The position numbers and the translations under genes were made by a program. From NCBI GenBank assembly GCA_958352145.1, contig CATWNM010000001.1:69524-133523 (forward strand): a stretch of DNA of 64,000 nt, written 5' to 3'. This DNA is from an uncultured Eubacteriales bacterium (GTDB taxonomy: Bacteria > Bacillota > Clostridia > Oscillospirales > CAG-272). A model generated the notes under the pieces. It had not been told where the DNA came from and did not search any database. It saw nothing but the letters and a program-made list of their open reading frames with translations. Shown piece after piece: positions 1 through 64,000 of this stretch; positions within the stretch are counted from its first letter, which is position 1; the number at the start of each line of letters is the position of its first letter.

Positions 1-215
1 TCGCAAATATCGGTACGAATGCGACCGATTATACGCCCTTATACAGCGGGAAAGCCACTTTGAAAATTACGGGCGGAACGCTGAACGGAAAGCTCAGCGC
101 TTATCAGACATCTGACACAAAAAAGCTTGCGGGTGGAACGACGCTGATCTTGATAGAGCAAACAGCAAATTTTGCCAATAAAGCGCTCGGTTTTGATCAG
201 ATCCAATATGAATAA
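1..215 (+). CDS. 3' end of an unidentified protein (partial; continues upstream of window)
   Basis: The frame starting at nt 3 is open to TAA at 213-215 (...KATLKITGGTLNGKLSAYQTSDTKK...FDQIQYE*). A hairpin with T-run follows. No family recognised. Confidence 0.4.
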   Translation, partial: ANIGTNATDYTPLYSGKATLKITGGTLNGKLSAYQTSDTKKLAGGTTLILIEQTANFANKALGFDQIQYE

Positions 216-226
216 AAATAGGAAAA

Positions 227-272
227 CCTCTCCGGGAAGCGGTATCAACCGCCTCTCGGAGAGGCTTTTATT
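227..272 (+). terminator. Rho-independent terminator of the partial upstream gene
   Basis: CCTCTCCG (227-234) pairs with CGGAGAGG (257-264) and is followed by CTTTTATT. Confidence 0.6.
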
Positions 273-380
273 ATAAATTTGAAACTTGAAAAATAAAGTT
301 ATCTTTAAATGTTTTCCGCAAGCACAGGCATAATGAGCGCCTGCTCATATTTCGAGCAAACCGAATCGTTTGGGCCAACC

Positions 381-420
381 GAGCCTGCATGAAGCGGCGA
401 ATGCCGCTTCATGCAGGCTC
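381..420. terminator. Perfect 18-bp-stem hairpin at the 3' end of the MacB-type operon
   Basis: GAGCCTGCATGAAGCGGC-gaat-GCCGCTTCATGCAGGCTC lies 22 bp beyond the permease stop. No clear U-tract on either strand. Confidence 0.45.
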
Positions 421-442
421 GTATAACTTTATCACAAATCCT

Positions 443-1699
443 TTATTCATACCGCAGCGCTTCAATCGGATCCAGCTTTGCCGCCTTATTGGCCGGATAA
501 TAACCAAAGAAAATACCAATTGCCATACTAAAGCCCACTGCAAGCGCCACATAGGGCAAGCTGGGCAGCGCGACAACGCCGAGCAGCGAAGAGCCGAAAT
601 ACCCAAGCAGCGTGCCAAGAATAATTCCGAAAATGCCGCCGATCACGCAGATAATCACGCTCTCCACGACAAACTGCATGCGGATGTCTCCGTTCGTCGC
701 GCCGATAGCCTTGCGCGTTCCGATTTCCCTCGTGCGCTCGGTCACCGACACCAGCATGATATTCATAACGCCGATGCCGCCGACCAAAAGAGAAATACCA
801 GCGATGACCGCGATCGCAATATTCAGCGTGCCCATCATGGTATCGACCGTAGACAGCATGCTTTCCATGCTCATGGAAGTAATTTGAAAATTTTTATTGT
901 TCTTATAATATTTGTTCAAAAAACTTTCCGCTACCGCCGCAAAGTTCATACTGTCAATCTCCGGATTGGCCGACACAACGATCGAAGCAAATCCATCCGG
1001 CGCGCCGGACAGCTTTTTCGCCGTCGAAAGCGGAATATAGACCGGCGTCTGTATATCCTTTTCCGCACTGAACGAAAAATTCATCATATTTTGCTCATAC
1101 TGATACACGCCGACGATGCGGAACGTATAGATTTCCGATGAAGTATAGACAATCAACTCTTCACCGAGCGCCGTCTGCGAATCCCCGCCAAACATATTGT
1201 TCACCAGTTTGTCGGACACCACCGCGTTCATTTTATTGCCGTCGATGTCTGCCTGCGCGATTCCGCGCCCACGCAGAATCGTCAGATCATTGGCCGCCGC
1301 ATACTCTTCATTGACGCCACTGACAGATACGTTGGCATACAGTTTTCCATCCTTGGCGGTGCCGGATGCCAACGATTCAGTCAAACTGATATAGTCGATG
1401 GAGCTTTGATAACGCGCGCGCAGTTCGTCAATCATCTCTTCCGAAATCAAATCGGCGTCCTCATAAGCGCGCATACCGCCCTCGTCCGCCGTGGATTTCG
1501 ACTGCAGCATAAAGTATATGTTCGTCGCACCGAGCGTACTCATCTGACTGTTGATCGTACCGGTCAGACCATCGCCTACCGTTAAGATACCGATCACGGA
1601 AGCAATGCCGATGATGATGCCGAGCATCGTCAAGAAGGCGCGCATTTTTCCGGCACGGATGCCTTCCCATGCAAGGCGCACATTTTCCATAAAATTCAC
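443..1699 (-). CDS. MacB/FtsX-type ABC transporter permease
   Basis: 418 aa. N-terminal TM, MacB-like extracytoplasmic domain and C-terminal FtsX region (GIGVMNIMLVSVTERTREIGTRKAIGA). 4-bp overlap with the upstream ATPase gene. Confidence 0.9.
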   Translation of the reverse strand: MNFMENVRLAWEGIRAGKMRAFLTMLGIIIGIASVIGILTVGDGLTGTINSQMSTLGATNIYFMLQSKSTADEGGMRAYEDADLISEEMIDELRARYQSSIDYISLTESLASGTAKDGKLYANVSVSGVNEEYAAANDLTILRGRGIAQADIDGNKMNAVVSDKLVNNMFGGDSQTALGEELIVYTSSEIYTFRIVGVYQYEQNMMNFSFSAEKDIQTPVYIPLSTAKKLSGAPDGFASIVVSANPEIDSMNFAAVAESFLNKYYKNNKNFQITSMSMESMLSTVDTMMGTLNIAIAVIAGISLLVGGIGVMNIMLVSVTERTREIGTRKAIGATNGDIRMQFVVESVIICVIGGIFGIILGTLLGYFGSSLLGVVALPSLPYVALAVGFSMAIGIFFGYYPANKAAKLDPIEALRYE

Positions 1700-2391
1700 A
1701 GGCGCGCCTCCCCTCCGCTCAGCAGACCGTCCCGCATCGTGTATACCCGGTCGGTCTCCTCGGCCAGTTCATTATTATGCGTGATCAAAATAATCGTTTT
1801 GCCCTGCTCTTTATGCAGGCGGTGAAAAATATCCATAACCAGCCGCCCGGTTTTGGAATCAAGCGCGCCGGTAGGCTCATCGGCCAAAATGATCGCAGGA
1901 TCATTCGCCATCGCACGCGCAATCGCCACACGCTGCTTTTGCCCGCCGGAGAGTTCGTTTGGCAAATGCTTTGCGCGATCGCCCATCTCTACCATTTCAA
2001 GCAGTGCACGCGCCCGGTCGCTGCGCGCACGCTTTGAAACGCCGGCATACATCATAGGAAGTTCCACATTCAACAGCGCATTGGTCCTCGGGATCAAATT
2101 AAACGTCTGAAATACAAACCCGATCTTCCGGTTCCGAATCGCAGAAAGCTCGTTGTCGTCCGCTTCCTCGATCACCTCGCCGTCCAGCGTATAACTGCCC
2201 AAGGTCGCGCGATCAAGAACGCCAATGATATTCATCAGCGTGGATTTTCCGCTGCCTGAAGCGCCGACGATCGAAATAAACTCCCCCCGCCGGACGGACA
2301 AATCGATCCCGTGCAAAATCTCAAGCGCATTCGGCTCTCCGACGTAAAAGCTCTTGCGAATACCCCGCATTTCAATAATAGAATCCGCCAT
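1696..2391 (-). CDS. ABC transporter ATP-binding protein (MacB/LolD type)
   Basis: 231 aa. Walker [10 protein letters not shown], signature [14 protein letters not shown], Walker [12 protein letters not shown]. Confidence 0.93.
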
Positions 2392-2405
2392 GATTTTGCC
2401 TCCGT

Positions 2406-4589
2406 TTACTCCATCATGCCCATAAAGGCATACATGCCGCTACTGGAGGCAAACAGATCGATTTCCGAATAAGAAAGTGAAATTCCCACAAGTCCGGTAT
2501 AATTTTCAGCGTTGTCCGCGATCTTCGCGCCCTCTTCGAGACCGGTCACGGCCACATAAATCCCGTCGCTCACGCCACACTTTACAGGTATGCGAGCGAG
2601 CATCACCGTGCCGTCATCATTTTCCGTCACGGTCAAAATAAAGCTGCCGTCCGCCTCATACAGCACCGCGCTTTCCGGAACGGCAAGCGCGCCGGGCGTT
2701 TCCGCCACAACATAGGAAAGCCGCGCGCTGACGCCGATGCGAAGCAAATTTTCAGAATCGGCCACACGTACGACCGTCTCAAATTCAGCGTCGTTTGTAG
2801 ACATGACGGAGCCAGTTGCATCCTTTTTCGCCGTCGGCGCAACCGATTCAATCACGCCAGTATATTCCGCGTCGCCCGAGGCGTCGGATTTAATAATGAC
2901 TTTCATCCCCTCGTGCACCCGATCGAGATCATAGGCTTTGATCGTAGAGGTGACGACCAAATTTTCCGTATCCTCGATCACGAACATCACGCCCGTAATG
3001 CTTTCGCCTTTCGTCGCATAGACGGCGGTGACCGTACCCGAGATCGGCGCGGTTACAGTCGTTTTGCCGAGATCCTCATACAGATTGGCAAGCTGATAAT
3101 CGGAAAGCGCGGTGTTCGCACTGTTCTTTGCGCTCTCATAGGACAAGCGGTAGGACTCAAGCTGCTGGTCGGCCGATATTTTAGCATTCTCCAGATTAAC
3201 GGACGCCGTGTCCAGCGCGCGCTTTGCGCTGCTTAAAGCGGTCTCGTATCCCTCAAGCTGCTTATCCACGCTTTCCAACGTGCTTTCATAATTATCCTTG
3301 GCATTTTGCAGCGCCGTCTCATAGGAGTCCAGCGTGTCATTCAGCGTATCCAGCACATTGTCATAGTTATCCTTCGCATTTTCATACTGCGTCAGATACC
3401 CTTTGAGCGTCGCGTCCGCCGCGCGGCAAGCGGCGCCATATGCTTCGTCTGCCTGTCCATAACGATCTGCGAGAGAAGCCTCGCTCTCAGAAAGGGCAGA
3501 CAGCGTACTTTCAGCCTTTTCGATGCTCTGATTCAGCTGATCTACCGTTTGTTCAAGCTCACCGATCCGCTGTTCCAACTCAGCAATGCGGACTGCGTCC
3601 GGCTCCGGCGCCGCGCTCACCTCCGCCAGTTCCGCCTGTTTCAGCGAAAGCTCGGCCTGCGCCGTTTCTAATTGTTTTTGCTGCGCGCTCAGCGCGCCCT
3701 CGGCGTTTTCGGTCTTCTCACGCGCGGCCATATACGCATTATACGCATTGTCCAAATTTGCCGAAGCGGTGTACAGTTCGGTCGTTTCGTCGTCTTTTAC
3801 CCATTCTTTATAATCTTCATACGTTTCTTTCGCATTGTCCAGCGCTTTCTGCGCACTTTTGATCTGCGCGTGCGTCTTATTGTCGATATCCGACTTCAGA
3901 TCATCATACTTTTTCTGCGCGTCTTCCACCGCGCGCTTTGCGCTGTTGAGGGCGATCATCGTTTCGCCCTCTATTTTTTCCGCGTACTCGTCATAATCTT
4001 TCTGCGCATTTTCAAAGCTTACCAGCGCATTGTCATAGCTGCTTTGCGCGCTGACAACACCGGAACTCGTCCCGTTCTCCATCTGCGAAAGCATCGTTTC
4101 GTAGTTCAGCTTCGCAGAGGCAAGGTTCAGCGCCGCGGTGCGTTCAGACGAAGTCATCGAAAGCTCGCGCTCGCGGATCTGCCGGTCCAGCGTCTCCGTT
4201 TCATATACGCAAAGAATATCGCCGGCCTCGACCCGGTCACCGAGGGACACGTTTACCTCAGCGATTTTATAGGCCAGCGTAGAATACACTTTCACCGTCG
4301 TATCCTCGGCGCTCTTAACAAGCCCCGTCGCGCTGACCGTGTCCTGAATATCGCGCGTACCGACTGTATATACATCCCCGCGATAAATTGAAGTGCCGAT
4401 ACCCGCCTTTTTCAAAAGCATCGGCGGCACAATCAATACCGCAGCAGCAATCAGGATCAATATGACAAGCACAACCCATATTTTCCGGCGCTTTTTTCGT
4501 TTTTTCCGAACTTTCTTCTGTGCCGGTTGCGCCTTTTTGTTCACCGGTTCCGGACTTTTTTCCGATTCCGTCGTTTCTATGTCAGCCAT
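2406..4589 (-). CDS. HlyD-family membrane-fusion/adaptor protein with very long coiled coil
   Basis: The ORF is open to 4694, but GGAGG-N6-ATG at 4587-4589 (MADIETTE...) is the likely start. K/R-rich tail plus one TM, lipoyl-like motif GDRVEAGDILCVYE, several hundred residues of A/E/K/D/L-rich heptad sequence, and a C-terminal beta-barrel region. Confidence 0.85.
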   Translation of the reverse strand: MADIETTESEKSPEPVNKKAQPAQKKVRKKRKKRRKIWVVLVILILIAAAVLIVPPMLLKKAGIGTSIYRGDVYTVGTRDIQDTVSATGLVKSAEDTTVKVYSTLAYKIAEVNVSLGDRVEAGDILCVYETETLDRQIRERELSMTSSERTAALNLASAKLNYETMLSQMENGTSSGVVSAQSSYDNALVSFENAQKDYDEYAEKIEGETMIALNSAKRAVEDAQKKYDDLKSDIDNKTHAQIKSAQKALDNAKETYEDYKEWVKDDETTELYTASANLDNAYNAYMAAREKTENAEGALSAQQKQLETAQAELSLKQAELAEVSAAPEPDAVRIAELEQRIGELEQTVDQLNQSIEKAESTLSALSESEASLADRYGQADEAYGAACRAADATLKGYLTQYENAKDNYDNVLDTLNDTLDSYETALQNAKDNYESTLESVDKQLEGYETALSSAKRALDTASVNLENAKISADQQLESYRLSYESAKNSANTALSDYQLANLYEDLGKTTVTAPISGTVTAVYATKGESITGVMFVIEDTENLVVTSTIKAYDLDRVHEGMKVIIKSDASGDAEYTGVIESVAPTAKKDATGSVMSTNDAEFETVVRVADSENLLRIGVSARLSYVVAETPGALAVPESAVLYEADGSFILTVTENDDGTVMLARIPVKCGVSDGIYVAVTGLEEGAKIADNAENYTGLVGISLSYSEIDLFASSSGMYAFMGMME

Positions 4590-4791
4590 GTTCTGCCTCC
4601 GTATGTAAAAATATGTTTGGATTTTACCGCTCCGCTGTGAACTCTGGATGAACAAAAGAAAAATTTTTCGGCAAATTACAGCGGCGACGCTCATCCGGCA
4701 TCAAACAGCGTTTCTGTTTCCATACAACGCGGCTCTTTGTTTATTTTCGCAAATTTCGTCTGTTATGCTAAAAAATTCATGTCTTCCCTTT

Positions 4792-5454
4792 TCACCGCGT
4801 TCCAAGCATGTCAAGATTCACGCCGTCCCATATTTGTCCAGCAGGCCAGGTGAAAAACTCCATGCGCGCGCCGCTTTCCGGATGCATAAACGCAAGGCCG
4901 CAGGCAAATAATCCAAGTTGTGAGACGCCGTCAGCCGCGCCATACCGGCCGTCTCCTAAAAGCGGCATGCGCCGGGAAGCAAACTGCACACGGATCTGGT
5001 GCGTACGCCCGGTATGCAGCCAAATCTGTACGAGCGCAAGGCCGTCTTTTTCAGAGAGCGTCCGATACGACAGCGACGCACGCCGTACGCCGCGCCGTTC
5101 CCGGCTCACCACATACGATTTGTTCTTGCGCTTATCCCGGAATAAAAGATCTTCAAAAACGCCCTCGGCCGGCTCCGGGCGACCGTGCACCAAAGCAAGA
5201 TACGTCTTTTCTATCCCACCTGCGGCAAGCGCCCGCGTCAGCGACGCAGCCGCATACTTTGTGCGCGCATAAACCATCACGCCGCCGGTCTCCCGGTCCA
5301 AACGATGGACAGGAAAAATATCGTCCGTCCCCAAAACATCGCGCAACGCGGGCAGAACGCTGCGTCCGATGGGCCCCTCTTCGGAAATCAACCCTTCAGG
5401 TTTGACAATCACGGCAATCGCCGCATCGGAATATAAAATTTCCAGCATACGCAT
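4792..5454 (-). CDS. RluA-family pseudouridine synthase
   Basis: 220 aa with the catalytic motif HRLDRETGGVMVYART. Confidence 0.88.
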   Translation of the reverse strand: MRMLEILYSDAAIAVIVKPEGLISEEGPIGRSVLPALRDVLGTDDIFPVHRLDRETGGVMVYARTKYAAASLTRALAAGGIEKTYLALVHGRPEPAEGVFEDLLFRDKRKNKSYVVSRERRGVRRASLSYRTLSEKDGLALVQIWLHTGRTHQIRVQFASRRMPLLGDGRYGAADGVSQLGLFACGLAFMHPESGARMEFFTWPAGQIWDGVNLDMLGTR

Positions 5455-5484
5455 TCCTCATTTCCCGCCAGCAGAATGGTTTCA

Positions 5485-5513
5485 AGTATAACACAGGAAT
5501 ATCCGCCTGTCAA
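5485..5513 (-). promoter_or_regulatory. Sigma-70-type promoter for the pseudouridine synthase gene
   Basis: Minus strand TTGACA-17-TATACT with TGt extended -10, about 30 nt upstream of the ATG. Confidence 0.45.
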
Positions 5514-5757
5514 TTTCAGACCGCAAAAAAATTTTCCTCAAAGCGATTCGGAAATATGCGTGCCTCTCGTTTTGCAAGCGCCGCTTTTGCAGTTGCGCAG
5601 CGCACATATTAAAAGACGAATCGAAAACGATCCGCCGGCGGCGGTTGGACGCTTTTTTCCGGTACGGCGGGCGCAAGGCGGCCATACTTTCACAAACGCA
5701 TATTCATCCTGTATAAATTTTGTAAAATATTCTGTTTTTTTCTTTACATTTCAGCAA

Positions 5758-5786
5758 TTGACGTTTTTCCCATTTTCAGGTATGAT
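5758..5786 (+). promoter_or_regulatory. Sigma-70-type promoter for the lactate permease gene
   Basis: TTGACG (5758-5763), 17-nt spacer, TATGAT (5781-5786). Confidence 0.5.
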
Positions 5787-5833
5787 TATTAAGTCTTGCA
5801 AATTTTTAGCTCCGTGCAACCGAGGTTCGTTTT

Positions 5834-7492
5834 ATGATTTACGCTCTGATCGCATTTTTGCCGATTCTCGCAACACTTATCCTTATGCTGGCATTCAACT
5901 GGCCCGCAAAACGCTGTCTGCCGATCTCCTGGCTTTTCGCCTGTGTGCTGGCTTTGTTTTTTTGGAAAATGGAACTTTGGGATATTGCCGCCTATTCGGT
6001 TTACGGCCTGCTCAGTTCTTTGGATGTACTGATTATCATTTTCGGTGCTATCCTGGTCATGAATACGCTGAAATCCTCCGGCGCCATGTCCGCGATTAAC
6101 CGCGGATTTATGAACATCAACCCGGACAAACGCATCCAAGCCATTATCATCGGCTTTGCTTTCGGATCTTTCATCGAGGGCGCAGCCGGTTTCGGTACGC
6201 CGGCCGCGCTAGCCGGGCCGCTTTTGGTCAGCCTGGGCTTTCCTCCGCTCGCCGCCGCCTCCGTCGCGCTGATTTATGACAGCGTCGCCGTATCTTTCGG
6301 CGCAGTAGGCACGCCGGTGCAAATTTCGTTGGATATTGTTGAAGACTCGGTCATTTCTACCGGCGCTTCCTTTGAAGCCTATGCAGAAGCCGTTTCTCTG
6401 TGGACGGCGATTCCCCATGCCATTGTCGGCACCTTCATCCCACTGCTCGGCGTTGCGATCATGACGAAATTTTTTGGGCCGGAGCGTTCGTTTAAGCCTG
6501 CGCTCGAAGTGCTGCCGTTCGCGCTGTTCGCGGGATTATCCTTTACCGTCCCCTATTTGCTGGTCACCCTATTCATCGGCTACGAATTCACTTCGCTGCT
6601 CAGCGCGCTGATCAGCATTGCCATCACCGTTTTTGCGGCGAAACACGGTTTTCTTTGCCCAAAGCGTGCCTGGGATTTCGGCGCGCCCGAAAACTTTGAT
6701 AAGTCCTGGTTAGCCACCGCCAAGGTTGCGCCCGCAAATCAGTCAGACATGCCGCTCATCCTTGCTTGGATTCCCTATCTGCTGATCGCCACAGTGCTGG
6801 TGCTGACCCGCATTCCGCAGATCGGACTCAAATCCCTGCTTCAATCGGACGCTTTCACGCTAAACATCAAAAACATCTTCGGTGTCGAGGATCTAAATTA
6901 TACGCTGAAGTGGGCTTATCTGCCCGGAATCTTCTTCATTTTAGCGGCGATTTTAACGCATTTTATTCACAAAATGGATTTTGGTCAAATCAAAACCGCA
7001 TGGAAGGATACTTTCAAACAGATCGGCGGCGCAGCGATCGCCATTATCTTCGGAATCGCCCTCGTGCAAGTGATGCGGTACTCCAATGTAAATTCCAGCG
7101 GCATGGACAGTATGATGATTATTATGGCGGACGCACTTGCGGAAGTCGGCCGCCACGCATTTGTCTGCCTCTCGCCGTTTATCGGCATTCTCGGTTCCTT
7201 TATTTCCGGCTCCAATTCGGTCTCCGACACGCTTTTTACGCAGTTGCAGTATGACACCGCGACAGCGCTCCACCTGCCTACGGTCTTTGCTGTCGCCATG
7301 CAGATTATCGGCGGTGCCATCGGCAATATCACCTGTATCAACAATGCGGTGGCTGCCTGCGCAACCATCGGCACGACAGGGCGTGAGGGCAAATTGATTA
7401 AACTCAATGTCATTCCGATGCTGATTTACGCGCTGATCGTCATTGCGATTTTTGCGATTGCAATTGCGTTGGACTTAGCCCCCGCCGTCTAG
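5834..7492 (+). CDS. lctP: L-lactate permease (LctP/LldP family)
   Basis: 552 aa polytopic membrane protein with the characteristic [33 protein letters not shown] segment. Confidence 0.85.
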
Positions 7493-7591
7493 GAACGCCT
7501 TCTGCAAAGCCGCATATTTTTGAACGCAAAGGCAGCGCTCCCGGAAAATATCCTAAAACATCAGACGCCTTCGCGGCGCGCAGCGCAACAT

Positions 7592-7670
7592 ACAAACTTA
7601 TTCTGTCAAAAAATAAAAGATTTTTTGACAGACTGAGAGGTTCCGACAAATCGTTGGAACCTCTTTTTTG
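7592..7670 (+). repeat. Two-hairpin intergenic module, copy 1
   Basis: CAAACTTATT-CTGTCAAAAAA/TTTTTTGACAG-ACTGAG-GC hairpin-T run. Confidence 0.6.
7636..7670 (+). terminator. Rho-independent terminator of lctP
   Basis: AGAGGTTCC-loop-GGAACCTCT followed by TTTTTG. Confidence 0.7.
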
Positions 7671-7720
7671 TGAAAGCGATTAGCGCCGGCAATAATATTT
7701 GACTTTTTCACTTAAATCTA

Positions 7721-7749
7721 TTGACAGAAGCGATTGCATATGATAAAAT
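7721..7749 (+). promoter_or_regulatory. Promoter of the marR/acyl-CoA ligase operon
   Basis: TTGACA (7721-7726), 17-nt spacer, TAAAAT (7744-7749) with TGa extended -10. Followed by a repeated AAAACAATTTT element. Confidence 0.55.
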
Positions 7750-7810
7750 CGTTTTGTTTAAAACAATTTTGGATAAAACAATTTTAAATGAAACCGAAAG
7801 GAAAGGAGCC

Positions 7811-8302
7811 ATGGAGCAAAAAAATTCCCGCTTTAAGCCCTATGAAATTTTTACCAAGCTAATGAGCCTTGGAAAATCCATGCGCTCGCACTGCCATCGC
7901 GCAATTGAAGCGGACGGTTTTACGCTCAACGAAACCGATGTGCTGCTCGCATTGACCGCCACGCCGGAAAACAATACGGTCACCGCCATCAGCGAAGCAT
8001 CCAATATTTCAAAAGGAAATATCAGTCAGGCAGTCGAATCCCTGCGGCAAAAAGGCTACATTCTCACCGAACAAAGCAGCGCCGACCGCCGCAGCCTCAC
8101 CATCCGTCTGACCGAACAGGCTGCTCCGATTATTGAAAAGCTGCAGCACGCAGAGGAAGAGTACTTTTCCGGCTTTATGGGCGTGCTGACCAATTCAGAA
8201 GCGTCTCTGGTGACGCGCATCTTTAACGCGGTTCAAAAATTTTCCCCAGCGGCATTTCTCAACAAACTTTCAAAAAAGGGTAACGATCATGAAAAAAACT
8301 GA
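7811..8302 (+). CDS. MarR-family transcriptional regulator
   Basis: The ORF is open from 7721, but GGAAAGGAG-N3-ATG at 7811 (MEQKNSRF...) is the likely start. Winged-helix region ...TVTAISEASNISKGNISQAVESLRQKGYILTEQSSADRRSLTIRLT. Confidence 0.85.
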   Translation: MEQKNSRFKPYEIFTKLMSLGKSMRSHCHRAIEADGFTLNETDVLLALTATPENNTVTAISEASNISKGNISQAVESLRQKGYILTEQSSADRRSLTIRLTEQAAPIIEKLQHAEEEYFSGFMGVLTNSEASLVTRIFNAVQKFSPAAFLNKLSKKGNDHEKN

Positions 8303-9971
8303 GCGCAGATACACAAAAATCAACAGCATCAAGCATATGATCTCGCTGATGTATGAAAAAGGCGACAAAACCATTTTTGATTATTTTGATCGCAACGGCG
8401 CGATCCAAACGATTTCATTTACAGCTTTTGCCGATAAAATCAAAGCGTTCGGCACCGGACTCCACCGCACAGGGCTGTCCCAAAAGCGCGTTGCGATCAT
8501 CGGAGAAACCTCACCGAAATGGTACATTGCTTATCTCGCAACGATCGCATACGGCGGCGTATCCATCCCGATGGACAAGGAGCTTGCGCTTCCTGAAATT
8601 GAGAATTTCCTGAAGCGCAGCGGCGCGCAGGCCATTGTATTTTCGCCGCTGTTTGAAGAAAAATTTGCGGATATGGCAAAAAGGCATCCGGAGATCACGT
8701 TCATCCCGATGGAAGCCTGTCCGGGAAAAAAGGGATACGCAAGCTCTATGGACGCGCTGATCAATCTCGGAGCGGCGCGCGTGTCAGAGCCTCCCGCACC
8801 GGCTGATATGGATCGGATGACGGTCATGCTTTTCACTTCCGGAACCACCGGAACCAGCAAGTGTGTGATGCTTTCCGAAAGAAATATATGCACCTCCATC
8901 AACGCGGCCTGTGAAAGCGTGGACTTTTATCCCGAAGATGTACTGGTTTCCGTACTGCCGGTTCATCATACCTATGAACTCTGCTGCTCGCTTGCAGCAG
9001 CCAACTACGGCTGTGAAATTGCCATCAACGACTCGCTCCGCCATGTCATGCGGAATTTTGCAAAATTCCGGCCGACCGCACTCATATTGGTGCCCCTGTT
9101 CCTCAATACCATGGATAAAAAAATCTGGGAAGAAATACGCAAAAAGAAAAAGGAACCGTTTGTCCGAAAAATGATGTCTGTTTCCGACCGGATATACGGC
9201 TACGGACTCGACGTGCGCCGCATACTCTTTAAGGAAATCATAGCGGCCTTTGGCGGACGGCTGCGCAAGATCATTTGCGGCGGCGCGCCACTCAATCAGG
9301 AGATCGCACAAGATTTCCGCTCGCTCGGCATCAACGTTTGGGAGGGATATGGCATTACCGAATGTTCGCCTTTGATTTCCGTGGATGTCTATTACCACTC
9401 AAAACCCGGGTCAGTCGGTCCGGCGGTTCCGGGCTGCAAAGTCTATATCGACGGCTGTGAAACGAATGAAGCCGGTTATACGGTAGGCGAAATTTGCGTA
9501 AAGGGCAAAAACGTCATGCTGGGATACTATGAAGATCCGAAAGCGACCGAAGCCGTGTTTACCAAAGACGGCTATTTCCGAACCGGCGATGTCGGCTATC
9601 TAGACGAAGAGGGCTATATTTATATTACCGGGCGCAAAAAATCCGTGATCGTACTTGAAAACGGAAAAAATGTATTTCCGGAAGAAATTGAAGAATATCT
9701 GGAAAGCATCGAGCAGATTGCGGAAAGCGTTGTGGTCGGCCGTCCCTCTAAAGACAAAGACAGCATTATACTGACAGCGATCATCTATCCTGACTTTTCC
9801 AGGTTCCCCGAAGACGCAACAGCGGAAGAAATCGCCGCCAAGTTAAAAGACGAGATCAATCGGATGAATAAACGGCTCGTCGGCTACAAACAAATACGCG
9901 CGATTGAAGTGCGCAGCACAGAATTTGAAAAAACGACCACCAAAAAAATTAAGCGGCATTTGGTTCATTGA
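8289..9971 (+). CDS. AMP-dependent long-chain fatty-acid--CoA ligase
   Basis: 560 aa. AMP-binding motif LFTSGTTGTSKCVMLS, later GYGITE and TGDVGYLDEEGYIYITGRKK. Overlaps the marR stop by 14 nt. Confidence 0.88.
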   Translation: MKKTERRYTKINSIKHMISLMYEKGDKTIFDYFDRNGAIQTISFTAFADKIKAFGTGLHRTGLSQKRVAIIGETSPKWYIAYLATIAYGGVSIPMDKELALPEIENFLKRSGAQAIVFSPLFEEKFADMAKRHPEITFIPMEACPGKKGYASSMDALINLGAARVSEPPAPADMDRMTVMLFTSGTTGTSKCVMLSERNICTSINAACESVDFYPEDVLVSVLPVHHTYELCCSLAAANYGCEIAINDSLRHVMRNFAKFRPTALILVPLFLNTMDKKIWEEIRKKKKEPFVRKMMSVSDRIYGYGLDVRRILFKEIIAAFGGRLRKIICGGAPLNQEIAQDFRSLGINVWEGYGITECSPLISVDVYYHSKPGSVGPAVPGCKVYIDGCETNEAGYTVGEICVKGKNVMLGYYEDPKATEAVFTKDGYFRTGDVGYLDEEGYIYITGRKKSVIVLENGKNVFPEEIEEYLESIEQIAESVVVGRPSKDKDSIILTAIIYPDFSRFPEDATAEEIAAKLKDEINRMNKRLVGYKQIRAIEVRSTEFEKTTTKKIKRHLVH

Positions 9972-9984
9972 TATTTGTTTCCAT

Positions 9985-10025
9985 AAGGCTTGGCAAGCGC
10001 CGCGTCGCGGCACTTGCCAAGCCTT
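9985..10025. terminator. Bidirectional terminator between convergent genes
   Basis: AAGGCTTGGCAAG-15 nt-CTTGCCAAGCCTT (13-bp perfect stem) between the ligase stop and the cls stop. Confidence 0.65.
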
Positions 10026-10029
10026 TCCA

Positions 10030-11559
10030 TTACATCAACGGCGCAAATACACGCAGGAAATCCTGAATCAAACGCTTCCAAAATCCGACTTTACAGTCTT
10101 CGCCCGTCATTTCACGGCTGCACGCAACCGTATGCAAAAAATCATCCCGCACCGCACGCACCACCGGTCCGCCGTAAAAACAAGCGCCCGACTCAAAATG
10201 CAAATATAAACTCCGAAAATCCAGGTTGGCAGAACCAACCGCCGCAACCCGATCATCCGAAACAAAGGTTTTCGCATGCACGAAGCCGCGCGAATACTCA
10301 TAGATTCGCACACCGGCCGCAAGCAGTTCCCGATAATAGGAGCGCGTCGTCATGTGCACATACCATTTGTCCCCGATACAAGGCGTCAAAATCCGAACAT
10401 CTACGCCGCCCCGAGCAGCGGCAATCATTGCGCCAAGCATCGGCTCGTCCAAAATCAGATATGGTGTGCAAATATAAATATAACGCCGCGCCGCATAAAG
10501 CAGCCGAAGATATACCCCCGCCGCAATATATTCCCCATCCAGCGGAGAGGCGGCATAAGGCTGAACAAATTCGCACGTCAAAGCGGAGTCCAAAAGGGCT
10601 GGGCAAAAGTCCGCTAAATTTTCACGCGCGCCCGTCAGCGCCGACCACATTTCCAAAAACATCAGCGTAAAGCTCCTAGCGGCCGCGCCCGACACAAAAA
10701 CGGCGGCATCCTTCCAATGCCCGTGCTTTTCCAGCGCATTGATATACTCGTCGGCAATATTAATCCCGCCGGTAAAAGCGACGCGCCCGTCAATCGCCAC
10801 AATCTTGCGATGATCGCGGTTATTCTGAAGCGAAGAAAACACCGGGAGAAACGGATTAAAAACGCGGCAGCGAATCCCATCTGCTTCCAGTCGTTTTGCA
10901 AAATTTTTCGGCAAAAGAAAAAAACACCCGAAATCATCATAAATCAGCCGTACATCGACGCCTGCGTGCGCTTTATTTATTAAAATCTCCAAAATTGCAT
11001 CCCACATCCGTCCCTGCTCGACGATGAAATATTCAAGAAAAATATATTTTTCGGCTTTTAAAAGCTCTTCAAGCAGCTTTTCAAACTTTTTTTCTCCGGG
11101 TGAAAGATACAGAGACGGACATCCCCCGTATACAGGAAAGCCGGCATGCCGCTCCAAATAAGAAAGCAGCGCGCGATATTCCGGAAACTGTGCGGAGGCG
11201 TCCAAAAAATCATCGGCTCTAGCGGCAAAATACGGCAAAGAACGCGCTTTTGCCGCCGCAAGCCTGCGGCGCATCTGCCCGGCTGAGCTTTGCAGGCGGT
11301 AAAGCAGGTAAAACAGCCCGCCAAAAGCCGGAAACAGCAAAATCAGCGCAGCCCAAGTCAGCTTATATGCGCTTTTTTCCTGACCGGCAATTACAAATAT
11401 AGCTACAGCAATGCTCACCGTATTCAGTGCGATCCGTATATATACGGAATACAAGCTTCCTCCGACAAGCGCGTATACTGCAAATGCAAGCTGCAAAAAC
11501 AGCAAAAAAATTATCAAGAGCCGCTGCCCGATTCTGCGCGGCCGCCCCCGCCTTTTCAC
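10030..11559 (-). CDS. cls: Cardiolipin synthase
   Basis: 509 aa. N-terminal TM helices and two PLD HKD motifs (HRKIVAIDG... and HAKTFVSDD...). Confidence 0.9.
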   Translation of the reverse strand: MKRRGRPRRIGQRLLIIFLLFLQLAFAVYALVGGSLYSVYIRIALNTVSIAVAIFVIAGQEKSAYKLTWAALILLFPAFGGLFYLLYRLQSSAGQMRRRLAAAKARSLPYFAARADDFLDASAQFPEYRALLSYLERHAGFPVYGGCPSLYLSPGEKKFEKLLEELLKAEKYIFLEYFIVEQGRMWDAILEILINKAHAGVDVRLIYDDFGCFFLLPKNFAKRLEADGIRCRVFNPFLPVFSSLQNNRDHRKIVAIDGRVAFTGGINIADEYINALEKHGHWKDAAVFVSGAAARSFTLMFLEMWSALTGARENLADFCPALLDSALTCEFVQPYAASPLDGEYIAAGVYLRLLYAARRYIYICTPYLILDEPMLGAMIAAARGGVDVRILTPCIGDKWYVHMTTRSYYRELLAAGVRIYEYSRGFVHAKTFVSDDRVAAVGSANLDFRSLYLHFESGACFYGGPVVRAVRDDFLHTVACSREMTGEDCKVGFWKRLIQDFLRVFAPLM

Positions 11560-11684
11560 GTAAGCATCTCCCCTTTGGTTGCCGATTCTGCTTTAGTGTT
11601 TGTTCAAAAGGCGAAAAATACCCGCGGTATCACAACCAAAAAATCCGGACATAAAAACAAGCACCCCCGCATTCAGTCTCCCTT

Positions 11685-11742
11685 GAAAAAACAAAAGAAC
11701 CGGCATATCGTTCGCTCGTAAAAACGGTATACCGGTTCTTTT
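11685..11742 (-). terminator. Terminator of the BNR-repeat protein gene
   Basis: AAAAGAACCGG ... CCGGTTCTTTT stem, followed on the minus strand by GTTTTTTC. Confidence 0.6.
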
Positions 11743-11763
11743 AAAATACGCAGAACCACGAAA

Positions 11764-14508
11764 TCAATTTACATATCCGGACGCTTCAAAGAAATCATCC
11801 AAAAATGCGATCCATGCGATATCGATTCCGTCGTTCACCGGCGCCTGCGCATGATTAAACGGATCCAGGCGCATTGATTTTAAAACGCCGCCGTACAAAG
11901 AAAAGCTGGAAAAATCAACAAGATAAGTATGCCACGCACCATCATCCACGAGCGGCAGACCATACTGAGCCGCTTCCGTATACGCCATAAGTTCCATATC
12001 GCCCGCGCTGAAATAAAAGCCAATAGACGGGGCAACCGAACCGCTGCTGCGAGCCCGTGCGCGAATCAGCATATATTTGTACTGATCGGCATGCAGTTCT
12101 CCGTAATGAAGGGTGACAAACGGATCCCGGCTGTCCGTAATATTCAGCCGCACGCAATTTTCCGATGGTTCATAGAACACCGCCATATCGTTTTCATCGG
12201 AAAACAGTCCGTCAATCAAGTCAGAGGACTCAAACACATACAGCGCCTGCGGGACCTTCGGATCTTTCTCCGGTACCGCCGAAGAACGCGCGGCAGCCTC
12301 GCCCGGCGCCAGCGGCTCCGCTTGCCCGCCGCCGTCCAGCGCCACATCCAGCCAAGTGGAAGCGTCATAGGAATCCAGTCCATCGATCACATCTTGCGCC
12401 ATCGTACCGTCCGCGTCGGCATTGTCGAGCGACAAATTGACTTTCAGTCCCCGGCGGCCGGAAATGCCAAGCGCGGCCATGTTGGCCTCAATCTCGGTAA
12501 CGATACCGCCCGCCTCTCCGGCGATCACGGCGGAAGCATACTTGTAGCCGTTTTCGACTGTCTCATAGCGAGCGCCCGCGCCATACGCCAACGTTACCGT
12601 TCCAGACGCGTCAATTTCAAATCTATAGTATTTTCCCGCGGTATCGGCGACATAAACGAAAGACGCATCCTTGTCCGTCAGACTCCCGTCCCTGCGCTCC
12701 AGCAAAAGATACAGCTTTTCAGCGCTGTGCGCCGCGCGCAGCGTCGCCTGCGCCTGCGAAGCGCTGCCGATAAACAACGCCTGTGTCACGTCCGCCCAGT
12801 CTTTGGAATTCTTTCCATCGACCACAATCGCCTTCTGCGGTGCGGCAATCGCATGGTTCAAATACAGATTTTCAAGCAAGATCGAATTCTTCTCACCCGA
12901 AACCGGATATACGGCGGTCAAGCGATTATTGCCTGTAACTTCTATCGCACCCCAATACCCCGGTTTTTGGAATATCGTTACCTCTTCTCCAAAGCTGCGC
13001 GCATCGCCGTCGCCGACACGCAAAACCATGCTCCGGCTGCTTTTGCCATAGGAAAGGATCGTTTCTCCGGTCGGCATTTTGACGATGTAGGGACCGGCGC
13101 CGGGATAGAGGTTATTCATCCGATCCGCAGGCCCTGTTTTATCATAGTCCACCGTTTCAGACCAGGCGGCATCCGAATGAATAACGGAAATGCGGAAACT
13201 CTTGTCGGTCATCTTCGACTCGCAAACTACGGCAAGAGACCCGTCGTAAAGCTCTGTGCCAACGCTCATCTGATCCGTAAAGCTCGGGCTTCCTTCCACA
13301 TCGCAAACATATTGCTGGAAAATCAGGCGCGCCTGCCAGGGCGACGCCGTAACCGCAGGCTGCCAGGTATACCCGCCGTCAATCGAACGCACCATAGCGG
13401 TCCCGGTGGAATTTCTATCGGTTTTTTCTCCCCAGTATTCAATTCCGGGAGAAACCTGCGTAAAGTATACCTGGATTTCCCCATTTGAAAGCTCGAGAAT
13501 CGACGGCTCCCAGTTAACGCCCGTGTAAATTGACTGCGGTTCCCCCCATGAGCGCCCGCCATTGGTTGAACGGCGAAGATAAATTCCAGCCAGTTCCGGA
13601 TGACTCTTATAGCCGCTTTTTGCGCGGTAAGACACGACGGTGAGAATATCGCCGTTGGCAAGCACCTCTGCGTCGCAGTTCACAAAATAGGTCGTATCCG
13701 TCCCGGTATCCGTATAATCACACGCAAACTTATACTGAGAAGCATTATACAATACCTGAGGCGCTTCCCAACGGACTAAATCGCTGCTGAACGAATAATA
13801 AATATGCGGGCCATACGTTCCATATTGCCAAAACATGATATAGCTGCCGTCGTTTTTCTGCTTGATGCGCGGATACTGCGCTTCATCATACCGCTTCTGC
13901 CCTGTCGTATCGGAGGATAGCTCTACCCAAGAACGCATATCCGCCTCAATGTAAGCGGGCGTAGACGCCTGTGCATGCGAATTCTCTTCTATATATGTAT
14001 TCAAAGCGGACAGTTCCGTCAGCACAGCTATTCCGGGATTCTCCGGCCCTGCGGCATCCGCCGGCTTTGTGATCGTCGCCGTACTCGACGCGCCGTCCCA
14101 GACCACAGATGCGCCGAGCATTTCCGCTACAAAGCGCACGGGCAGATATGTGCGGGAATTTTCTATAAATGCGGGCGCATCCAATATTTTTATCTCTCCT
14201 CTGACCACGGCCTCCGCCGCGCCGATAGTGATTTTAATTTCAGTCGATCCGCTCGTGATCGTCGCTGTGCCCGTCGCACCGTCCCATGCGACGGACGCGC
14301 CCAAATTTTCCGCTACAAAACGTACCGGCAGCATCGTGCGGTCTTGACGAATCACCGGCGCCGCATCCAGCGTTTTTACCTCGCCATTGACATAACCGTT
14401 CATGTCGCCGATCGTCATTTTGATTTCCACCGCTTCAGCCGCAGCCGCCGAAATCCATAGAGCACAAGCCGCTATCAGTGCAACTGTAAACGCAAACATC
14501 TTTTTCAT
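11764..14508 (-). CDS. Secreted BNR/Asp-box (sialidase-like fold) protein with two N-terminal copper-amine-oxidase-like stalk domains
   Basis: The ORF is open to 14592, but GGAGGAAGCAAA-ATG at 14506-14508 (MKKMFAFTVALIAACALWISAAAA signal peptide) is the likely start. Two repeats with LPVRFVAE.LGASV.WDG. Asp-box-like motifs SSDLVRWE, STNGGRSWGEP and SIDGGYTWQP. Confidence 0.75.
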   Translation of the reverse strand: MKKMFAFTVALIAACALWISAAAAEAVEIKMTIGDMNGYVNGEVKTLDAAPVIRQDRTMLPVRFVAENLGASVAWDGATGTATITSGSTEIKITIGAAEAVVRGEIKILDAPAFIENSRTYLPVRFVAEMLGASVVWDGASSTATITKPADAAGPENPGIAVLTELSALNTYIEENSHAQASTPAYIEADMRSWVELSSDTTGQKRYDEAQYPRIKQKNDGSYIMFWQYGTYGPHIYYSFSSDLVRWEAPQVLYNASQYKFACDYTDTGTDTTYFVNCDAEVLANGDILTVVSYRAKSGYKSHPELAGIYLRRSTNGGRSWGEPQSIYTGVNWEPSILELSNGEIQVYFTQVSPGIEYWGEKTDRNSTGTAMVRSIDGGYTWQPAVTASPWQARLIFQQYVCDVEGSPSFTDQMSVGTELYDGSLAVVCESKMTDKSFRISVIHSDAAWSETVDYDKTGPADRMNNLYPGAGPYIVKMPTGETILSYGKSSRSMVLRVGDGDARSFGEEVTIFQKPGYWGAIEVTGNNRLTAVYPVSGEKNSILLENLYLNHAIAAPQKAIVVDGKNSKDWADVTQALFIGSASQAQATLRAAHSAEKLYLLLERRDGSLTDKDASFVYVADTAGKYYRFEIDASGTVTLAYGAGARYETVENGYKYASAVIAGEAGGIVTEIEANMAALGISGRRGLKVNLSLDNADADGTMAQDVIDGLDSYDASTWLDVALDGGGQAEPLAPGEAAARSSAVPEKDPKVPQALYVFESSDLIDGLFSDENDMAVFYEPSENCVRLNITDSRDPFVTLHYGELHADQYKYMLIRARARSSGSVAPSIGFYFSAGDMELMAYTEAAQYGLPLVDDGAWHTYLVDFSSFSLYGGVLKSMRLDPFNHAQAPVNDGIDIAWIAFLDDFFEASGYVN

Positions 14509-14722
14509 TTTGCTTCCTCCCCAATTCCTCACCATATGCCTCATATTCCGGCAGCACGAGTTCCGGATGAACGGATCGACAAAAATACCCAAATTCCGCG
14601 AATCGAAAAACCAATCTTCTCAAATGAAGTAATTCTGCCAACTGGTCTTGCTTCATTTTATCTCAGACAAAAGTTTCGGCAATTCCTGCCGCTATGTTTA
14701 TTATAATAATAGAGCACCGCGC

Positions 14723-15175
14723 TCACAAGTTTAAAATCACAAAATTTTTTCCAAATATTTTAACTTTTTGTTGAAAAACGCAAACAAAATGCCAGTGGTA
14801 AGCTTTTTCTGTTACAGCCTCAAGCGCGGCTTCATAATAGGCGATTTTCTTGCGTGTTACCCCCAAAGCCTGCTGCAATTCTGCGATTTTTCTTCAAGTG
14901 CCCTCTACTGTCTGAGAAAGATTTGATAACGCTCCGCTAAGGTGCTGTCTCCTTTCGATACAAGCGCAAGATAATACTGCATATCTTTTATCCTGAAGCC
15001 CGCTTTCTTAAACGCACCGATTATTTTCAGTATTTCAATGTCACTGACAAGGAAATTCCAATTCCAAAAAGTTACCGACCGTATCACGCTTCATTTATGA
15101 CAGTGCAAGATGCGCCGCACTCTGGTGTTGCCGACGTAAATCAGGCTGCAGAACAGATAAATTTAGCTGCCTATG
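14723..15175 (-). pseudogene. Decayed MerR-family regulator
   Basis: A 60-aa ORF (14905-15087) carries the MerR-like segment SDIEILKIIGAFKKAGFRIKDMQYYL and ends in an in-frame TAG. The expected C-terminal coiled coil (KIAELQQALGVTRKKIAYYEAALEAV) continues in another frame after an A-run (GAAGAAAAATC). The N-terminal HTH is only faintly recognisable and interrupted by a stop. Confidence 0.4.
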
Positions 15176-15341
15176 ACAAAAATGATAAGCTGTGCTATCC
15201 GGGTCGGGCACCAAATTGCTCATCGGTATTCGTTGGTCTGAACCGAACACGGAATATATGGAAAAAATGTGTAATTTTATAGGTCAGACCAATTGGAGGA
15301 AACTTGCTCAAATCGATAAAAAGTGACAAAACAAAATAAAG

Positions 15342-15381
15342 CCAGCGCGTTCGTCACTTTTCAAAATGACGAACGCGCTGG
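15342..15381. terminator. Hairpin terminator (usable on both strands) downstream of the rpsR operon
   Basis: CCAGCGCGTTCGTCA-10 nt-TGACGAACGCGCTGG (15-bp perfect stem). T-rich flank on the minus strand (CTTTATTTTGTTTTG), TTT on the plus strand. Confidence 0.6.
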
Positions 15382-15509
15382 TTTAGAGAGACACTTGTTT
15401 GTCAACCGTTAAATTCGTTCGGTTTCCATCCTTTTGGACCGGCGTACATGATTAAAGATACGCCGGATTTTGTCCATCATCCAGCCTGTGCAGATGAACA
15501 AAATGCCGC

Positions 15510-15767
15510 TCAGTCGCTGACGTACGGAATCAGCGCCATCTGTCTTGCGCGCTTTACCGCAACCGTGAGTTGACGCTGATGCACAGCGCAGGTTCCCGAA
15601 ATTCTTCTGGGAAGAATTTTGGAGCGCTCGCTGACCAACTTTTTCAGTCTCGCGGTATCTTTGTAATCAATATAATCAATTTTGTCCGCGCAGAAGAGAC
15701 AAACTTTCTTCTTTTTCCGCATGGGGCGGAACGGACGCTGGGCATTTTCAGCCGCTTTATTATCCAT
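15510..15767 (-). CDS. rpsR: 30S ribosomal protein S18
   Basis: 85 aa, ...[63 protein letters not shown]. Confidence 0.96.
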
Positions 15768-15827
15768 TATTGTGTCAAACCCCGTCTTAAATACAGACTT
15801 TCCTTTCTATAAATTCACCGCTGTACC

Positions 15828-16292
15828 TTAGAACGGCAATCCGTCGTCCTCAGATACAGACTCAAACTTCGGCGCAGCCGCATCGGTATTGGAATAAGAA
15901 GGCGTAGAGTAGGCGTCCGGCATATACTGCGCTCCGCTGGGCGCGGCCGCAGAATCCGCTTTGCTTTCCACAAAGCTCACTTCGTCAGCCACAACCTCGG
16001 TCACATACCGTTTATTGCCCTGATTATCGGTATAACTGCGGCTCTGGATCGAACCGCAGACCAATATCGGCTTGCCTTTCTTAAAATATCGCGAAACAAA
16101 CTCGGCGGTCTGCCTCCATGCGACAATGCTGATAAAATCAGCGGTTTGCTGTCCTTCGACCGCATTTTTGCTCTGAAATCTGCGGTTCACCGCGATCGTA
16201 AACGTCACGACCGAGATGCCCGACTGCGTTTGCTTCAGTTCCGGATCGGCCGTCAGATTGCCGATCAAAATCGCCTTATTGAAACTTGCCAT
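15828..16292 (-). CDS. ssb: Single-stranded DNA-binding protein
   Basis: 154 aa. OB-fold N-terminus MASFNKAILIGNLTADPELKQT and acidic tail DDGLPF. Confidence 0.96.
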   Translation of the reverse strand: MASFNKAILIGNLTADPELKQTQSGISVVTFTIAVNRRFQSKNAVEGQQTADFISIVAWRQTAEFVSRYFKKGKPILVCGSIQSRSYTDNQGNKRYVTEVVADEVSFVESKADSAAAPSGAQYMPDAYSTPSYSNTDAAAPKFESVSEDDGLPF

Positions 16293-16322
16293 ACTCGCGC
16301 CTCCCTTCCATTCACCGAAAAC

Positions 16323-16640
16323 TTACGCTTTGGATTTTGCTTTTTTCTGCTCAAGCCGGATGACGATGCCGCGCATGATGTTTTCATCAATGTTGTAGCG
16401 GCGATCAAGCTCAGCGGGAAAATCGGACGCGCTTGTGAAGTTCACAAGAACATAGTAGCCCTCCGGAATATCATTGATCGGGTATGCAAGTCTGCGCTTG
16501 CCCCACTCATTGACCTCTCCTACGGTTCCGTTTTCCGCAATCAGCGCCGTAAATTTTTCTACCGTCGCCTTTACGTCGTCTTCGCTGATCGTCGGATTTA
16601 CGATAAACATGGTTTCGTAGGAATTCACTGCCTTTTCCAT
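16323..16640 (-). CDS. rpsF: 30S ribosomal protein S6
   Basis: 105 aa, YETMFIVNPTISEDDVKATVEKF...WGKRRLAYPI. Confidence 0.95.
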   Translation of the reverse strand: MEKAVNSYETMFIVNPTISEDDVKATVEKFTALIAENGTVGEVNEWGKRRLAYPINDIPEGYYVLVNFTSASDFPAELDRRYNIDENIMRGIVIRLEQKKAKSKA

Positions 16641-16666
16641 CTATTACACCTCCTTATGGACTGATG

Positions 16667-16686
16667 GCCGTGCACAGGCGCACGGC
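16667..16686 (-). promoter_or_regulatory. Hairpin in the rpsF 5' leader (candidate S6:S18 autoregulatory element)
   Basis: GCCGTGC-6 nt-GCACGGC sits between the promoter and the rpsF SD. Assignment rests on position only. Confidence 0.3.
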
Positions 16687-16734
16687 AAGGGGGTAGGGTC
16701 AACAACAATTTTGGTCAACCTTTACCAATTGATA

Positions 16735-16763
16735 ATTTTAACACAACCGGCGCATTTTGTCAA
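16735..16763 (-). promoter_or_regulatory. Promoter of rpsF-ssb-rpsR
   Basis: Minus strand TTGACA-17-TAAAAT with TGt extended -10. Confidence 0.55.
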
Positions 16764-16791
16764 GAAAATCTTTAAAAATTCCGCAAAGCGC

Positions 16792-16820
16792 TTGCTCTGA
16801 CCGGCGGCATATGGTAAAAT
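16792..16820 (+). promoter_or_regulatory. Promoter of the histidine phosphatase gene
   Basis: TTGCTC-17-TAAAAT with TGg extended -10. Confidence 0.45.
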
Positions 16821-16915
16821 ATATCCGCAGCTTATCTATAAATTTTATTACGCGGCGCTTTTTTGCATTTGTTGTCGAACGCAAAAAGACACAGCCGGTA
16901 CATTTGGAGGCGCAA

Positions 16916-17560
16916 GTGGGCATTCTATATCTTATCCGGCACGGGCAGAGCGAGGGGAATATCCGCGGCGGCTTTGCCGGACGCATCGATTATCCGCTGT
17001 CTCCGCTTGGGCAAAAACAAGCGAATATGACCGCCGACTTCCTGCGCGACGAACACATCGACGTTGTCCTTTCCAGTCCGTTGTCCCGCGCGTATGATAC
17101 GGCGGTTCCAATCGCCAGAACACGCGGGCTTGATGTGCTCCAGCGAGAAGATCTTTCCGAAATGGATTTCGGCGACTGGGAGGGACTCCCGATCGAAGAA
17201 GTGGCCCGCCGCTTTCCCGACGCCATAGATATTTGGAATCATGAAATGTATAAAACCGTCTGCCCGGGCGGCGAAACGGTAAGAGAGTGCTTTGCGCGCG
17301 CACAGCGCGCGATTTGCGCGATTGCGGAAACATACGCGGACAAAACCGTCTGCGCAGTATCGCACGGCGCGCTACTTCGAGGCATGCTGTGCTTTCTGCA
17401 TGGTTGGCCGGTCGAAGATATTCAAAAGGTCATGTGGGCAAACAATGCGTCCGTGACTAAATTAATGTATACAAACGGCGCGTTTCAAATCGAATATGAA
17501 GGGTACAGCGATCATATGGGCGCATATGTAACCGGCGTATCCAGCAAGCTTCGGGAATAA
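16916..17560 (+). CDS. Histidine phosphatase family protein (phosphoglycerate mutase/CobC-like)
   Basis: The ORF is open from 16757, but GGAGG-N5-GTG at 16916 gives VGILYLIRHGQSEGN, the RHG catalytic motif at the expected N-terminal position. Confidence 0.85.
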   Translation: MGILYLIRHGQSEGNIRGGFAGRIDYPLSPLGQKQANMTADFLRDEHIDVVLSSPLSRAYDTAVPIARTRGLDVLQREDLSEMDFGDWEGLPIEEVARRFPDAIDIWNHEMYKTVCPGGETVRECFARAQRAICAIAETYADKTVCAVSHGALLRGMLCFLHGWPVEDIQKVMWANNASVTKLMYTNGAFQIEYEGYSDHMGAYVTGVSSKLRE

Positions 17561-17642
17561 CCGACATTACAACCCCCCTGCTCAAATCGGACACGCGCCG
17601 CCGCGGCTGCATATCCGATGCGGGCGCACGCGGCGCGAGCAA

Positions 17643-17713
17643 ACCAAACCCTTTCTGTTGAAAAACCAAAGTTTTTTCAACAGACTCAGGCTCTGCCTTT
17701 CACGGGCAGAGCC
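17643..17713 (+). repeat. Two-hairpin intergenic module, copy 2
   Basis: CCAAACCCTTT-CTGTTGAAAAA/TTTTTCAACAG-ACTCAG-GGCTCTGCC/GGCAGAGCC. Confidence 0.6.
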
Positions 17714-17732
17714 TTACACATATTCTTCGTTA

Positions 17733-18038
17733 TCAGATTTTAACCGCATAGTTTGCAGGGTTTACCTCGTCAAAATATACGGTTATGCGCGCTTTAACTT
17801 GAGGGCATTGTGCACACCAATTTACATAACGGCTGCCTTTATACACCGTTCCATCCACACTGTATGTAAAATGAATAATATGCGGAAATACAGCCCCGTC
17901 TAAAGAATGTGCGCGTACAGGCGTTTTGTTTATTTTCATCCACCGGCAAGCTTTTACTTCTGTTACAGTGCCATCCGTGAAATTGTTTGCAGAAATTATT
18001 TTTTCCGCCCCAAGTCCAAAACACCCTAAAATGCTCAT
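17733..18038 (-). CDS. DUF3592-like small protein
   Basis: 101 aa. Pattern GTVTEV...HIIHFTYSVDGTVYKGSRYV...ARITVYFDEVNPANYAV. Lies in an AT-richer islet. Confidence 0.55.
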   Translation of the reverse strand: MSILGCFGLGAEKIISANNFTDGTVTEVKACRWMKINKTPVRAHSLDGAVFPHIIHFTYSVDGTVYKGSRYVNWCAQCPQVKARITVYFDEVNPANYAVKI

Positions 18039-18064
18039 TAGTACGCCCCCGTGTTGTATTTGAC

Positions 18065-18331
18065 TTATTCATCGGGATTTGATTCCTTAATTGTCAGATA
18101 ATATTTTTGAAATTCTGTTTTTGCTAATTTCTGTTTATTTACCAAATCTTCTGTTATGTTTGAAAAAGCATCCGGATTGAATACGCCTGCTTCTTCCAGT
18201 GTTTTAGCACTTTCTTCTGATATTGCTCCACAATCTTTGAATTTTTTTAAAATCATTTTCTGTCTAAACATAAATGCTGGTGAACCGAACATTTCAATCA
18301 CCCTTTTATGAAACCAATTCCGTTTTTTCAC
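18065..18331 (-). CDS. Hypothetical protein
   Basis: 88-aa ORF with no recognised motif. AT-rich codon usage differs from neighbouring genes. Confidence 0.45.
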   Translation of the reverse strand: MKKRNWFHKRVIEMFGSPAFMFRQKMILKKFKDCGAISEESAKTLEEAGVFNPDAFSNITEDLVNKQKLAKTEFQKYYLTIKESNPDE

Positions 18332-18433
18332 ATTTATTATCGTTTATAATGCACCCATATTGAACTGCTGCAAAATAGATCGTTGGTAGAATCCAGCAAC
18401 ACAAAGGGGAAAATAGACCTAAAAATTTTGTTT

Positions 18434-18844
18434 CTAAATTCGATCAAAACCTTTAAACCGCGTTCCCTGAAACGTCAAACGCCCTGTATCCCCCTCGATC
18501 AGCAAACCGTACTCCTCACCGGTCACAGCCAATTCCATGCGGTCTCCGCTTTCTACCTCAAACGTGACAAAATAAGCCGTAGACGCTGCGCTGTGCGCCA
18601 TATTATCCGCGCCAGAATGATGCGAACGGCCAATATGCATCCGCTTGGCCGCTACCGTCGCTTCAACAGTCAGCACCGGCGCCCGGTTGTTCCGGTTCCA
18701 CTGTGCGATTCCCCGAGCCGCAACGACGATAAAAGATGCGAGAACAACGCAAAATACGACCCCAAACAGAATCGGGAAAATCTTAAACATAAAATCCACC
18801 CCGGCAAAACACGATGCTCCCCCGCTAAAATCATTGAAATTCAT
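18434..18844 (-). CDS. DUF2500-like membrane-anchored protein
   Basis: 136 aa. One TM, then ...YFVTFEVESGDRMELAVTGEEYGLLIEGDTGRLTFQGTRFKGFDRI. Confidence 0.7.
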   Translation of the reverse strand: MNFNDFSGGASCFAGVDFMFKIFPILFGVVFCVVLASFIVVAARGIAQWNRNNRAPVLTVEATVAAKRMHIGRSHHSGADNMAHSAASTAYFVTFEVESGDRMELAVTGEEYGLLIEGDTGRLTFQGTRFKGFDRI

Positions 18845-18862
18845 GTAAATCCCCTTCCCGGC

Positions 18863-19510
18863 TCAGCGCTGCTTGCCTGCTGCTTTTTTCAAACCGCGCG
18901 CAGTTTTGCCATGTCCCAAATCCTTTCCTTGCTTTCCGGCGCGCAATGATTTTTTTCCCGCCGCTGAAAATCCAAAGCGCCCGATTCGGCGGCCAAGCTC
19001 AAAATATTCACCGTGTGCAAACGCCGCAAGATGCGCGCGGGCAAGATCAAGCTTACCATTTTTGTCCAAAAGCGCTTTCTCGACGTCTGTTGCTACAATG
19101 TCTGCAAGAAACAAAACATGTGTGCCGAGTTCCCGCTGCTCGACGACCTGGCATTCAAGGCAGAGCGGACTTTCGACAAGGAGGGGCGCAGAAATCTTAC
19201 TGGCCGGCGTTTTGGTCAAGCCGCATTTTTTAAATTTGTCTGTCTTTCTGCCCGTATACATACCGCAGTAATCTACGGCACGGATCATATCCGCCGTCGT
19301 CAGATTGATTGCAAATTCACCGTTTTCCTCAATCAATTCAAAACTGTAGCGGCTCTTTCTCAAAGAAATATACGTTTTTGGCGGAATCGTATTGACCATG
19401 CCCGTCCACGCTACCGTCGCTACATTCGCATGTTCCATCGTACCCGAAGTGACAAGCACTGCGGGCAGCGGCGCAAGCAGCGCACCGCCTCTCCAAGCCT
19501 GTTTCGCCAT
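18863..19510 (-). CDS. Flavin reductase-like (FMN-binding split-barrel) protein
   Basis: 215 aa, ...LAPLPAVLVTSGTMEHANVATVAWTGMVNTIPPKTYISLRKSRYSFELIEENGEFAINL, with a K/G/R-rich C-terminal tail. Confidence 0.8.
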   Translation of the reverse strand: MAKQAWRGGALLAPLPAVLVTSGTMEHANVATVAWTGMVNTIPPKTYISLRKSRYSFELIEENGEFAINLTTADMIRAVDYCGMYTGRKTDKFKKCGLTKTPASKISAPLLVESPLCLECQVVEQRELGTHVLFLADIVATDVEKALLDKNGKLDLARAHLAAFAHGEYFELGRRIGRFGFSAAGKKSLRAGKQGKDLGHGKTARGLKKAAGKQR

Positions 19511-19649
19511 GTCTTTCTCCTTTTCAGAAGCTTGTATCTATTCTATACGCCCGTTTTAAAAATGTCAACCGGCATTTCACCGCATTTTCACCTGTATGCT
19601 ATACAACCATCGTATTGCCGTGTTATTCTATATAACTGGGAGTGATATT

Positions 19650-20063
19650 ATGTTTCGCAGACTGCTTGACCGATTTAACCGTTTTATGTACGGCAGGTAT
19701 GGCGCAGATTCGCTTTATTACACATTATTGATCGTTTTTTTACTGCTCGGTTTTATCAATACCTTCTTACGCTCCTATATTTTGCTGGTCGCGGCGGACG
19801 TTCTTTTTATATGGGCGCTCTTTCGATATTTTTCGAAAAATATTTATCAGCGGCGCGAGGAAAACCGGCGTTTTCTCGATATCATAGCAAAAATCAAGCG
19901 TTTTTTTAAGCTGAACCGCGACCGAATCCGGGATTTTAAAGTCTGCCGGTACCGCAAATGCCGGTACTGTAAATCGATCCTCCGTTTGCCCGTGCGCCGC
20001 GGCAGTCATTCGGTACGCTGCCCCCGCTGTCAAAAAAGTTTCAAAGTGCACATCTGGTTCTAA
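19650..20063 (+). CDS. Membrane protein with C-terminal zinc ribbon
   Basis: GGGAG-N7-ATG at 19650 (MFRRLLDRFNRFMYG...). Two TM helices, then CRYRKCRYC...CPRC. Confidence 0.7.
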   Translation: MFRRLLDRFNRFMYGRYGADSLYYTLLIVFLLLGFINTFLRSYILLVAADVLFIWALFRYFSKNIYQRREENRRFLDIIAKIKRFFKLNRDRIRDFKVCRYRKCRYCKSILRLPVRRGSHSVRCPRCQKSFKVHIWF

Positions 20064-20320
20064 TTTTTGCAAAAGACGTCCGAAATTACATCGTATTGGC
20101 CGGGCAAGCAACGGCGGATTCAGATGAGCAGTTGAGATACAGCGGCGCGAATATTAATGCTGCATGCACAAATCAGTTCTTACAGCGAAGTTTGTGAATA
20201 GAGCATCTGCAGCTTTTTTGCTCCACAGTGCTAAACAAGCAGGCATACTCAATTCAAAGAGACGGCAATAAAAATGCACATAAAGAGCGGCGCAGATCCG
20301 CTCTTTATGCGCAAAAAGCC

Positions 20321-20395
20321 AACCAAACCTTTCCGTCGAAAAACCTCTAGGGTTTCGACGGAGTCAAAGCGGCAGATCGCCGCTTTTTATTTTAA
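20321..20395 (+). repeat. Two-hairpin intergenic module, copy 3
   Basis: CCAAACCTTT-CCGTCGAAA/TTTCGACGG-AGTCAAA-GCGGC/GCCGC-TTTTTATTTT. Confidence 0.55.
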
Positions 20396-20432
20396 TAGGA
20401 AAAATTATATTGCTTTTCAAGCCTTTTTGGTC

Positions 20433-21425
20433 TCACCGCTCTTCTCGGAAATAAGCGAGCCCGAGACTCTGCGGCGGCTGGCTCTCTCGTTTCTTGCGAA
20501 AACTGGTCACGATCAAAACAACGATTGTCACGATATACGGAACCATGCGAACAAGATCGGTCATATAATTGGTAATTTTAAAGCCTAAAATGTTCGGCAG
20601 ATATTGATACAGCCAATACAGTGTGCCAAACAGATATGCCCCCCAAATTGCATTGACTGGCCGCCAAACTGTAAAGATGACCAGAGCTACCGCAAGCCAG
20701 CCGAGCGCCTCGATCTCTCCGGAGGTCGCCCAAATTCCACTGTTGAAATCCAATACATAATACAGACCGCCAAGCCCCGAAATTCCCGCGCCAAGACAGG
20801 TCGCCAGATACTTGTATTTGATAACGCTAATTCCGGCCGCATCCGCCGTCGCCGGATTCTCGCCGACTGCGCGCAGATTCAGTCCCACCCGCGTCCGGTT
20901 CAAAACAAAGCGCAGAATCACTGCAAGCAAAATCGCCGCATAGACAAGAAAGCCATAGGAAAATACGGTTTGTCCCAGAATGCCGAGCGATGACAGATAT
21001 GGGATTTTCGCGGTAAATACCGTATTGGCAAAATCCGCCTTGACCGCCGTGCCGCCGTTCAGAATCATAACGCCAAAGAAATTGGCGACCCCCATGCCGA
21101 ACGTCGTCAGCGCAAGACCGGTCACATTTTGATTGGCTCGCAGTGTAATCGTCAAAAAGCTGAAAATGAGCCCGCCGAACGCGGCCGCCAAAAATCCGCA
21201 TGCGACTGCAATCAAAATGCAAAGCACCGCGTTGGGTTTTGCGGTCAATTCCTCATAATAATATGCGCCCGCAAACCCCGCAAAGCCACCGAGGTACATA
21301 ATACCGGGAACGCCCAAATTCAAATTCCCCGATTTTTCAGTAATCGTCTCGCCCATGCAACCATACATGATGATGGTTCCGAACGACACGGCGCGCAGGA
21401 TCCACGCTATCAGATTTTCAATCAT
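20433..21425 (-). CDS. ABC transporter permease (BMP/nucleoside-type system, second permease)
   Basis: 330 aa polytopic protein, 4-bp overlap with the upstream permease gene. Confidence 0.85.
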   Translation of the reverse strand: MIENLIAWILRAVSFGTIIMYGCMGETITEKSGNLNLGVPGIMYLGGFAGFAGAYYYEELTAKPNAVLCILIAVACGFLAAAFGGLIFSFLTITLRANQNVTGLALTTFGMGVANFFGVMILNGGTAVKADFANTVFTAKIPYLSSLGILGQTVFSYGFLVYAAILLAVILRFVLNRTRVGLNLRAVGENPATADAAGISVIKYKYLATCLGAGISGLGGLYYVLDFNSGIWATSGEIEALGWLAVALVIFTVWRPVNAIWGAYLFGTLYWLYQYLPNILGFKITNYMTDLVRMVPYIVTIVVLIVTSFRKKRESQPPQSLGLAYFREER

Positions 21426-22552
21426 GACCGCACCTCCCCCACTCCATGCTTTTTACCGCGGAAAATAATTTTATAATTGATAAAAAACTCGCTGCCGAGG
21501 ATAAAAAACAGAATGATCCCGGTCACAATATCCGATGCGTATTCATTCAGCTTGAAATCAGACGCGATTTGCTTTGCCCCGTTGCCGAGAAAGGTCAAAA
21601 TAAACGATATCAGCGCCATATAAAATGTGTTGAACTTCGCCAGCCAAGCTACGATAATCGCCGTGAAGCCGGAACCACCCGCCGTCGTGGTCGAGATCGC
21701 ATAATCGCGCCCCGCTACGATCAAAAAGCCGCACACGCCGCATATCGCACCTGAAATCAGCATTGTGCGGATCATAACCCGGCGCACGTTGATGCCCGCG
21801 TACCGCGCCGTATTCTCGCTTTCTCCGACAACGGCGATCTCATATCCCTGCTTACTGTACCGCAGATACAAAAACATAAGCAGCATCAGAACGGCAACCA
21901 CGATAATGTTGATCGTAAACGTATACCCGAAAACCTTGGGAAACCATCCTGCTTTCGTCGTCTGATTGATTTGTCCCATGGAAGAATTTTGTCCGCGCAT
22001 AATATTAGTAAAACAGGCGACAAGCTGAATCGCAACATAATTCATCATCAGTGTGAATAAGGTCTCGTTCGTATTCCATCTGGACTTGCAAAACGCCGGA
22101 AAAAACGCCCACAGCGCCCCCGCAAAAACGCTGAAAAGCGCCATAGCGGTATAAAGCTGCCACGCGGGAACCCGATTGCCAAGATAAATCATGCACATGG
22201 CCGCGGCAAGCGCGCCCATCAGTACCTGCCCCTCTCCGCCGATATTCCAAAAACGCATTTTAAACGCGGGCGCCAGCGCAATGCCTACGCACAGCAACGT
22301 GGACATATCGCGCAGCGTGATAAAAATCTTCCGCCTGGAACCAAACGAACCCTTGAACATCGTTTTATAGACTTCAATCGGATTCAGCCCGGTCACAAAA
22401 TACAGGAAAAGCGCCGCAACCACCAGCGCAAGCAGCACGGAGATTACGCGAACCGTCATTTTTTTCCAAAAAGGAACCGCATCCCGCCGCGCCAAGCGAA
22501 TCAGCGGTTCATGACGGGATGCCTTAGCGATCGATTTCGTCATGGTTCTCAT
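21422..22552 (-). CDS. ABC transporter permease (BMP/nucleoside-type system, first permease)
   Basis: 376 aa polytopic protein that overlaps the ATPase gene end. Confidence 0.85.
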   Translation of the reverse strand: MRTMTKSIAKASRHEPLIRLARRDAVPFWKKMTVRVISVLLALVVAALFLYFVTGLNPIEVYKTMFKGSFGSRRKIFITLRDMSTLLCVGIALAPAFKMRFWNIGGEGQVLMGALAAAMCMIYLGNRVPAWQLYTAMALFSVFAGALWAFFPAFCKSRWNTNETLFTLMMNYVAIQLVACFTNIMRGQNSSMGQINQTTKAGWFPKVFGYTFTINIIVVAVLMLLMFLYLRYSKQGYEIAVVGESENTARYAGINVRRVMIRTMLISGAICGVCGFLIVAGRDYAISTTTAGGSGFTAIIVAWLAKFNTFYMALISFILTFLGNGAKQIASDFKLNEYASDIVTGIILFFILGSEFFINYKIIFRGKKHGVGEVRS

Positions 22553-24080
22553 GCTCCTTTCCGCTCTTGGTTGCCATTAGAAGTCCAACCTTTTCTTTTG
22601 TAGTCTCCCGCGCATTCACAATCCCGCTAACACGGCCGCCGCAAAGCACAAGGATGCGGTCGCAGAGTTCGATCAGCACATCCAAATCCTCGCCGACATA
22701 AATCACAGCGACGCCCCGCTTTTTCTGTTCGTTCAGCAGACGATAGATCGTATATGAGGTGTTAATATCCAATCCTCGCACCGCATAAGCCGTCATCAGT
22801 ACCGTCGGCGCGCATGCAATCTCACGGCCAACCAGCACCTTCTGCACATTGCCGCCCGAAAGACGGCGCACCGGCGTATTAACGCCGGGCGTAACGACTT
22901 CCAGTTCGTCTTTGATCGTTTCGGCCAGCTTTTTCGGCGCGCGGCGATGCGTAAAAAACGAATGCCCCGCCTCATAGCTTTTGAGCATCATATTGTCGGT
23001 CATTCCCATGGAACCGACCAGTCCCATGCCGAGCCGATCCTCCGGAACAAACGAAAGCGAGATTCCGAATTCCTTGATTTTCTTCGGCGTAAGCCCCACA
23101 AGCTGATGCATTTTCGATTCCTGCCCCGGCGCATAAAAAGCGATGCTTCCGCCCTCTTCCGTTTCCTGCAGACCGGCTATGGATTCAAGCAGTTCTTTTT
23201 GTCCGCTGCCGGACACGCCGGCGATTCCCAAAATTTCTCCACCATAAACATCCAGCGACACGCTGTCCAGCGTTTTGATCCCCTCCACATTATGGCAGGA
23301 AAGATTGCGGATCTCCAGGCGCTTGACCGGATTCTGCGGCACGGGACGCTCGATATTCAGCGTCACCTTTTTGCCGACCATCATTTCTGTCAGAGAAAGC
23401 TCGTCCGCGCCAGCGGTATCGACCGTTCCGACATACTCGCCCCGGCGCAGGATAGAAACGCGGTCCGAAACTTCAAGCACCTCATGAAGCTTGTGCGTAA
23501 TAATCACAATGGCTTTTCCGTCTTTTTTCATGTTGCGCATAATGCGAAACAATTTTTCAGTTTCCTGCGGCGTCAGCACGGCGGTAGGCTCGTCCAAGAT
23601 TAAAATATCCGCGCCGCGGTAGAGCACTTTGACGATCTCCAGCGTTTGTTTCTGAGAAACCGACATGTCATACACTTTCTGCTCCGGATCGATATCAAAT
23701 CCGTAGCGGTCGCAGATATCGCGAATCCTCCGGCCCGCGCCAGCAAGATCAAGTCCGCCTTTTTCATTCAGCCCAAGAACAATGTTCTCTGCCGCGGTGA
23801 ACACGTCCACCAGCTTAAAATGTTGGTGGATCATGCCGATCCCCAGCGTCAGCGCGTCTTTTGGCGACCGGATATCGACCGGTTTTCCGGCTATGTAAAT
23901 TTCTCCCGCGTCGGGATAATAAATGCCCGACAGCATATTCATAAGCGTAGTTTTGCCGCTCCCGTTTTCACCGAGCAGAGAGAGTATTTCTCCGCGGCGC
24001 ACATCCAGCGAAATATTTTTGTTTGCAACGACGTCGCCGAAAGTCTTGGTGAGGTTTTGGAGCCGAATGGCGTATTCCAT
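22524..24080 (-). CDS. ABC transporter ATP-binding protein with two ATP-binding cassettes
   Basis: 518 aa. Walker A GENGSGKTT and a second GVSGSGQKE, signature-like VSQKQTLEI and LSGGNVQKVLV. Confidence 0.9.
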   Translation of the reverse strand: MEYAIRLQNLTKTFGDVVANKNISLDVRRGEILSLLGENGSGKTTLMNMLSGIYYPDAGEIYIAGKPVDIRSPKDALTLGIGMIHQHFKLVDVFTAAENIVLGLNEKGGLDLAGAGRRIRDICDRYGFDIDPEQKVYDMSVSQKQTLEIVKVLYRGADILILDEPTAVLTPQETEKLFRIMRNMKKDGKAIVIITHKLHEVLEVSDRVSILRRGEYVGTVDTAGADELSLTEMMVGKKVTLNIERPVPQNPVKRLEIRNLSCHNVEGIKTLDSVSLDVYGGEILGIAGVSGSGQKELLESIAGLQETEEGGSIAFYAPGQESKMHQLVGLTPKKIKEFGISLSFVPEDRLGMGLVGSMGMTDNMMLKSYEAGHSFFTHRRAPKKLAETIKDELEVVTPGVNTPVRRLSGGNVQKVLVGREIACAPTVLMTAYAVRGLDINTSYTIYRLLNEQKKRGVAVIYVGEDLDVLIELCDRILVLCGGRVSGIVNARETTKEKVGLLMATKSGKEHENHDEIDR

Positions 24081-24142
24081 ACCGGCAGACTGCCCCTTTC
24101 ATCATCAATGCCTGATTTTACCAGGAAAATACTGAAAACTCA

Positions 24143-24173
24143 CAAAGGGAAGCCGTAAATAAGCTTCCCTTTG
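24143..24173 (-). terminator. Intercistronic hairpin after the binding-protein gene (partial terminator/processing stem)
   Basis: CAAAGGGAAGC-9 nt-GCTTCCCTTTG between the SBP stop (24192) and the ATPase start (24080). Confidence 0.4.
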
Positions 24174-24191
24174 CGTATGAAAACTAAAAAA

Positions 24192-25478
24192 TTACTTTTC
24201 AACAATGCCGTCTATACGAAGCGCAAAATAAGGCGCACTTCTGAACGTAGACTCTACAAATGCACCGTCTACGATCGTCTCGACCTTTTCGCCGACATAA
24301 ATCGGCGTCATCGTAGAATAATCCATATAGGAAAGATCAACGATGTTGGTCGTCACTTTTTCGCCGCCGACCGTAAAGGTATCGGTATCAAACACCTTCA
24401 GTTCGCCGCTCTTCAGCTTTGCAATGACACCTTCAACATATTCAGCCGTACCAGGTGCGCAGGAATTGCCGAGCGCCGTGATGTTGACCGCTCCCTGATC
24501 GTACCCGTGCGCCCAGTCAACGACAACTTCTTCGCCGCGCATCGCAGCGCCGATCGCATACGTATAATATACGGACCAGTCGTTGGAAGCCGACGTCAGA
24601 GCGGCAGTCGGCGCAGTAGGAAGCATGTCGATGTTATAGCCGACAGAATAAGCGGTCGTGCCGTTCTTGAGCGCTTTCTCCACTGCCGCAGGCGCGCCGG
24701 TAGAGTCGGCATGCTGGCCGATAATCACGCAGCCATTTGCCATCAAAGCCTCCGCAGCCGCACCTTCTTTTGCGATATCAAACCAGGAGTTCGTATAGTT
24801 GACTTCCATCACAACATTCGGCACAACCGACTGGATGCCAAGGAAGAAAGCCGTATAACCCGAAACGACCTCCGCGTAGTTGTAAGCGCCGACATAGCCG
24901 ATCTTGACATTGCCGTCTCCATCAAAATTATTCGGCGTGGTTTCGGGCGTCAGAACCTTGCTGTCCAGCAGTTCTTTCACTTTCAGTCCGGCGACGACGC
25001 CCGATACATAGCGGGATTCGTAAACACTGGTGAATGCGTTTTTCAAATTGTCCAAACCGCAGATCGCAGCAAAATCACCCGTCATAGAAACGAACGTAAC
25101 GTCTTCAAATTCCTCGGCGGCCTGCACCATATACGTCTGATGACCGTAGCTGTTGGAGAAGATAATTTTGCAGCCGTCGTCGGCCAATTCCTCGGCCGCG
25201 TCCTTACAGGCCGCATTCTCTTCCACTTTATACTTCCAGATAATCTGATCCTCAGCCAACCCAAGCGCCTGGGCTGCGGCCTTAATGCCGTTCATATGCG
25301 CCAGCGTATAGCCCTCAGTCTCGTCGCCGATCAGAATAACGCCGACTTTGAAGTCTTGCGGCACGTTGGTTACGTCCCCGCCACTTATGTCCGACGTGCC
25401 GGTGGGCTCTTTTTCACCGCAGGCGGCAAACGCAAGCAGCATAACGGCTGTCAGAACGAATGCAAGTAACTTTTTCAT
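24192..25478 (-). CDS. BMP-family (PnrA/Med-like) ABC substrate-binding lipoprotein
   Basis: The ORF is open to 25526, but GGAGGAAAACA-ATG at 25476-25478 gives MKKLLAFVLTAVMLLAFAACG (lipobox). Confidence 0.88.
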   Translation of the reverse strand: MKKLLAFVLTAVMLLAFAACGEKEPTGTSDISGGDVTNVPQDFKVGVILIGDETEGYTLAHMNGIKAAAQALGLAEDQIIWKYKVEENAACKDAAEELADDGCKIIFSNSYGHQTYMVQAAEEFEDVTFVSMTGDFAAICGLDNLKNAFTSVYESRYVSGVVAGLKVKELLDSKVLTPETTPNNFDGDGNVKIGYVGAYNYAEVVSGYTAFFLGIQSVVPNVVMEVNYTNSWFDIAKEGAAAEALMANGCVIIGQHADSTGAPAAVEKALKNGTTAYSVGYNIDMLPTAPTAALTSASNDWSVYYTYAIGAAMRGEEVVVDWAHGYDQGAVNITALGNSCAPGTAEYVEGVIAKLKSGELKVFDTDTFTVGGEKVTTNIVDLSYMDYSTMTPIYVGEKVETIVDGAFVESTFRSAPYFALRIDGIVEK

Positions 25479-25542
25479 TGTTTTCCTCCGATTGATCCAT
25501 TTTTGATTTCTTGGGAAAACTCCCAAAAATGGTTTACAACTT

Positions 25543-25571
25543 ATTTTACCAATTCAAGAAAGGTTTCGCAA
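25543..25571 (-). promoter_or_regulatory. Promoter of the BMP ABC operon
   Basis: Minus strand TTGCGA-17-TAAAAT with TGg extended -10. The short leader contains TTGGGA/TCCCAA and CCATTTTTG/CAAAAATGG alternative stems. Confidence 0.45.
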
Positions 25572-25697
25572 TGAACAAATTCAACGAAAATCCCAATAGC
25601 TTTATGTCGTTTTTTCACAATTGCCACAACTTTCTGTCACGCATTCGTCTCGGGATCTACACAAGGCAAATATTCCAAGAATTTTTGTCGGATTTTA

Positions 25698-25727
25698 TTG
25701 TCAACTGCCTGCAAAAAATGCTATAAT
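25698..25727 (+). promoter_or_regulatory. Promoter of the phosphodiester glycosidase operon
   Basis: TTGTCA-18-TATAAT with TGc extended -10. Confidence 0.5.
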
Positions 25728-25847
25728 AAAATCAAATCTTGAAGTTTGTCCCCGCAAAGCTGCGCGCACGTATTTTTTTGTTTTTTTGAACCAGTGATTC
25801 CAATCCGCGTGCAAACGGCGGCAAGTCAGCGTATACCGGAGTCCAAA

Positions 25848-26858
25848 ATGAAACAACGCCTTTTAAAAATCACAGCGATCGCGCTATGCACACTCTTTTT
25901 TCTGTTTCTGCTGCTCTACAGCGTCATCGGCGTCATGATCTATGGTCCTTCATCCTATGCAGGCAAACTGCTTGTGACCTCTCTGATGGAAACGAGCGCC
26001 GCAAAATTTGTCCCCCGGCTGTATATGAGCCAGGCAAAGATCGAGGATATCATTTCGCGCACCGAGGAAGCGACCGACGTAGAAATTGAAGCCTCGCTGA
26101 TCCAACTTCCGTCAAGGGAGGACTACACAGACGATCTTCCGGCCGGCAGCAATACCGGCGATATGCAAAGCGGAATCGAAATTCACGACGTGCGCGGCGG
26201 CACCTATTACGGAAAAATGATGGTGGTCGAAGACCCAACCCGCGTTTTTGTAGGCATCCCGTCGGAGGGCTTCGGCGAGGGGAAACGCGGGCTTACCGTA
26301 CATAAGATGATCGAGCAGTACGGCGCTGTGGCCGGAACCAATGCAGGCGGATTTTACGATCCCAACGGATCGGGCACCGGCGGTATTCCCGACGGCATCG
26401 TAATTTATGAAGGGAAACTGCTCTGGGGTAGTCCGGGTTCGTACTACTCTTTAGCCGGCATCGATGCGGACGGACTTCTGCACGTCGGACGCATGACCGC
26501 GCAAACCGCGCTGGATCGAAACATACAATACGCCGCCTCCTATGGTCCTGCGCTGATCATCAACGGCGAGCCGCAGAACGAACGCGCTTCCCTTGGCGGC
26601 GGACTGAATCCCCGGACGGCGATCGGCCAGCGGGAAGACGGCGCGATCCTTCTTCTCGTGATTAACGGGCGCAGCGTCGATTCGCTGGGCGCAACACTGG
26701 ACGATCTGGTGGAAATTTTTCTGGAATTCGGCGCAGTCAACGCCACCAATCTTGACGGCGGCTCCTCCTCACTGATGATCTACGAGGGAGAAAATATTAC
26801 CAACAGCGCATACGTTTACGGCGAGCGCGTCGTCGCCACCGCAATTCTTGTAAAGTGA
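25848..26858 (+). CDS. Phosphodiester glycosidase family protein (DUF2233/NAGPA-like), membrane-anchored
   Basis: Likely start MKQRLLKITAIALCTLFFLFLLL at 25848. Motifs GTNAGGFYDPNG, PRTAIGQREDGAILLLVINGRS and NLDGGSSS. Confidence 0.8.
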   Translation: MKQRLLKITAIALCTLFFLFLLLYSVIGVMIYGPSSYAGKLLVTSLMETSAAKFVPRLYMSQAKIEDIISRTEEATDVEIEASLIQLPSREDYTDDLPAGSNTGDMQSGIEIHDVRGGTYYGKMMVVEDPTRVFVGIPSEGFGEGKRGLTVHKMIEQYGAVAGTNAGGFYDPNGSGTGGIPDGIVIYEGKLLWGSPGSYYSLAGIDADGLLHVGRMTAQTALDRNIQYAASYGPALIINGEPQNERASLGGGLNPRTAIGQREDGAILLLVINGRSVDSLGATLDDLVEIFLEFGAVNATNLDGGSSSLMIYEGENITNSAYVYGERVVATAILVK

Positions 26859-28453
26859 GAATACCGATGTCCGAACCATCTACAAAACAAACAAAGCGGC
26901 GTTTGCCGTTCGCACGAAAGCTCTGCATTTATGCGCTGATCTGGCTTGGTTTGATTCTGATCTGCTGCGCCGTTATGTGGAGCGCTATGGCGCAGTTTCA
27001 AAGCGCGCAGCCGTTCTATGCCGTCGAACGCTATATCGACGCACTCGATCCTGCCGAATTTTACAATCTCCTGCTTAAAGCGCATCCAGATATGCAAAAT
27101 CCCTTCGAACCGGCGCAGGAAACGGCAGAACGGCTGGCAGCGGAATTTGCGCCCTCCTCGCTGGCCTATTCCAAATTGATTCGGGAATACACCTATGAAA
27201 ATCCGGTGTATCTCATCAGCGCCGGCGATACAAAGCTTCTGCGGGTCACACTGGAGATCGGCGAGAAATCCGGTCTTTTTGGCTTTCGGCCCTACCGTGT
27301 GCAGAAAGCGGAACTCATTTCGCAGGAACTTTTGACAAAACACACGTTATGCCTGATCGTCCCGGCCGACGCGGAGATCCGCATCGGCGGGAGAATTGCC
27401 GGAGAAACTTGCCTGGAAGCGCACAGCGCATTTACCGTATTTGGCGGCGGCACGCTGTTTGACACTTACAGGATAGAAAACTTTATTTTAGAGCCTGACA
27501 TAGAAGTCCGGCTGAACGGAACTTTGCTGACGGGCAGCGGCAGATGGGACCGCCTGTACGATTACCCAGAGCCGAAGCTGCATACGGTCACAATTACCGC
27601 GCCGAGCGAAGCGGTTATCCGCATAGGCGGCTTGCGGGTCACCGACGTTTTCCTGAAAGAGACCGGTTCCACCCTGCCAGATCTGCTGGGAAATACTATT
27701 TCGCTGTGCACCTACGCGGTCAATACTGTGTACGGAGAAGCCGAAGTCACTGCGCATTTGGATGAAACGCCACTTCTCGCCCGGCAGGAAGCGGACGATT
27801 ACCGCTTTGACGCACCCGCCGCAAGCTATACGCTGCTCGCCCCGGCAAACGCCAAAGTCTTCGCCAACGGAAAAGCGCTGTCCGACGATCAAATTACTGC
27901 GGTCGACGCTCTGTGGAAATCGGAATTTTCCGGACTGTCTGCTGCGCCGTCCGCCACCGAATATACTCTGAGCAATCTGTACGCGCCCCCCGTATTTACG
28001 GCGGCCGCCGATGATATTTCACTTGACGTTATCCCGGACGGCGCCGGACGCTACACCTGCATTTTTCCGGCGGACGAAGCCCTGCAAGCCGCCTACGCTA
28101 CGCAGGCTGTTGACTTTGTAAAAGCGTATCTGCACTACACTACGCAGGGCTACCGCAACACGCAGGCCAATCTGGACGCCGTGTTAGCGCTGACCCGGTA
28201 CCCCAGCCCGCTCTACAAAAATTTAAAAAACTCCTATATCGGCTACATGTACATCGCTCCGCAAGCCATGACGCTTGAAGCAATTGAAGCAAAAAATTTT
28301 GTCCCCTACGGAGACAGTACGTTTACCTGTGAGATTTCCTACGCCGCAACGCTGAAAAATTTTGTAGGCGTCGTCGAGCAGGAAAACACTATTTTGCTTG
28401 TTTTCACAAAAAAAGGCAAAACGTTTCTCCCCTCCGCAATGGGACTGTATTAA
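26855..28453 (+). CDS. Membrane-anchored extracytoplasmic protein of unknown function
   Basis: 532 aa. The GTG at 26855 overlaps the upstream TGA (GTGA); the alternative ATG is at 26867. One N-terminal TM, no recognised catalytic motif. Confidence 0.65.
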   Translation: MRIPMSEPSTKQTKRRLPFARKLCIYALIWLGLILICCAVMWSAMAQFQSAQPFYAVERYIDALDPAEFYNLLLKAHPDMQNPFEPAQETAERLAAEFAPSSLAYSKLIREYTYENPVYLISAGDTKLLRVTLEIGEKSGLFGFRPYRVQKAELISQELLTKHTLCLIVPADAEIRIGGRIAGETCLEAHSAFTVFGGGTLFDTYRIENFILEPDIEVRLNGTLLTGSGRWDRLYDYPEPKLHTVTITAPSEAVIRIGGLRVTDVFLKETGSTLPDLLGNTISLCTYAVNTVYGEAEVTAHLDETPLLARQEADDYRFDAPAASYTLLAPANAKVFANGKALSDDQITAVDALWKSEFSGLSAAPSATEYTLSNLYAPPVFTAAADDISLDVIPDGAGRYTCIFPADEALQAAYATQAVDFVKAYLHYTTQGYRNTQANLDAVLALTRYPSPLYKNLKNSYIGYMYIAPQAMTLEAIEAKNFVPYGDSTFTCEISYAATLKNFVGVVEQENTILLVFTKKGKTFLPSAMGLY

Positions 28454-28485
28454 GACACCGTTTTACCGGCCGAAAGCGCCGCAAA

Positions 28486-28532
28486 GCAATAAGACGCCCT
28501 CCGTCTTATAAAAATGGAGGGCGTCTTATTGC
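28486..28532. terminator. Bidirectional terminator between convergent genes
   Basis: GCAATAAGACGCCCTCC-13 nt-GGAGGGCGTCTTATTGC (17-bp perfect stem). Confidence 0.7.
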
Positions 28533-28595
28533 TTTATAAGATTTTTAGGAGCTTACGGCAGCGCGGGAATTTTTTACGGCTGATCCGACTTGCTT

Positions 28596-31500
28596 TCAGT
28601 GTTTTACCCATGACTCGTATCCGTTCCCTTTGCGAATATACGCATGGCTGTTGGTTGCTTCCTGCACCGCAAGATAGTACCATGCAACGGAATCCGCGTT
28701 ATCCGGCCAAAGGATCATACCGTCCAGCAAATCGTCGGCCGTCTCGGGAATACGCTGCAAAACGCGGTTGACCATCGCCATAGCCTCCGCTCTCGTAATA
28801 CGCCGTTCCGGTCTAAACGTGCCGTCTTCATAACCGAGAATCCATCCGTTGTTCGCAGCGGCGCTGATTTCCTTTTGAGCCCAATGGCCGTAAATGTCGG
28901 TAAACGCACTGCCAGAGAATTCCGAGTTAGAATCAAATCTCGCGGCGATCGCAGCGAATTCCGCGCGCGTAATCGCATTGTTCGGATAGTACCTGCCGTC
29001 ATAACCCCTGACTGCGCCCAAAGCGGCCATTGTGGAAACCGCGGTGTTATACCAAGCGGCTTTCGGCACGTCGGCAAACGAATTTTCCTCCGTCATATAC
29101 CGCTGCCGCGCTTCGTCTGAAAGAAGCCGGAAAAAAATCGTCGCAACCTCCGCGCGCGTAATATTCGCCTCAGGACGAATAAGCCCATCTGGGTATCCCA
29201 CAATATAAGCACGGTGCTCGTCTGCAAACAGACTCGGGACGTCGCTCTTTTGATTGGTTACGGTCAAACGAACGGTCTGACCGTTTCTAACGGTGAATGG
29301 ATGCAGAGCCGTATCCAATACATATCCCTCCGCGGCGCGCGTCTCAACGAAATAATACGCCCCGGCGGCAAGCTTATTTACACGAATGGTTCCCTGCTGA
29401 TCCGTAATATAAGTGCCGATTTTTGACGCGCCTGTTTTATACAGTTCAAAGATCACGCCGGACAGCACTGTAGAAGTATCCGAAAGATCCGTTTTAGTAA
29501 GAACGACGCTTCCTGTTTTCGGAATAATCGGCGGGTTCCTATGTTGTTTCCACTGCGCAGTAAGCGTAATATCGCCGGTTATCGGCGATGCGAAGTCATA
29601 CGCCGCGCCGTCCGAATACCAGCCGGAAAAATCGTAGCCTTTGCGGGAAGGCGCGACGGGCTGCGACACCATATCCCCTTCGACTACCGTTACCAAAGTC
29701 GCTGTTCCCTCATCCAGCACGCCTCCGTTCGCGTCAAATTTGACGGTATACCGATTTAAAACGATCATATCCGTCTCAACAATATTGCCGGGAATATAAA
29801 CGGAGCGGCCGCCAAGCGAGGCGCGCACATTGCCGGAAGTATACAAAACGCCGTCCGCGGTCAAACAATCCGCAGGAAGCGTGGCGGTAAACTGAGACGT
29901 CAATTCACTTAAGGTAATTTCGATTTCCGTAACGCGCTCCGTCAGCTTCTTGTCAGGAACCAGCGTAACGGTCAGACCGGACAAAGTCTCTCCCGCGTCG
30001 ATCAAGCTCAGCAAATTTTGAGAGGGCGTAAACACAGCCGTATAAACAATCTCATAATTCTCCGCGCCTTCCGCTTCGGTAATCGTAGCGGGTGCAGTGA
30101 GCGTCAAAAGTCCGTAGAAGTCCGTAGGCTGAATCAGCGCGACTGCGCAGCCGTATGTAAAGTCCCCGGGAACCGCAAGTACAATTCCATCATCCGTAAC
30201 CGCCGTGCTGTAGAACGCACATTCCGCGTCCTCGGCGGGCATCCCCTGTTCGTCCGTCTCCAGCACGGCCGCATAAACAGGCAGAGATGCGTTTACGTTC
30301 TGCAGCCCCTTGACTATCAGTTTAGCCGCGCCATGACGCTGCATCCAGAAAGAGGCCAAAACGCCGCCCCAGCCTTTAGCGTCGGCCGCGTTATTGATCG
30401 CCTCAATACTGCTGCCGGCGGCATTTCCAAGCTTTATATCAAAGCTGCCTGCCGCGGGCGTTACTGTTTTAGCGTCGGCCGCGAAATAAACGCCCCAGTC
30501 GCCGACGGAAGCGCCGTCGGCAATCAGCAGACAGCGTTCAGATTGGCTGAAATACGACGCCGAAACCGCAATATCATTGGATGCGTTTTTCGCGGTATTA
30601 TCAGACACCGTACCGCCCAGAAGCTCAACGCGGGGATCAAGGCCGTGATAAGGCTGCGCTTCATACGCAATACCGCCTCCGTATGCGGCGGAGACGTTAT
30701 CCGTAATTCGGCCGCCGTTCATGATAAAAATACCGCCGCGGCGTACAAAGACTCCGCCTCCTTCCATTCCTGCGGTATTGCAGGAAATGGTGCCGCCGTT
30801 CATCACAAAGGTGCCGCAGCTCACCATGATTCCGCCGCCGGTTTGATCGGAATGATTTCCGATAATCTCAGCGCCGTCATACATCGTAACGAGATGACCG
30901 GCAAAGTTATTCGCCATTGCGATCGCGCCGCCGCGGTCGCTGTTGGTATTGTCATTGATTTTCCCGTAAATATCCAGCACGCCATCCGGCGCCTGGATAT
31001 AGATAGCGCCATACCAGCACGTGTTGCCGTGAATATATCCGGAAGCGCCGATTTTACAGTACTTATTGCCCTCTCCGGACATTTGCACAACATGTCCGCC
31101 GCGGGTATACCCGGTGATCTCCCCGTTCATATACAGCGAGCCGGAAGTAATATTCACACCATTTTTCCCGCCGCGGAGCACCGAGCCGCCATCCATAGTA
31201 AATTGGCTACCATCGTTGATAATATCAACGGCAAATCCGTCGTTCGGCAGGTCTAAAATCCTGCCCGTGGAAGTCAAAACCACGGACGCGCCGTTTCTTA
31301 CGTGAACCGCAACGCCGGAATTTCCCCACCACATGCTGACATCTTCTTTAATTTGAGAAATTACGCCGCTGATATCGGCCGTACCGCCGTCCATATAGAT
31401 CGCGCGGCCAACCGCGCCGCAAATCTTCGACCCTTCTTCCATCGTAACGGCGCCCCCCTGCGACCAGACTGCGCCAGCCGCGCCGTAGTCAGCTTTATTT

Positions 31501-32204
31501 TTGACACGATCCACAGCGATGGTATCCTCAATCAAGCTGCCGGATTCCATAGTCAGCGTTCCGCCCGACACACGCACGGCAGACATACCGCCAAAGTTGC
31601 GCAGTACGGCTCCGTCTCCAAGGCAAATATCGGCAACGCCGTTATAGGTTGCGACCATAGCATCCGGAACAATGTCAGTATTGGAAAGAACATTTCCTTT
31701 TGTATCCACCGTATTGCCGTCTCCATCGCTTTCGGCCTGCAGAAAACGGGAACCCTCGCGCAGTCCGGCGTCGTCCAAAATGATATTTTCAAGCCGCAGA
31801 AAAGCCGACGGCTTATCGTTCGTTTGGCCGCCGACTTCAATCATTGCAGGATTATATGTGCTTCGCGCCGGATCCTGCTGACACTCAAAATCAGAACCGC
31901 GCGTAATCGTAAACGGACCTCCTTCGCCGCTGGCAATAGTCAGAGCCTTATCATAGTAACGGGCGCACCGCGTTACGGTAAGATCGCTCATGACATAAAT
32001 CGTCGCGCCGTCGGGCGCCTCTGTCACCGCTCGGCTCAGCGTGGCGTAGGGCTTGTCTTTCGTTCCGTCGCCGGCCGCGTCATCCCCGTCTGCCGATATA
32101 TAAACTGCCGGCGCGGCGTCCGTATCGGCTGCAAACGTTACAGCGGGCAAAATCCCCGCTGCAAAAATGCAAGCGAACAAAAACATTAGCATTTTCTTCT
32201 TCAT
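28596..32204 (-). CDS. Large cell-surface protein: signal peptide, right-handed beta-helix-like repeats, Listeria-Bacteroides (Flg_new) repeat, SpaA/Cna-B-like domain, three C-terminal SLH domains
   Basis: 1202 aa. Signal peptide MKKKMLMFLFACIFAAGILPAVTFA. Many G-rich GG.I/GGA repeats. YTVKFDANGG...GYDFSGWY at ~29540-29755. VVLTKTD...GVIFELY...YYFVETRAAEGY at ~29250-29520. SLH motifs (F.D....W....I......G...GY.DG.FRP...ITRAE) at ~28600-29240. AGGAGG SD at 32211-32217. Confidence 0.85.
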   Translation of the reverse strand: MKKKMLMFLFACIFAAGILPAVTFAADTDAAPAVYISADGDDAAGDGTKDKPYATLSRAVTEAPDGATIYVMSDLTVTRCARYYDKALTIASGEGGPFTITRGSDFECQQDPARSTYNPAMIEVGGQTNDKPSAFLRLENIILDDAGLREGSRFLQAESDGDGNTVDTKGNVLSNTDIVPDAMVATYNGVADICLGDGAVLRNFGGMSAVRVSGGTLTMESGSLIEDTIAVDRVKNKADYGAAGAVWSQGGAVTMEEGSKICGAVGRAIYMDGGTADISGVISQIKEDVSMWWGNSGVAVHVRNGASVVLTSTGRILDLPNDGFAVDIINDGSQFTMDGGSVLRGGKNGVNITSGSLYMNGEITGYTRGGHVVQMSGEGNKYCKIGASGYIHGNTCWYGAIYIQAPDGVLDIYGKINDNTNSDRGGAIAMANNFAGHLVTMYDGAEIIGNHSDQTGGGIMVSCGTFVMNGGTISCNTAGMEGGGVFVRRGGIFIMNGGRITDNVSAAYGGGIAYEAQPYHGLDPRVELLGGTVSDNTAKNASNDIAVSASYFSQSERCLLIADGASVGDWGVYFAADAKTVTPAAGSFDIKLGNAAGSSIEAINNAADAKGWGGVLASFWMQRHGAAKLIVKGLQNVNASLPVYAAVLETDEQGMPAEDAECAFYSTAVTDDGIVLAVPGDFTYGCAVALIQPTDFYGLLTLTAPATITEAEGAENYEIVYTAVFTPSQNLLSLIDAGETLSGLTVTLVPDKKLTERVTEIEITLSELTSQFTATLPADCLTADGVLYTSGNVRASLGGRSVYIPGNIVETDMIVLNRYTVKFDANGGVLDEGTATLVTVVEGDMVSQPVAPSRKGYDFSGWYSDGAAYDFASPITGDITLTAQWKQHRNPPIIPKTGSVVLTKTDLSDTSTVLSGVIFELYKTGASKIGTYITDQQGTIRVNKLAAGAYYFVETRAAEGYVLDTALHPFTVRNGQTVRLTVTNQKSDVPSLFADEHRAYIVGYPDGLIRPEANITRAEVATIFFRLLSDEARQRYMTEENSFADVPKAAWYNTAVSTMAALGAVRGYDGRYYPNNAITRAEFAAIAARFDSNSEFSGSAFTDIYGHWAQKEISAAANNGWILGYEDGTFRPERRITRAEAMAMVNRVLQRIPETADDLLDGMILWPDNADSVAWYYLAVQEATNSHAYIRKGNGYESWVKH

Positions 32205-32219
32205 CCAAATACCTCCTGA

Positions 32220-32245
32220 CTACAGAAACGTGTACTTTTCTAGCC
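32220..32245. repeat. Candidate recombination site L (degenerate 12-2-12 site, core GT)
   Basis: CTACAGAAACGT-GT-ACTTTTCTAGCC. The arms match the reverse complement of site R at 9/12 and 7/12. The core is the reverse complement of the R core. Confidence 0.55.
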
Positions 32246-32300
32246 TTACATTATTTGGAAATTCAGCGTTGAAGTTCACAATTATTTTACAAATTATGTA

Positions 32301-32329
32301 TTGAACCTTTAGCTAAACGATGTTATAAT
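32301..32329 (+). promoter_or_regulatory. Near-consensus extended -10 promoter inside the candidate invertible segment
   Basis: TTGAAC (32301-32306), 17-nt spacer, TGtTATAAT (-10 at 32324-32329). It points rightward, away from the surface-protein gene and into the antisense of the recombinase gene. Confidence 0.6.
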
Positions 32330-32355
32330 GCTAACGTTAATAGACCAGAACGGAT

Positions 32356-32381
32356 TTACAAAAAAGTACACTTTTTTGTAA
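32356..32381. repeat. Candidate recombination site R (perfect 12-2-12 palindrome, core AC)
   Basis: TTACAAAAAAGT-AC-ACTTTTTTGTAA. The two 12-bp arms are exact reverse complements. Lies 10 bp from the recombinase stop codon. Confidence 0.65.
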
Positions 32382-32390
32382 TATGCTGGT

Positions 32391-33014
<624 letters not shown>

Positions 33015-33224
33015 TTAAACTCATATCGCAATATGCCCTCTTTCCGCCTCACCTTTTCAAGAAACAAAAAAGCAGGCACTATGGCTCGTGACCGCTTGCC
33101 ACGCGTTCATGTAAGCAAAAAGCGTTCCCCGCCACAGAGGCGTGCAGAGAAAACGGGAATATCCCTTTTATATCTTTTTGCAACAATGCCAAAATCTATT
33201 ATAGTCCAGAAAAGAAAAAAATAT

Positions 33225-33254
33225 GGGGTACTCAGCGATCAAGCTAAGTACCCC
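33225..33254. terminator. Terminator after the 806-aa binding-protein gene
   Basis: GGGGTACTCAGC-6 nt-GCTAAGTACCCC with T-runs on both strands. Confidence 0.6.
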
Positions 33255-33363
33255 TCTTATTTTTTATGGTTCTATCCGGTAAATTCCGGATCTCACGATG
33301 TTTGTGCGTTCCCGCATTGCAGCTGCCTTTTTCGGCGCGCCGCCGTTTTGTTCGCTTAAATAG

Positions 33364-35784
33364 TTACCTGGATTCGCCGATATAAATCTGCACCCGGTTT
33401 TCAATCAGCGACGCGACCTCGTCCGCGCTCTTCTTTCCCGCAAAATACGCGGACGCCTCCTCGCTCACAATATTAAACACATTCTCATTGTAAATCAACT
33501 GTTTGTGTACGCTGGTTGCAATCTCCGCAATCCGCTCCACATCCTCGACAGTCATATCTCTACGATCATTATTATAACTCGGTTCAGAGATGATAGTGCC
33601 GCTCGCCGTAACAACCACGGCTTCCGAATCGCGCGGCATAACGTCGGTCTCGGAATCCGCATCCTGCTTCGCTGCTTCACGCTCTTTGATCGCATCCAAA
33701 GCAGCCTGCTTCTGCTTTTCCAATCCGGCCTTGGTTACCGAAAACGCCCAGTTGTCTTCGGTTTGGTATTCCTCTGTAAAGAACAGCTTGACAAAATTCC
33801 AAGCTTCATCAGCCATCGGACTCTTTGCACTGATGAGGAATTTCAGGTTGGAGCAGGTAAAGACAAGCCCGTCGCGGTCAGGCGAAGGCATGCCGACAAA
33901 TTCCAGTTCCATTCCGCCAAAGTTATAGGACTGATTTTCAAAAGCGTAAAAAGAATCAAGCGAAGTCATTTCTGCGATTGCCTTGCCCTCTTTAAACGCA
34001 TTATTATAAGCATCCCAGTCAAAGTCTTCATAATTGAAATTTTCATCTTCCCACCGGGTCTTCTCGGGCAGTGTATTGACATATTCCAAAATCGCCTTAA
34101 AATCGTCGTTATTAAAACTGCATTTTCCAGTCGCCGTATCGATGAAATTCGTATAATTCAGATAAAAAAGCATCTGAAGCATATTCGCTCTGGAAACCTC
34201 ACCCTCACGGAAGAAAGACACCCCCTCAGGCAACGCGGCTACTTTCGCGGCAAATTCGGGAATGGTCAGATTGGCAAATTCGCTGATCTTATCCTTGCCG
34301 CCCATGAGTCCCATCACATAGAAACCCGTAGGAATCTCATACAGCTTTCCGCCAATTTCACAGGCTTTAAGAATGTTGGTCAAAAAGTCATCCTTGGAAA
34401 ATTCCGGATCCTTTTCCAAATATGTATACAGATCTGCAAAGAGTCCCTTGTTGACATACCTGGACACGGAGAACTCCGAATCGGAAATAATGACGTCCGG
34501 AACATTGCCGGCCAGAATATCATCGTTTAATTTCGTCTTGCCCGCCGTATAATCCTCGTCGGTATTATACTGAGAATAGTCCACATATTTGATCCGGTAT
34601 TCTTCGCTGGCAAGGTTGAACTTTACGATCTGCTCCTGGAAATTATATGCATATCCTGCCGACGCAACCGTAATCAGATATTTTGGCGTAAGCTCGCTGT
34701 CCGGTACCTTTTCAAAGGTATTCATGTACAGCGTGGTCTTGTTATCCTTATATTCGCGCGTCAGCGAAGCAAAACGGTCGCCGTCCAGCGCATAAAAATT
34801 GCCGTAGTTATAAATATAATCGGAATTGATATAATTCATCAATTCAGTCTGGACACCGGTATCGAGGTCCACTTTGTAAATGCCATAGTTATCTGAATAA
34901 TACGCGGCGCCGTCACCGCCGAACGAATTGTAATTGAAACGATATCCAAGATCGCCGGTATCGACCTCCGACTGTGCGCCGGTTTCCAGATTATAACGCT
35001 TGCAGGTGGTTGTGTAGGAATTCGAGTTATAATTCTCATACACATAGAGAAGTTCGGAATCGCCAATAAAATAAATATTATTGATATATCCTTCCTCGCC
35101 CTCCGGCATCAGCGCATACGTATTTTTTATCGTGCCGTCCGTTCCAAAACAAATCAATTTGTTGCTGTATTCTTCTTTGTTCGTATCGCATATAAAATAC
35201 AGATCTTTTCCGTCCGTCAGCGATGTATTCACATAAAAATAAGAATCTTCTCCTGTGATATCAAACGCTTTTTTCAAATCCACCATGCCGGTTCCATTTC
35301 CGGAAAAGTCATAAAAATACAGATAATAATTCTGATCATAAATATAATTTTCAGAATCAATTAACGTACTTGTTTGAATAAATACAGCAAGACCGTCGTC
35401 CAACACCAGCATATTATCCATATAAGAATGATGCTGTTCATCATTCGGCAAATCGATGGGAATTTCCTTAACCTCTTCGCTGCCATAAGTCCCAATATGT
35501 GCAACGGTGGACGTCGTTTCATAATCCTTATTCACGCTTTGAAGCACGTAGCAGTAACCGTTTTTCCCGAGCGAGTTGTTGGATAAATACGTATATCCCT
35601 GAAACTCTTCCTCGTTTGACCAATCCGGCTCTTCTACCGTCACAAGCTTGGTTTGATTGTACTTATACACATGATCGACCACTTGTTTTTCAGGCATCTT
35701 TTCCCTGCCACCGCAAGCGGCCAAAGCCGAAAGCGCCAGCAATGTGGCCAATACAAAGCTAATTGCCCTCATCGTTTTTTTCAT
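33364..35784 (-). CDS. Large extracellular solute-binding lipoprotein (extra N-terminal domain plus family-1 SBP domain)
   Basis: 806 aa. Lipoprotein signal MKKTMRAISFVLATLLALSALAACG. The C-terminal half is SBP-like (...GNVPDVIISDSEF...GKLYEIPTGFYVMGLMG...). Confidence 0.8.
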   Translation of the reverse strand: MKKTMRAISFVLATLLALSALAACGGREKMPEKQVVDHVYKYNQTKLVTVEEPDWSNEEEFQGYTYLSNNSLGKNGYCYVLQSVNKDYETTSTVAHIGTYGSEEVKEIPIDLPNDEQHHSYMDNMLVLDDGLAVFIQTSTLIDSENYIYDQNYYLYFYDFSGNGTGMVDLKKAFDITGEDSYFYVNTSLTDGKDLYFICDTNKEEYSNKLICFGTDGTIKNTYALMPEGEEGYINNIYFIGDSELLYVYENYNSNSYTTTCKRYNLETGAQSEVDTGDLGYRFNYNSFGGDGAAYYSDNYGIYKVDLDTGVQTELMNYINSDYIYNYGNFYALDGDRFASLTREYKDNKTTLYMNTFEKVPDSELTPKYLITVASAGYAYNFQEQIVKFNLASEEYRIKYVDYSQYNTDEDYTAGKTKLNDDILAGNVPDVIISDSEFSVSRYVNKGLFADLYTYLEKDPEFSKDDFLTNILKACEIGGKLYEIPTGFYVMGLMGGKDKISEFANLTIPEFAAKVAALPEGVSFFREGEVSRANMLQMLFYLNYTNFIDTATGKCSFNNDDFKAILEYVNTLPEKTRWEDENFNYEDFDWDAYNNAFKEGKAIAEMTSLDSFYAFENQSYNFGGMELEFVGMPSPDRDGLVFTCSNLKFLISAKSPMADEAWNFVKLFFTEEYQTEDNWAFSVTKAGLEKQKQAALDAIKEREAAKQDADSETDVMPRDSEAVVVTASGTIISEPSYNNDRRDMTVEDVERIAEIATSVHKQLIYNENVFNIVSEEASAYFAGKKSADEVASLIENRVQIYIGESR

Positions 35785-35795
35785 TCTGTTCCTCC

Positions 35796-36803
35796 TTAAA
35801 ATGCGTGTATTTTACGCGCTCTGCGTTTTTCATGAAACCGCCTGAGAAGGGGCCGGAATATGGACACGGCAAGACAAACCAGCATCGCCGCAGCCAATAT
35901 AAACGACGCCGCCTCAAAAGTCAGCAACATAGCGCATTTGGTTTCCATAATGCGCGACATATTTTCATAATATGGATACGACGCGCCCGTCATGACGCCC
36001 AGCGACGTCATACCCTTGATTTTTTCCCAAAGGCGGAGCGGCGTAAAGCGTTCGTGATTAATTACAACCGCTTCCCCATAGGAAGACACCGCCGATGCAA
36101 ACAGATCATGCCCAAAATCCGTGATCGGATCCGGTAGAACCGCTTCGAGCGAAGTAAAACTCAAATTCTGATCCCGCATCGCCGCGGAGTTATACAAAAT
36201 ATATACCCGCGGCGTAATGCCGTAATATTTGGAATACGTTCCCCGGTCTGCAGCCAGCACGGCAGAAATCGTATAATACTTTCCGTTGATCTCCAAATCC
36301 ATGCCGCACACATCGACCGAACCGAACAGCCGCCACGCGGCAAAATCGTCAATCACGCAGAACTCGGTGGTTGCATCTGACTCCTCCAGAAATCCACCGG
36401 TCAGCGGAAGAGCGGGATGCAGGCCAAAATAGTCTCCAAAATACACCGTAGCGACCGCGCTGGATGTATTTTGTTCGCGCGTGATCGTCACATTTTTCTC
36501 AATCGACGCACAGAGCAAATAATTTCCCGCAGTCGGCAGGCTTTCCGCCGTCAGCCCGGATTCGATAGAATTTTTGACCGCCATCATGCCATCGGGGGTC
36601 AAATAATCCTCCTCGGTGCAGTATAGCGAAAGCTGGGTATATTTATCCGCATTCGCCCCGCGAAAGCGCTCCGCCGCGAAGTCCCGGTCATATCCCGCAG
36701 TCACGGAACGTCTGGCGGCACCGAGAGAAAATGCCAGCACAAGAAACACCGCCATAAGGACGCCAAAGACCAGTACCCGTTTCTTCACAGCTGGCCTCCT
36801 CAT
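35796..36803 (-). CDS. Bitopic membrane protein resembling a MacB-type periplasmic domain without the FtsX domain
   Basis: 335 aa. N-terminal TM, ~250-aa extracytoplasmic region, one C-terminal TM. ATGA overlap with the upstream HlyD-like gene. The family call is tentative. Confidence 0.55.
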   Translation of the reverse strand: MRRPAVKKRVLVFGVLMAVFLVLAFSLGAARRSVTAGYDRDFAAERFRGANADKYTQLSLYCTEEDYLTPDGMMAVKNSIESGLTAESLPTAGNYLLCASIEKNVTITREQNTSSAVATVYFGDYFGLHPALPLTGGFLEESDATTEFCVIDDFAAWRLFGSVDVCGMDLEINGKYYTISAVLAADRGTYSKYYGITPRVYILYNSAAMRDQNLSFTSLEAVLPDPITDFGHDLFASAVSSYGEAVVINHERFTPLRLWEKIKGMTSLGVMTGASYPYYENMSRIMETKCAMLLTFEAASFILAAAMLVCLAVSIFRPLLRRFHEKRRARKIHAF

Positions 36804-38854
36804 TCGCTCATCCGAACCTGCATACCGTCCGAAATCGGCACGGAAGAGTTGGTGATGATGTAGTCACCCCAGGACAGCGAAGCGTCGATTGCGCTCTTTG
36901 TAGCATCCGATGCAAGCACCTCTACATTTTTACGCTCGGCAAAGAAACGATTGCCCAGCGGAGACGATTTGGAAACAACCAGCAGTACAAATTTGCCCTC
37001 GGAATCCTCGCGAATCGCGCTGTTTGGAACGACGGTATCATAGCTGGAACCGCGGCTGCCGACTGTAATCGTCAAATTTGTTCCGTCGCTGATGTCGCCC
37101 TCTACGGTAAAGGTTACAAGTTTGCTTTTCCCTGAATTGTTCGGATCATTCTTAATCGCAGAGATACGGACGGAAGGCTTCGTCCCCCAGTAATAATACT
37201 GTACCTCAGCCTCTTGGCCTACGCTGAGCCTCGACGCCTGTGCGTTGGTCACGCTACATTCCATCGTATATCCCTGATCGTTCATAATGATTTCAAACGC
37301 GGTCTGTCCCGCCTTTACCTCGTCGCCCGACGCGATATTTACACTGCTGATCGTGCCGCTGACTACGGCCGTAATCTCAGTTGAAGTCGTCTTCTCTTTC
37401 AGTTTTGCGATCTCGGTCTTCTTACGGTTGATCTCCGTGCGTTTGATTTCCAAATTCAGCGCTTCCGTCTGACCGTTTATATCTTCGTTTGCTTCAGTCC
37501 GGCGAATCGTGGCCTCAAGGCTTTCGATGCTGCGCGTAAGCTGCACCTTTTCATCCTCAGCATCCTCCAATGTTTTGGGTAATTTTTCAGCCACTTTGTC
37601 CATCTGCTTCTGGAGTTCCTCGATTTGCTCGTTCTTCTGCTGCTTTTCTTCCTCTACTTCTTCCTTGCGGGAAAAAAGAAGCGCGTACTCCCAGCCGTCG
37701 TTCAGATCGCTGAGATGCTTTTTCGCCGCTTTATAAGCGGATTCCGCACTGTCGCTGGCGCTCTTTGCGCTAGTATAATTGGAATATGCGCTGTTCATGG
37801 CGGTTCCGGCGGAGTTAAAGCTTTCCAGCGCGGCTGTCTCTGCCTCCCTGGCGTTTTTCAGTGAGGACTGTTTGCTCGAAATTTGATTGTTTTTCTCGCG
37901 GATCTCCGCGTTCTTTTCGTTTTTCTGGTCAGTCAGTTCAGCTTTTTTGCGATTGTACTCCTCGATCTGCTCCGGCGTTGCCCCCTCTCCGGGCGGCACC
38001 AACGAGTCCAGCGAATCTTGAATCGCCTGAAGCTCGTCCTTCAGATCCTCAAGCTGGGATTCCAGCTTGTCAATATCGGATTCAATATTTTTGCGCGCAT
38101 CGACGGCCGAATCGTAATCTTGTTCCGCACCTGCATACACGGTGCTTGCATTGTTGTAAACAGTCTGCGTCTTCTGCATAGCGCGCTTCGCCGAATTATA
38201 AGCCTTTTCCGCGTCGTCAACCGCATCCTTTGCTTCTTCGATTGCGGCGTTCAGCTTACTCATATCCTTATAGCCGGAATCCGTCAGCTTACTTAACTGC
38301 TTGTCTAAAGACTTGATCGTCTCGTCCAATTGCTTGATTTCCGCCTGAAGCATCTCGATCTGCGCCTGATAGTTGTTCTTCACCGTCTCGAGATCGCCAT
38401 AACCATCTATGTACGCCTGAAGTTCCACAAGTTCCTTTTGTTTGTCCTCCAGTTCATAACGCGTAGCGATCAGGGTGTCCTCGCTCTCAAGCAAAAGCTG
38501 CTTATACTCGATTTCCAGGCGTTTGAGTTCGATCTCGGCGTCATAAATCTCATCGCTTTCGCCCGCGATCAACGTCGCAAGCACCGTGCCGCGCTCAACA
38601 TAATCGCCTCGGCGAACCAGCACAGAGTCTATCTTTCGTGCATTTTCAAAGGTGATCTCACGCGTCTGATTGGCACTGACCGTTCCGCTCAGCTTCACCT
38701 GCGTCGTGATCGTACCGCTTTCCGCATACTGCACCGCAACCTCCGGCAGAGATCGATTCATAATCGTATTTGAAAATAAGGTCAGCAACAGCATAATTAT
38801 TAGGAAAATAATGATGACGTTTTTAATCCAACCCCGTTTGTTTTTTTCTTCCAT
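36800..38854 (-). CDS. HlyD-family adaptor protein with very long coiled coil
   Basis: 684 aa. N-terminal TM, lipoyl-like GDYVERGTVLATL, ~350 aa of E/K/A/L/Q-rich coiled coil, C-terminal beta-barrel. GGAGAGAGG SD. Confidence 0.82.
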   Translation of the reverse strand: MEEKNKRGWIKNVIIIFLIIMLLLTLFSNTIMNRSLPEVAVQYAESGTITTQVKLSGTVSANQTREITFENARKIDSVLVRRGDYVERGTVLATLIAGESDEIYDAEIELKRLEIEYKQLLLESEDTLIATRYELEDKQKELVELQAYIDGYGDLETVKNNYQAQIEMLQAEIKQLDETIKSLDKQLSKLTDSGYKDMSKLNAAIEEAKDAVDDAEKAYNSAKRAMQKTQTVYNNASTVYAGAEQDYDSAVDARKNIESDIDKLESQLEDLKDELQAIQDSLDSLVPPGEGATPEQIEEYNRKKAELTDQKNEKNAEIREKNNQISSKQSSLKNAREAETAALESFNSAGTAMNSAYSNYTSAKSASDSAESAYKAAKKHLSDLNDGWEYALLFSRKEEVEEEKQQKNEQIEELQKQMDKVAEKLPKTLEDAEDEKVQLTRSIESLEATIRRTEANEDINGQTEALNLEIKRTEINRKKTEIAKLKEKTTSTEITAVVSGTISSVNIASGDEVKAGQTAFEIIMNDQGYTMECSVTNAQASRLSVGQEAEVQYYYWGTKPSVRISAIKNDPNNSGKSKLVTFTVEGDISDGTNLTITVGSRGSSYDTVVPNSAIREDSEGKFVLLVVSKSSPLGNRFFAERKNVEVLASDATKSAIDASLSWGDYIITNSSVPISDGMQVRMSE

Positions 38855-38867
38855 AAATACCTCTCTC

Positions 38868-39779
38868 CTATCCCTTTACTCCGCCGGCGTAAGCCACGCC
38901 CTCGACGATGTAATCCTCGCTGTACAAAAAAGTGAGTATCGGAATAATCATATAAATGCTGGCTACTGCAAAAGCAAGCGCGGAATCCCCAGTATTAATC
39001 TGAGACAGGAATACCGATAGCGGATGCAGATCTGTATTTTTAAGCAGAACAAGCGGCTGCTCCACCATGTTCCAATAGTCGATGAAAATAAGAATCGCGA
39101 CCGAATAGATAATGCCCTTGGACATCGGCAGACAAATGCGAAAAAACATCTGTATTTCGCCCGCACCGTCCAATTTTGCGGCTTCAATAATCGCGGGCGG
39201 GATTCTCCGCATAAATTTGGTCAGTATAAACACGGCAAAAGGGGAAAATGCGCCCGGCAATATGATCGCCCATCTCGTATCTAAAATACCAAGCCACTCA
39301 GATACGAGAAAATTGGGCACCAACGTGACCTGATAAGGCATCAGCATCAAGATCACATAGGAAAAAAACACAATGCTCCGCAGCTTTCCCGAAAAACGGG
39401 CAAAGCCATACGCGGCGAGCAAAGCGATAAAAATCTGAAACACGACGATAGGCACCGTCAAAATCATGGAATTCCAAAATTTTAACAGATACTGAGGATT
39501 TTTGAACAAAACGTTTTCATATTGATCGAAAACCACCATATCCGGTATCAGCTTCAAATTGGTATCCTCAGAAACATACGTCTTCGCATCGCCGGACACG
39601 CTTTCAAACACATGTCCGTAATTAGCCGCAATTTCAGTCTTGGACATCAACGAATTTGTAAAAGTCAAAAGCGTTGGCATGATAAACACAATACATATGC
39701 TGAGGAAAAATAGAAAAAGGATCGCTGTGACCGTCCCCTGCCGCACAGCACGGAGCTTCTTGCGCATAGGCGCTTTCAT
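38868..39779 (-). CDS. Carbohydrate-type (CUT1, MalG-like) ABC importer permease
   Basis: 303 aa. EAA-loop region ...IIEAAKLDGAGEIQMFFRICLPM. Confidence 0.88.
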   Translation of the reverse strand: MKAPMRKKLRAVRQGTVTAILFLFFLSICIVFIMPTLLTFTNSLMSKTEIAANYGHVFESVSGDAKTYVSEDTNLKLIPDMVVFDQYENVLFKNPQYLLKFWNSMILTVPIVVFQIFIALLAAYGFARFSGKLRSIVFFSYVILMLMPYQVTLVPNFLVSEWLGILDTRWAIILPGAFSPFAVFILTKFMRRIPPAIIEAAKLDGAGEIQMFFRICLPMSKGIIYSVAILIFIDYWNMVEQPLVLLKNTDLHPLSVFLSQINTGDSALAFAVASIYMIIPILTFLYSEDYIVEGVAYAGGVKG

Positions 39780-40657
39780 TCCACATCCCTCCCCACCTTG
39801 TCTTCAATCAGGAAGAGTACGCCGATCAGCACGATCATCACCGCGCACATCAGGATCGCAGCTGCAGACAGCTTTTGATAATCCAGATTCTTGAACGTGT
39901 TGTTCATAAAATGCTGCAGCATATAAAGCGTATCATACGGATAATTGCCGGTCATAAGATACACCTCTCGGAAAATTTTAAACGAGTTAATCAAAGATAA
40001 AATCGTTACAAAAAGAATCGTAGAGGATATGTAAGGCAGTTTGATCCTATAAAACACCCGAACTGGACCCGCGCCGTCCAGCATACACGCTTCTGTGATG
40101 TCTTTCGGAATATTGGCCAAAGCCGCCATAAACAGAATCATGTTGTATCCGATATTTTTCCAGAGAAACAAGCAGACGATAATGACCACCGCATATTTCG
40201 ACTTAAAAAAATCAATTTTATCAATGCCGAACGCGGACAGAAAGTGGTTCACCGTGCCGTCATAGTGAAAGAGAACTTCCCAGATTAAAACGACCGAAGC
40301 AGTCGGAACCATCAGCGGACTGATTAAGATCGTTTTAAAAAGCGAGGCGCACGGAAGCTTCCGCATCAGCAGCACCGCAAAAAGAAGCGGAATCACAACC
40401 GCAAGCGGCACCGCGATTCCAGAAAAAACAGCCGTATTTTTCATAGCCAGACGAAATGCGCTATTTTCAAAAAGATATTTATAATTTTCTATGCCAACAA
40501 ATTCCTGGCGGATCGGGTTATCGATCACCGAATAATAGCCGACCACAAGAAACGGCAAAATAAAGAAGATCGCCGCGCCAATAAAAGAGGGCGCTATAAA
40601 CAGCGAGGTCTTGGCGCGCTCAATCCGTTCGCGCTTATCCCGCCTGATTTTTTTCAC
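39776..40657 (-). CDS. Carbohydrate-type (CUT1, MalF-like) ABC importer permease
   Basis: 293 aa with a GTG start and GGAGG SD. EAA loop ...ITEACMLDGAGPVRVFYRIKLP. Confidence 0.88.
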   Translation of the reverse strand: MKKIRRDKRERIERAKTSLFIAPSFIGAAIFFILPFLVVGYYSVIDNPIRQEFVGIENYKYLFENSAFRLAMKNTAVFSGIAVPLAVVIPLLFAVLLMRKLPCASLFKTILISPLMVPTASVVLIWEVLFHYDGTVNHFLSAFGIDKIDFFKSKYAVVIIVCLFLWKNIGYNMILFMAALANIPKDITEACMLDGAGPVRVFYRIKLPYISSTILFVTILSLINSFKIFREVYLMTGNYPYDTLYMLQHFMNNTFKNLDYQKLSAAAILMCAVMIVLIGVLFLIEDKVGRDVE

Positions 40658-40721
40658 TGCGTATTTCCTCCTCTTCCCGGCGCTTGCCGCCGCCCACTGT
40701 TCTATTTAAAATAATACAGTT

Positions 40722-40750
40722 ATTATATCACGTCCTGTACATGCCGTCAA
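40722..40750 (-). promoter_or_regulatory. Promoter of the permease/HlyD/SBP operon
   Basis: Minus strand TTGACG-17-TATAAT with TGa extended -10. Confidence 0.55.
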
Positions 40751-40855
40751 TATATTCTATTGAAATTTTAAGAAATGTTAATACTTTTTTCAAGATACTC
40801 TATTGGTTTCTATAATTAGTCGGAACACCCAGCAGAATTCCTCTCGAAAAAAACA

Positions 40856-40873
40856 AAAAACCATAAGGTTTTT
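40856..40873 (-). terminator. Weak terminator after the large serine recombinase gene
   Basis: Minus strand AAAAACC-ttat-GGTTTTT followed by TGTTTTTTT. Confidence 0.4.
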
Positions 40874-40925
40874 CGGTTACAAGGAAGTATATTTTTCAAT
40901 TTGGCGGTATAGCCCCATTCAAGGG

Positions 40926-42584
40926 CTATGCCGTCTGTTCCTGTTTATTGGCTTCTTTCTGTTCCGTCTGCGGGTCGGTCGGCAAATGGATTTCCCCCAC
41001 GAAGTTAAAGACAATATCCACTTTCTGAAAACGCTTGCCGTCTATCTTCTCCGGCGCATGGACAACGATTTTTTTGATAAATTCATTGACGATAGTGGGG
41101 GTTAATTCTGTTATTCCCACATACTTGCGGATAATAGCTGCGAAGCTGTCAAAGTCGCTTTTATTCCGTTCGTAGGTATCGACTTCCTGTTGTTCTGCAT
41201 TTACCTTTTCTGTCAGTTCTTTCTGTTCTGCTTCGTACTCTGCGGACAGCTTCAAAAACCGCTCATGGCTGATTGTGCCGTTGATGTCGTCCTCATAAAT
41301 CCGCTTGAAAATCCGGTCGAGTTCCGCAATCCGTTTTTTTGCCTGTCCTACCTCACGCCGCTTGCGTTTCATGTCCTTTTCAGCTTCATCAAACCGCTGT
41401 TTCTGTATCAGTTCCATAAAGGCGGTAATGTCCTCATAGAACACGGCAGTTACGGCAAATATCCGGTTGAGAACGATTTTCCGCAGGACTTCTTCTCTGA
41501 TGAAGTGCGCCGTACAATCTCCGGTATTGCTTTTATATCTTGCACAGCGGTAGTTGTCTTGTGAACCGTTAAAACTTTTGCAGGTGGCAAAGTGCAGTTT
41601 ACTTCCACAATCCGCACAGAATACCAAGCCGGAAAACATTCCCTGCCGCTCTGCCTTTGTAGGGCGGCGTTTATTTGCCCTTAATTCCTGTACCCGTTCA
41701 AAGACAGCTTCTTCAACGATTGCTTCATGGGTGTTGCGGAAAATTGCCTGCTGTTCCTTTGTGGTGGGAATACGCTTTTTCAGCTTGTGGGATTTGGAAT
41801 AGCTTTTGAAGTTTACTGTATGTCCGCAGTAGTCCATACGTTCCAAAACCGCTACAATCGTGCTTTCATTCCAACTGTACGGATTATCGGGAAGTGATTT
41901 CCCTTTCTGCTTTGCATAATGGGCGCGTGTTGTTAATACCTTATCCGCTTTCAGAAATTTCGCTATCCGCATAGGTCCGTTTCCGGCAACGCATAAATCG
42001 AAAATCCGTTTTACCACAGCGGCGGCTTCTTCATCTACAATCCATTTCTTTCTGTCATTGGGGTCTACCGTATAGCCGTAGGGCGGCTTTGTCAAATGTT
42101 CCCCTGCCATACCCTGTGCTTTCTTGATTGCCCGTACTTTTTTACTGGTATCTTTGGCGTAAAAATCATTAAACAGATTTCGGAAAGGGGTAAAATCATT
42201 GTCGCCTTTTGCACTGTCCACGCCGTCATTGATTGCGATATAGCGTACATCTCTTTCCACGAAAAAGATTTCCGTATAATAGCCGACTTTCAGATAGTCA
42301 CGCCCCAAGCGGGACATATCCTTGACAATGACTGTCGCCACATTTCCGGCTTCAATTTCTGCAATCATGCGGTTAAAATTCGGTCTGTCAAAGGTTACAC
42401 CGGAAACGCCGTCATCAATGAAAAATACCGGATTAGAAAAGCCGTTATCCGAAGCATATTTTGTTAAAACAGCTTTCTGATTGACAATGCTGTTGCTGTC
42501 CCCGTCCAGTGCGTCCTCCTGACTAAGACGGGCATATAATGCGGTTATCTGTTCGGGCTTATATGTATTTGCTGTCATGTTCAT
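40926..42584 (-). CDS. Large serine recombinase (resolvase N-domain, recombinase domain, zinc ribbon, coiled coil)
   Basis: 552 aa. ALYARLSQEDALDGDSNSIVNQ catalytic region, VKDMSRLGRDY, Cys cluster CADCGSKLH...CARYK...C, and a C-terminal coiled coil. Confidence 0.9.
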   Translation of the reverse strand: MNMTANTYKPEQITALYARLSQEDALDGDSNSIVNQKAVLTKYASDNGFSNPVFFIDDGVSGVTFDRPNFNRMIAEIEAGNVATVIVKDMSRLGRDYLKVGYYTEIFFVERDVRYIAINDGVDSAKGDNDFTPFRNLFNDFYAKDTSKKVRAIKKAQGMAGEHLTKPPYGYTVDPNDRKKWIVDEEAAAVVKRIFDLCVAGNGPMRIAKFLKADKVLTTRAHYAKQKGKSLPDNPYSWNESTIVAVLERMDYCGHTVNFKSYSKSHKLKKRIPTTKEQQAIFRNTHEAIVEEAVFERVQELRANKRRPTKAERQGMFSGLVFCADCGSKLHFATCKSFNGSQDNYRCARYKSNTGDCTAHFIREEVLRKIVLNRIFAVTAVFYEDITAFMELIQKQRFDEAEKDMKRKRREVGQAKKRIAELDRIFKRIYEDDINGTISHERFLKLSAEYEAEQKELTEKVNAEQQEVDTYERNKSDFDSFAAIIRKYVGITELTPTIVNEFIKKIVVHAPEKIDGKRFQKVDIVFNFVGEIHLPTDPQTEQKEANKQEQTA

Positions 42585-42838
42585 TTCTCCTGTAATGAAC
42601 GCCCGACAGACAGGTTGCTATCTTCATTATAGCGGACTTCTTTTCCTTTGTCAGCAGGCGTTTTGACGGTTTCTGATTTTATGAGCCACTTCATCTTTTC
42701 AAAAAGCGGTTCAGAGCCGCCGCAAGAGGTAGACATTTCATAAAATGTGCCGCCAATTTTATAAATCACTGTTTCATCTGCCAGATTGCCCTGTTTCTGC
42801 TTATAATCTGCTGTTTTCTGTTCCTGCTTCCTTTCCAT
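42581..42838 (-). CDS. Small TnpW-like transposon protein
   Basis: The ORF is open to 43018; the likely start is MERKQEQK at 42838. The IYKIGGTFYEMSTSCGGSEPLFEKMKWLIKSE pattern recalls TnpW-family proteins. ATGA overlap with the recombinase gene. Confidence 0.5.
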   Translation of the reverse strand: MERKQEQKTADYKQKQGNLADETVIYKIGGTFYEMSTSCGGSEPLFEKMKWLIKSETVKTPADKGKEVRYNEDSNLSVGRSLQEK

Positions 42839-43171
42839 TCCTTTCCCGTCCTTTCTTTGCTTTGTAATATGATAAGTTTCGTAGCAAGCATAGGAAAAGA
42901 GTACCCTTTTCCGAAAATGCCCTGCATTTTGCTTGTTGGGAAGTTTCCCAAACCCTCTGATTTTCCTCTCACTATCTACAACACCACACAGAGCGATTTT
43001 GCCGAAGATTTGAAGCAAATTTTTTGAATTTTTTATATTTCTTTCTATGGGAAAATTTTAGAAATACTGGTACGTCATTAATCATCTCGATTTTCTTTAC
43101 CAATGAACATTTTTTTATATTCTGTGTTATACTATTTATGGTTTAATCGCTTAAACGAAAGGGAGATGTGC

Positions 43172-43525
43172 ATGGAATTAAATGAGAAAATTTTCATTTT
43201 GGCAGATAATTTCTCCACTTCGGCAAAGATATTGACAGCTATCGGTGATGAAACAAGACAGCACCTCATTTTAGAAATGATGAAAATGGGAAACTGTATG
43301 GGTGTCCGAGTAGGTGATATTACAGACAGAACGAACCTTTCTCGTCCGGCGGTTTCACATCATTTACAGATTATGAAGGACGCCGGAATTGTGAAGATGC
43401 GCAAAGAGGGAACAAAAAATTATTATTATTTTGACCCCGAAATGGAAGCCTTTGAACAACTGATTTCTACCTTACAGCTTGCCATGAAAATCTCAAAAGA
43501 ATTGCCAGACAGAAGTGGTGAATAA
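43172..43525 (+). CDS. ArsR/SmtB-family transcriptional regulator
   Basis: GGGAG-N7-ATG at 43172 (MELNEKIF...). HTH ...GDITDRTNLSRPAVSHHLQIMKDAGIV. Confidence 0.8.
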   Translation: MELNEKIFILADNFSTSAKILTAIGDETRQHLILEMMKMGNCMGVRVGDITDRTNLSRPAVSHHLQIMKDAGIVKMRKEGTKNYYYFDPEMEAFEQLISTLQLAMKISKELPDRSGE

Positions 43526-43551
43526 AAAACAAAATTGGAGGTAACTTTATA

Positions 43552-44202
43552 ATGGAACTATTGGAATTAATGAAACATCGTCATAGTGTCCGTCAATACA
43601 AAGATATTGCGATTGATTCAAAACAGCGGGCTGTACTCAATGAATTGATTGAAGAAATCAACAATGAAGCGGGATTACATATTCAGATTTTTTATGATGA
43701 GCCGGAATGTTTTGATTCCATGATGGCACATTATGGCAAATTTACCGGAGTAAAAAATTATATCGCCCTTGTAGGTAAAAAATCTCCGAAACTGGATGAA
43801 ATATTAGGATATTATGGTGAAAAAATTGTTTTGAAAATGCAGGGGCTTGGACTCAATAGTTGTTGGGTGGCAATGACTCATGGCAAAAGCAAAGCAAATA
43901 TTTGCAAGGGAGAAAAACAAATATGTCTGATTGCCTTCGGTTATGGTAAAACACAAGGCGTACCGCATAAAAACAAACCATTACAGGCGGTCTGCAAGGA
44001 TACAACAAATATGCCGGAATGGTTTTTGAGTGGTATAGAAGCGGCACTTCTTGCTCCGACTGCAATGAATCAGCAGAAATTTTTCTTTGAATTATCTGCT
44101 GACAATAAAATCAACGCAGTCTGCGGTAAAGGTTTTTATACAAAAATGGATTTGGGAATTGTAAAATATCATTTTGAAATAGGTTCTGGCAGAAAAATAT
44201 AA
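43552..44202 (+). CDS. Nitroreductase-family protein
   Basis: 216 aa. N-terminal LMKHRHSVRQY motif and later APTAMNQQ. GGAGG SD. Confidence 0.8.
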   Translation: MELLELMKHRHSVRQYKDIAIDSKQRAVLNELIEEINNEAGLHIQIFYDEPECFDSMMAHYGKFTGVKNYIALVGKKSPKLDEILGYYGEKIVLKMQGLGLNSCWVAMTHGKSKANICKGEKQICLIAFGYGKTQGVPHKNKPLQAVCKDTTNMPEWFLSGIEAALLAPTAMNQQKFFFELSADNKINAVCGKGFYTKMDLGIVKYHFEIGSGRKI

Positions 44203-44287
44203 TTATAATCCCTAAAAACTGTTGCCCAACGGGAAAATAAAAAAACCGTTGTTTGGGTGACTGTTTGTTTGCGCACTGGAAAAACAT

Positions 44288-44333
44288 AACGGCGGTTTTG
44301 AAATAATAATCAAAACCGCTGTTTTCTTTTTTT
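44288..44333 (+). terminator. Terminator of the ArsR/nitroreductase unit
   Basis: AACGGCGGTTTTGA-8 nt-TCAAAACCGCTGTT followed by TTCTTTTTTT. Confidence 0.7.
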
Positions 44334-44419
44334 CAAAAGCGAGAGTACAGAGGGTGTATTAAAGTTAGCTGTTTTGAGGATATGGCGGTATGAAATGCAA
44401 AGCATTGGGAGGTATCGCT

Positions 44420-44521
44420 ATGTCCTTTTTCTATAATATTCTTTTGATGAAATTGTTAAAAAAAGTATTTTTTCTATTACGGGATATTATGTTCACAAAG
44501 ATGAATACACATATCATTTAG
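44420..44521 (+). CDS. Possible 33-aa hydrophobic/basic small protein
   Basis: GGGAGG-N7-ATG. MSFFYNILLMKLLKKVFFLLRDIMFTKMNTHII*. Supported only by the SD and position upstream of the sigma-like gene. Confidence 0.25.
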   Translation: MSFFYNILLMKLLKKVFFLLRDIMFTKMNTHII

Positions 44522-44624
44522 TGTACTTAAATAATTCATATTATTCAAACACCCATGTGGTTTTTAGACTGCATGGGCGTTTGTTGTAATAGCCCCCCTA
44601 CTGGGAAGAAAGGGGGTGATGAAA

Positions 44625-45065
44625 ATGAGTTATTCCGTAGAATACAAAGAGCATATTGAATATATGTTCAACGCCTTTTGTAAAGTCGTTCTCCGTAATG
44701 CGGCACTGGGAGCATATCGCGATTTTGGACGAAAGCAGAAACACGAAGTATCGCTTGACTATCTGTTGTCCGACACGTCATTTGAACCGTTCATAACAGA
44801 CAACTACTTTGAACAATATGACAAGCCGACAGTCTTCGTTGTGAAAGGTCAAGAGATTATCGTGGCAAGTGAACGGTTAGCCGACGCATTATCAAAATTG
44901 CCAGCACAACGCCGCGCTGTCCTGCTGATGTATTTCTTTTTGGGCTACACAGATAAAGAAATTGGGAATGTGTATGGACGAAGCAGAAGCACAGCGAACT
45001 ACTGGAAATTAGCGTCTTTGAAAAAGCTAAGAAAGGAACTGGAGGAAACAGACTATGAGGAATAA
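44625..45065 (+). CDS. Sigma-70-family (region 4) protein of the conjugative-transposon type
   Basis: Start chosen at the ATG 8 nt after GGGGG; the ORF is open from 44616. C-terminal LLMYFFLGYTDKEIGNVYGRSRSTANYWKLASLKKLR. Confidence 0.75.
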   Translation: MSYSVEYKEHIEYMFNAFCKVVLRNAALGAYRDFGRKQKHEVSLDYLLSDTSFEPFITDNYFEQYDKPTVFVVKGQEIIVASERLADALSKLPAQRRAVLLMYFFLGYTDKEIGNVYGRSRSTANYWKLASLKKLRKELEETDYEE

Positions 45066-45240
45066 GAAACTGATACCCTTTGAAGTCATTGAAAAAGCTG
45101 TCGCCGGAGAGCCGGAAGCGGTAGACGCGGTACTGCGGCATTATGCCGGACGTATTAAGTATCTGTCAACTTATAAGGGATATATCAACGACGATATTCA
45201 AGACCGTCTGAAATCACAGCTTATCAAAGCTATCCTGTAA
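45055..45240 (+). CDS. Small helix-turn-helix protein (conjugative-transposon HTH_16-like)
   Basis: 61 aa, LIPFEVIEKAVAGEPEAVDAVLRHYAGRIKYLS. Overlaps the sigma-like gene by 11 nt. Confidence 0.65.
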   Translation: MRNKKLIPFEVIEKAVAGEPEAVDAVLRHYAGRIKYLSTYKGYINDDIQDRLKSQLIKAIL

Positions 45241-45711
45241 TTTCGTTTTGACAGGTAGCAGTTAGCAAAAACAGAAAAAGCCGTCAAGGATAAAATGCAC
45301 GCTTACGCGTCCTTGACGGCTTTCCCTGTCTTTGCTGTTGAGCAGCCAAGAGAGCGCAATCGGACAAACCGCTCACGCTCTCAATTCATTATGGAATGTT
45401 ACGCGGTAGAGGTTGATTTTGCCTTGATTTATGCGGCTTTCAGAGAATATAAATCACTTAGGCGATATTTGATATGTCCGCCCTTAAAAATAACGTCCTA
45501 CTGCGTAACAGAGCGCAGAAAAAAGCAGAGAGCCGACCACCTTTTGAGTAGTCAACTCTCTGTTTGCACCTGTCTGTCAGCGTTAGTGATAAGTTGTTGT
45601 GAATACTTCCTTATCAGCGTAAAACTAAATTTTTTGGCATTTTTGTACTTGCTTCCCCGGCGTCAAAACGGTTCCGTATGCCTTGACCGGCATACCTGAT
45701 TCAAAAACAAA

Positions 45712-45735
45712 TGTGCGGCGCATATACGCCGCACA
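45712..45735 (-). terminator. Terminator of the acyl-ACP thioesterase gene
   Basis: TGTGCGGCG-catata-CGCCGCACA, followed on the minus strand by TTTGTTTTTG. Confidence 0.65.
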
Positions 45736-45748
45736 ATAGCCGCTCAGA

Positions 45749-46459
45749 TTAAAAATATAAAACCGCCTCGCAATTGATTTTTCCATCCCGGCGCAGCGTT
45801 TTAAAATAAAAGTTATTCCCCTCCGCTTTGCAAAAAACCGAAAGTTCATCTCCATAAGGCGCTTCCGTCATATAGCTGATATTGATCCCGCGCAGCGCGC
45901 GCCGCTCGATCCCTGGCACAAAATCGGAGAGCATAGACAAATATTTCGTGTTGTTCATATGCCCGTTGACGTCCGCGTCGCTGAAATACACCGGACGCTT
46001 TCCAACTAGTTTGAATTCATCGCTTTGCGGCATACGCACACGCAGCGGAAGATCGAGTTCCAGCGGAGGCTCGATTTCAAACGTATGCTGCACCTCCCCG
46101 ACCCGCACGAGGCTTCGATCTGCCAGGCGCACAAGCGCCCATGAAGAAAACACTTCCGCCGCCGTTTCTCCGTTCACATTCAGCCGGTAGCAGCGATTAT
46201 GCGTCACGCCGCGGCTGTCGCTGCCCCAAGTAATCGCTTCCGCCTCCGCGCCATCCGGCACATCCTGATAGATCCGCATAACAATCCGGCTGACGATAAA
46301 CACCATGCCCATGTGCCGAAGATCATCGTTGCTCGGCGGATAAGCCGCCATATGACGCGTCCCCGCATCTTCCAGCATAGCCAGCAGAGACGCGGGACGC
46401 AGCATGCCGTTCATATCCACATCCTGTCCATAAACTTTTACTTTCTCAATGTATTTCAT
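45749..46459 (-). CDS. Acyl-ACP thioesterase
   Basis: The ORF starts with TTG at 46471; the first ATG is at 46459 (MKYIEKVKVYGQDVDMNGMLRP...). Double hotdog pattern with ...VYFSDADVNGHMNNTKYL. Confidence 0.8.
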   Translation of the reverse strand: MKYIEKVKVYGQDVDMNGMLRPASLLAMLEDAGTRHMAAYPPSNDDLRHMGMVFIVSRIVMRIYQDVPDGAEAEAITWGSDSRGVTHNRCYRLNVNGETAAEVFSSWALVRLADRSLVRVGEVQHTFEIEPPLELDLPLRVRMPQSDEFKLVGKRPVYFSDADVNGHMNNTKYLSMLSDFVPGIERRALRGINISYMTEAPYGDELSVFCKAEGNNFYFKTLRRDGKINCEAVLYF

Positions 46460-46474
46460 ACGTATGTACAAAAA

Positions 46475-46499
46475 CCGCGGCAGATTACACTGCCGCAGC
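46475..46499 (-). terminator. Terminator of fba
   Basis: Minus strand GCTGCGGCAG-tgtaat-CTGCCGCGG followed by TTTTTG. Confidence 0.65.
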
Positions 46500-46518
46500 T
46501 TTTCCTTTCAAAACTCAA

Positions 46519-47448
46519 TTAAAGCGTATTTGCGGAACCGAGTACCGTTTCAATCTTATGCCGGACCATCTTTCTGACTTCATCCCGGCCAACCGTGAGA
46601 TACGTTCTGGGGTCAAATACCTCCGGCTGATTTTTCATAACGCGGCGAATTCCCGCAGTCATGGCAAGCCGGATATCCGAATCAATATTGATTTTGCAAA
46701 CCGCCATAGAAGCCGCACGGCGCAATAGCTCCTCCGGCACGCCGCGCGCGCCGTCAAGATTGCCGCCGCACGCATTGATTTCCTCAACCAGTTCGGGAAT
46801 TACGCTCGAAGCGCCGTGCAGAACAATCGGAAAGCCGGGCAGCCGGCGGGAAATATCCTCCAGAATATCAAAGCGCAGCTTCGGCTCACCCTTGAATTTA
46901 TAGGCGCCATGGCTAGTACCGATCGCAATCGCAAGAGAATCCACGCCAGTACGCGAGACAAATTCCTCTACCTCGCCCGGATCAGTATACATCGCGTCGT
47001 CAGCCGCGACTTTCACATCGTCCTCAATACCGGCAAGTTTTCCGAGTTCACCTTCGACGACTACGCCGTGGGCATGCGCATAGTCCACGACCTGTTTGGT
47101 CAGTGCGACATTCTCCTCAAAGCTGTAATGAGAACCGTCGATCATGACCGAAGTAAAGCCACCGTCGATGCAGGCTTTGCAGATCTCAAAATCGGCGCCA
47201 TGATCCAGATGCAGCGCGAGATCTACGCCCGTATCCTTGATCGCCGCCTGTGCCAACGCGACCAGATACTCATGCTTCGCATACTTTCTCGCGCCGGCCG
47301 AAACCTGCAGGATCACCGGAGACCGAAGTTCTTCCGCCGCTTCGGTAATCGCCTGGATAATCTCCATATTGTTAATGTTGAAAGCGCCGATAGCATACCC
47401 GCCCTCATACGCCTTTTTAAACATTTCTTTCGTGGTTACAAGTGCCAT
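46519..47448 (-). CDS. fba: Class II fructose-1,6-bisphosphate aldolase
   Basis: The ORF is open to 47637, but AGGAGAG-N5-ATG at 47446-47448 gives MALVTTKEMFKKAYEGGYAIGAFNINNME. Motifs LHLDHG and GTSHGAYKF. Confidence 0.92.
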   Translation of the reverse strand: MALVTTKEMFKKAYEGGYAIGAFNINNMEIIQAITEAAEELRSPVILQVSAGARKYAKHEYLVALAQAAIKDTGVDLALHLDHGADFEICKACIDGGFTSVMIDGSHYSFEENVALTKQVVDYAHAHGVVVEGELGKLAGIEDDVKVAADDAMYTDPGEVEEFVSRTGVDSLAIAIGTSHGAYKFKGEPKLRFDILEDISRRLPGFPIVLHGASSVIPELVEEINACGGNLDGARGVPEELLRRAASMAVCKINIDSDIRLAMTAGIRRVMKNQPEVFDPRTYLTVGRDEVRKMVRHKIETVLGSANTL

Positions 47449-47608
47449 ATTTTCTCTCCTGTACTGTAAAATTTTTATTTTTAAATATTCTTTTATAGTA
47501 TCTGTTAAACAGACCGGCAGTAAACATGCAAAGAACGACAAGTGCCGGTTCCTATGCATCATACAATCCAATATATCTCCAGATTTGTTAAATCCTGAAC
47601 ATAGTATA

Positions 47609-47637
47609 ATTGTATCGCACCTTCCCCAAAAAAGCAA
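47609..47637 (-). promoter_or_regulatory. Candidate fba promoter (implies a ~155-nt leader)
   Basis: Minus strand TTGCTT-17-TACAAT. Confidence 0.35.
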
Positions 47638-47707
47638 GTGTTTTTAATAGATTTATTTGAAAAGGAATGCGCCGTTCCACGCTATAAAAATGCAGGCCAA
47701 AAATAAA

Positions 47708-47728
47708 AACGGCGGATCGCATACGCCG
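47708..47728 (-). terminator. Terminator downstream of mazF
   Basis: Minus strand ACGGCG-9 nt-CGCCGT followed by TTTTTATTTTT. A second hairpin AAGCGCCGC/GCGGCGCTT lies at 47749-47770. Confidence 0.5.
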
Positions 47729-47930
47729 TCAAGACTGCTGAAAAACTTTAAGCGCCGCAAACGCGGCGCTTGCCAAGCGAAAAGACACATAAGGAGCAGC
47801 GCAGCGAAGTGACCACAAAAAGTTAGACAAGCATGATATACTTGTACTAAGAAATGGGGCAGTTCACATGTCCGCTCCTTATGCAAAGTCTTATTTTACC
47901 CTCTGTTCCGTACAAAATCCCTGCGCGGCA

Positions 47931-48293
47931 TCAGCCGGTCGCACCCGTTCCGCCAAGGCCAAAGCTAATCGAAATCGCATTGTTCACTTGATTCATCACC
48001 TCGTCGTCCAGATGACCCATTTTTTCCTTCAGACGCCGTTTATCAATTGTACGTATCTGTTCCAGCAAGACGACCGAATCTTTTTGTAGTCCGACCTTGT
48101 CCGCATATATGTCGATATGTGTAGGCAAATGATTTTTGCTCATCTTGCTTGTAATCGCCGCGGCGATAACCGTCGGACTGTACTTATTCCCTACGTCGTT
48201 CTGCACGGTCAGGACAGGACGCAGGCCGCCTTGCTCGGAACCGACGACCGGGCTTAGATCAGCGTAAAAAATATCTCCGCGCCGCACACTCAT
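47931..48293 (-). CDS. mazF: MazF/PemK-family endoribonuclease toxin (EndoA-like)
   Basis: 120 aa. [41 protein letters not shown] and [18 protein letters not shown]. Confidence 0.88.
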
Positions 48294-48478
48294 TTTATCA
48301 CTCTCCGCAATTTCATTTCGGTATCACTATTTTTCCCAGCATCACGCAAACTTTAAACACTGCGGATAAATTTTTAGCAGGTAAATTATGACACGCTTTG
48401 ATACTTTTCTATTTTCATTGTATTGCAGCAGCGCATTTTTGGTGCGTGCCCGGCGTCTTTCTTCTCAGAAAGAAAAAA

Positions 48479-48523
48479 CGCCCCGTCTGCCCGGCAATTT
48501 TACAATTACCGGGCAGACGGGGC
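48479..48523 (-). terminator. Terminator of pyrG
   Basis: 15/16-bp GC-rich stem (GCCCCGTCTGCCCGG / CCGGGCAGACGGGGC) followed on the minus strand by TTTTTT. Confidence 0.8.
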
Positions 48524-48553
48524 AGAATACAAAAATTTACCGGTCTGCGACTA

Positions 48554-50197
<1,644 letters not shown>

Positions 50198-50208
50198 TTA
50201 ACTAAAAT

Positions 50209-50237
50209 ATTATACCCCAGTTTCTCACAAAAAGCAA
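50209..50237 (-). promoter_or_regulatory. Candidate pyrG promoter
   Basis: Minus strand TTGCTT-17-TATAAT. Confidence 0.45.
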
Positions 50238-50369
50238 GAGTTTTATCCATATGGCCGGGATATTTTATCTTTCTCTTGACAAAGACCGCCTGCGTCGTTT
50301 TTTCCTGCCGTTCGTTTTCCTTTTCCCGCGCCCGCTCCGCTTGAATAAAGCTGCGGCGCGGGAAAAATT

Positions 50370-50406
50370 CAGCCTGCCGGAAAACCAAAGGTTTCCCGGC
50401 AGGCTG
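50370..50406 (-). terminator. Terminator of the GOGAT/ANTAR operon
   Basis: Minus strand CAGCCTGCCGGGAAA-loop-TTTCCGGCAGGCTG followed by AATTTTT. Confidence 0.75.
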
Positions 50407-50411
50407 CGCGT

Positions 50412-50984
50412 TTACTGTTCATATGTACGCAGAATATTTTCCGCAATCTGCCGCTTCGTCATGCGCAGATCCATCGCCTGTTTTTCAATATGCCGGTGCG
50501 CGGCCGCTTCGCTGAGGCCAAGATACTGAATCAGCGTACATTTGGCGCGGGCAACCAGCTTTTGCTCGGTAAGCTGCTCGCGCAGGCCGCTGTTTTCATT
50601 TAAAATATTGTACGCGCGGTTGCGCATCACCGAAATAACCCGCACCGTGCCAAGAAAACCCGCGCGCGTGACCGGTTTATCCAAAACCGCTATGCCCTGC
50701 TCCTCAAGATGCGCAATATACTCCGCCGAATGTTCCTCGCGGCGAAGAATCACAAGGATTGCGCTGTCTCCGACAGCTATAATTTTTCTGGCTAATTCAC
50801 GCTCAGGAATATCGGAAACCGGCGTATTGATAACCGCCAGATCCAAGGCGTAATTGCGCGCGTAAGTCATCGCGTCCGAAGCGTTTTTCGCCGAAAACGC
50901 GGACAATCCGAAATATTCCTTGAATAAATTATGGAGCAATTTTGCGGCATCTTCACTCTGTGATACGATCAAAACCCGGTTCAT
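50412..50984 (-). CDS. ANTAR-domain RNA-binding antiterminator with N-terminal receiver-like domain
   Basis: 190 aa. C-terminal ANTAR pattern LVARAKCTLIQYLGLSEAAAHRHIEKQAMDLRMTKRQIAENIL. Confidence 0.85.
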   Translation of the reverse strand: MNRVLIVSQSEDAAKLLHNLFKEYFGLSAFSAKNASDAMTYARNYALDLAVINTPVSDIPERELARKIIAVGDSAILVILRREEHSAEYIAHLEEQGIAVLDKPVTRAGFLGTVRVISVMRNRAYNILNENSGLREQLTEQKLVARAKCTLIQYLGLSEAAAHRHIEKQAMDLRMTKRQIAENILRTYEQ

Positions 50985-51003
50985 TGGCCCCTCCGCTCAG
51001 CAT

Positions 51004-51753
51004 TTAATTGTTTACATACAGTCTCTTATACGGATTTTTGCTGTCCGGCTCAATAACATGAAATTTTTCACGCAGGATCTCTGCTTTGTCTTTTCCAAAA
51101 TAGGCGCAGAATTTGTCTATGTACGGCAAAATCTCCTCCATGTCCGCATCCTCCGCATCCCGGACGGTCACGCGCGCCGTCATGATCGAATCCAGCTTGC
51201 CCCGGACAAAGATTTTACCGCCGTGCATACCGGTCGCGCAGAAATTGCCGACCACGCTGCCGACGCCGTATTCACTCCGCTCGCGGCCGCTCTCGTCCCC
51301 TGAAAGGCCGAGTACGACAATATATCCGCCCGCCAGATATTCTCCAAGAAAGCTGCCGGCACAGCCTCCAACGATCAACGCGGGAAGATTGTTTTTGTAT
51401 TGCTTCATGTGAATGCCCGCGCGATACCCCACGCTGTCACGCACATACAGTTCGCCGCCGCGCGCCGCGAGCGCAAGCCCATCGCCCGCACCGCCGTGCA
51501 CAATGATTTCTCCGCGGTTCATGGTATCTCCCACTGCGTCCTGCACATTGCCATTCACGATAATTTTCGCGCCGTCCAGATACGCGCCGAGCGCGTTTCC
51601 AGGCGTCCCGTTGATTGTGATCTCTTTGCCTTCAAGCCCATCGCCGACATAGCGCTGCCCCATACAATCGTTGACCACGATCTTGGTATCGGCGCTGTTT
51701 TTGATCGCCGCGTTCAGCGCCTGAAAGTGCATGTTTTTCGCATCAATGACCAT
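51004..51753 (-). CDS. Glutamate synthase GXGXG-domain protein (GltB C-terminal domain-like)
   Basis: 249 aa of repeated G.G..G beta-helix (INGTPGNALGAYLDGAKIIVNGNVQDAVGDTMNRGEIIVHG). Confidence 0.8.
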   Translation of the reverse strand: MVIDAKNMHFQALNAAIKNSADTKIVVNDCMGQRYVGDGLEGKEITINGTPGNALGAYLDGAKIIVNGNVQDAVGDTMNRGEIIVHGGAGDGLALAARGGELYVRDSVGYRAGIHMKQYKNNLPALIVGGCAGSFLGEYLAGGYIVVLGLSGDESGRERSEYGVGSVVGNFCATGMHGGKIFVRGKLDSIMTARVTVRDAEDADMEEILPYIDKFCAYFGKDKAEILREKFHVIEPDSKNPYKRLYVNN

Positions 51754-53006
51754 TATTTCGCACCCCCGAGCTTTATTTTCCTATCCGAAAGAGAAAACGC
51801 CATCAACTGCGGCTTTTCCCGGATCAATTCAAAATCAATGCTGTCCAGCGGCGTTTTATTGCGGATCAGCGCCGTATAAATACCGGCACGCTCAATATCA
51901 CCGATGAGAATAAAGCCACACAGACAGCCATCTCTCGTAACGAGTTTCTTGTAACTCTTTTCCCCCGATACAGTATATGCGTCCCCTTCGTAACTGCCCG
52001 CACTGAGCACATGCAGGCCGAAAAATCCAATAGCGTTCATCGGCATCGCGTTTTCATACTGTTTGTTGCCGCCCGCCATATTCACACCCGCCGCATATCC
52101 CTGCATATACGCGTTCGGCAGCAGCGCCAGTACGCGCTCGGTACCGGTTGTGCAGTCGAAGCTGGTCGCGCAGTCTCCGGCCGCATAAATGCCGGGCACG
52201 CTCGTTTGGCAGGCAGAATCTGTCACGATCCCGCGGTTCATCCTGCATCCGGCCTCTTCAGCAAGCGCCGTGTTCGGCCGGACGCCGACGCAGATCACCA
52301 ATGTGTCAAACGCAAGCTCTTTGCCGCTTTTCAGAACCGCACGACCGCCTGAAAAACGCGCAACGCTGTCCGAAAGGACAAAGCGCACGCCCTTTTTCTC
52401 CAGAAAGTCCTGCATGATCCGCGCACCCTCTGCATCCAGAATGCTTGGCAGAATCCGATCCGCCATATCTACCACCGTTACACTCCCCACGCGCTCGAGA
52501 ATGCCCTCCGCGCATTTCAGTCCGATCAGCCCCGCACCGATAATCAATACGCGGCTGTCCGAACGAAGCGACGCCATTAGGCCGTGCGCGTCGTCCAGCG
52601 ACATAAACGTATGTTTGTCCAAAACGCTTTCGATCCCCGTAAAGTCGGGAACAAACGGACGCGACCCCGCGGCGATCAAAAGCTTTTCATAGCCGAGCGT
52701 TCGACCGTCCGACAAAAGAAGCGTCTTTTCCTTAGTCTCTATACGCACGGCGCGAACGCCCATATACAGCGTGCAGTCGTTTTTCTCATAAAAATCATCC
52801 GGGCGATATTTCATCCGCTCTTCGTCCGTGCGCCCCATACAAAGATAAGAAATCAGCGGGCGGGAATAAGTATGATGCGGCTCTTCGGAAACAATGGCGA
52901 TCGGTTCCGTCCCGCCGGCCGAGCGGATACCCTCCACGCAGCCAATTGCCGCCGTGCTGTTTCCGATGATTAAATATTGAAAACGTTTTTCTTCCATCCC
53001 GCTCAC
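51753..53006 (-). CDS. FAD/NAD(P)-dependent pyridine-nucleotide oxidoreductase
   Basis: 417 aa. YLIIGNSTAAIG and VLIIGAGLIGLKCAE dinucleotide folds, YAAGDCA. Confidence 0.82.
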   Translation of the reverse strand: MSGMEEKRFQYLIIGNSTAAIGCVEGIRSAGGTEPIAIVSEEPHHTYSRPLISYLCMGRTDEERMKYRPDDFYEKNDCTLYMGVRAVRIETKEKTLLLSDGRTLGYEKLLIAAGSRPFVPDFTGIESVLDKHTFMSLDDAHGLMASLRSDSRVLIIGAGLIGLKCAEGILERVGSVTVVDMADRILPSILDAEGARIMQDFLEKKGVRFVLSDSVARFSGGRAVLKSGKELAFDTLVICVGVRPNTALAEEAGCRMNRGIVTDSACQTSVPGIYAAGDCATSFDCTTGTERVLALLPNAYMQGYAAGVNMAGGNKQYENAMPMNAIGFFGLHVLSAGSYEGDAYTVSGEKSYKKLVTRDGCLCGFILIGDIERAGIYTALIRNKTPLDSIDFELIREKPQLMAFSLSDRKIKLGGAK

Positions 53007-53428
53007 CTCTCCTCATATACGATCGCCCGGTTCGGACATCCGCGTACGCAGGCCGGCTCTCCGCCGTGCGCAGTACAAAGCTCGCACTTCTGCACCGCAT
53101 GGCCGTCTTCGCTCGGCATAATTGCGCCATAGGGACATACCAGCACGCATGTAAAACAGCCCACGCATTTATCCGTATCCACAGCAATCAACCCATCTTT
53201 TTGGGAAAGCGCGCCCGAAATACAGGATTTGACGCAGATCGGATCGTCGCAGTGACGGCAGGAAACCGCAAAATGAACGCCGTTTCCATCCTCCACCCGG
53301 ATACGCGGGTGAATCTGCATACCTTTCAGTTTGGCCATATTATCTTTACCGGAAGCCGCAAAAGCGCAGTTGTATTCACACAGATGACATCCGAGGCACC
53401 ATTCTTCATTTACGTAAACCCGTTTCAT
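53003..53428 (-). CDS. 4Fe-4S dicluster ferredoxin-domain protein
   Basis: Start at GGGGGAG-N8-ATG (MKRVYVNEEWCLGCHLCEYNC). Several CxxCxxCxxxC(P) motifs. Confidence 0.8.
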   Translation of the reverse strand: MKRVYVNEEWCLGCHLCEYNCAFAASGKDNMAKLKGMQIHPRIRVEDGNGVHFAVSCRHCDDPICVKSCISGALSQKDGLIAVDTDKCVGCFTCVLVCPYGAIMPSEDGHAVQKCELCTAHGGEPACVRGCPNRAIVYEER

Positions 53429-53432
53429 TTCT

Positions 53433-54938
53433 TCACTCCCCCGCATGCATAATTCCAAGAATACCGAGTTCCTTTTCGGTAAGCCCCACGCCGCGCAGCA
53501 TCAGGCGATTCCCGCGGAGCGTTTCGATCGAGTTGATCCCCATACCGCCCATCATCTCTTTGATTTCGTGCGTCCATGCCTGAACCAAATGAATCAATCG
53601 CTGGCTGCCGATATCCGGATTCAGGCGCTTCACAAGATCCGGGCGCTGCGTCGCGATACCCCAGTTGCATTTTCCGCTGTGGCAGCTGCGGCAAAGATGA
53701 CAACCGAGCGCCAGCAGCGCCGCCGTTCCGATATAAACCGCGTCCGCGCCGAGCGCAATGGCTTTGACCACATCTGCGCTGCTGCGGATGCTGCCGCCGA
53801 CCACAAGTGAAACGCTCCCGCGGATTCCCTCTTCCCGCAGGCGCGTATCGACGGCGGCAAGCGCAAGCTCGATCGGGATGCCTACGTTGTCCCGGATGCG
53901 GGTGGGCGCGGCGCCCGTGCCGCCCCGGAAGCCGTCGATGGCGATAATATCCGCGCCGCTGCGCGCGATGCCGCTGGCGATGGCGGCCACGTTATGCACA
54001 GCCGCGATCTTAACAATAATCGGCTTTTTATAACCGGTCGCTTCCTTCAGGGAATATACAAGCTGGCGCAGATCCTCGATCGAATAAATATCATGATGCG
54101 GCGCGGGCGAAATCGCGTCGCTCCCCTCGGGGATCATGCGCGTGCGCGCGACGTCCCCCACGATCTTAGCGCCCGGCAGATGTCCGCCGATGCCAGGCTT
54201 TGCCCCCTGCCCCATCTTGATCTCAATGGCCGCGCCCGCGCCAAGGTAATCCTTATGGACGCCAAAACGCCCCGACGCTACCTGTACGATTGTATTCGGG
54301 CCATACGCATAAAAATCCTCATGCAGTCCGCCCTCTCCCGTATTATAGCAGATACCGAGTTCCTTGGCGGCACGAGCAAGACTTGCGTGCGCATTGTATG
54401 AAATCGAACCGTAGGACATCGCCGAAAACATAATCGGCGTTTCAAGCTTGATCTGCGGTGCAAGATCGCATTGGATCTCGCCGTTTTCATCCCGGGTGAT
54501 GCCGCGCGGCTTGGCGCCGAGGAAAACCTTGGTTTCCATCGGCTCGCGCAGCGGGTCGATGGAGGGGTTGGTGACCTGAGACGCATTGATCAGAATCTTA
54601 TCCCAATAAATCGGATAATTTTTGGGGTTGCCCATAGAGGAAAGCAAAACGCCGCCGCTGGACGCCTGCCGGTACACTTCCTGAATATTCTGCATCTGCC
54701 AGTTTGCATTCTCACGAAACGAATGGTCGCTCTTGACGATTTTGAGCGCGCGCGTCGGGCACAACGACACACAGCGATGGCAGTTTACGCACTTTGACTC
54801 GTCCGCAACCATCGCGCCAAGCTCGGGATCAAAGCGATGAACTTCGTTTGCGCACTGTCGCTCGCAGACGCGGCAGCCGATGCACCGCTGCGGATTCCGA
54901 ACGACTTCAAATTCCGGATATATGTATTCGATCGACAT
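53433..54938 (-). CDS. Glutamate synthase FMN-binding (GltB domain 2-like) protein with N-terminal 4Fe-4S motifs
   Basis: 501 aa. CIGCRVCERQC and CVNCHRCVSLCP, then the GltS FMN region GEGGLHED... GAKPGIGGHLPG... IDGFRGGTGAAP. Confidence 0.85.
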   Translation of the reverse strand: MSIEYIYPEFEVVRNPQRCIGCRVCERQCANEVHRFDPELGAMVADESKCVNCHRCVSLCPTRALKIVKSDHSFRENANWQMQNIQEVYRQASSGGVLLSSMGNPKNYPIYWDKILINASQVTNPSIDPLREPMETKVFLGAKPRGITRDENGEIQCDLAPQIKLETPIMFSAMSYGSISYNAHASLARAAKELGICYNTGEGGLHEDFYAYGPNTIVQVASGRFGVHKDYLGAGAAIEIKMGQGAKPGIGGHLPGAKIVGDVARTRMIPEGSDAISPAPHHDIYSIEDLRQLVYSLKEATGYKKPIIVKIAAVHNVAAIASGIARSGADIIAIDGFRGGTGAAPTRIRDNVGIPIELALAAVDTRLREEGIRGSVSLVVGGSIRSSADVVKAIALGADAVYIGTAALLALGCHLCRSCHSGKCNWGIATQRPDLVKRLNPDIGSQRLIHLVQAWTHEIKEMMGGMGINSIETLRGNRLMLRGVGLTEKELGILGIMHAGE

Positions 54939-56032
54939 TATTTTTTACCTCCGTCCAGGGTAAAAATGACCGGCTCTCCGCCGCGCGGCGCCCAGATTCT
55001 GTCCAGCTTCGGCGCAATCTCGCGGATTGCGGATTCCTCGCTGGCGACGTACACCATATCCTCCCGCTCGCCGATCACCATCGAGCGGAGCTTGAGCCGG
55101 TCGTTCAGCGCCATCATACCGCCGGCAAAGCCGACGATAATCGAAAAGGGACCGGTAATCAAAAGGCTGGAATACACGCTGCGCAGATAGGTGAGCCTCC
55201 GGCGCCGCTTCTCGTCCTTTATCGCGTCGATGGTATTCCAGAACGGCGCCGCAATCACCTCCGAAGCTTCTTTCATGGTCAGCCCCTCGATGCGGGTGAG
55301 ATAATCCAGAATATAAGTGATAACCTCGGTATCGGTCTGAAGCGTACACTGATAACCATACATTTCTATAAAACGGCGGTTGGCGTCATAACTGGAAATT
55401 TCGCCGTTATGCACGACCGAAATATCCAGCAGTGCAAACGGATGCGCGCCGCCCCACCAGCCGGGCGTATTCGTCGGATAGCGGCCGTGCGCCGTCCACA
55501 TATACCCGCTGTATTCTTCGAGCTTGTAAAAGTCCGCCACATCTTCCGGGAAGCCCACTGCTTTGAACACGCCCATATTTTTCCCGCTAGAAAAAACATA
55601 AGCGCCCGCAATCGAAACATTGATACGGAATACGCACTTAGAAACGAATTCGTCCTCAGAAAGCTGGCTTTCAGTCAGCTTTGTAGGCAGGGGGTGCACA
55701 AAATACCGCCAGATCAGCGGCGCGTCCGTAATGTTTTTATTCTGACGGATCGGAATCTTAGACAGATTGACTACGTCGAAGTGCGCGTCGATAAACCGTT
55801 CACATTCTTCGCGAACCTGCATATTCTCATAAAAGATATGCAAAGCGTATTCATCTTTATATTCAGGATAAATACCATAACCCGCAAATCCGCCGCCAAG
55901 TCCGTTTGAACGGTCGTGCATCACCGCGATTGACTTTGCCACGATGTCTCCGCTCATCCGTTTTCCGCTGCGGGACAACAGCGCAGACACCGCGCATCCC
56001 GAGGGGATTCTCACTTCTCCTTCTCTACGCAT
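54938..56032 (-). CDS. Class II glutamine amidotransferase (GltB domain 1-like)
   Basis: 364 aa. Ntn-type layout (...IPSGCAVSALLS..., HGRYPTNTPGWWGGAHPF, VHNGEISSY). Confidence 0.78.
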   Translation of the reverse strand: MRREGEVRIPSGCAVSALLSRSGKRMSGDIVAKSIAVMHDRSNGLGGGFAGYGIYPEYKDEYALHIFYENMQVREECERFIDAHFDVVNLSKIPIRQNKNITDAPLIWRYFVHPLPTKLTESQLSEDEFVSKCVFRINVSIAGAYVFSSGKNMGVFKAVGFPEDVADFYKLEEYSGYMWTAHGRYPTNTPGWWGGAHPFALLDISVVHNGEISSYDANRRFIEMYGYQCTLQTDTEVITYILDYLTRIEGLTMKEASEVIAAPFWNTIDAIKDEKRRRRLTYLRSVYSSLLITGPFSIIVGFAGGMMALNDRLKLRSMVIGEREDMVYVASEESAIREIAPKLDRIWAPRGGEPVIFTLDGGKK

Positions 56033-56085
56033 AAGGGCTCCTCAACTTTCTTCCTCATAATTTATAAATGCAAAAGTACGCAAAA

Positions 56086-56105
56086 AGGCGCCGTCATAGG
56101 CGCCT
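56086..56105 (-). terminator. Leader terminator/attenuator inside the GOGAT operon 5' UTR
   Basis: Minus strand AGGCGCC-tatgac-GGCGCCT followed by TTTTTG. It lies between the promoter (56165-56193) and the start codon (56032). Confidence 0.55.
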
Positions 56106-56164
56106 CGTCTCCAAAGCATGGGGAGCAGCGCCCCTCTGCCAACCATCATCAGCATCGTGTATTT

Positions 56165-56193
56165 ATTGTAATGCATCTGCAAGGATTTGTCAA
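56165..56193 (-). promoter_or_regulatory. Promoter of the GOGAT/ANTAR operon
   Basis: Minus strand TTGACA-17-TACAAT. Confidence 0.55.
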
Positions 56194-56208
56194 GGCAATT
56201 TTGACGAA

Positions 56209-56241
56209 AAATGAAATTTTTAATGTTCAAAAATTTCATTT
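56209..56241. promoter_or_regulatory. 13-bp perfect inverted repeat in the divergent nitrogen-gene control region (candidate operator)
   Basis: AAATGAAATTTTT-aatgttc-AAAAATTTCATTT. Confidence 0.4.
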
Positions 56242-56347
56242 AACAAAAAATATTTCACTTTTATTTGAATTTATGGACATGTTTTGAATTTTTTGTATTG
56301 CATAAATTGCAACTTAAAAATTTTTGTGGTTTTTTTTGACAAACCCC

Positions 56348-56376
56348 TTGACAAGCGGATTTGACTCTGCTATAAT
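56348..56376 (+). promoter_or_regulatory. Promoter of glnN
   Basis: TTGACA (56348-56353), 17-nt spacer, TATAAT (56371-56376) with TGc extended -10. Confidence 0.6.
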
Positions 56377-56384
56377 CACACCAT

Positions 56385-56427
56385 CAGCAAAGGCGCTGCG
56401 CGGTTTTAAGCCGTAGCAGCGCCTTTT
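56385..56427 (+). promoter_or_regulatory. glnN leader: AAAGGC-hexaloop hairpin overlapping a terminator-like stem (candidate ANTAR target/attenuator)
   Basis: CAGC-AAAGGC-GCTG (56385-56398) shares its 3' part with the long stem AAAGGCGCTGC...GCAGCGCCTTT (56389-56426), which is followed by TTTTG. Confidence 0.45.
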
Positions 56428-56474
56428 GCATGTCCCGGGAGTATGATTAAATTTAAGTATTGGAGGACGATATC

Positions 56475-58571
56475 ATGGCAAGCACCAACCGAATCCCCGA
56501 ATTATTCGGTTCTCTAACATTTGGCGACAAGGTGATGAAAGCCAAACTGCCAAAGGATGTCTACAAATCGCTCCGCAAAACCATCGACGAGGGAGCGCCG
56601 CTCGAAATCGACGTGGCGAACGTCGTAGCAAATGCAATGAAAGAATGGGCGCTCGAAAACGGCGCGACCCATTTTACCCATTGGTTCCAGCCGATGACCG
56701 GCATCACCGCCGAAAAGCACGACAGCTTTATTGAGCCGACGGCCGACGGCGTCGTCATGGAGCTAAGCGGAAAAAATCTAATTAAAGGCGAACCGGATGC
56801 CTCTTCTTTCCCCTCCGGCGGCCTGCGTGCCACCTTTGAAGCCAGAGGTTACACCGCATGGGATCCGACTTCGTATGCGTTTATCAAAGAGAAAACGCTC
56901 TGTATTCCCACCGCATTCTGCTCATACGGCGGGCAGGTGCTGGACAAAAAAGCGCCGCTGCTCCGCTCTATGGAAGCCATCAATACCCAGGCGCTGCGCG
57001 TTCTGAGACTATTTGGCAATACCGACGTCAAAAGCGTAAACACGACGGTCGGGCCCGAACAGGAATATTTCCTCGTGGATAAAGAAATGTACGACGCAAG
57101 AGAAGATCTCCGCCTGTGCGGCCGTACCTTGTTCGGCGCAAAATCTCCGCGCGGACAGGAACTGGAAGATCACTATTTCGGTGCGATCAAGCCCAGAGTC
57201 AAAGCGTTTATGGAAGAACTGAACGAAGAACTCTGGAAGCTCGGCATTCTCGCCAAAACGCAGCACAACGAAGTCGCCCCCGCGCAGCATGAACTCGCGC
57301 CGATCTTTACGACGACCAATGTTGCAAACGATCATAACCAGCTGACCATGGAAATCATGAAAAAAGTGGCGACAAAGCACGGTTTGGTTTGTCTTCTGCA
57401 CGAGAAGCCGTTTGCAGGCGTAAACGGCAGCGGCAAACATAACAACTTCTCCATCTCGACCAATACCGGCAAGAACCTGCTTTCTCCCGGCGATTCTCCC
57501 GCAGACAACGCGCAGTTTTTGATTTTCCTTTCCGCGGTTATTAAGGCCGTAGATGAATATGCTGATCTGCTCCGCATCTCCGTTGCTTCGGCAGGCAACG
57601 ATCACCGGCTGGGCGCCAACGAAGCGCCGCCCGCCATCGTTTCCGTATTCCTCGGCTCGGAACTTACTGAGATTCTGGACTGCATTGAAGCGGAGAAGCC
57701 TTATGAAGGCAAAGGCGGGCAGCTGATGAAAATCGGAGCGAGTGTGCTTCCTGATTTTCCCAAAGACAACACCGACCGCAACCGCACCTCGCCGTTCGCC
57801 TTTACCGGCAACAAATTTGAATTCCGCATGCTGGGTTCCTCGCTCAATATCGCCGGTCCAAACATCGTGCTGAACACCATTGTCGCCGAAGCGCTGAAGC
57901 AAATTGCGGACATCCTGGAATCCGCCGACGATTTTGATACTGAGGTACATAACATCGTCAAACGGGTATATGGAAATCACAAAAAAGTCATCTTCAACGG
58001 CGACGGCTATTCCGCCGAATGGCCGGTCGAAGCGGCAAAACGCGGTCTGCCCAATTACAAGACGCTGCCTGATGCGGTGCCGCACTTCAAAGACGAAAAA
58101 AATATCAAGCTTTTCACCGACCATAAAATCTTCACGGAAGAGGAAGTCGTATCCCGCACGGAGATCCTGCTGGAGGGGTATATCAAAACCATCTCGATCG
58201 AAGCGCTGACGATGAGTGATATGGTTAAAAAAGAGATTCTCCCGGCGGTACAGGGATATGTTGCGGAATTGACTGCAAACGCGCTGAATAAAAAAGCGCT
58301 CGGCATCTCTGCGATGACCTATGAGACCGAACTGCTTGAAAAGCTCTCCAAATACTCCGACAGCCTGTACAAAGCGACCATGGAACTGGACGGGGCGCTG
58401 AGCAACACGGACGGTGATCTCGATGCGGAAGAACTTGCGCACTACTACTGCGATAAAGTCTTCTCAAAAATGTGCGAGGTTCGGGAATTTGCAGACATGC
58501 TCGAAACCATCACCGCAGACGAATACTGGCCGTTCCCGACGTACGGCGACTTGCTCTTCGGCGTTTGCTAA
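56475..58571 (+). CDS. glnN: Glutamine synthetase type III
   Basis: Start at GGAGG-N8-ATG ([14 protein letters not shown]...). ~700 aa with [24 protein letters not shown] and GSGKHNN motifs typical of GSIII. Confidence 0.9.
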
Positions 58572-58614
58572 AAATTTCAGGCTTGACTTTTCTATTGAAT
58601 ATTCAAAAATATTT

Positions 58615-58655
58615 GCACAAAGGCGTGCAGATTCTACCCGAATCTGCACGCCTTT
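58615..58655 (+). promoter_or_regulatory. amt leader: AAAGGC-hexaloop hairpin overlapping a 16-bp stem (candidate ANTAR target/attenuator)
   Basis: GCAC-AAAGGC-GTGC (58615-58628) overlaps the perfect stem AAAGGCGTGCAGATTC/GAATCTGCACGCCTTT (58619-58655). The following U-tract is weak (TTTAAAT). Confidence 0.45.
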
Positions 58656-58678
58656 AAATAATCAGGAGGAAATTGATT

Positions 58679-60427
58679 ATGGATGCTACATCAATCGTAA
58701 CGTTAGTAGAAGAAACTGCAACAGGCACAGCTTTCGGCATATGGTTTTTGATCGGCGCCGCGCTTGTATTCTTTATGCAGGCCGGATTCGCCATGGTCGA
58801 GACCGGATTTACCCGAGCAAAGAACGCAGGGAATATTTTGATGAAGAACCTGATGGACTTCTGCATAGGAACCGTCGTGTTCATGCTGCTCGGTTTTTCA
58901 ATCATGATGGCCGAAGATTATCTGTTCGGATTTATCGGCGTACCCAACCTTGATATCTTTTCAGACTTCGGCGGTTTTATTGAAAACAACGCTTCCAGTT
59001 TTGTCTTCAACCTTGTTTTCTGCGCTACCGCCGCAACCATCGTCTCGGGCGCCATGGCGGAAAGAACAAAGTTTATCTCCTACTGTATTTACTCCGGTGT
59101 AATCTCGCTCTTTATCTATCCCATTGAAGCCGGCTGGATCTGGAACAGTCAAGGCTGGCTTGTCAATCTCGGCTTCCATGACTTCGCAGGTTCCTGCGCC
59201 ATTCATATGGTCGGCGGCATCTCCGCACTGATCGGCGCTGCCATCTTGGGTCCCCGCATCGGCAAATATACGAAAAATAAAGACGGCAGCGTGAAAGTCC
59301 ATGCGATTCCCGGACACTCGATCACCATCGGCGCGCTCGGCTGCTTTATTCTCTGGTTCGGCTGGTACGGATTCAACGGCGCCGCCGCGTGGGACGTTCA
59401 GTCGCTCGGTTCCATCTTTCTGACGACGACCATCGCACCGGCTGTGGCGACTGTCGTATGCATGATCTTTACCTGGGTGAAAAATGGTAAACCCGATGTT
59501 TCCATGTGTCTGAACGCTTCTCTGGCGGGCCTTGTCGGCATCACGGCAGGCTGCGACGCGCTGGATGCGCTCGGCGCAACGATCGTAGGCATTGTTTCCG
59601 GTATTCTCGTTGTCGTCGTCGTTGAACTGCTGGATAAAAAACTGCGCATCGACGATCCCGTAGGCGCAGTCGCAGTACATTGCGCAAATGGAATCTGGGG
59701 CACTCTAGCAGTCGGTCTGCTCGCAAATCCCGCCGCTCCCGCAGGCTTGAACGGCCTTTTGTACACAGGCGACGCCGCCCTGCTTGGGGTACAGGCGCTC
59801 GGCGTTGTTGCAGTTGCCGCGTGGACGACATTCTGGATCACGCTCACCTTTGTCATCATCAAAAAAACTGTGGGGCTGCGCGTTTCCAAAGAAGAAGAAA
59901 TTGAAGGTCTTGATCCGACAGAGCATGGCTTGCACAGCGCATACGACGGATTCGCCATGGCGCCTGAAACCATCCCTGTAGACGAGGACGAGGTTCCTGC
60001 CGTCACGGGCGATATTCCGGTAGCAGAAGCCATTCCGATCAAAGCAATGCCCGCAGTAGCGTCCGACAGCCCGAAATTTACGAAAGTGGAAATCATCTGT
60101 AAAGAACGCATGCTGGAGCCGCTCAAGAGCGCGATGATGAATATCGGCATTACCGGTATGACCGTCTCGCACGTCATGGGATGCGGCATTCAAAAGGGCA
60201 AGCCGGAATATTACCGCGGCGTCGAAATCGAAGCCACGCTGCTCCCCAAGATTCAAATCGACATCGTCGTATCCAAGGTTCCCGTCCGAAGCGTGATTGA
60301 GGTCGCCAAGAAAGTGCTTTACACCGGTCATATCGGCGACGGTAAAATCTTTGTCTATGACGTCGAAAACATCGTAAAAGTACGGACTGGTGAAGAAGGC
60401 TATGACGCGCTTCAGGACGTAGAATAA
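58679..60427 (+). CDS. amt: Ammonium transporter (Amt) fused to a C-terminal P-II (GlnB/GlnK) domain
   Basis: Start at GGAGGA-N8-ATG; the ORF is open from the TTG at 58673. Amt core (FFMQAGFAMVETG, DFAGSCAIHMVGG, GWYGFN), a ~60-aa acidic/Pro linker, then a 117-aa P-II domain. Confidence 0.88.
   Translation: MDATSIVTLVEETATGTAFGIWFLIGAALVFFMQAGFAMVETGFTRAKNAGNILMKNLMDFCIGTVVFMLLGFSIMMAEDYLFGFIGVPNLDIFSDFGGFIENNASSFVFNLVFCATAATIVSGAMAERTKFISYCIYSGVISLFIYPIEAGWIWNSQGWLVNLGFHDFAGSCAIHMVGGISALIGAAILGPRIGKYTKNKDGSVKVHAIPGHSITIGALGCFILWFGWYGFNGAAAWDVQSLGSIFLTTTIAPAVATVVCMIFTWVKNGKPDVSMCLNASLAGLVGITAGCDALDALGATIVGIVSGILVVVVVELLDKKLRIDDPVGAVAVHCANGIWGTLAVGLLANPAAPAGLNGLLYTGDAALLGVQALGVVAVAAWTTFWITLTFVIIKKTVGLRVSKEEEIEGLDPTEHGLHSAYDGFAMAPETIPVDEDEVPAVTGDIPVAEAIPIKAMPAVASDSPKFTKVEIICKERMLEPLKSAMMNIGITGMTVSHVMGCGIQKGKPEYYRGVEIEATLLPKIQIDIVVSKVPVRSVIEVAKKVLYTGHIGDGKIFVYDVENIVKVRTGEEGYDALQDVE
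60074..60424 (+). other. P-II signal-transduction domain within the amt ORF
   Basis: KVEIICKERMLEPLKSAMMNIGITGMTVSHVMGCGIQKGKPEYYRGVEIEATLLPKIQIDIVV...GHIGDGKIFVYDVENIVKVRTGEEG aligns by eye with GlnB/GlnK, including the T-loop YRG. Confidence 0.8.
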
Positions 60428-60459
60428 ACTTAGCCTCCATTCCTTATTTTAATATACTC

Positions 60460-60506
60460 GATAACCGGCGGAAGCGCTGATGCGCTTTCGCCGGTTATCG
60501 TTTTTG
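60460..60506 (+). terminator. Terminator of amt
   Basis: GATAACCGGCG...CGCCGGTTATC with an inner AAGCGC/GCGCTT extension, followed by GTTTTTG. Confidence 0.75.
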
Positions 60507-60617
60507 CCATAAACAAAATGCCCGAAATTCTGTGCAGAAAATCGACCTACATCAGCGCCGCAGCCGGGCGCACAAAACTCGGGCGGCCCGATAAAAACCG
60601 AACCGCCCAAGTTGTAT

Positions 60618-61322
60618 TTATTCTCCAAGATACGCCGCCTTGATACGCGGGTCATTGGCCAGCTGGTCCGCTTTTCCGTGCATGACGATTTTTCCGGTTT
60701 CAAGCACATAGGCGCGATCCGCAATAGACAGCGCCTTTTTGGCGTTCTGCTCTACCAAAAGTACGGTGGTTCCGTCCTTGGATACCTCTCTTATGATCTT
60801 AAAAATTTCGGAAACCAGTAAAGGAGACAGCCCCATCGACGGCTCATCCATCAGCAGAATCTTCGGATTGGACATCAGTGCGCGTCCCATAGCGAGCATC
60901 TGCTGTTCTCCGCCGGAAAGCGTGCCGGCCACCTGATTTCTTCGTTCTTGCAAACGGGGAAAATGCGCATAAATATATGAAAGATTTTGTTCGATTTTTT
61001 CTTTGCTGCGCAGCGTATAAGCGCCGAGCTTCAAATTTTCATACACCGTCAGCTGCTGAAAAATACGCCTTCCCTCCGGAACATGCGCCATGCCAAGCGA
61101 AATGATTTTATGCGCGGGCGTCTTGATCAGATCGTGCCCTTCAAACATGATTCTGCCGCTTCGCGGCGCGACAAGGCCGGTAATCGTGTGCAGAATCGTC
61201 GTTTTACCTGCGCCGTTCGCGCCGATCAGCGCGATCACCTCACCCTCGTTCACCTCAAAAGATACGCCCTTGATCGCATTGATGACGCCGTAATAGACCT
61301 GTATATTCTCTACATTTAACAT
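60618..61322 (-). CDS. livF: Branched-chain amino acid ABC transporter ATP-binding protein LivF
   Basis: The ORF is open to 61406, but GGAGG-N6-ATG at 61320-61322 gives MLNVENIQVYYG. GANGAGKTT, LSGGEQQMLAMGRAL. Confidence 0.85.
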   Translation of the reverse strand: MLNVENIQVYYGVINAIKGVSFEVNEGEVIALIGANGAGKTTILHTITGLVAPRSGRIMFEGHDLIKTPAHKIISLGMAHVPEGRRIFQQLTVYENLKLGAYTLRSKEKIEQNLSYIYAHFPRLQERRNQVAGTLSGGEQQMLAMGRALMSNPKILLMDEPSMGLSPLLVSEIFKIIREVSKDGTTVLLVEQNAKKALSIADRAYVLETGKIVMHGKADQLANDPRIKAAYLGE

Positions 61323-61332
61323 AACAAGCCTC

Positions 61333-62097
61333 CTACTCGTCCTCGCCGATATACGCGGTGATGACCCGCGGGTCATGGAGCACCTCGGCTGTCGCGCCGG
61401 CGACAAGCTCCGTACCGAAATTTAATACCGTAATACGCTCACAGATGCCCGCCACCAATTTCATATCATGCTCAATCAGCAAAATAGTCATATCAAAATT
61501 ATCGCGCACAAAACGAATCGTCCGCATCAGTTCCGCCGTTTCATTTGGATTCATGCCCGCCGCCGGTTCGTCCAGAAGAAGAAGCCTTGGTCCCGTGGCC
61601 ATCGCGCGCGCGATCTCCAGCTTGCGCTGCTTTCCATAGGGGAGATTGGAGGCAAGCAGTTGCGCCTCGCCATCCAGATCAAAAACCCGCAGAAGCTCCA
61701 GTGCTTTCTGATCAATTCTGCGCTCTTCCCTGCGATACCGTCCGATATGCAGAAAGCTCTCCGCAAGACTGTAGCGGACGCTGTTGCCAAAGCCGACTTT
61801 TACATTATCGATCACAGAAAGACGGCCAAACAAACGAATATTCTGAAATGTGCGCGCAATCCCCATTCGGTTAATCTCAATCGGGCTTTTTCCGTTGAGG
61901 CAAACACCGTCAAGGTAAATGGTGCCGCCGGTGGGCTGGTACACGCCCGTCAGCATATTAAATACCGTAGTCTTGCCTGCGCCATTCGGCCCGATCAGCC
62001 CATACAGTTCGCCTTTTTCAATTTTCAGGTTAAGGGAATCGACCGCTTTCAGTCCGCCGAACCGAATCGAAAGCTCCTTTGTTTCGAGAAGTGCCAT
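61333..62097 (-). CDS. livG: Branched-chain amino acid ABC transporter ATP-binding protein LivG
   Basis: 254 aa. GPNGAGKTT, LPYGKQRKLEIARA, LLLDEPAAG. Confidence 0.85.
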   Translation of the reverse strand: MALLETKELSIRFGGLKAVDSLNLKIEKGELYGLIGPNGAGKTTVFNMLTGVYQPTGGTIYLDGVCLNGKSPIEINRMGIARTFQNIRLFGRLSVIDNVKVGFGNSVRYSLAESFLHIGRYRREERRIDQKALELLRVFDLDGEAQLLASNLPYGKQRKLEIARAMATGPRLLLLDEPAAGMNPNETAELMRTIRFVRDNFDMTILLIEHDMKLVAGICERITVLNFGTELVAGATAEVLHDPRVITAYIGEDE

Positions 62098-63179
62098 TAC
62101 CCCTCACCTCCTGCTTTGCGCCTGCCTTGGGCAAAAGCCGCGCGCACGCGGATTTTTCCGAAAAAATTCCGGACGGCCGCGCTGTTATTGAGCAGCATCA
62201 TCAAAATCAGAACAATCGCGTAAATCAGCATCCTATACTTGTTCAGGCTTCGAAGCGCCTCGGGCAAAACATAGAGCACGACGGTCGAAATCACAACATT
62301 ACGCATCTTCCGCATGCCGCCAAGTACGACAAAGACCAAAATCAAAATGGAGAGATTATAGTCGAACTTGGAAGCGGTCAGCGTATTCAGATTATGCGAA
62401 TACAAAACCCCTGCCACGCCGGCAAAAAACGCCGACATAACAAACGCGGTCATTTTGGCGCGCGTGACATTTACCCCCATCGCTTCGGCGGCAATGCGGT
62501 TTTCACGCGCAGCCATCACCGCTCTGCCCTGCTTGGAGTCGATGAAATTGAGCATCACCACAAGCGCGATCATCACGGTGATAAAACAAATCACAAAAGT
62601 CGAGTCCTTCGGCGTGCCACTGATACCCATTGCGCCTTTCAGATAATCCGTTCTTGTTGCAGCATCAAAGGCATGCGCGCTTAAACGCTCAACACCGAGC
62701 GAAACAAACAAACCGTTTTTATCGGTCGAGATATATAAATTATTCAATACACTCTTGATAATCTCGCCAAAAGCTAGCGTGACAATCGCCAGATAATCTC
62801 CGCGCAGGCGCAGCACCGGTATGCCGATCAAAAAACCAAAAACCGCCGCCGTCACGCCGCCGAGCAGTAAAGCAAGCGGAAAGCGCAGCGCTGAATTTGC
62901 AAGAACACCGCTCATCGCAACCGAAAAAATACTGCCGGTATAAGCGCCGATGCACATAAAGCCGGCTTGTCCAAGGCTGAGTTCTCCCGAAATGCCGACA
63001 ACCAAATTCAGCGCCAGCGCCGCAAGAACATAAACACAGGTCGGCACCAAAAGTCCGGTAAAAGAACGGCTGGCCCGCCCGCTGGCAAGAAAAATCTGTA
63101 TCGCAATAAAAATAACGAGCATCATGCCATAGGTGATATATCTGTCTTTTACCTTGCCAGTAAGCTTAAGTCCTTTCAC
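62097..63179 (-). CDS. livM: Branched-chain amino acid ABC transporter permease LivM
   Basis: 360 aa polytopic protein. ...GELSLGQAGFMCIGAY... is typical of LivM. Confidence 0.82.
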   Translation of the reverse strand: MKGLKLTGKVKDRYITYGMMLVIFIAIQIFLASGRASRSFTGLLVPTCVYVLAALALNLVVGISGELSLGQAGFMCIGAYTGSIFSVAMSGVLANSALRFPLALLLGGVTAAVFGFLIGIPVLRLRGDYLAIVTLAFGEIIKSVLNNLYISTDKNGLFVSLGVERLSAHAFDAATRTDYLKGAMGISGTPKDSTFVICFITVMIALVVMLNFIDSKQGRAVMAARENRIAAEAMGVNVTRAKMTAFVMSAFFAGVAGVLYSHNLNTLTASKFDYNLSILILVFVVLGGMRKMRNVVISTVVLYVLPEALRSLNKYRMLIYAIVLILMMLLNNSAAVRNFFGKIRVRAAFAQGRRKAGGEG

Positions 63180-63190
63180 AGAAAATCACC

Positions 63191-64000
63191 TCACACTTTT
63201 TCGTTGATCTTCTTGCCCATGATCCCGGTCGGCTTGACTAGAAGAATGACAATCAAGACCGCAAACACGATCGCATCGGACAATTCAGAGGAAATATACG
63301 CTTTGCTCAAATTTTCAATCACGCCCAGCACAATGCCGCCGATCATAGCGCCCGGAATCGAACCGATGCCGCCGAATACCGCCGCGGTAAACGCCTTAAT
63401 ACCGGGCATAGCGCCCGTATAAGGGCTGATCTGCGGATAAGTGGAGCACAAGAGAACGCTTGCAATCCCCGCAAGCGCCGATCCGATCGCAAAAGTCAAG
63501 GTAATCGTTGCGTTGACATTGATCCCCATCAGCTGCGCCGCCCCTTTATCCTCGGATACGGCAAGCATCGCTTTTCCGCTCTTTGTGCGGTTTACGAACA
63601 GTGTCAGAAGTATCATAATTAATACCGAAACCACGATCGTAACAATCGTTTCACCGGTGACATTAACATTGCCGATCGGTAGAGAAAACTTGGGAACGAC
63701 GGAAGTAAAACTGCGCGCCTGAGAACCGAAAATCAGCAAAGCTGAATTCTGCAAAAGATAACTGACGCCGATCGCCGTAATCAAAACGGCCAGCGGCGGC
63801 GCGGTACGCAGCGGCTTATAAGCCACCTTTTCAATCACCACGCCCAGCAGTGTGCAGGAAAGAATTCCTGCGGCAATGGCAAGCCACACAGGACAATACA
63901 GTGTGGAAATCGCAATAAACACGACATAACCACCGATCATAATCACGTCGCCGTGCGCAAAATTCAGCATTTTCGCAATACCGTACACCATCGTATATCC
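63191..64000 (-). CDS. livH: Branched-chain amino acid ABC transporter permease LivH (5' end beyond window)
   Basis: The frame stays open to the window edge (...GYTMVYGIAKMLNFAHGDVIMIGGY...), so the N-terminus is missing. Confidence 0.82.
   Translation of the reverse strand, partial: GYTMVYGIAKMLNFAHGDVIMIGGYVVFIAISTLYCPVWLAIAAGILSCTLLGVVIEKVAYKPLRTAPPLAVLITAIGVSYLLQNSALLIFGSQARSFTSVVPKFSLPIGNVNVTGETIVTIVVSVLIMILLTLFVNRTKSGKAMLAVSEDKGAAQLMGINVNATITLTFAIGSALAGIASVLLCSTYPQISPYTGAMPGIKAFTAAVFGGIGSIPGAMIGGIVLGVIENLSKAYISSELSDAIVFAVLIVILLVKPTGIMGKKINEKV

Follow-up and report, generated by a model that had tools for sequence, protein, structure and literature searches.

As a kind, a switch in which a serine recombinase inverts a promoter is not new, the principle dating back to Hin. 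Small serine recombinases act as dimers on sites composed of two 12-bp half-sites about a 2-bp core (12-2-12), bring two such sites together in a tetrameric synapse, cut them with 2-nt overhangs, rotate the half-sites and religate them; where the cores are asymmetric and the sites inverted, inversion is the only outcome permitted. In Hin/hix of Salmonella, the type case for Hin/Gin/Cin/Pin, the half-site is TTATCAAAAACC, and a promoter preceding a surface-structure gene is carried on an invertible segment of about 1 kb. Hin, Gin, Cin and Pin also need a Fis-bound recombinational enhancer, typically located inside the invertase gene. The Mpi enzyme of Bacteroides fragilis, a gut commensal, is by comparison a single global serine recombinase encoded outside the many dispersed, short (about 200 bp) promoter segments on which it acts at the PSA-PSH capsule loci. 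In Clostridioides difficile, RecV serves invertible regulatory segments in front of cell-wall and surface genes, as at cwpV and flgB, through tyrosine recombination; at cwpV the outcome depends on the formation of a terminator in the leader and not on promoter orientation. Sin/Bin3 of Tn552 and the beta-type resolvases of Firmicute plasmids, which act on res sites, complete the set of systems relevant here.

Surveys of invertons in gut bacteria that include Clostridia exist (PMC11892184, PMC11602134), and the Clostridia group that is characterised there is tied to tyrosine recombinases, group 139 being such a case (PMC11892184). The inverton literature searched yielded no description of the serine-recombinase cassette family to which the present locus belongs, although the family may already have been catalogued, conceivably as group 125 of PMC11892184.

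The locus lies within a 64-kb stretch of DNA (the window), and is very probably a promoter-inversion phase-variation switch placed before a surface-protein gene. Its features are listed below.

28596-32204, minus strand: predicted controlled gene, whose product, a secreted surface protein of 1,202 aa, has a signal peptide and contains Flg_new, SpaA and three SLH domains.
32212-32217, minus strand: AGGAGG, the Shine-Dalgarno (SD) sequence that belongs to the surface gene, in the non-inverting stretch from site L to the ATG.
32220-32245, no strand: site L, the distal (D) crossover site, CTACAGAAACGT-GT-ACTTTTCTAGCC, core at 32232-32233, inverted with respect to R.
32234-32367, no strand: invertible segment, the 134 bp between the core dinucleotides, defined by the 199/199 match of contig L211 to the window with this segment reverse-complemented.
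32301-32329, plus strand: predicted extended -10 promoter, TTGAAC-17-TGtTATAAT, recognised from its consensus match and its conservation in the family.
32356-32381, no strand: site R, the proximal (P) crossover site, a 12-2-12 arrangement TTACAAAAAAGT-AC-ACTTTTTTGTAA, core at 32368-32369.
32391-32996, minus strand: small serine recombinase of 201 aa with a TTG start, an open reading frame matching PF00239 Resolvase (E = 1.7e-30), the presumed invertase.

The original prediction, which had proposed R as a 12-2-12 site with L as its inverted partner, was borne out for both. R proved to be a perfect palindrome with 12-nt arms that are 100% complementary; the arms of L match those of R at 9/12 and 7/12 positions when compared by eye, and the GT and AC cores are mutually reverse-complementary. 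A repeat search returned the pair as an inverted repeat of 19 nt (89%), and the sites are separated by about 110 bp, the core-to-core distance being 136 bp. A search of all 64 kb for AAAAGT-NN-ACTTTT with at most one mismatch recovered two occurrences against 0.15 expected, and these were exactly L and R. When half-sites were scored by a pattern derived from the family of related cassettes (vide infra), R was the sole top match in the window and L shared second place with two unrelated sites; among these second-ranked sites only L stands at the family-typical 136 bp with a matching inverted core. The same scan detected no third or accessory site in the 64-kb window, which likewise holds no second copy of the recombinase, and an Rfam scan of 31500-33500 returned only a chance snoRNA-like match (E = 0.22), indicating that a known RNA element is absent from that interval.

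The gene for the 201-aa small serine recombinase was found beside R as predicted, although 9 nt and not 10 separate its stop codon from the site; the gene lies outside the invertible segment. Comparison with solved structures by phmmer against the PDB gave Sin/Bin3 (2r0q, E = 5e-29) as the closest, with catalytic motifs YxRVS and SIDRLGRNY identical in both proteins; the corresponding scores were 104.6 bits for Sin/Bin3, 78.6 for gamma-delta resolvase and 69.4 for Gin, with Tn3 resolvase also placed, like gamma-delta, between Sin/Bin3 and Gin. The best annotated relatives were plasmid 'res' proteins of Bacillus, Enterococcus and Staphylococcus (53-56% identity), and the catalytic domain is accordingly nearest to Sin and the resolvases. 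Membership of the Hin/Gin/Cin/Pin family was rejected on the basis of these scores and of the proximity to 'res' proteins, and membership of the Mpi family because the NCBIfam Mpi model NF009949 gave 50.2 bits where its cutoff is 272. The epithet 'hix-like', as originally applied to this locus, can consequently be retained for the layout of the sites but not for the enzyme, whose nearest relatives are Sin and the plasmid resolvases.

With Hin/hix the locus shares a small serine recombinase, inverted 26-bp 12-2-12 sites with an asymmetric 2-bp core (the arrangement by which Hin-type sites are recognised) and a promoter on the invertible segment in front of a surface-structure gene, the effect on expression being in this instance predicted; the hix half-site is also A-tract-rich, like TTACAAAAAAGT. 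It differs in that the recombinase gene is external to a segment of only 134 bp, that the core is GT where Hin has AA/WW, that the enzyme is nearer to Sin (105 bits) and gamma-delta (79) than to Gin (69), and that a Fis site or enhancer is not recognisable from the sequence. Sin/Bin3 and the beta-type plasmid resolvases provide the best sequence matches to the recombinase, yet here the sites are inverted, the product is an inversion rather than a resolution, an accessory site II was not found and the context is chromosomal. The short promoter segment with an external serine recombinase in a gut commensal recalls Mpi, but in a different phylum, and with a recombinase gene in each cassette, 9 nt from the site, in place of one enzyme for many sites. 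With RecV the resemblance is one of position before surface genes and of host class, the Clostridia; the recombinase type differs and the inverted repeats are unrelated.

Public contigs were compared both with the window and with a version in which 32234-32367 had been inverted in silico, and Logan contigs were reached by way of the surface protein and alleles close to it, so that short contigs were included. The flipped orientation, a search for which had been suggested as a check on the original prediction, was present. One contig (L211, Logan ERR15648929_11618) was identical at 199/199 positions to the flipped sequence from the 3' end of the recombinase gene through to the surface-gene ATG, and contained both recombinant junctions, TTACAAAAAAGT-GT-ACTTTTCTAGCC and TTACAAAAAAGT-AC-ACGTTTCTGTAG. 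A second (L193, SRR32733125) starts AGACCAGAACGGAT-TTACAAAAAAGT-AC-ACGTTTCTGTAG-TCAGGAGG and continues to the ATG, giving the order R inner arm, AC, L outer arm, SD, ATG that is expected of the junction formed when the promoter is turned towards the surface gene (ON). The crossover can be placed within a 10-bp stretch common to both sites, AAAAGT-AC-AC, which includes the central dinucleotide. Populations of this organism in nature therefore do undergo the inversion at the two cores that had been proposed, and hold the segment in both orientations, as is characteristic of an inverton.

The two states were very unequally represented. The window orientation, in which the promoter faces away from the surface gene (OFF), was the assembled state in about 22 distinct samples, compared with one full ON contig and one ON-junction contig, and a look-up by the exact recombinase protein returned 10/10 contigs, from ten samples, in the window orientation. 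The strong dominance of OFF (about 22 versus 1 + 1) may mean that switching is rare or biased. The start points of six Logan contigs are also informative: three of them (L204, L213 and L215) open with the earliest 31-mer that occurs in the OFF junction alone, one (L193) opens with its ON counterpart, and L208 and L209 open on the first base shared once the two junctions have converged. On the assumption that these assemblies were made with k = 31, such starts coincide with the breakpoints of graph bubbles, which points to the coexistence of both orientations within single samples. Every assembly showed a conserved chromosomal context, in which neither plasmid nor transposon genes adjoin the locus. 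Neither the flipped junction nor a pattern matching either orientation was found in the JGI metagenome_contigs and genome_contigs, in which the organism is absent, so that this result is uninformative; the scan of GTDB representatives, which hold no copy more than 85% identical, was equally uninformative as to orientation.

The near-consensus extended -10 promoter that had been predicted between the sites was found at the position given, with TTGAAC at 32301-32306, a spacer of 17 nt and TG-t-TATAAT at 32321-32329 (10/12 consensus positions plus the TG). In a promoter scan of the region no other strong match emerged: the other strand of the segment offers only a weak match, scoring 8-9 on an ad hoc promoter scale on which the main promoter scores 12-13. 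In the window it is aimed at the 3' end of the recombinase gene with only the P site between, and after inversion the end of the -10 element would stand 67 nt before the surface-gene ATG, giving a predicted 5' untranslated region of about 60 nt; this geometry agrees with the original prediction of a promoter that faces away from the surface gene until it is inverted. The activity of the promoter and the ON/OFF expression of the surface gene are nevertheless predictions made from sequence. The SD and the ATG (32202-32204) of the surface gene were both confirmed to lie just to the left of L, within 15 nt. The description of its product as a 1,202-aa beta-helix/SLH surface protein stood as regards SLH but not as regards the beta-helix, Pfam having nothing that matches the N-terminal 810 aa at a threshold as loose as E <= 5. 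Matches of the protein to WD40-repeat sequences in the PDB appear to be spurious, with no significant stretches.

When each species was represented by a single genome, scanning recovered more than 560 loci with a relative of the recombinase, the best 80 of which were retained. The sources of these 80 were Lachnospiraceae, Oscillospiraceae and other gut Clostridia, the encoded proteins being 74-85% identical to the recombinase of the window. Among the 74 of these best 80 that could be scored (recombinase at least 74% identical), 50 shared a common layout. Past the stop codon of the recombinase, after 8-16 nt (mostly 9-11), comes a 12-2-12 palindrome, the P site, which conforms to the consensus TTACAGRAAnGT-GT-ACnTTYCTGTAA, and its core is GT in nearly all loci, with AC as the inverted core of the partner D site. 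Homology between members at the nucleotide level extends from the start codon of the recombinase to the inner edge of the P site.

The spacing of the sites proved to be strikingly regular. The main class, comprising 30 loci, has a core-to-core distance of 134-139 bp (median 137), within which the 136 bp of the window falls, and minor classes have medians of 104, 115.5, 127, 147, 169 and 241 bp. Expressed in turns of 10.5 bp, the medians of 104, 115.5, 127, 137, 147, 169 and 241 bp correspond to 9.9, 11.0, 12.1, 13.05, 14.0, 16.1 and 22.95 turns respectively, and a Rayleigh test on unique spacing values gave r = 0.67 and p ~ 3e-4 with a best period of 10.5-10.7 bp. The interiors carry a homologous promoter block (TTGAAA or TGGAAA, 17 nt, TGnTATAAT), directed in a scoring scan towards the recombinase (OFF) in 31 loci and towards the downstream gene (ON) in 8. 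Irrespective of orientation, the end of the -10 element was 24-28 bp from the nearer site throughout the family, precisely as the inversion of an asymmetric segment predicts. By way of contrast, viral relatives of the recombinase (50-80% identity) showed this layout in 0/69 loci, a result that both provides the site scan with a negative control and indicates that the sites belong to this particular clade of recombinases.

Inversion at the cores occurs in other members of the cassette family too. The cassette of Merdimonas faecis BR31 (L048) has flanks 93-97% identical to those in two Lachnospiraceae MAGs (L036 and L050), and its interior is 86-90% identical to theirs when reverse-complemented compared with 63% when aligned directly. 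At a further locus (P0043/P0025), the recombinase of which is 80-81% identical to that of the window, eight OFF and eight ON contigs with identical flanks were recovered across samples, and one additional contig terminates at the P core.

Folding of the P site with RNAfold, in the observed and the in silico flipped arrangements, revealed that the hairpin formed there depends upon the state of the switch. Across 36 family loci it was stronger in OFF than in ON (means of -15.7 and -10.2 kcal/mol respectively; Wilcoxon p = 2e-4), the difference amounting to at least 5 kcal/mol in favour of OFF in 17/36 loci and to as much in the opposite sense in none. The values for the window were -13.5 kcal/mol in OFF (z = -3.8) and -3.0 kcal/mol in ON, and a U-tract was lacking. 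Across the family the run of T residues after P did not differ between the two states, and for this reason the hairpin is not termed a terminator. The OFF hairpin and the antisense promoter together could bias the switch towards OFF, or insulate the target from read-through. Some basal expression of the surface gene in the OFF state could still result from read-through out of the recombinase gene, which is conceivable given that the hairpin of the window is no stronger than the above value and has no U-tract.

The sequence of events envisaged is as follows. Dimers of the recombinase would bind the two 26-bp sites, R (or P) 9 nt past the stop codon of its own gene and L (or D) 15 nt before the ATG of the surface gene, and the sites would synapse into a tetramer across a tight loop of 136 bp, equivalent to 13 helical turns. 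Both sites would be cut at the central GT/AC dinucleotide, the half-sites rotated and the ends religated, whereupon the 134-bp segment would be reversed. The one strong extended -10 promoter carried by this segment would sit asymmetrically, about 26 bp from one end. In the window state it would fire antisense into the 3' end of the recombinase gene, and the surface gene would be OFF because a comparable promoter-like site facing it is absent; in the flipped state it would be located about 67 nt before the ATG and would drive expression of the SLH-anchored surface protein (ON). The spacing by whole turns suggests that the two sites need to lie on one face of a sharply bent DNA loop of about 136 bp; the A/T-rich interior may assist its formation, possibly together with a protein of the HU type. 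A serine-recombinase mechanism agrees with GT/AC cores that scarcely vary, with junctions that are exact and with a geometry that matches, and from the co-occurrence of gene and sites, on which the link between them rests, we infer that the product of the adjacent gene is the probable catalyst.

Other explanations of the locus merit consideration alongside this. Viewed in isolation, R might be taken for a terminator or operator palindrome, or for a res site I, with a fortuitous resemblance to L and no switch at all: it follows directly on a stop codon and folds into the hairpin described above (-13.5 kcal/mol, z = -3.8), the enzyme is nearest to Sin and the plasmid 'res' resolvases, and the half-site score of L is equalled by two chance sites in the window. 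Flipped copies of the exact locus nevertheless exist (L211, L193), and these led to the rejection of a chance inverted repeat; L moreover lies at the family-specific distance with an inverted core. A res or resolution site was rejected in turn, since the sites are inverted and not direct, the product in L211 is an inversion, a third or accessory site is absent from the 64 kb and the conserved context is chromosomal, with neither plasmid nor transposon genes alongside. A reading without a switch is consequently barely credible. It is also very unlikely that the segment is inverted by some other recombinase, encoded elsewhere and acting as an Mpi-like master, with the adjacent gene a bystander or the resolvase of a mobile element. 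Such an enzyme could have its gene beyond the 64 kb of genome in view, and the family is indeed multicopy in some genomes (L083 and L086 within one MAG; two copies in the case of L089), but the P site follows 8-16 nt after the stop codon of this very recombinase in about 50 loci from many taxa, the nucleotide homology covers recombinase gene and P site as a single unit, and the viral relatives have the sites in none of 69 loci. The 12-2-12 architecture with its asymmetric 2-bp core is, in addition, established as that of the small serine recombinases.

A different proposal accepts that the inversion is real but assigns it another principal output, namely self-control of the recombinase through antisense RNA and the P hairpin in OFF, with control of the surface gene secondary or absent. 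The promoter of the majority state does aim into the 3' end of the recombinase gene with the P site alone intervening, and the hairpin is stronger in OFF both over the 36 loci (-15.7 versus -10.2 kcal/mol, p = 2e-4) and in the window (-13.5 versus -3.0 kcal/mol). Most family loci, however, have an SD-bearing open reading frame a few tens of nucleotides past D, the cargo is of a phase-variable kind, and the inverted promoter arrives at a normal distance from the downstream gene. As the principal function self-control is thus improbable; it is compatible with a surface-gene switch, and fits better as a supplement to that switch than as a competing explanation.

Taking the locus to be a promoter-inversion switch before a surface-protein gene, a broader reading can be advanced tentatively, and only as a whole: that the switch of the window represents a single copy of a 'plug-in' cassette, self-contained and spreading horizontally, of which a description was not found in the literature searched. 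Its components would be a Sin-clade recombinase, a P site within an orientation-dependent hairpin, a 13-turn invertible promoter and a D site, and it would have been placed before hundreds of genes for surface proteins, capsule, pili and anti-phage defence in gut Clostridia. The hosts of this putative cassette would be Lachnospiraceae, Oscillospiraceae and the organisms of contigs binned as Megasphaera, with recombinases 74-85% identical. Its whole-turn spacing would imply a tightly looped synapse with no need of Fis, and an OFF state composed of an antisense promoter and a completed 3' hairpin would confer a built-in OFF bias.

What the present case adds is that both states were already present in public data and that the locus is a member of a large and very regular family of gut Clostridia cassettes. 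For an uncultured gut Clostridia lineage present in dozens of metagenomes, a switchable 1,202-aa SLH protein would bear on adhesion, phage sensitivity and immune recognition; and the more than 560 matches among species-representative genomes belong to dominant gut Firmicute families in which invertons are far less studied than in Bacteroides. The fixed geometry (P mostly 9-11 nt past the stop codon, cores about 136 bp apart, 26 bp between a site and the -10 element) renders annotation from sequence alone straightforward, and an enzyme of about 200 aa with a substrate of about 160 bp constitutes a candidate minimal genetic switch for the engineering of Clostridia.

The first downstream open reading frame in the family usually begins 8-42 nt past the D site, and most are preceded by an SD. 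The surface genes so placed encode SLH, Sel1, BspA-type LRR, collagen-like and TadZ proteins, and the remaining cargo comprises genes for capsule, glycosyltransferase, DNA methylase, restriction/PLD, SNF2 helicase and STAND NTPase functions, which is the usual phase-variable repertoire of surface and defence.

When the separation of the two sites was compared across the family loci (L011-L090), core-to-core distances formed classes whose medians (104, 115.5, 127, 137, 147, 169 and 241 bp) approximate to integer multiples of the 10.5-bp helical turn, from 9.9 to 22.95 turns. Spacing so close to whole turns suggests that the synapse is tightly looped and constrained by helical phasing. The corresponding core pair of the window, together with the other features considered here, is as follows.

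Features of the window
28596-32204, minus strand: gene for the 1,202-aa SLH surface protein, which differs between samples
32232/33 to 32368/69: core pair of the distal and proximal sites
32340-32400, minus strand: hairpin around the proximal site, lengthened by the flanking complementary bases ACCAG...CTGGT
33225-33254, minus strand: strong terminator-like hairpin with a 12-bp stem containing 7 GC pairs, then a T-run
33364-35784: gene for an 806-aa solute-binding protein upstream of the recombinase gene, followed by the hairpin at 33225-33254

The complementary flanks, ACCAG...CTGGT in the window, lengthened the proximal-site hairpin exclusively in the OFF orientation, that in which the promoter faces the 3' end of the recombinase gene, and the mean gain in stability of the OFF over the ON hairpin among 36 family loci was 5.5 kcal/mol. 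The T-runs at this hairpin were the same in both orientations, and a role for it as a terminator is thus only putative.

Upstream of the recombinase gene, no promoter-like site serving that gene was detected on the minus strand between the hairpin at 33225-33254 and the TTG start, and no conserved DNA 5' of the start codon was found across the family. In one sample (L004, ERZ28634777, 238-2633), the 806-aa solute-binding-protein gene was called as two ORFs of 201 and 581 aa, probably reflecting a frameshift or nonsense variant.

Comparison of the surface gene with its counterparts in L002, L005 and L007 yielded, in addition to the allele of the window, alleles of 1,107 and 1,223 aa, and one assembly in which the gene was broken into two parts of 282 and 853 aa. 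Over its N-terminal 810 aa, the surface protein gave no Pfam match.

Recombinases with 50-80% identity to that of the window were common on gut viral contigs (L091-L165 from IMG/VR, plus MT835780.1, L166), none of the 69 scorable loci among them having a downstream site pair; the viral enzymes are apparently a sister clade that serves another function.

Four relatives (L040, L067, L035 and L091) carried either a proximal site with no partner or the outer half of that site alone, family homology stopping immediately beyond the GT core. These loci look as if the proximal site had either recombined with a pseudo site or a distant one, or lost its partner by deletion. In three further family members (L082, L088 and L144) both sites had the central dinucleotide AT, a core which, being palindromic, should give a serine recombinase no directionality.

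Two public contigs, one at its end (L200, Logan ERR13612756) and one at its start (L212, ENA ERZ27247017), broke within the proximal site at GTGTAC. Since both breaks lay 4 nt short of the point at which the OFF and ON paths diverge, inversion between the two sites is insufficient by itself to account for them; the near-perfect palindrome of the proximal site may be their cause.

Some genomes contained more than one copy of the cassette or recombinase, as in L089, or in L083 and L086, which belong to a single MAG. The two recombinase genes of L089 (1737-2309 and 3159-3758) lay ~850 bp apart, with a clear site pair, spaced at 169 bp, at the second gene only. A near-identical inverton plus downstream DNA was also recorded in L023, L024, L028 and L033, on contigs binned variously as 'Bacteroides sp. 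CAG:545', Lachnospiraceae, Megasphaera and Fusicatenibacter, indicating either one element moving between taxa or mis-binned contigs.
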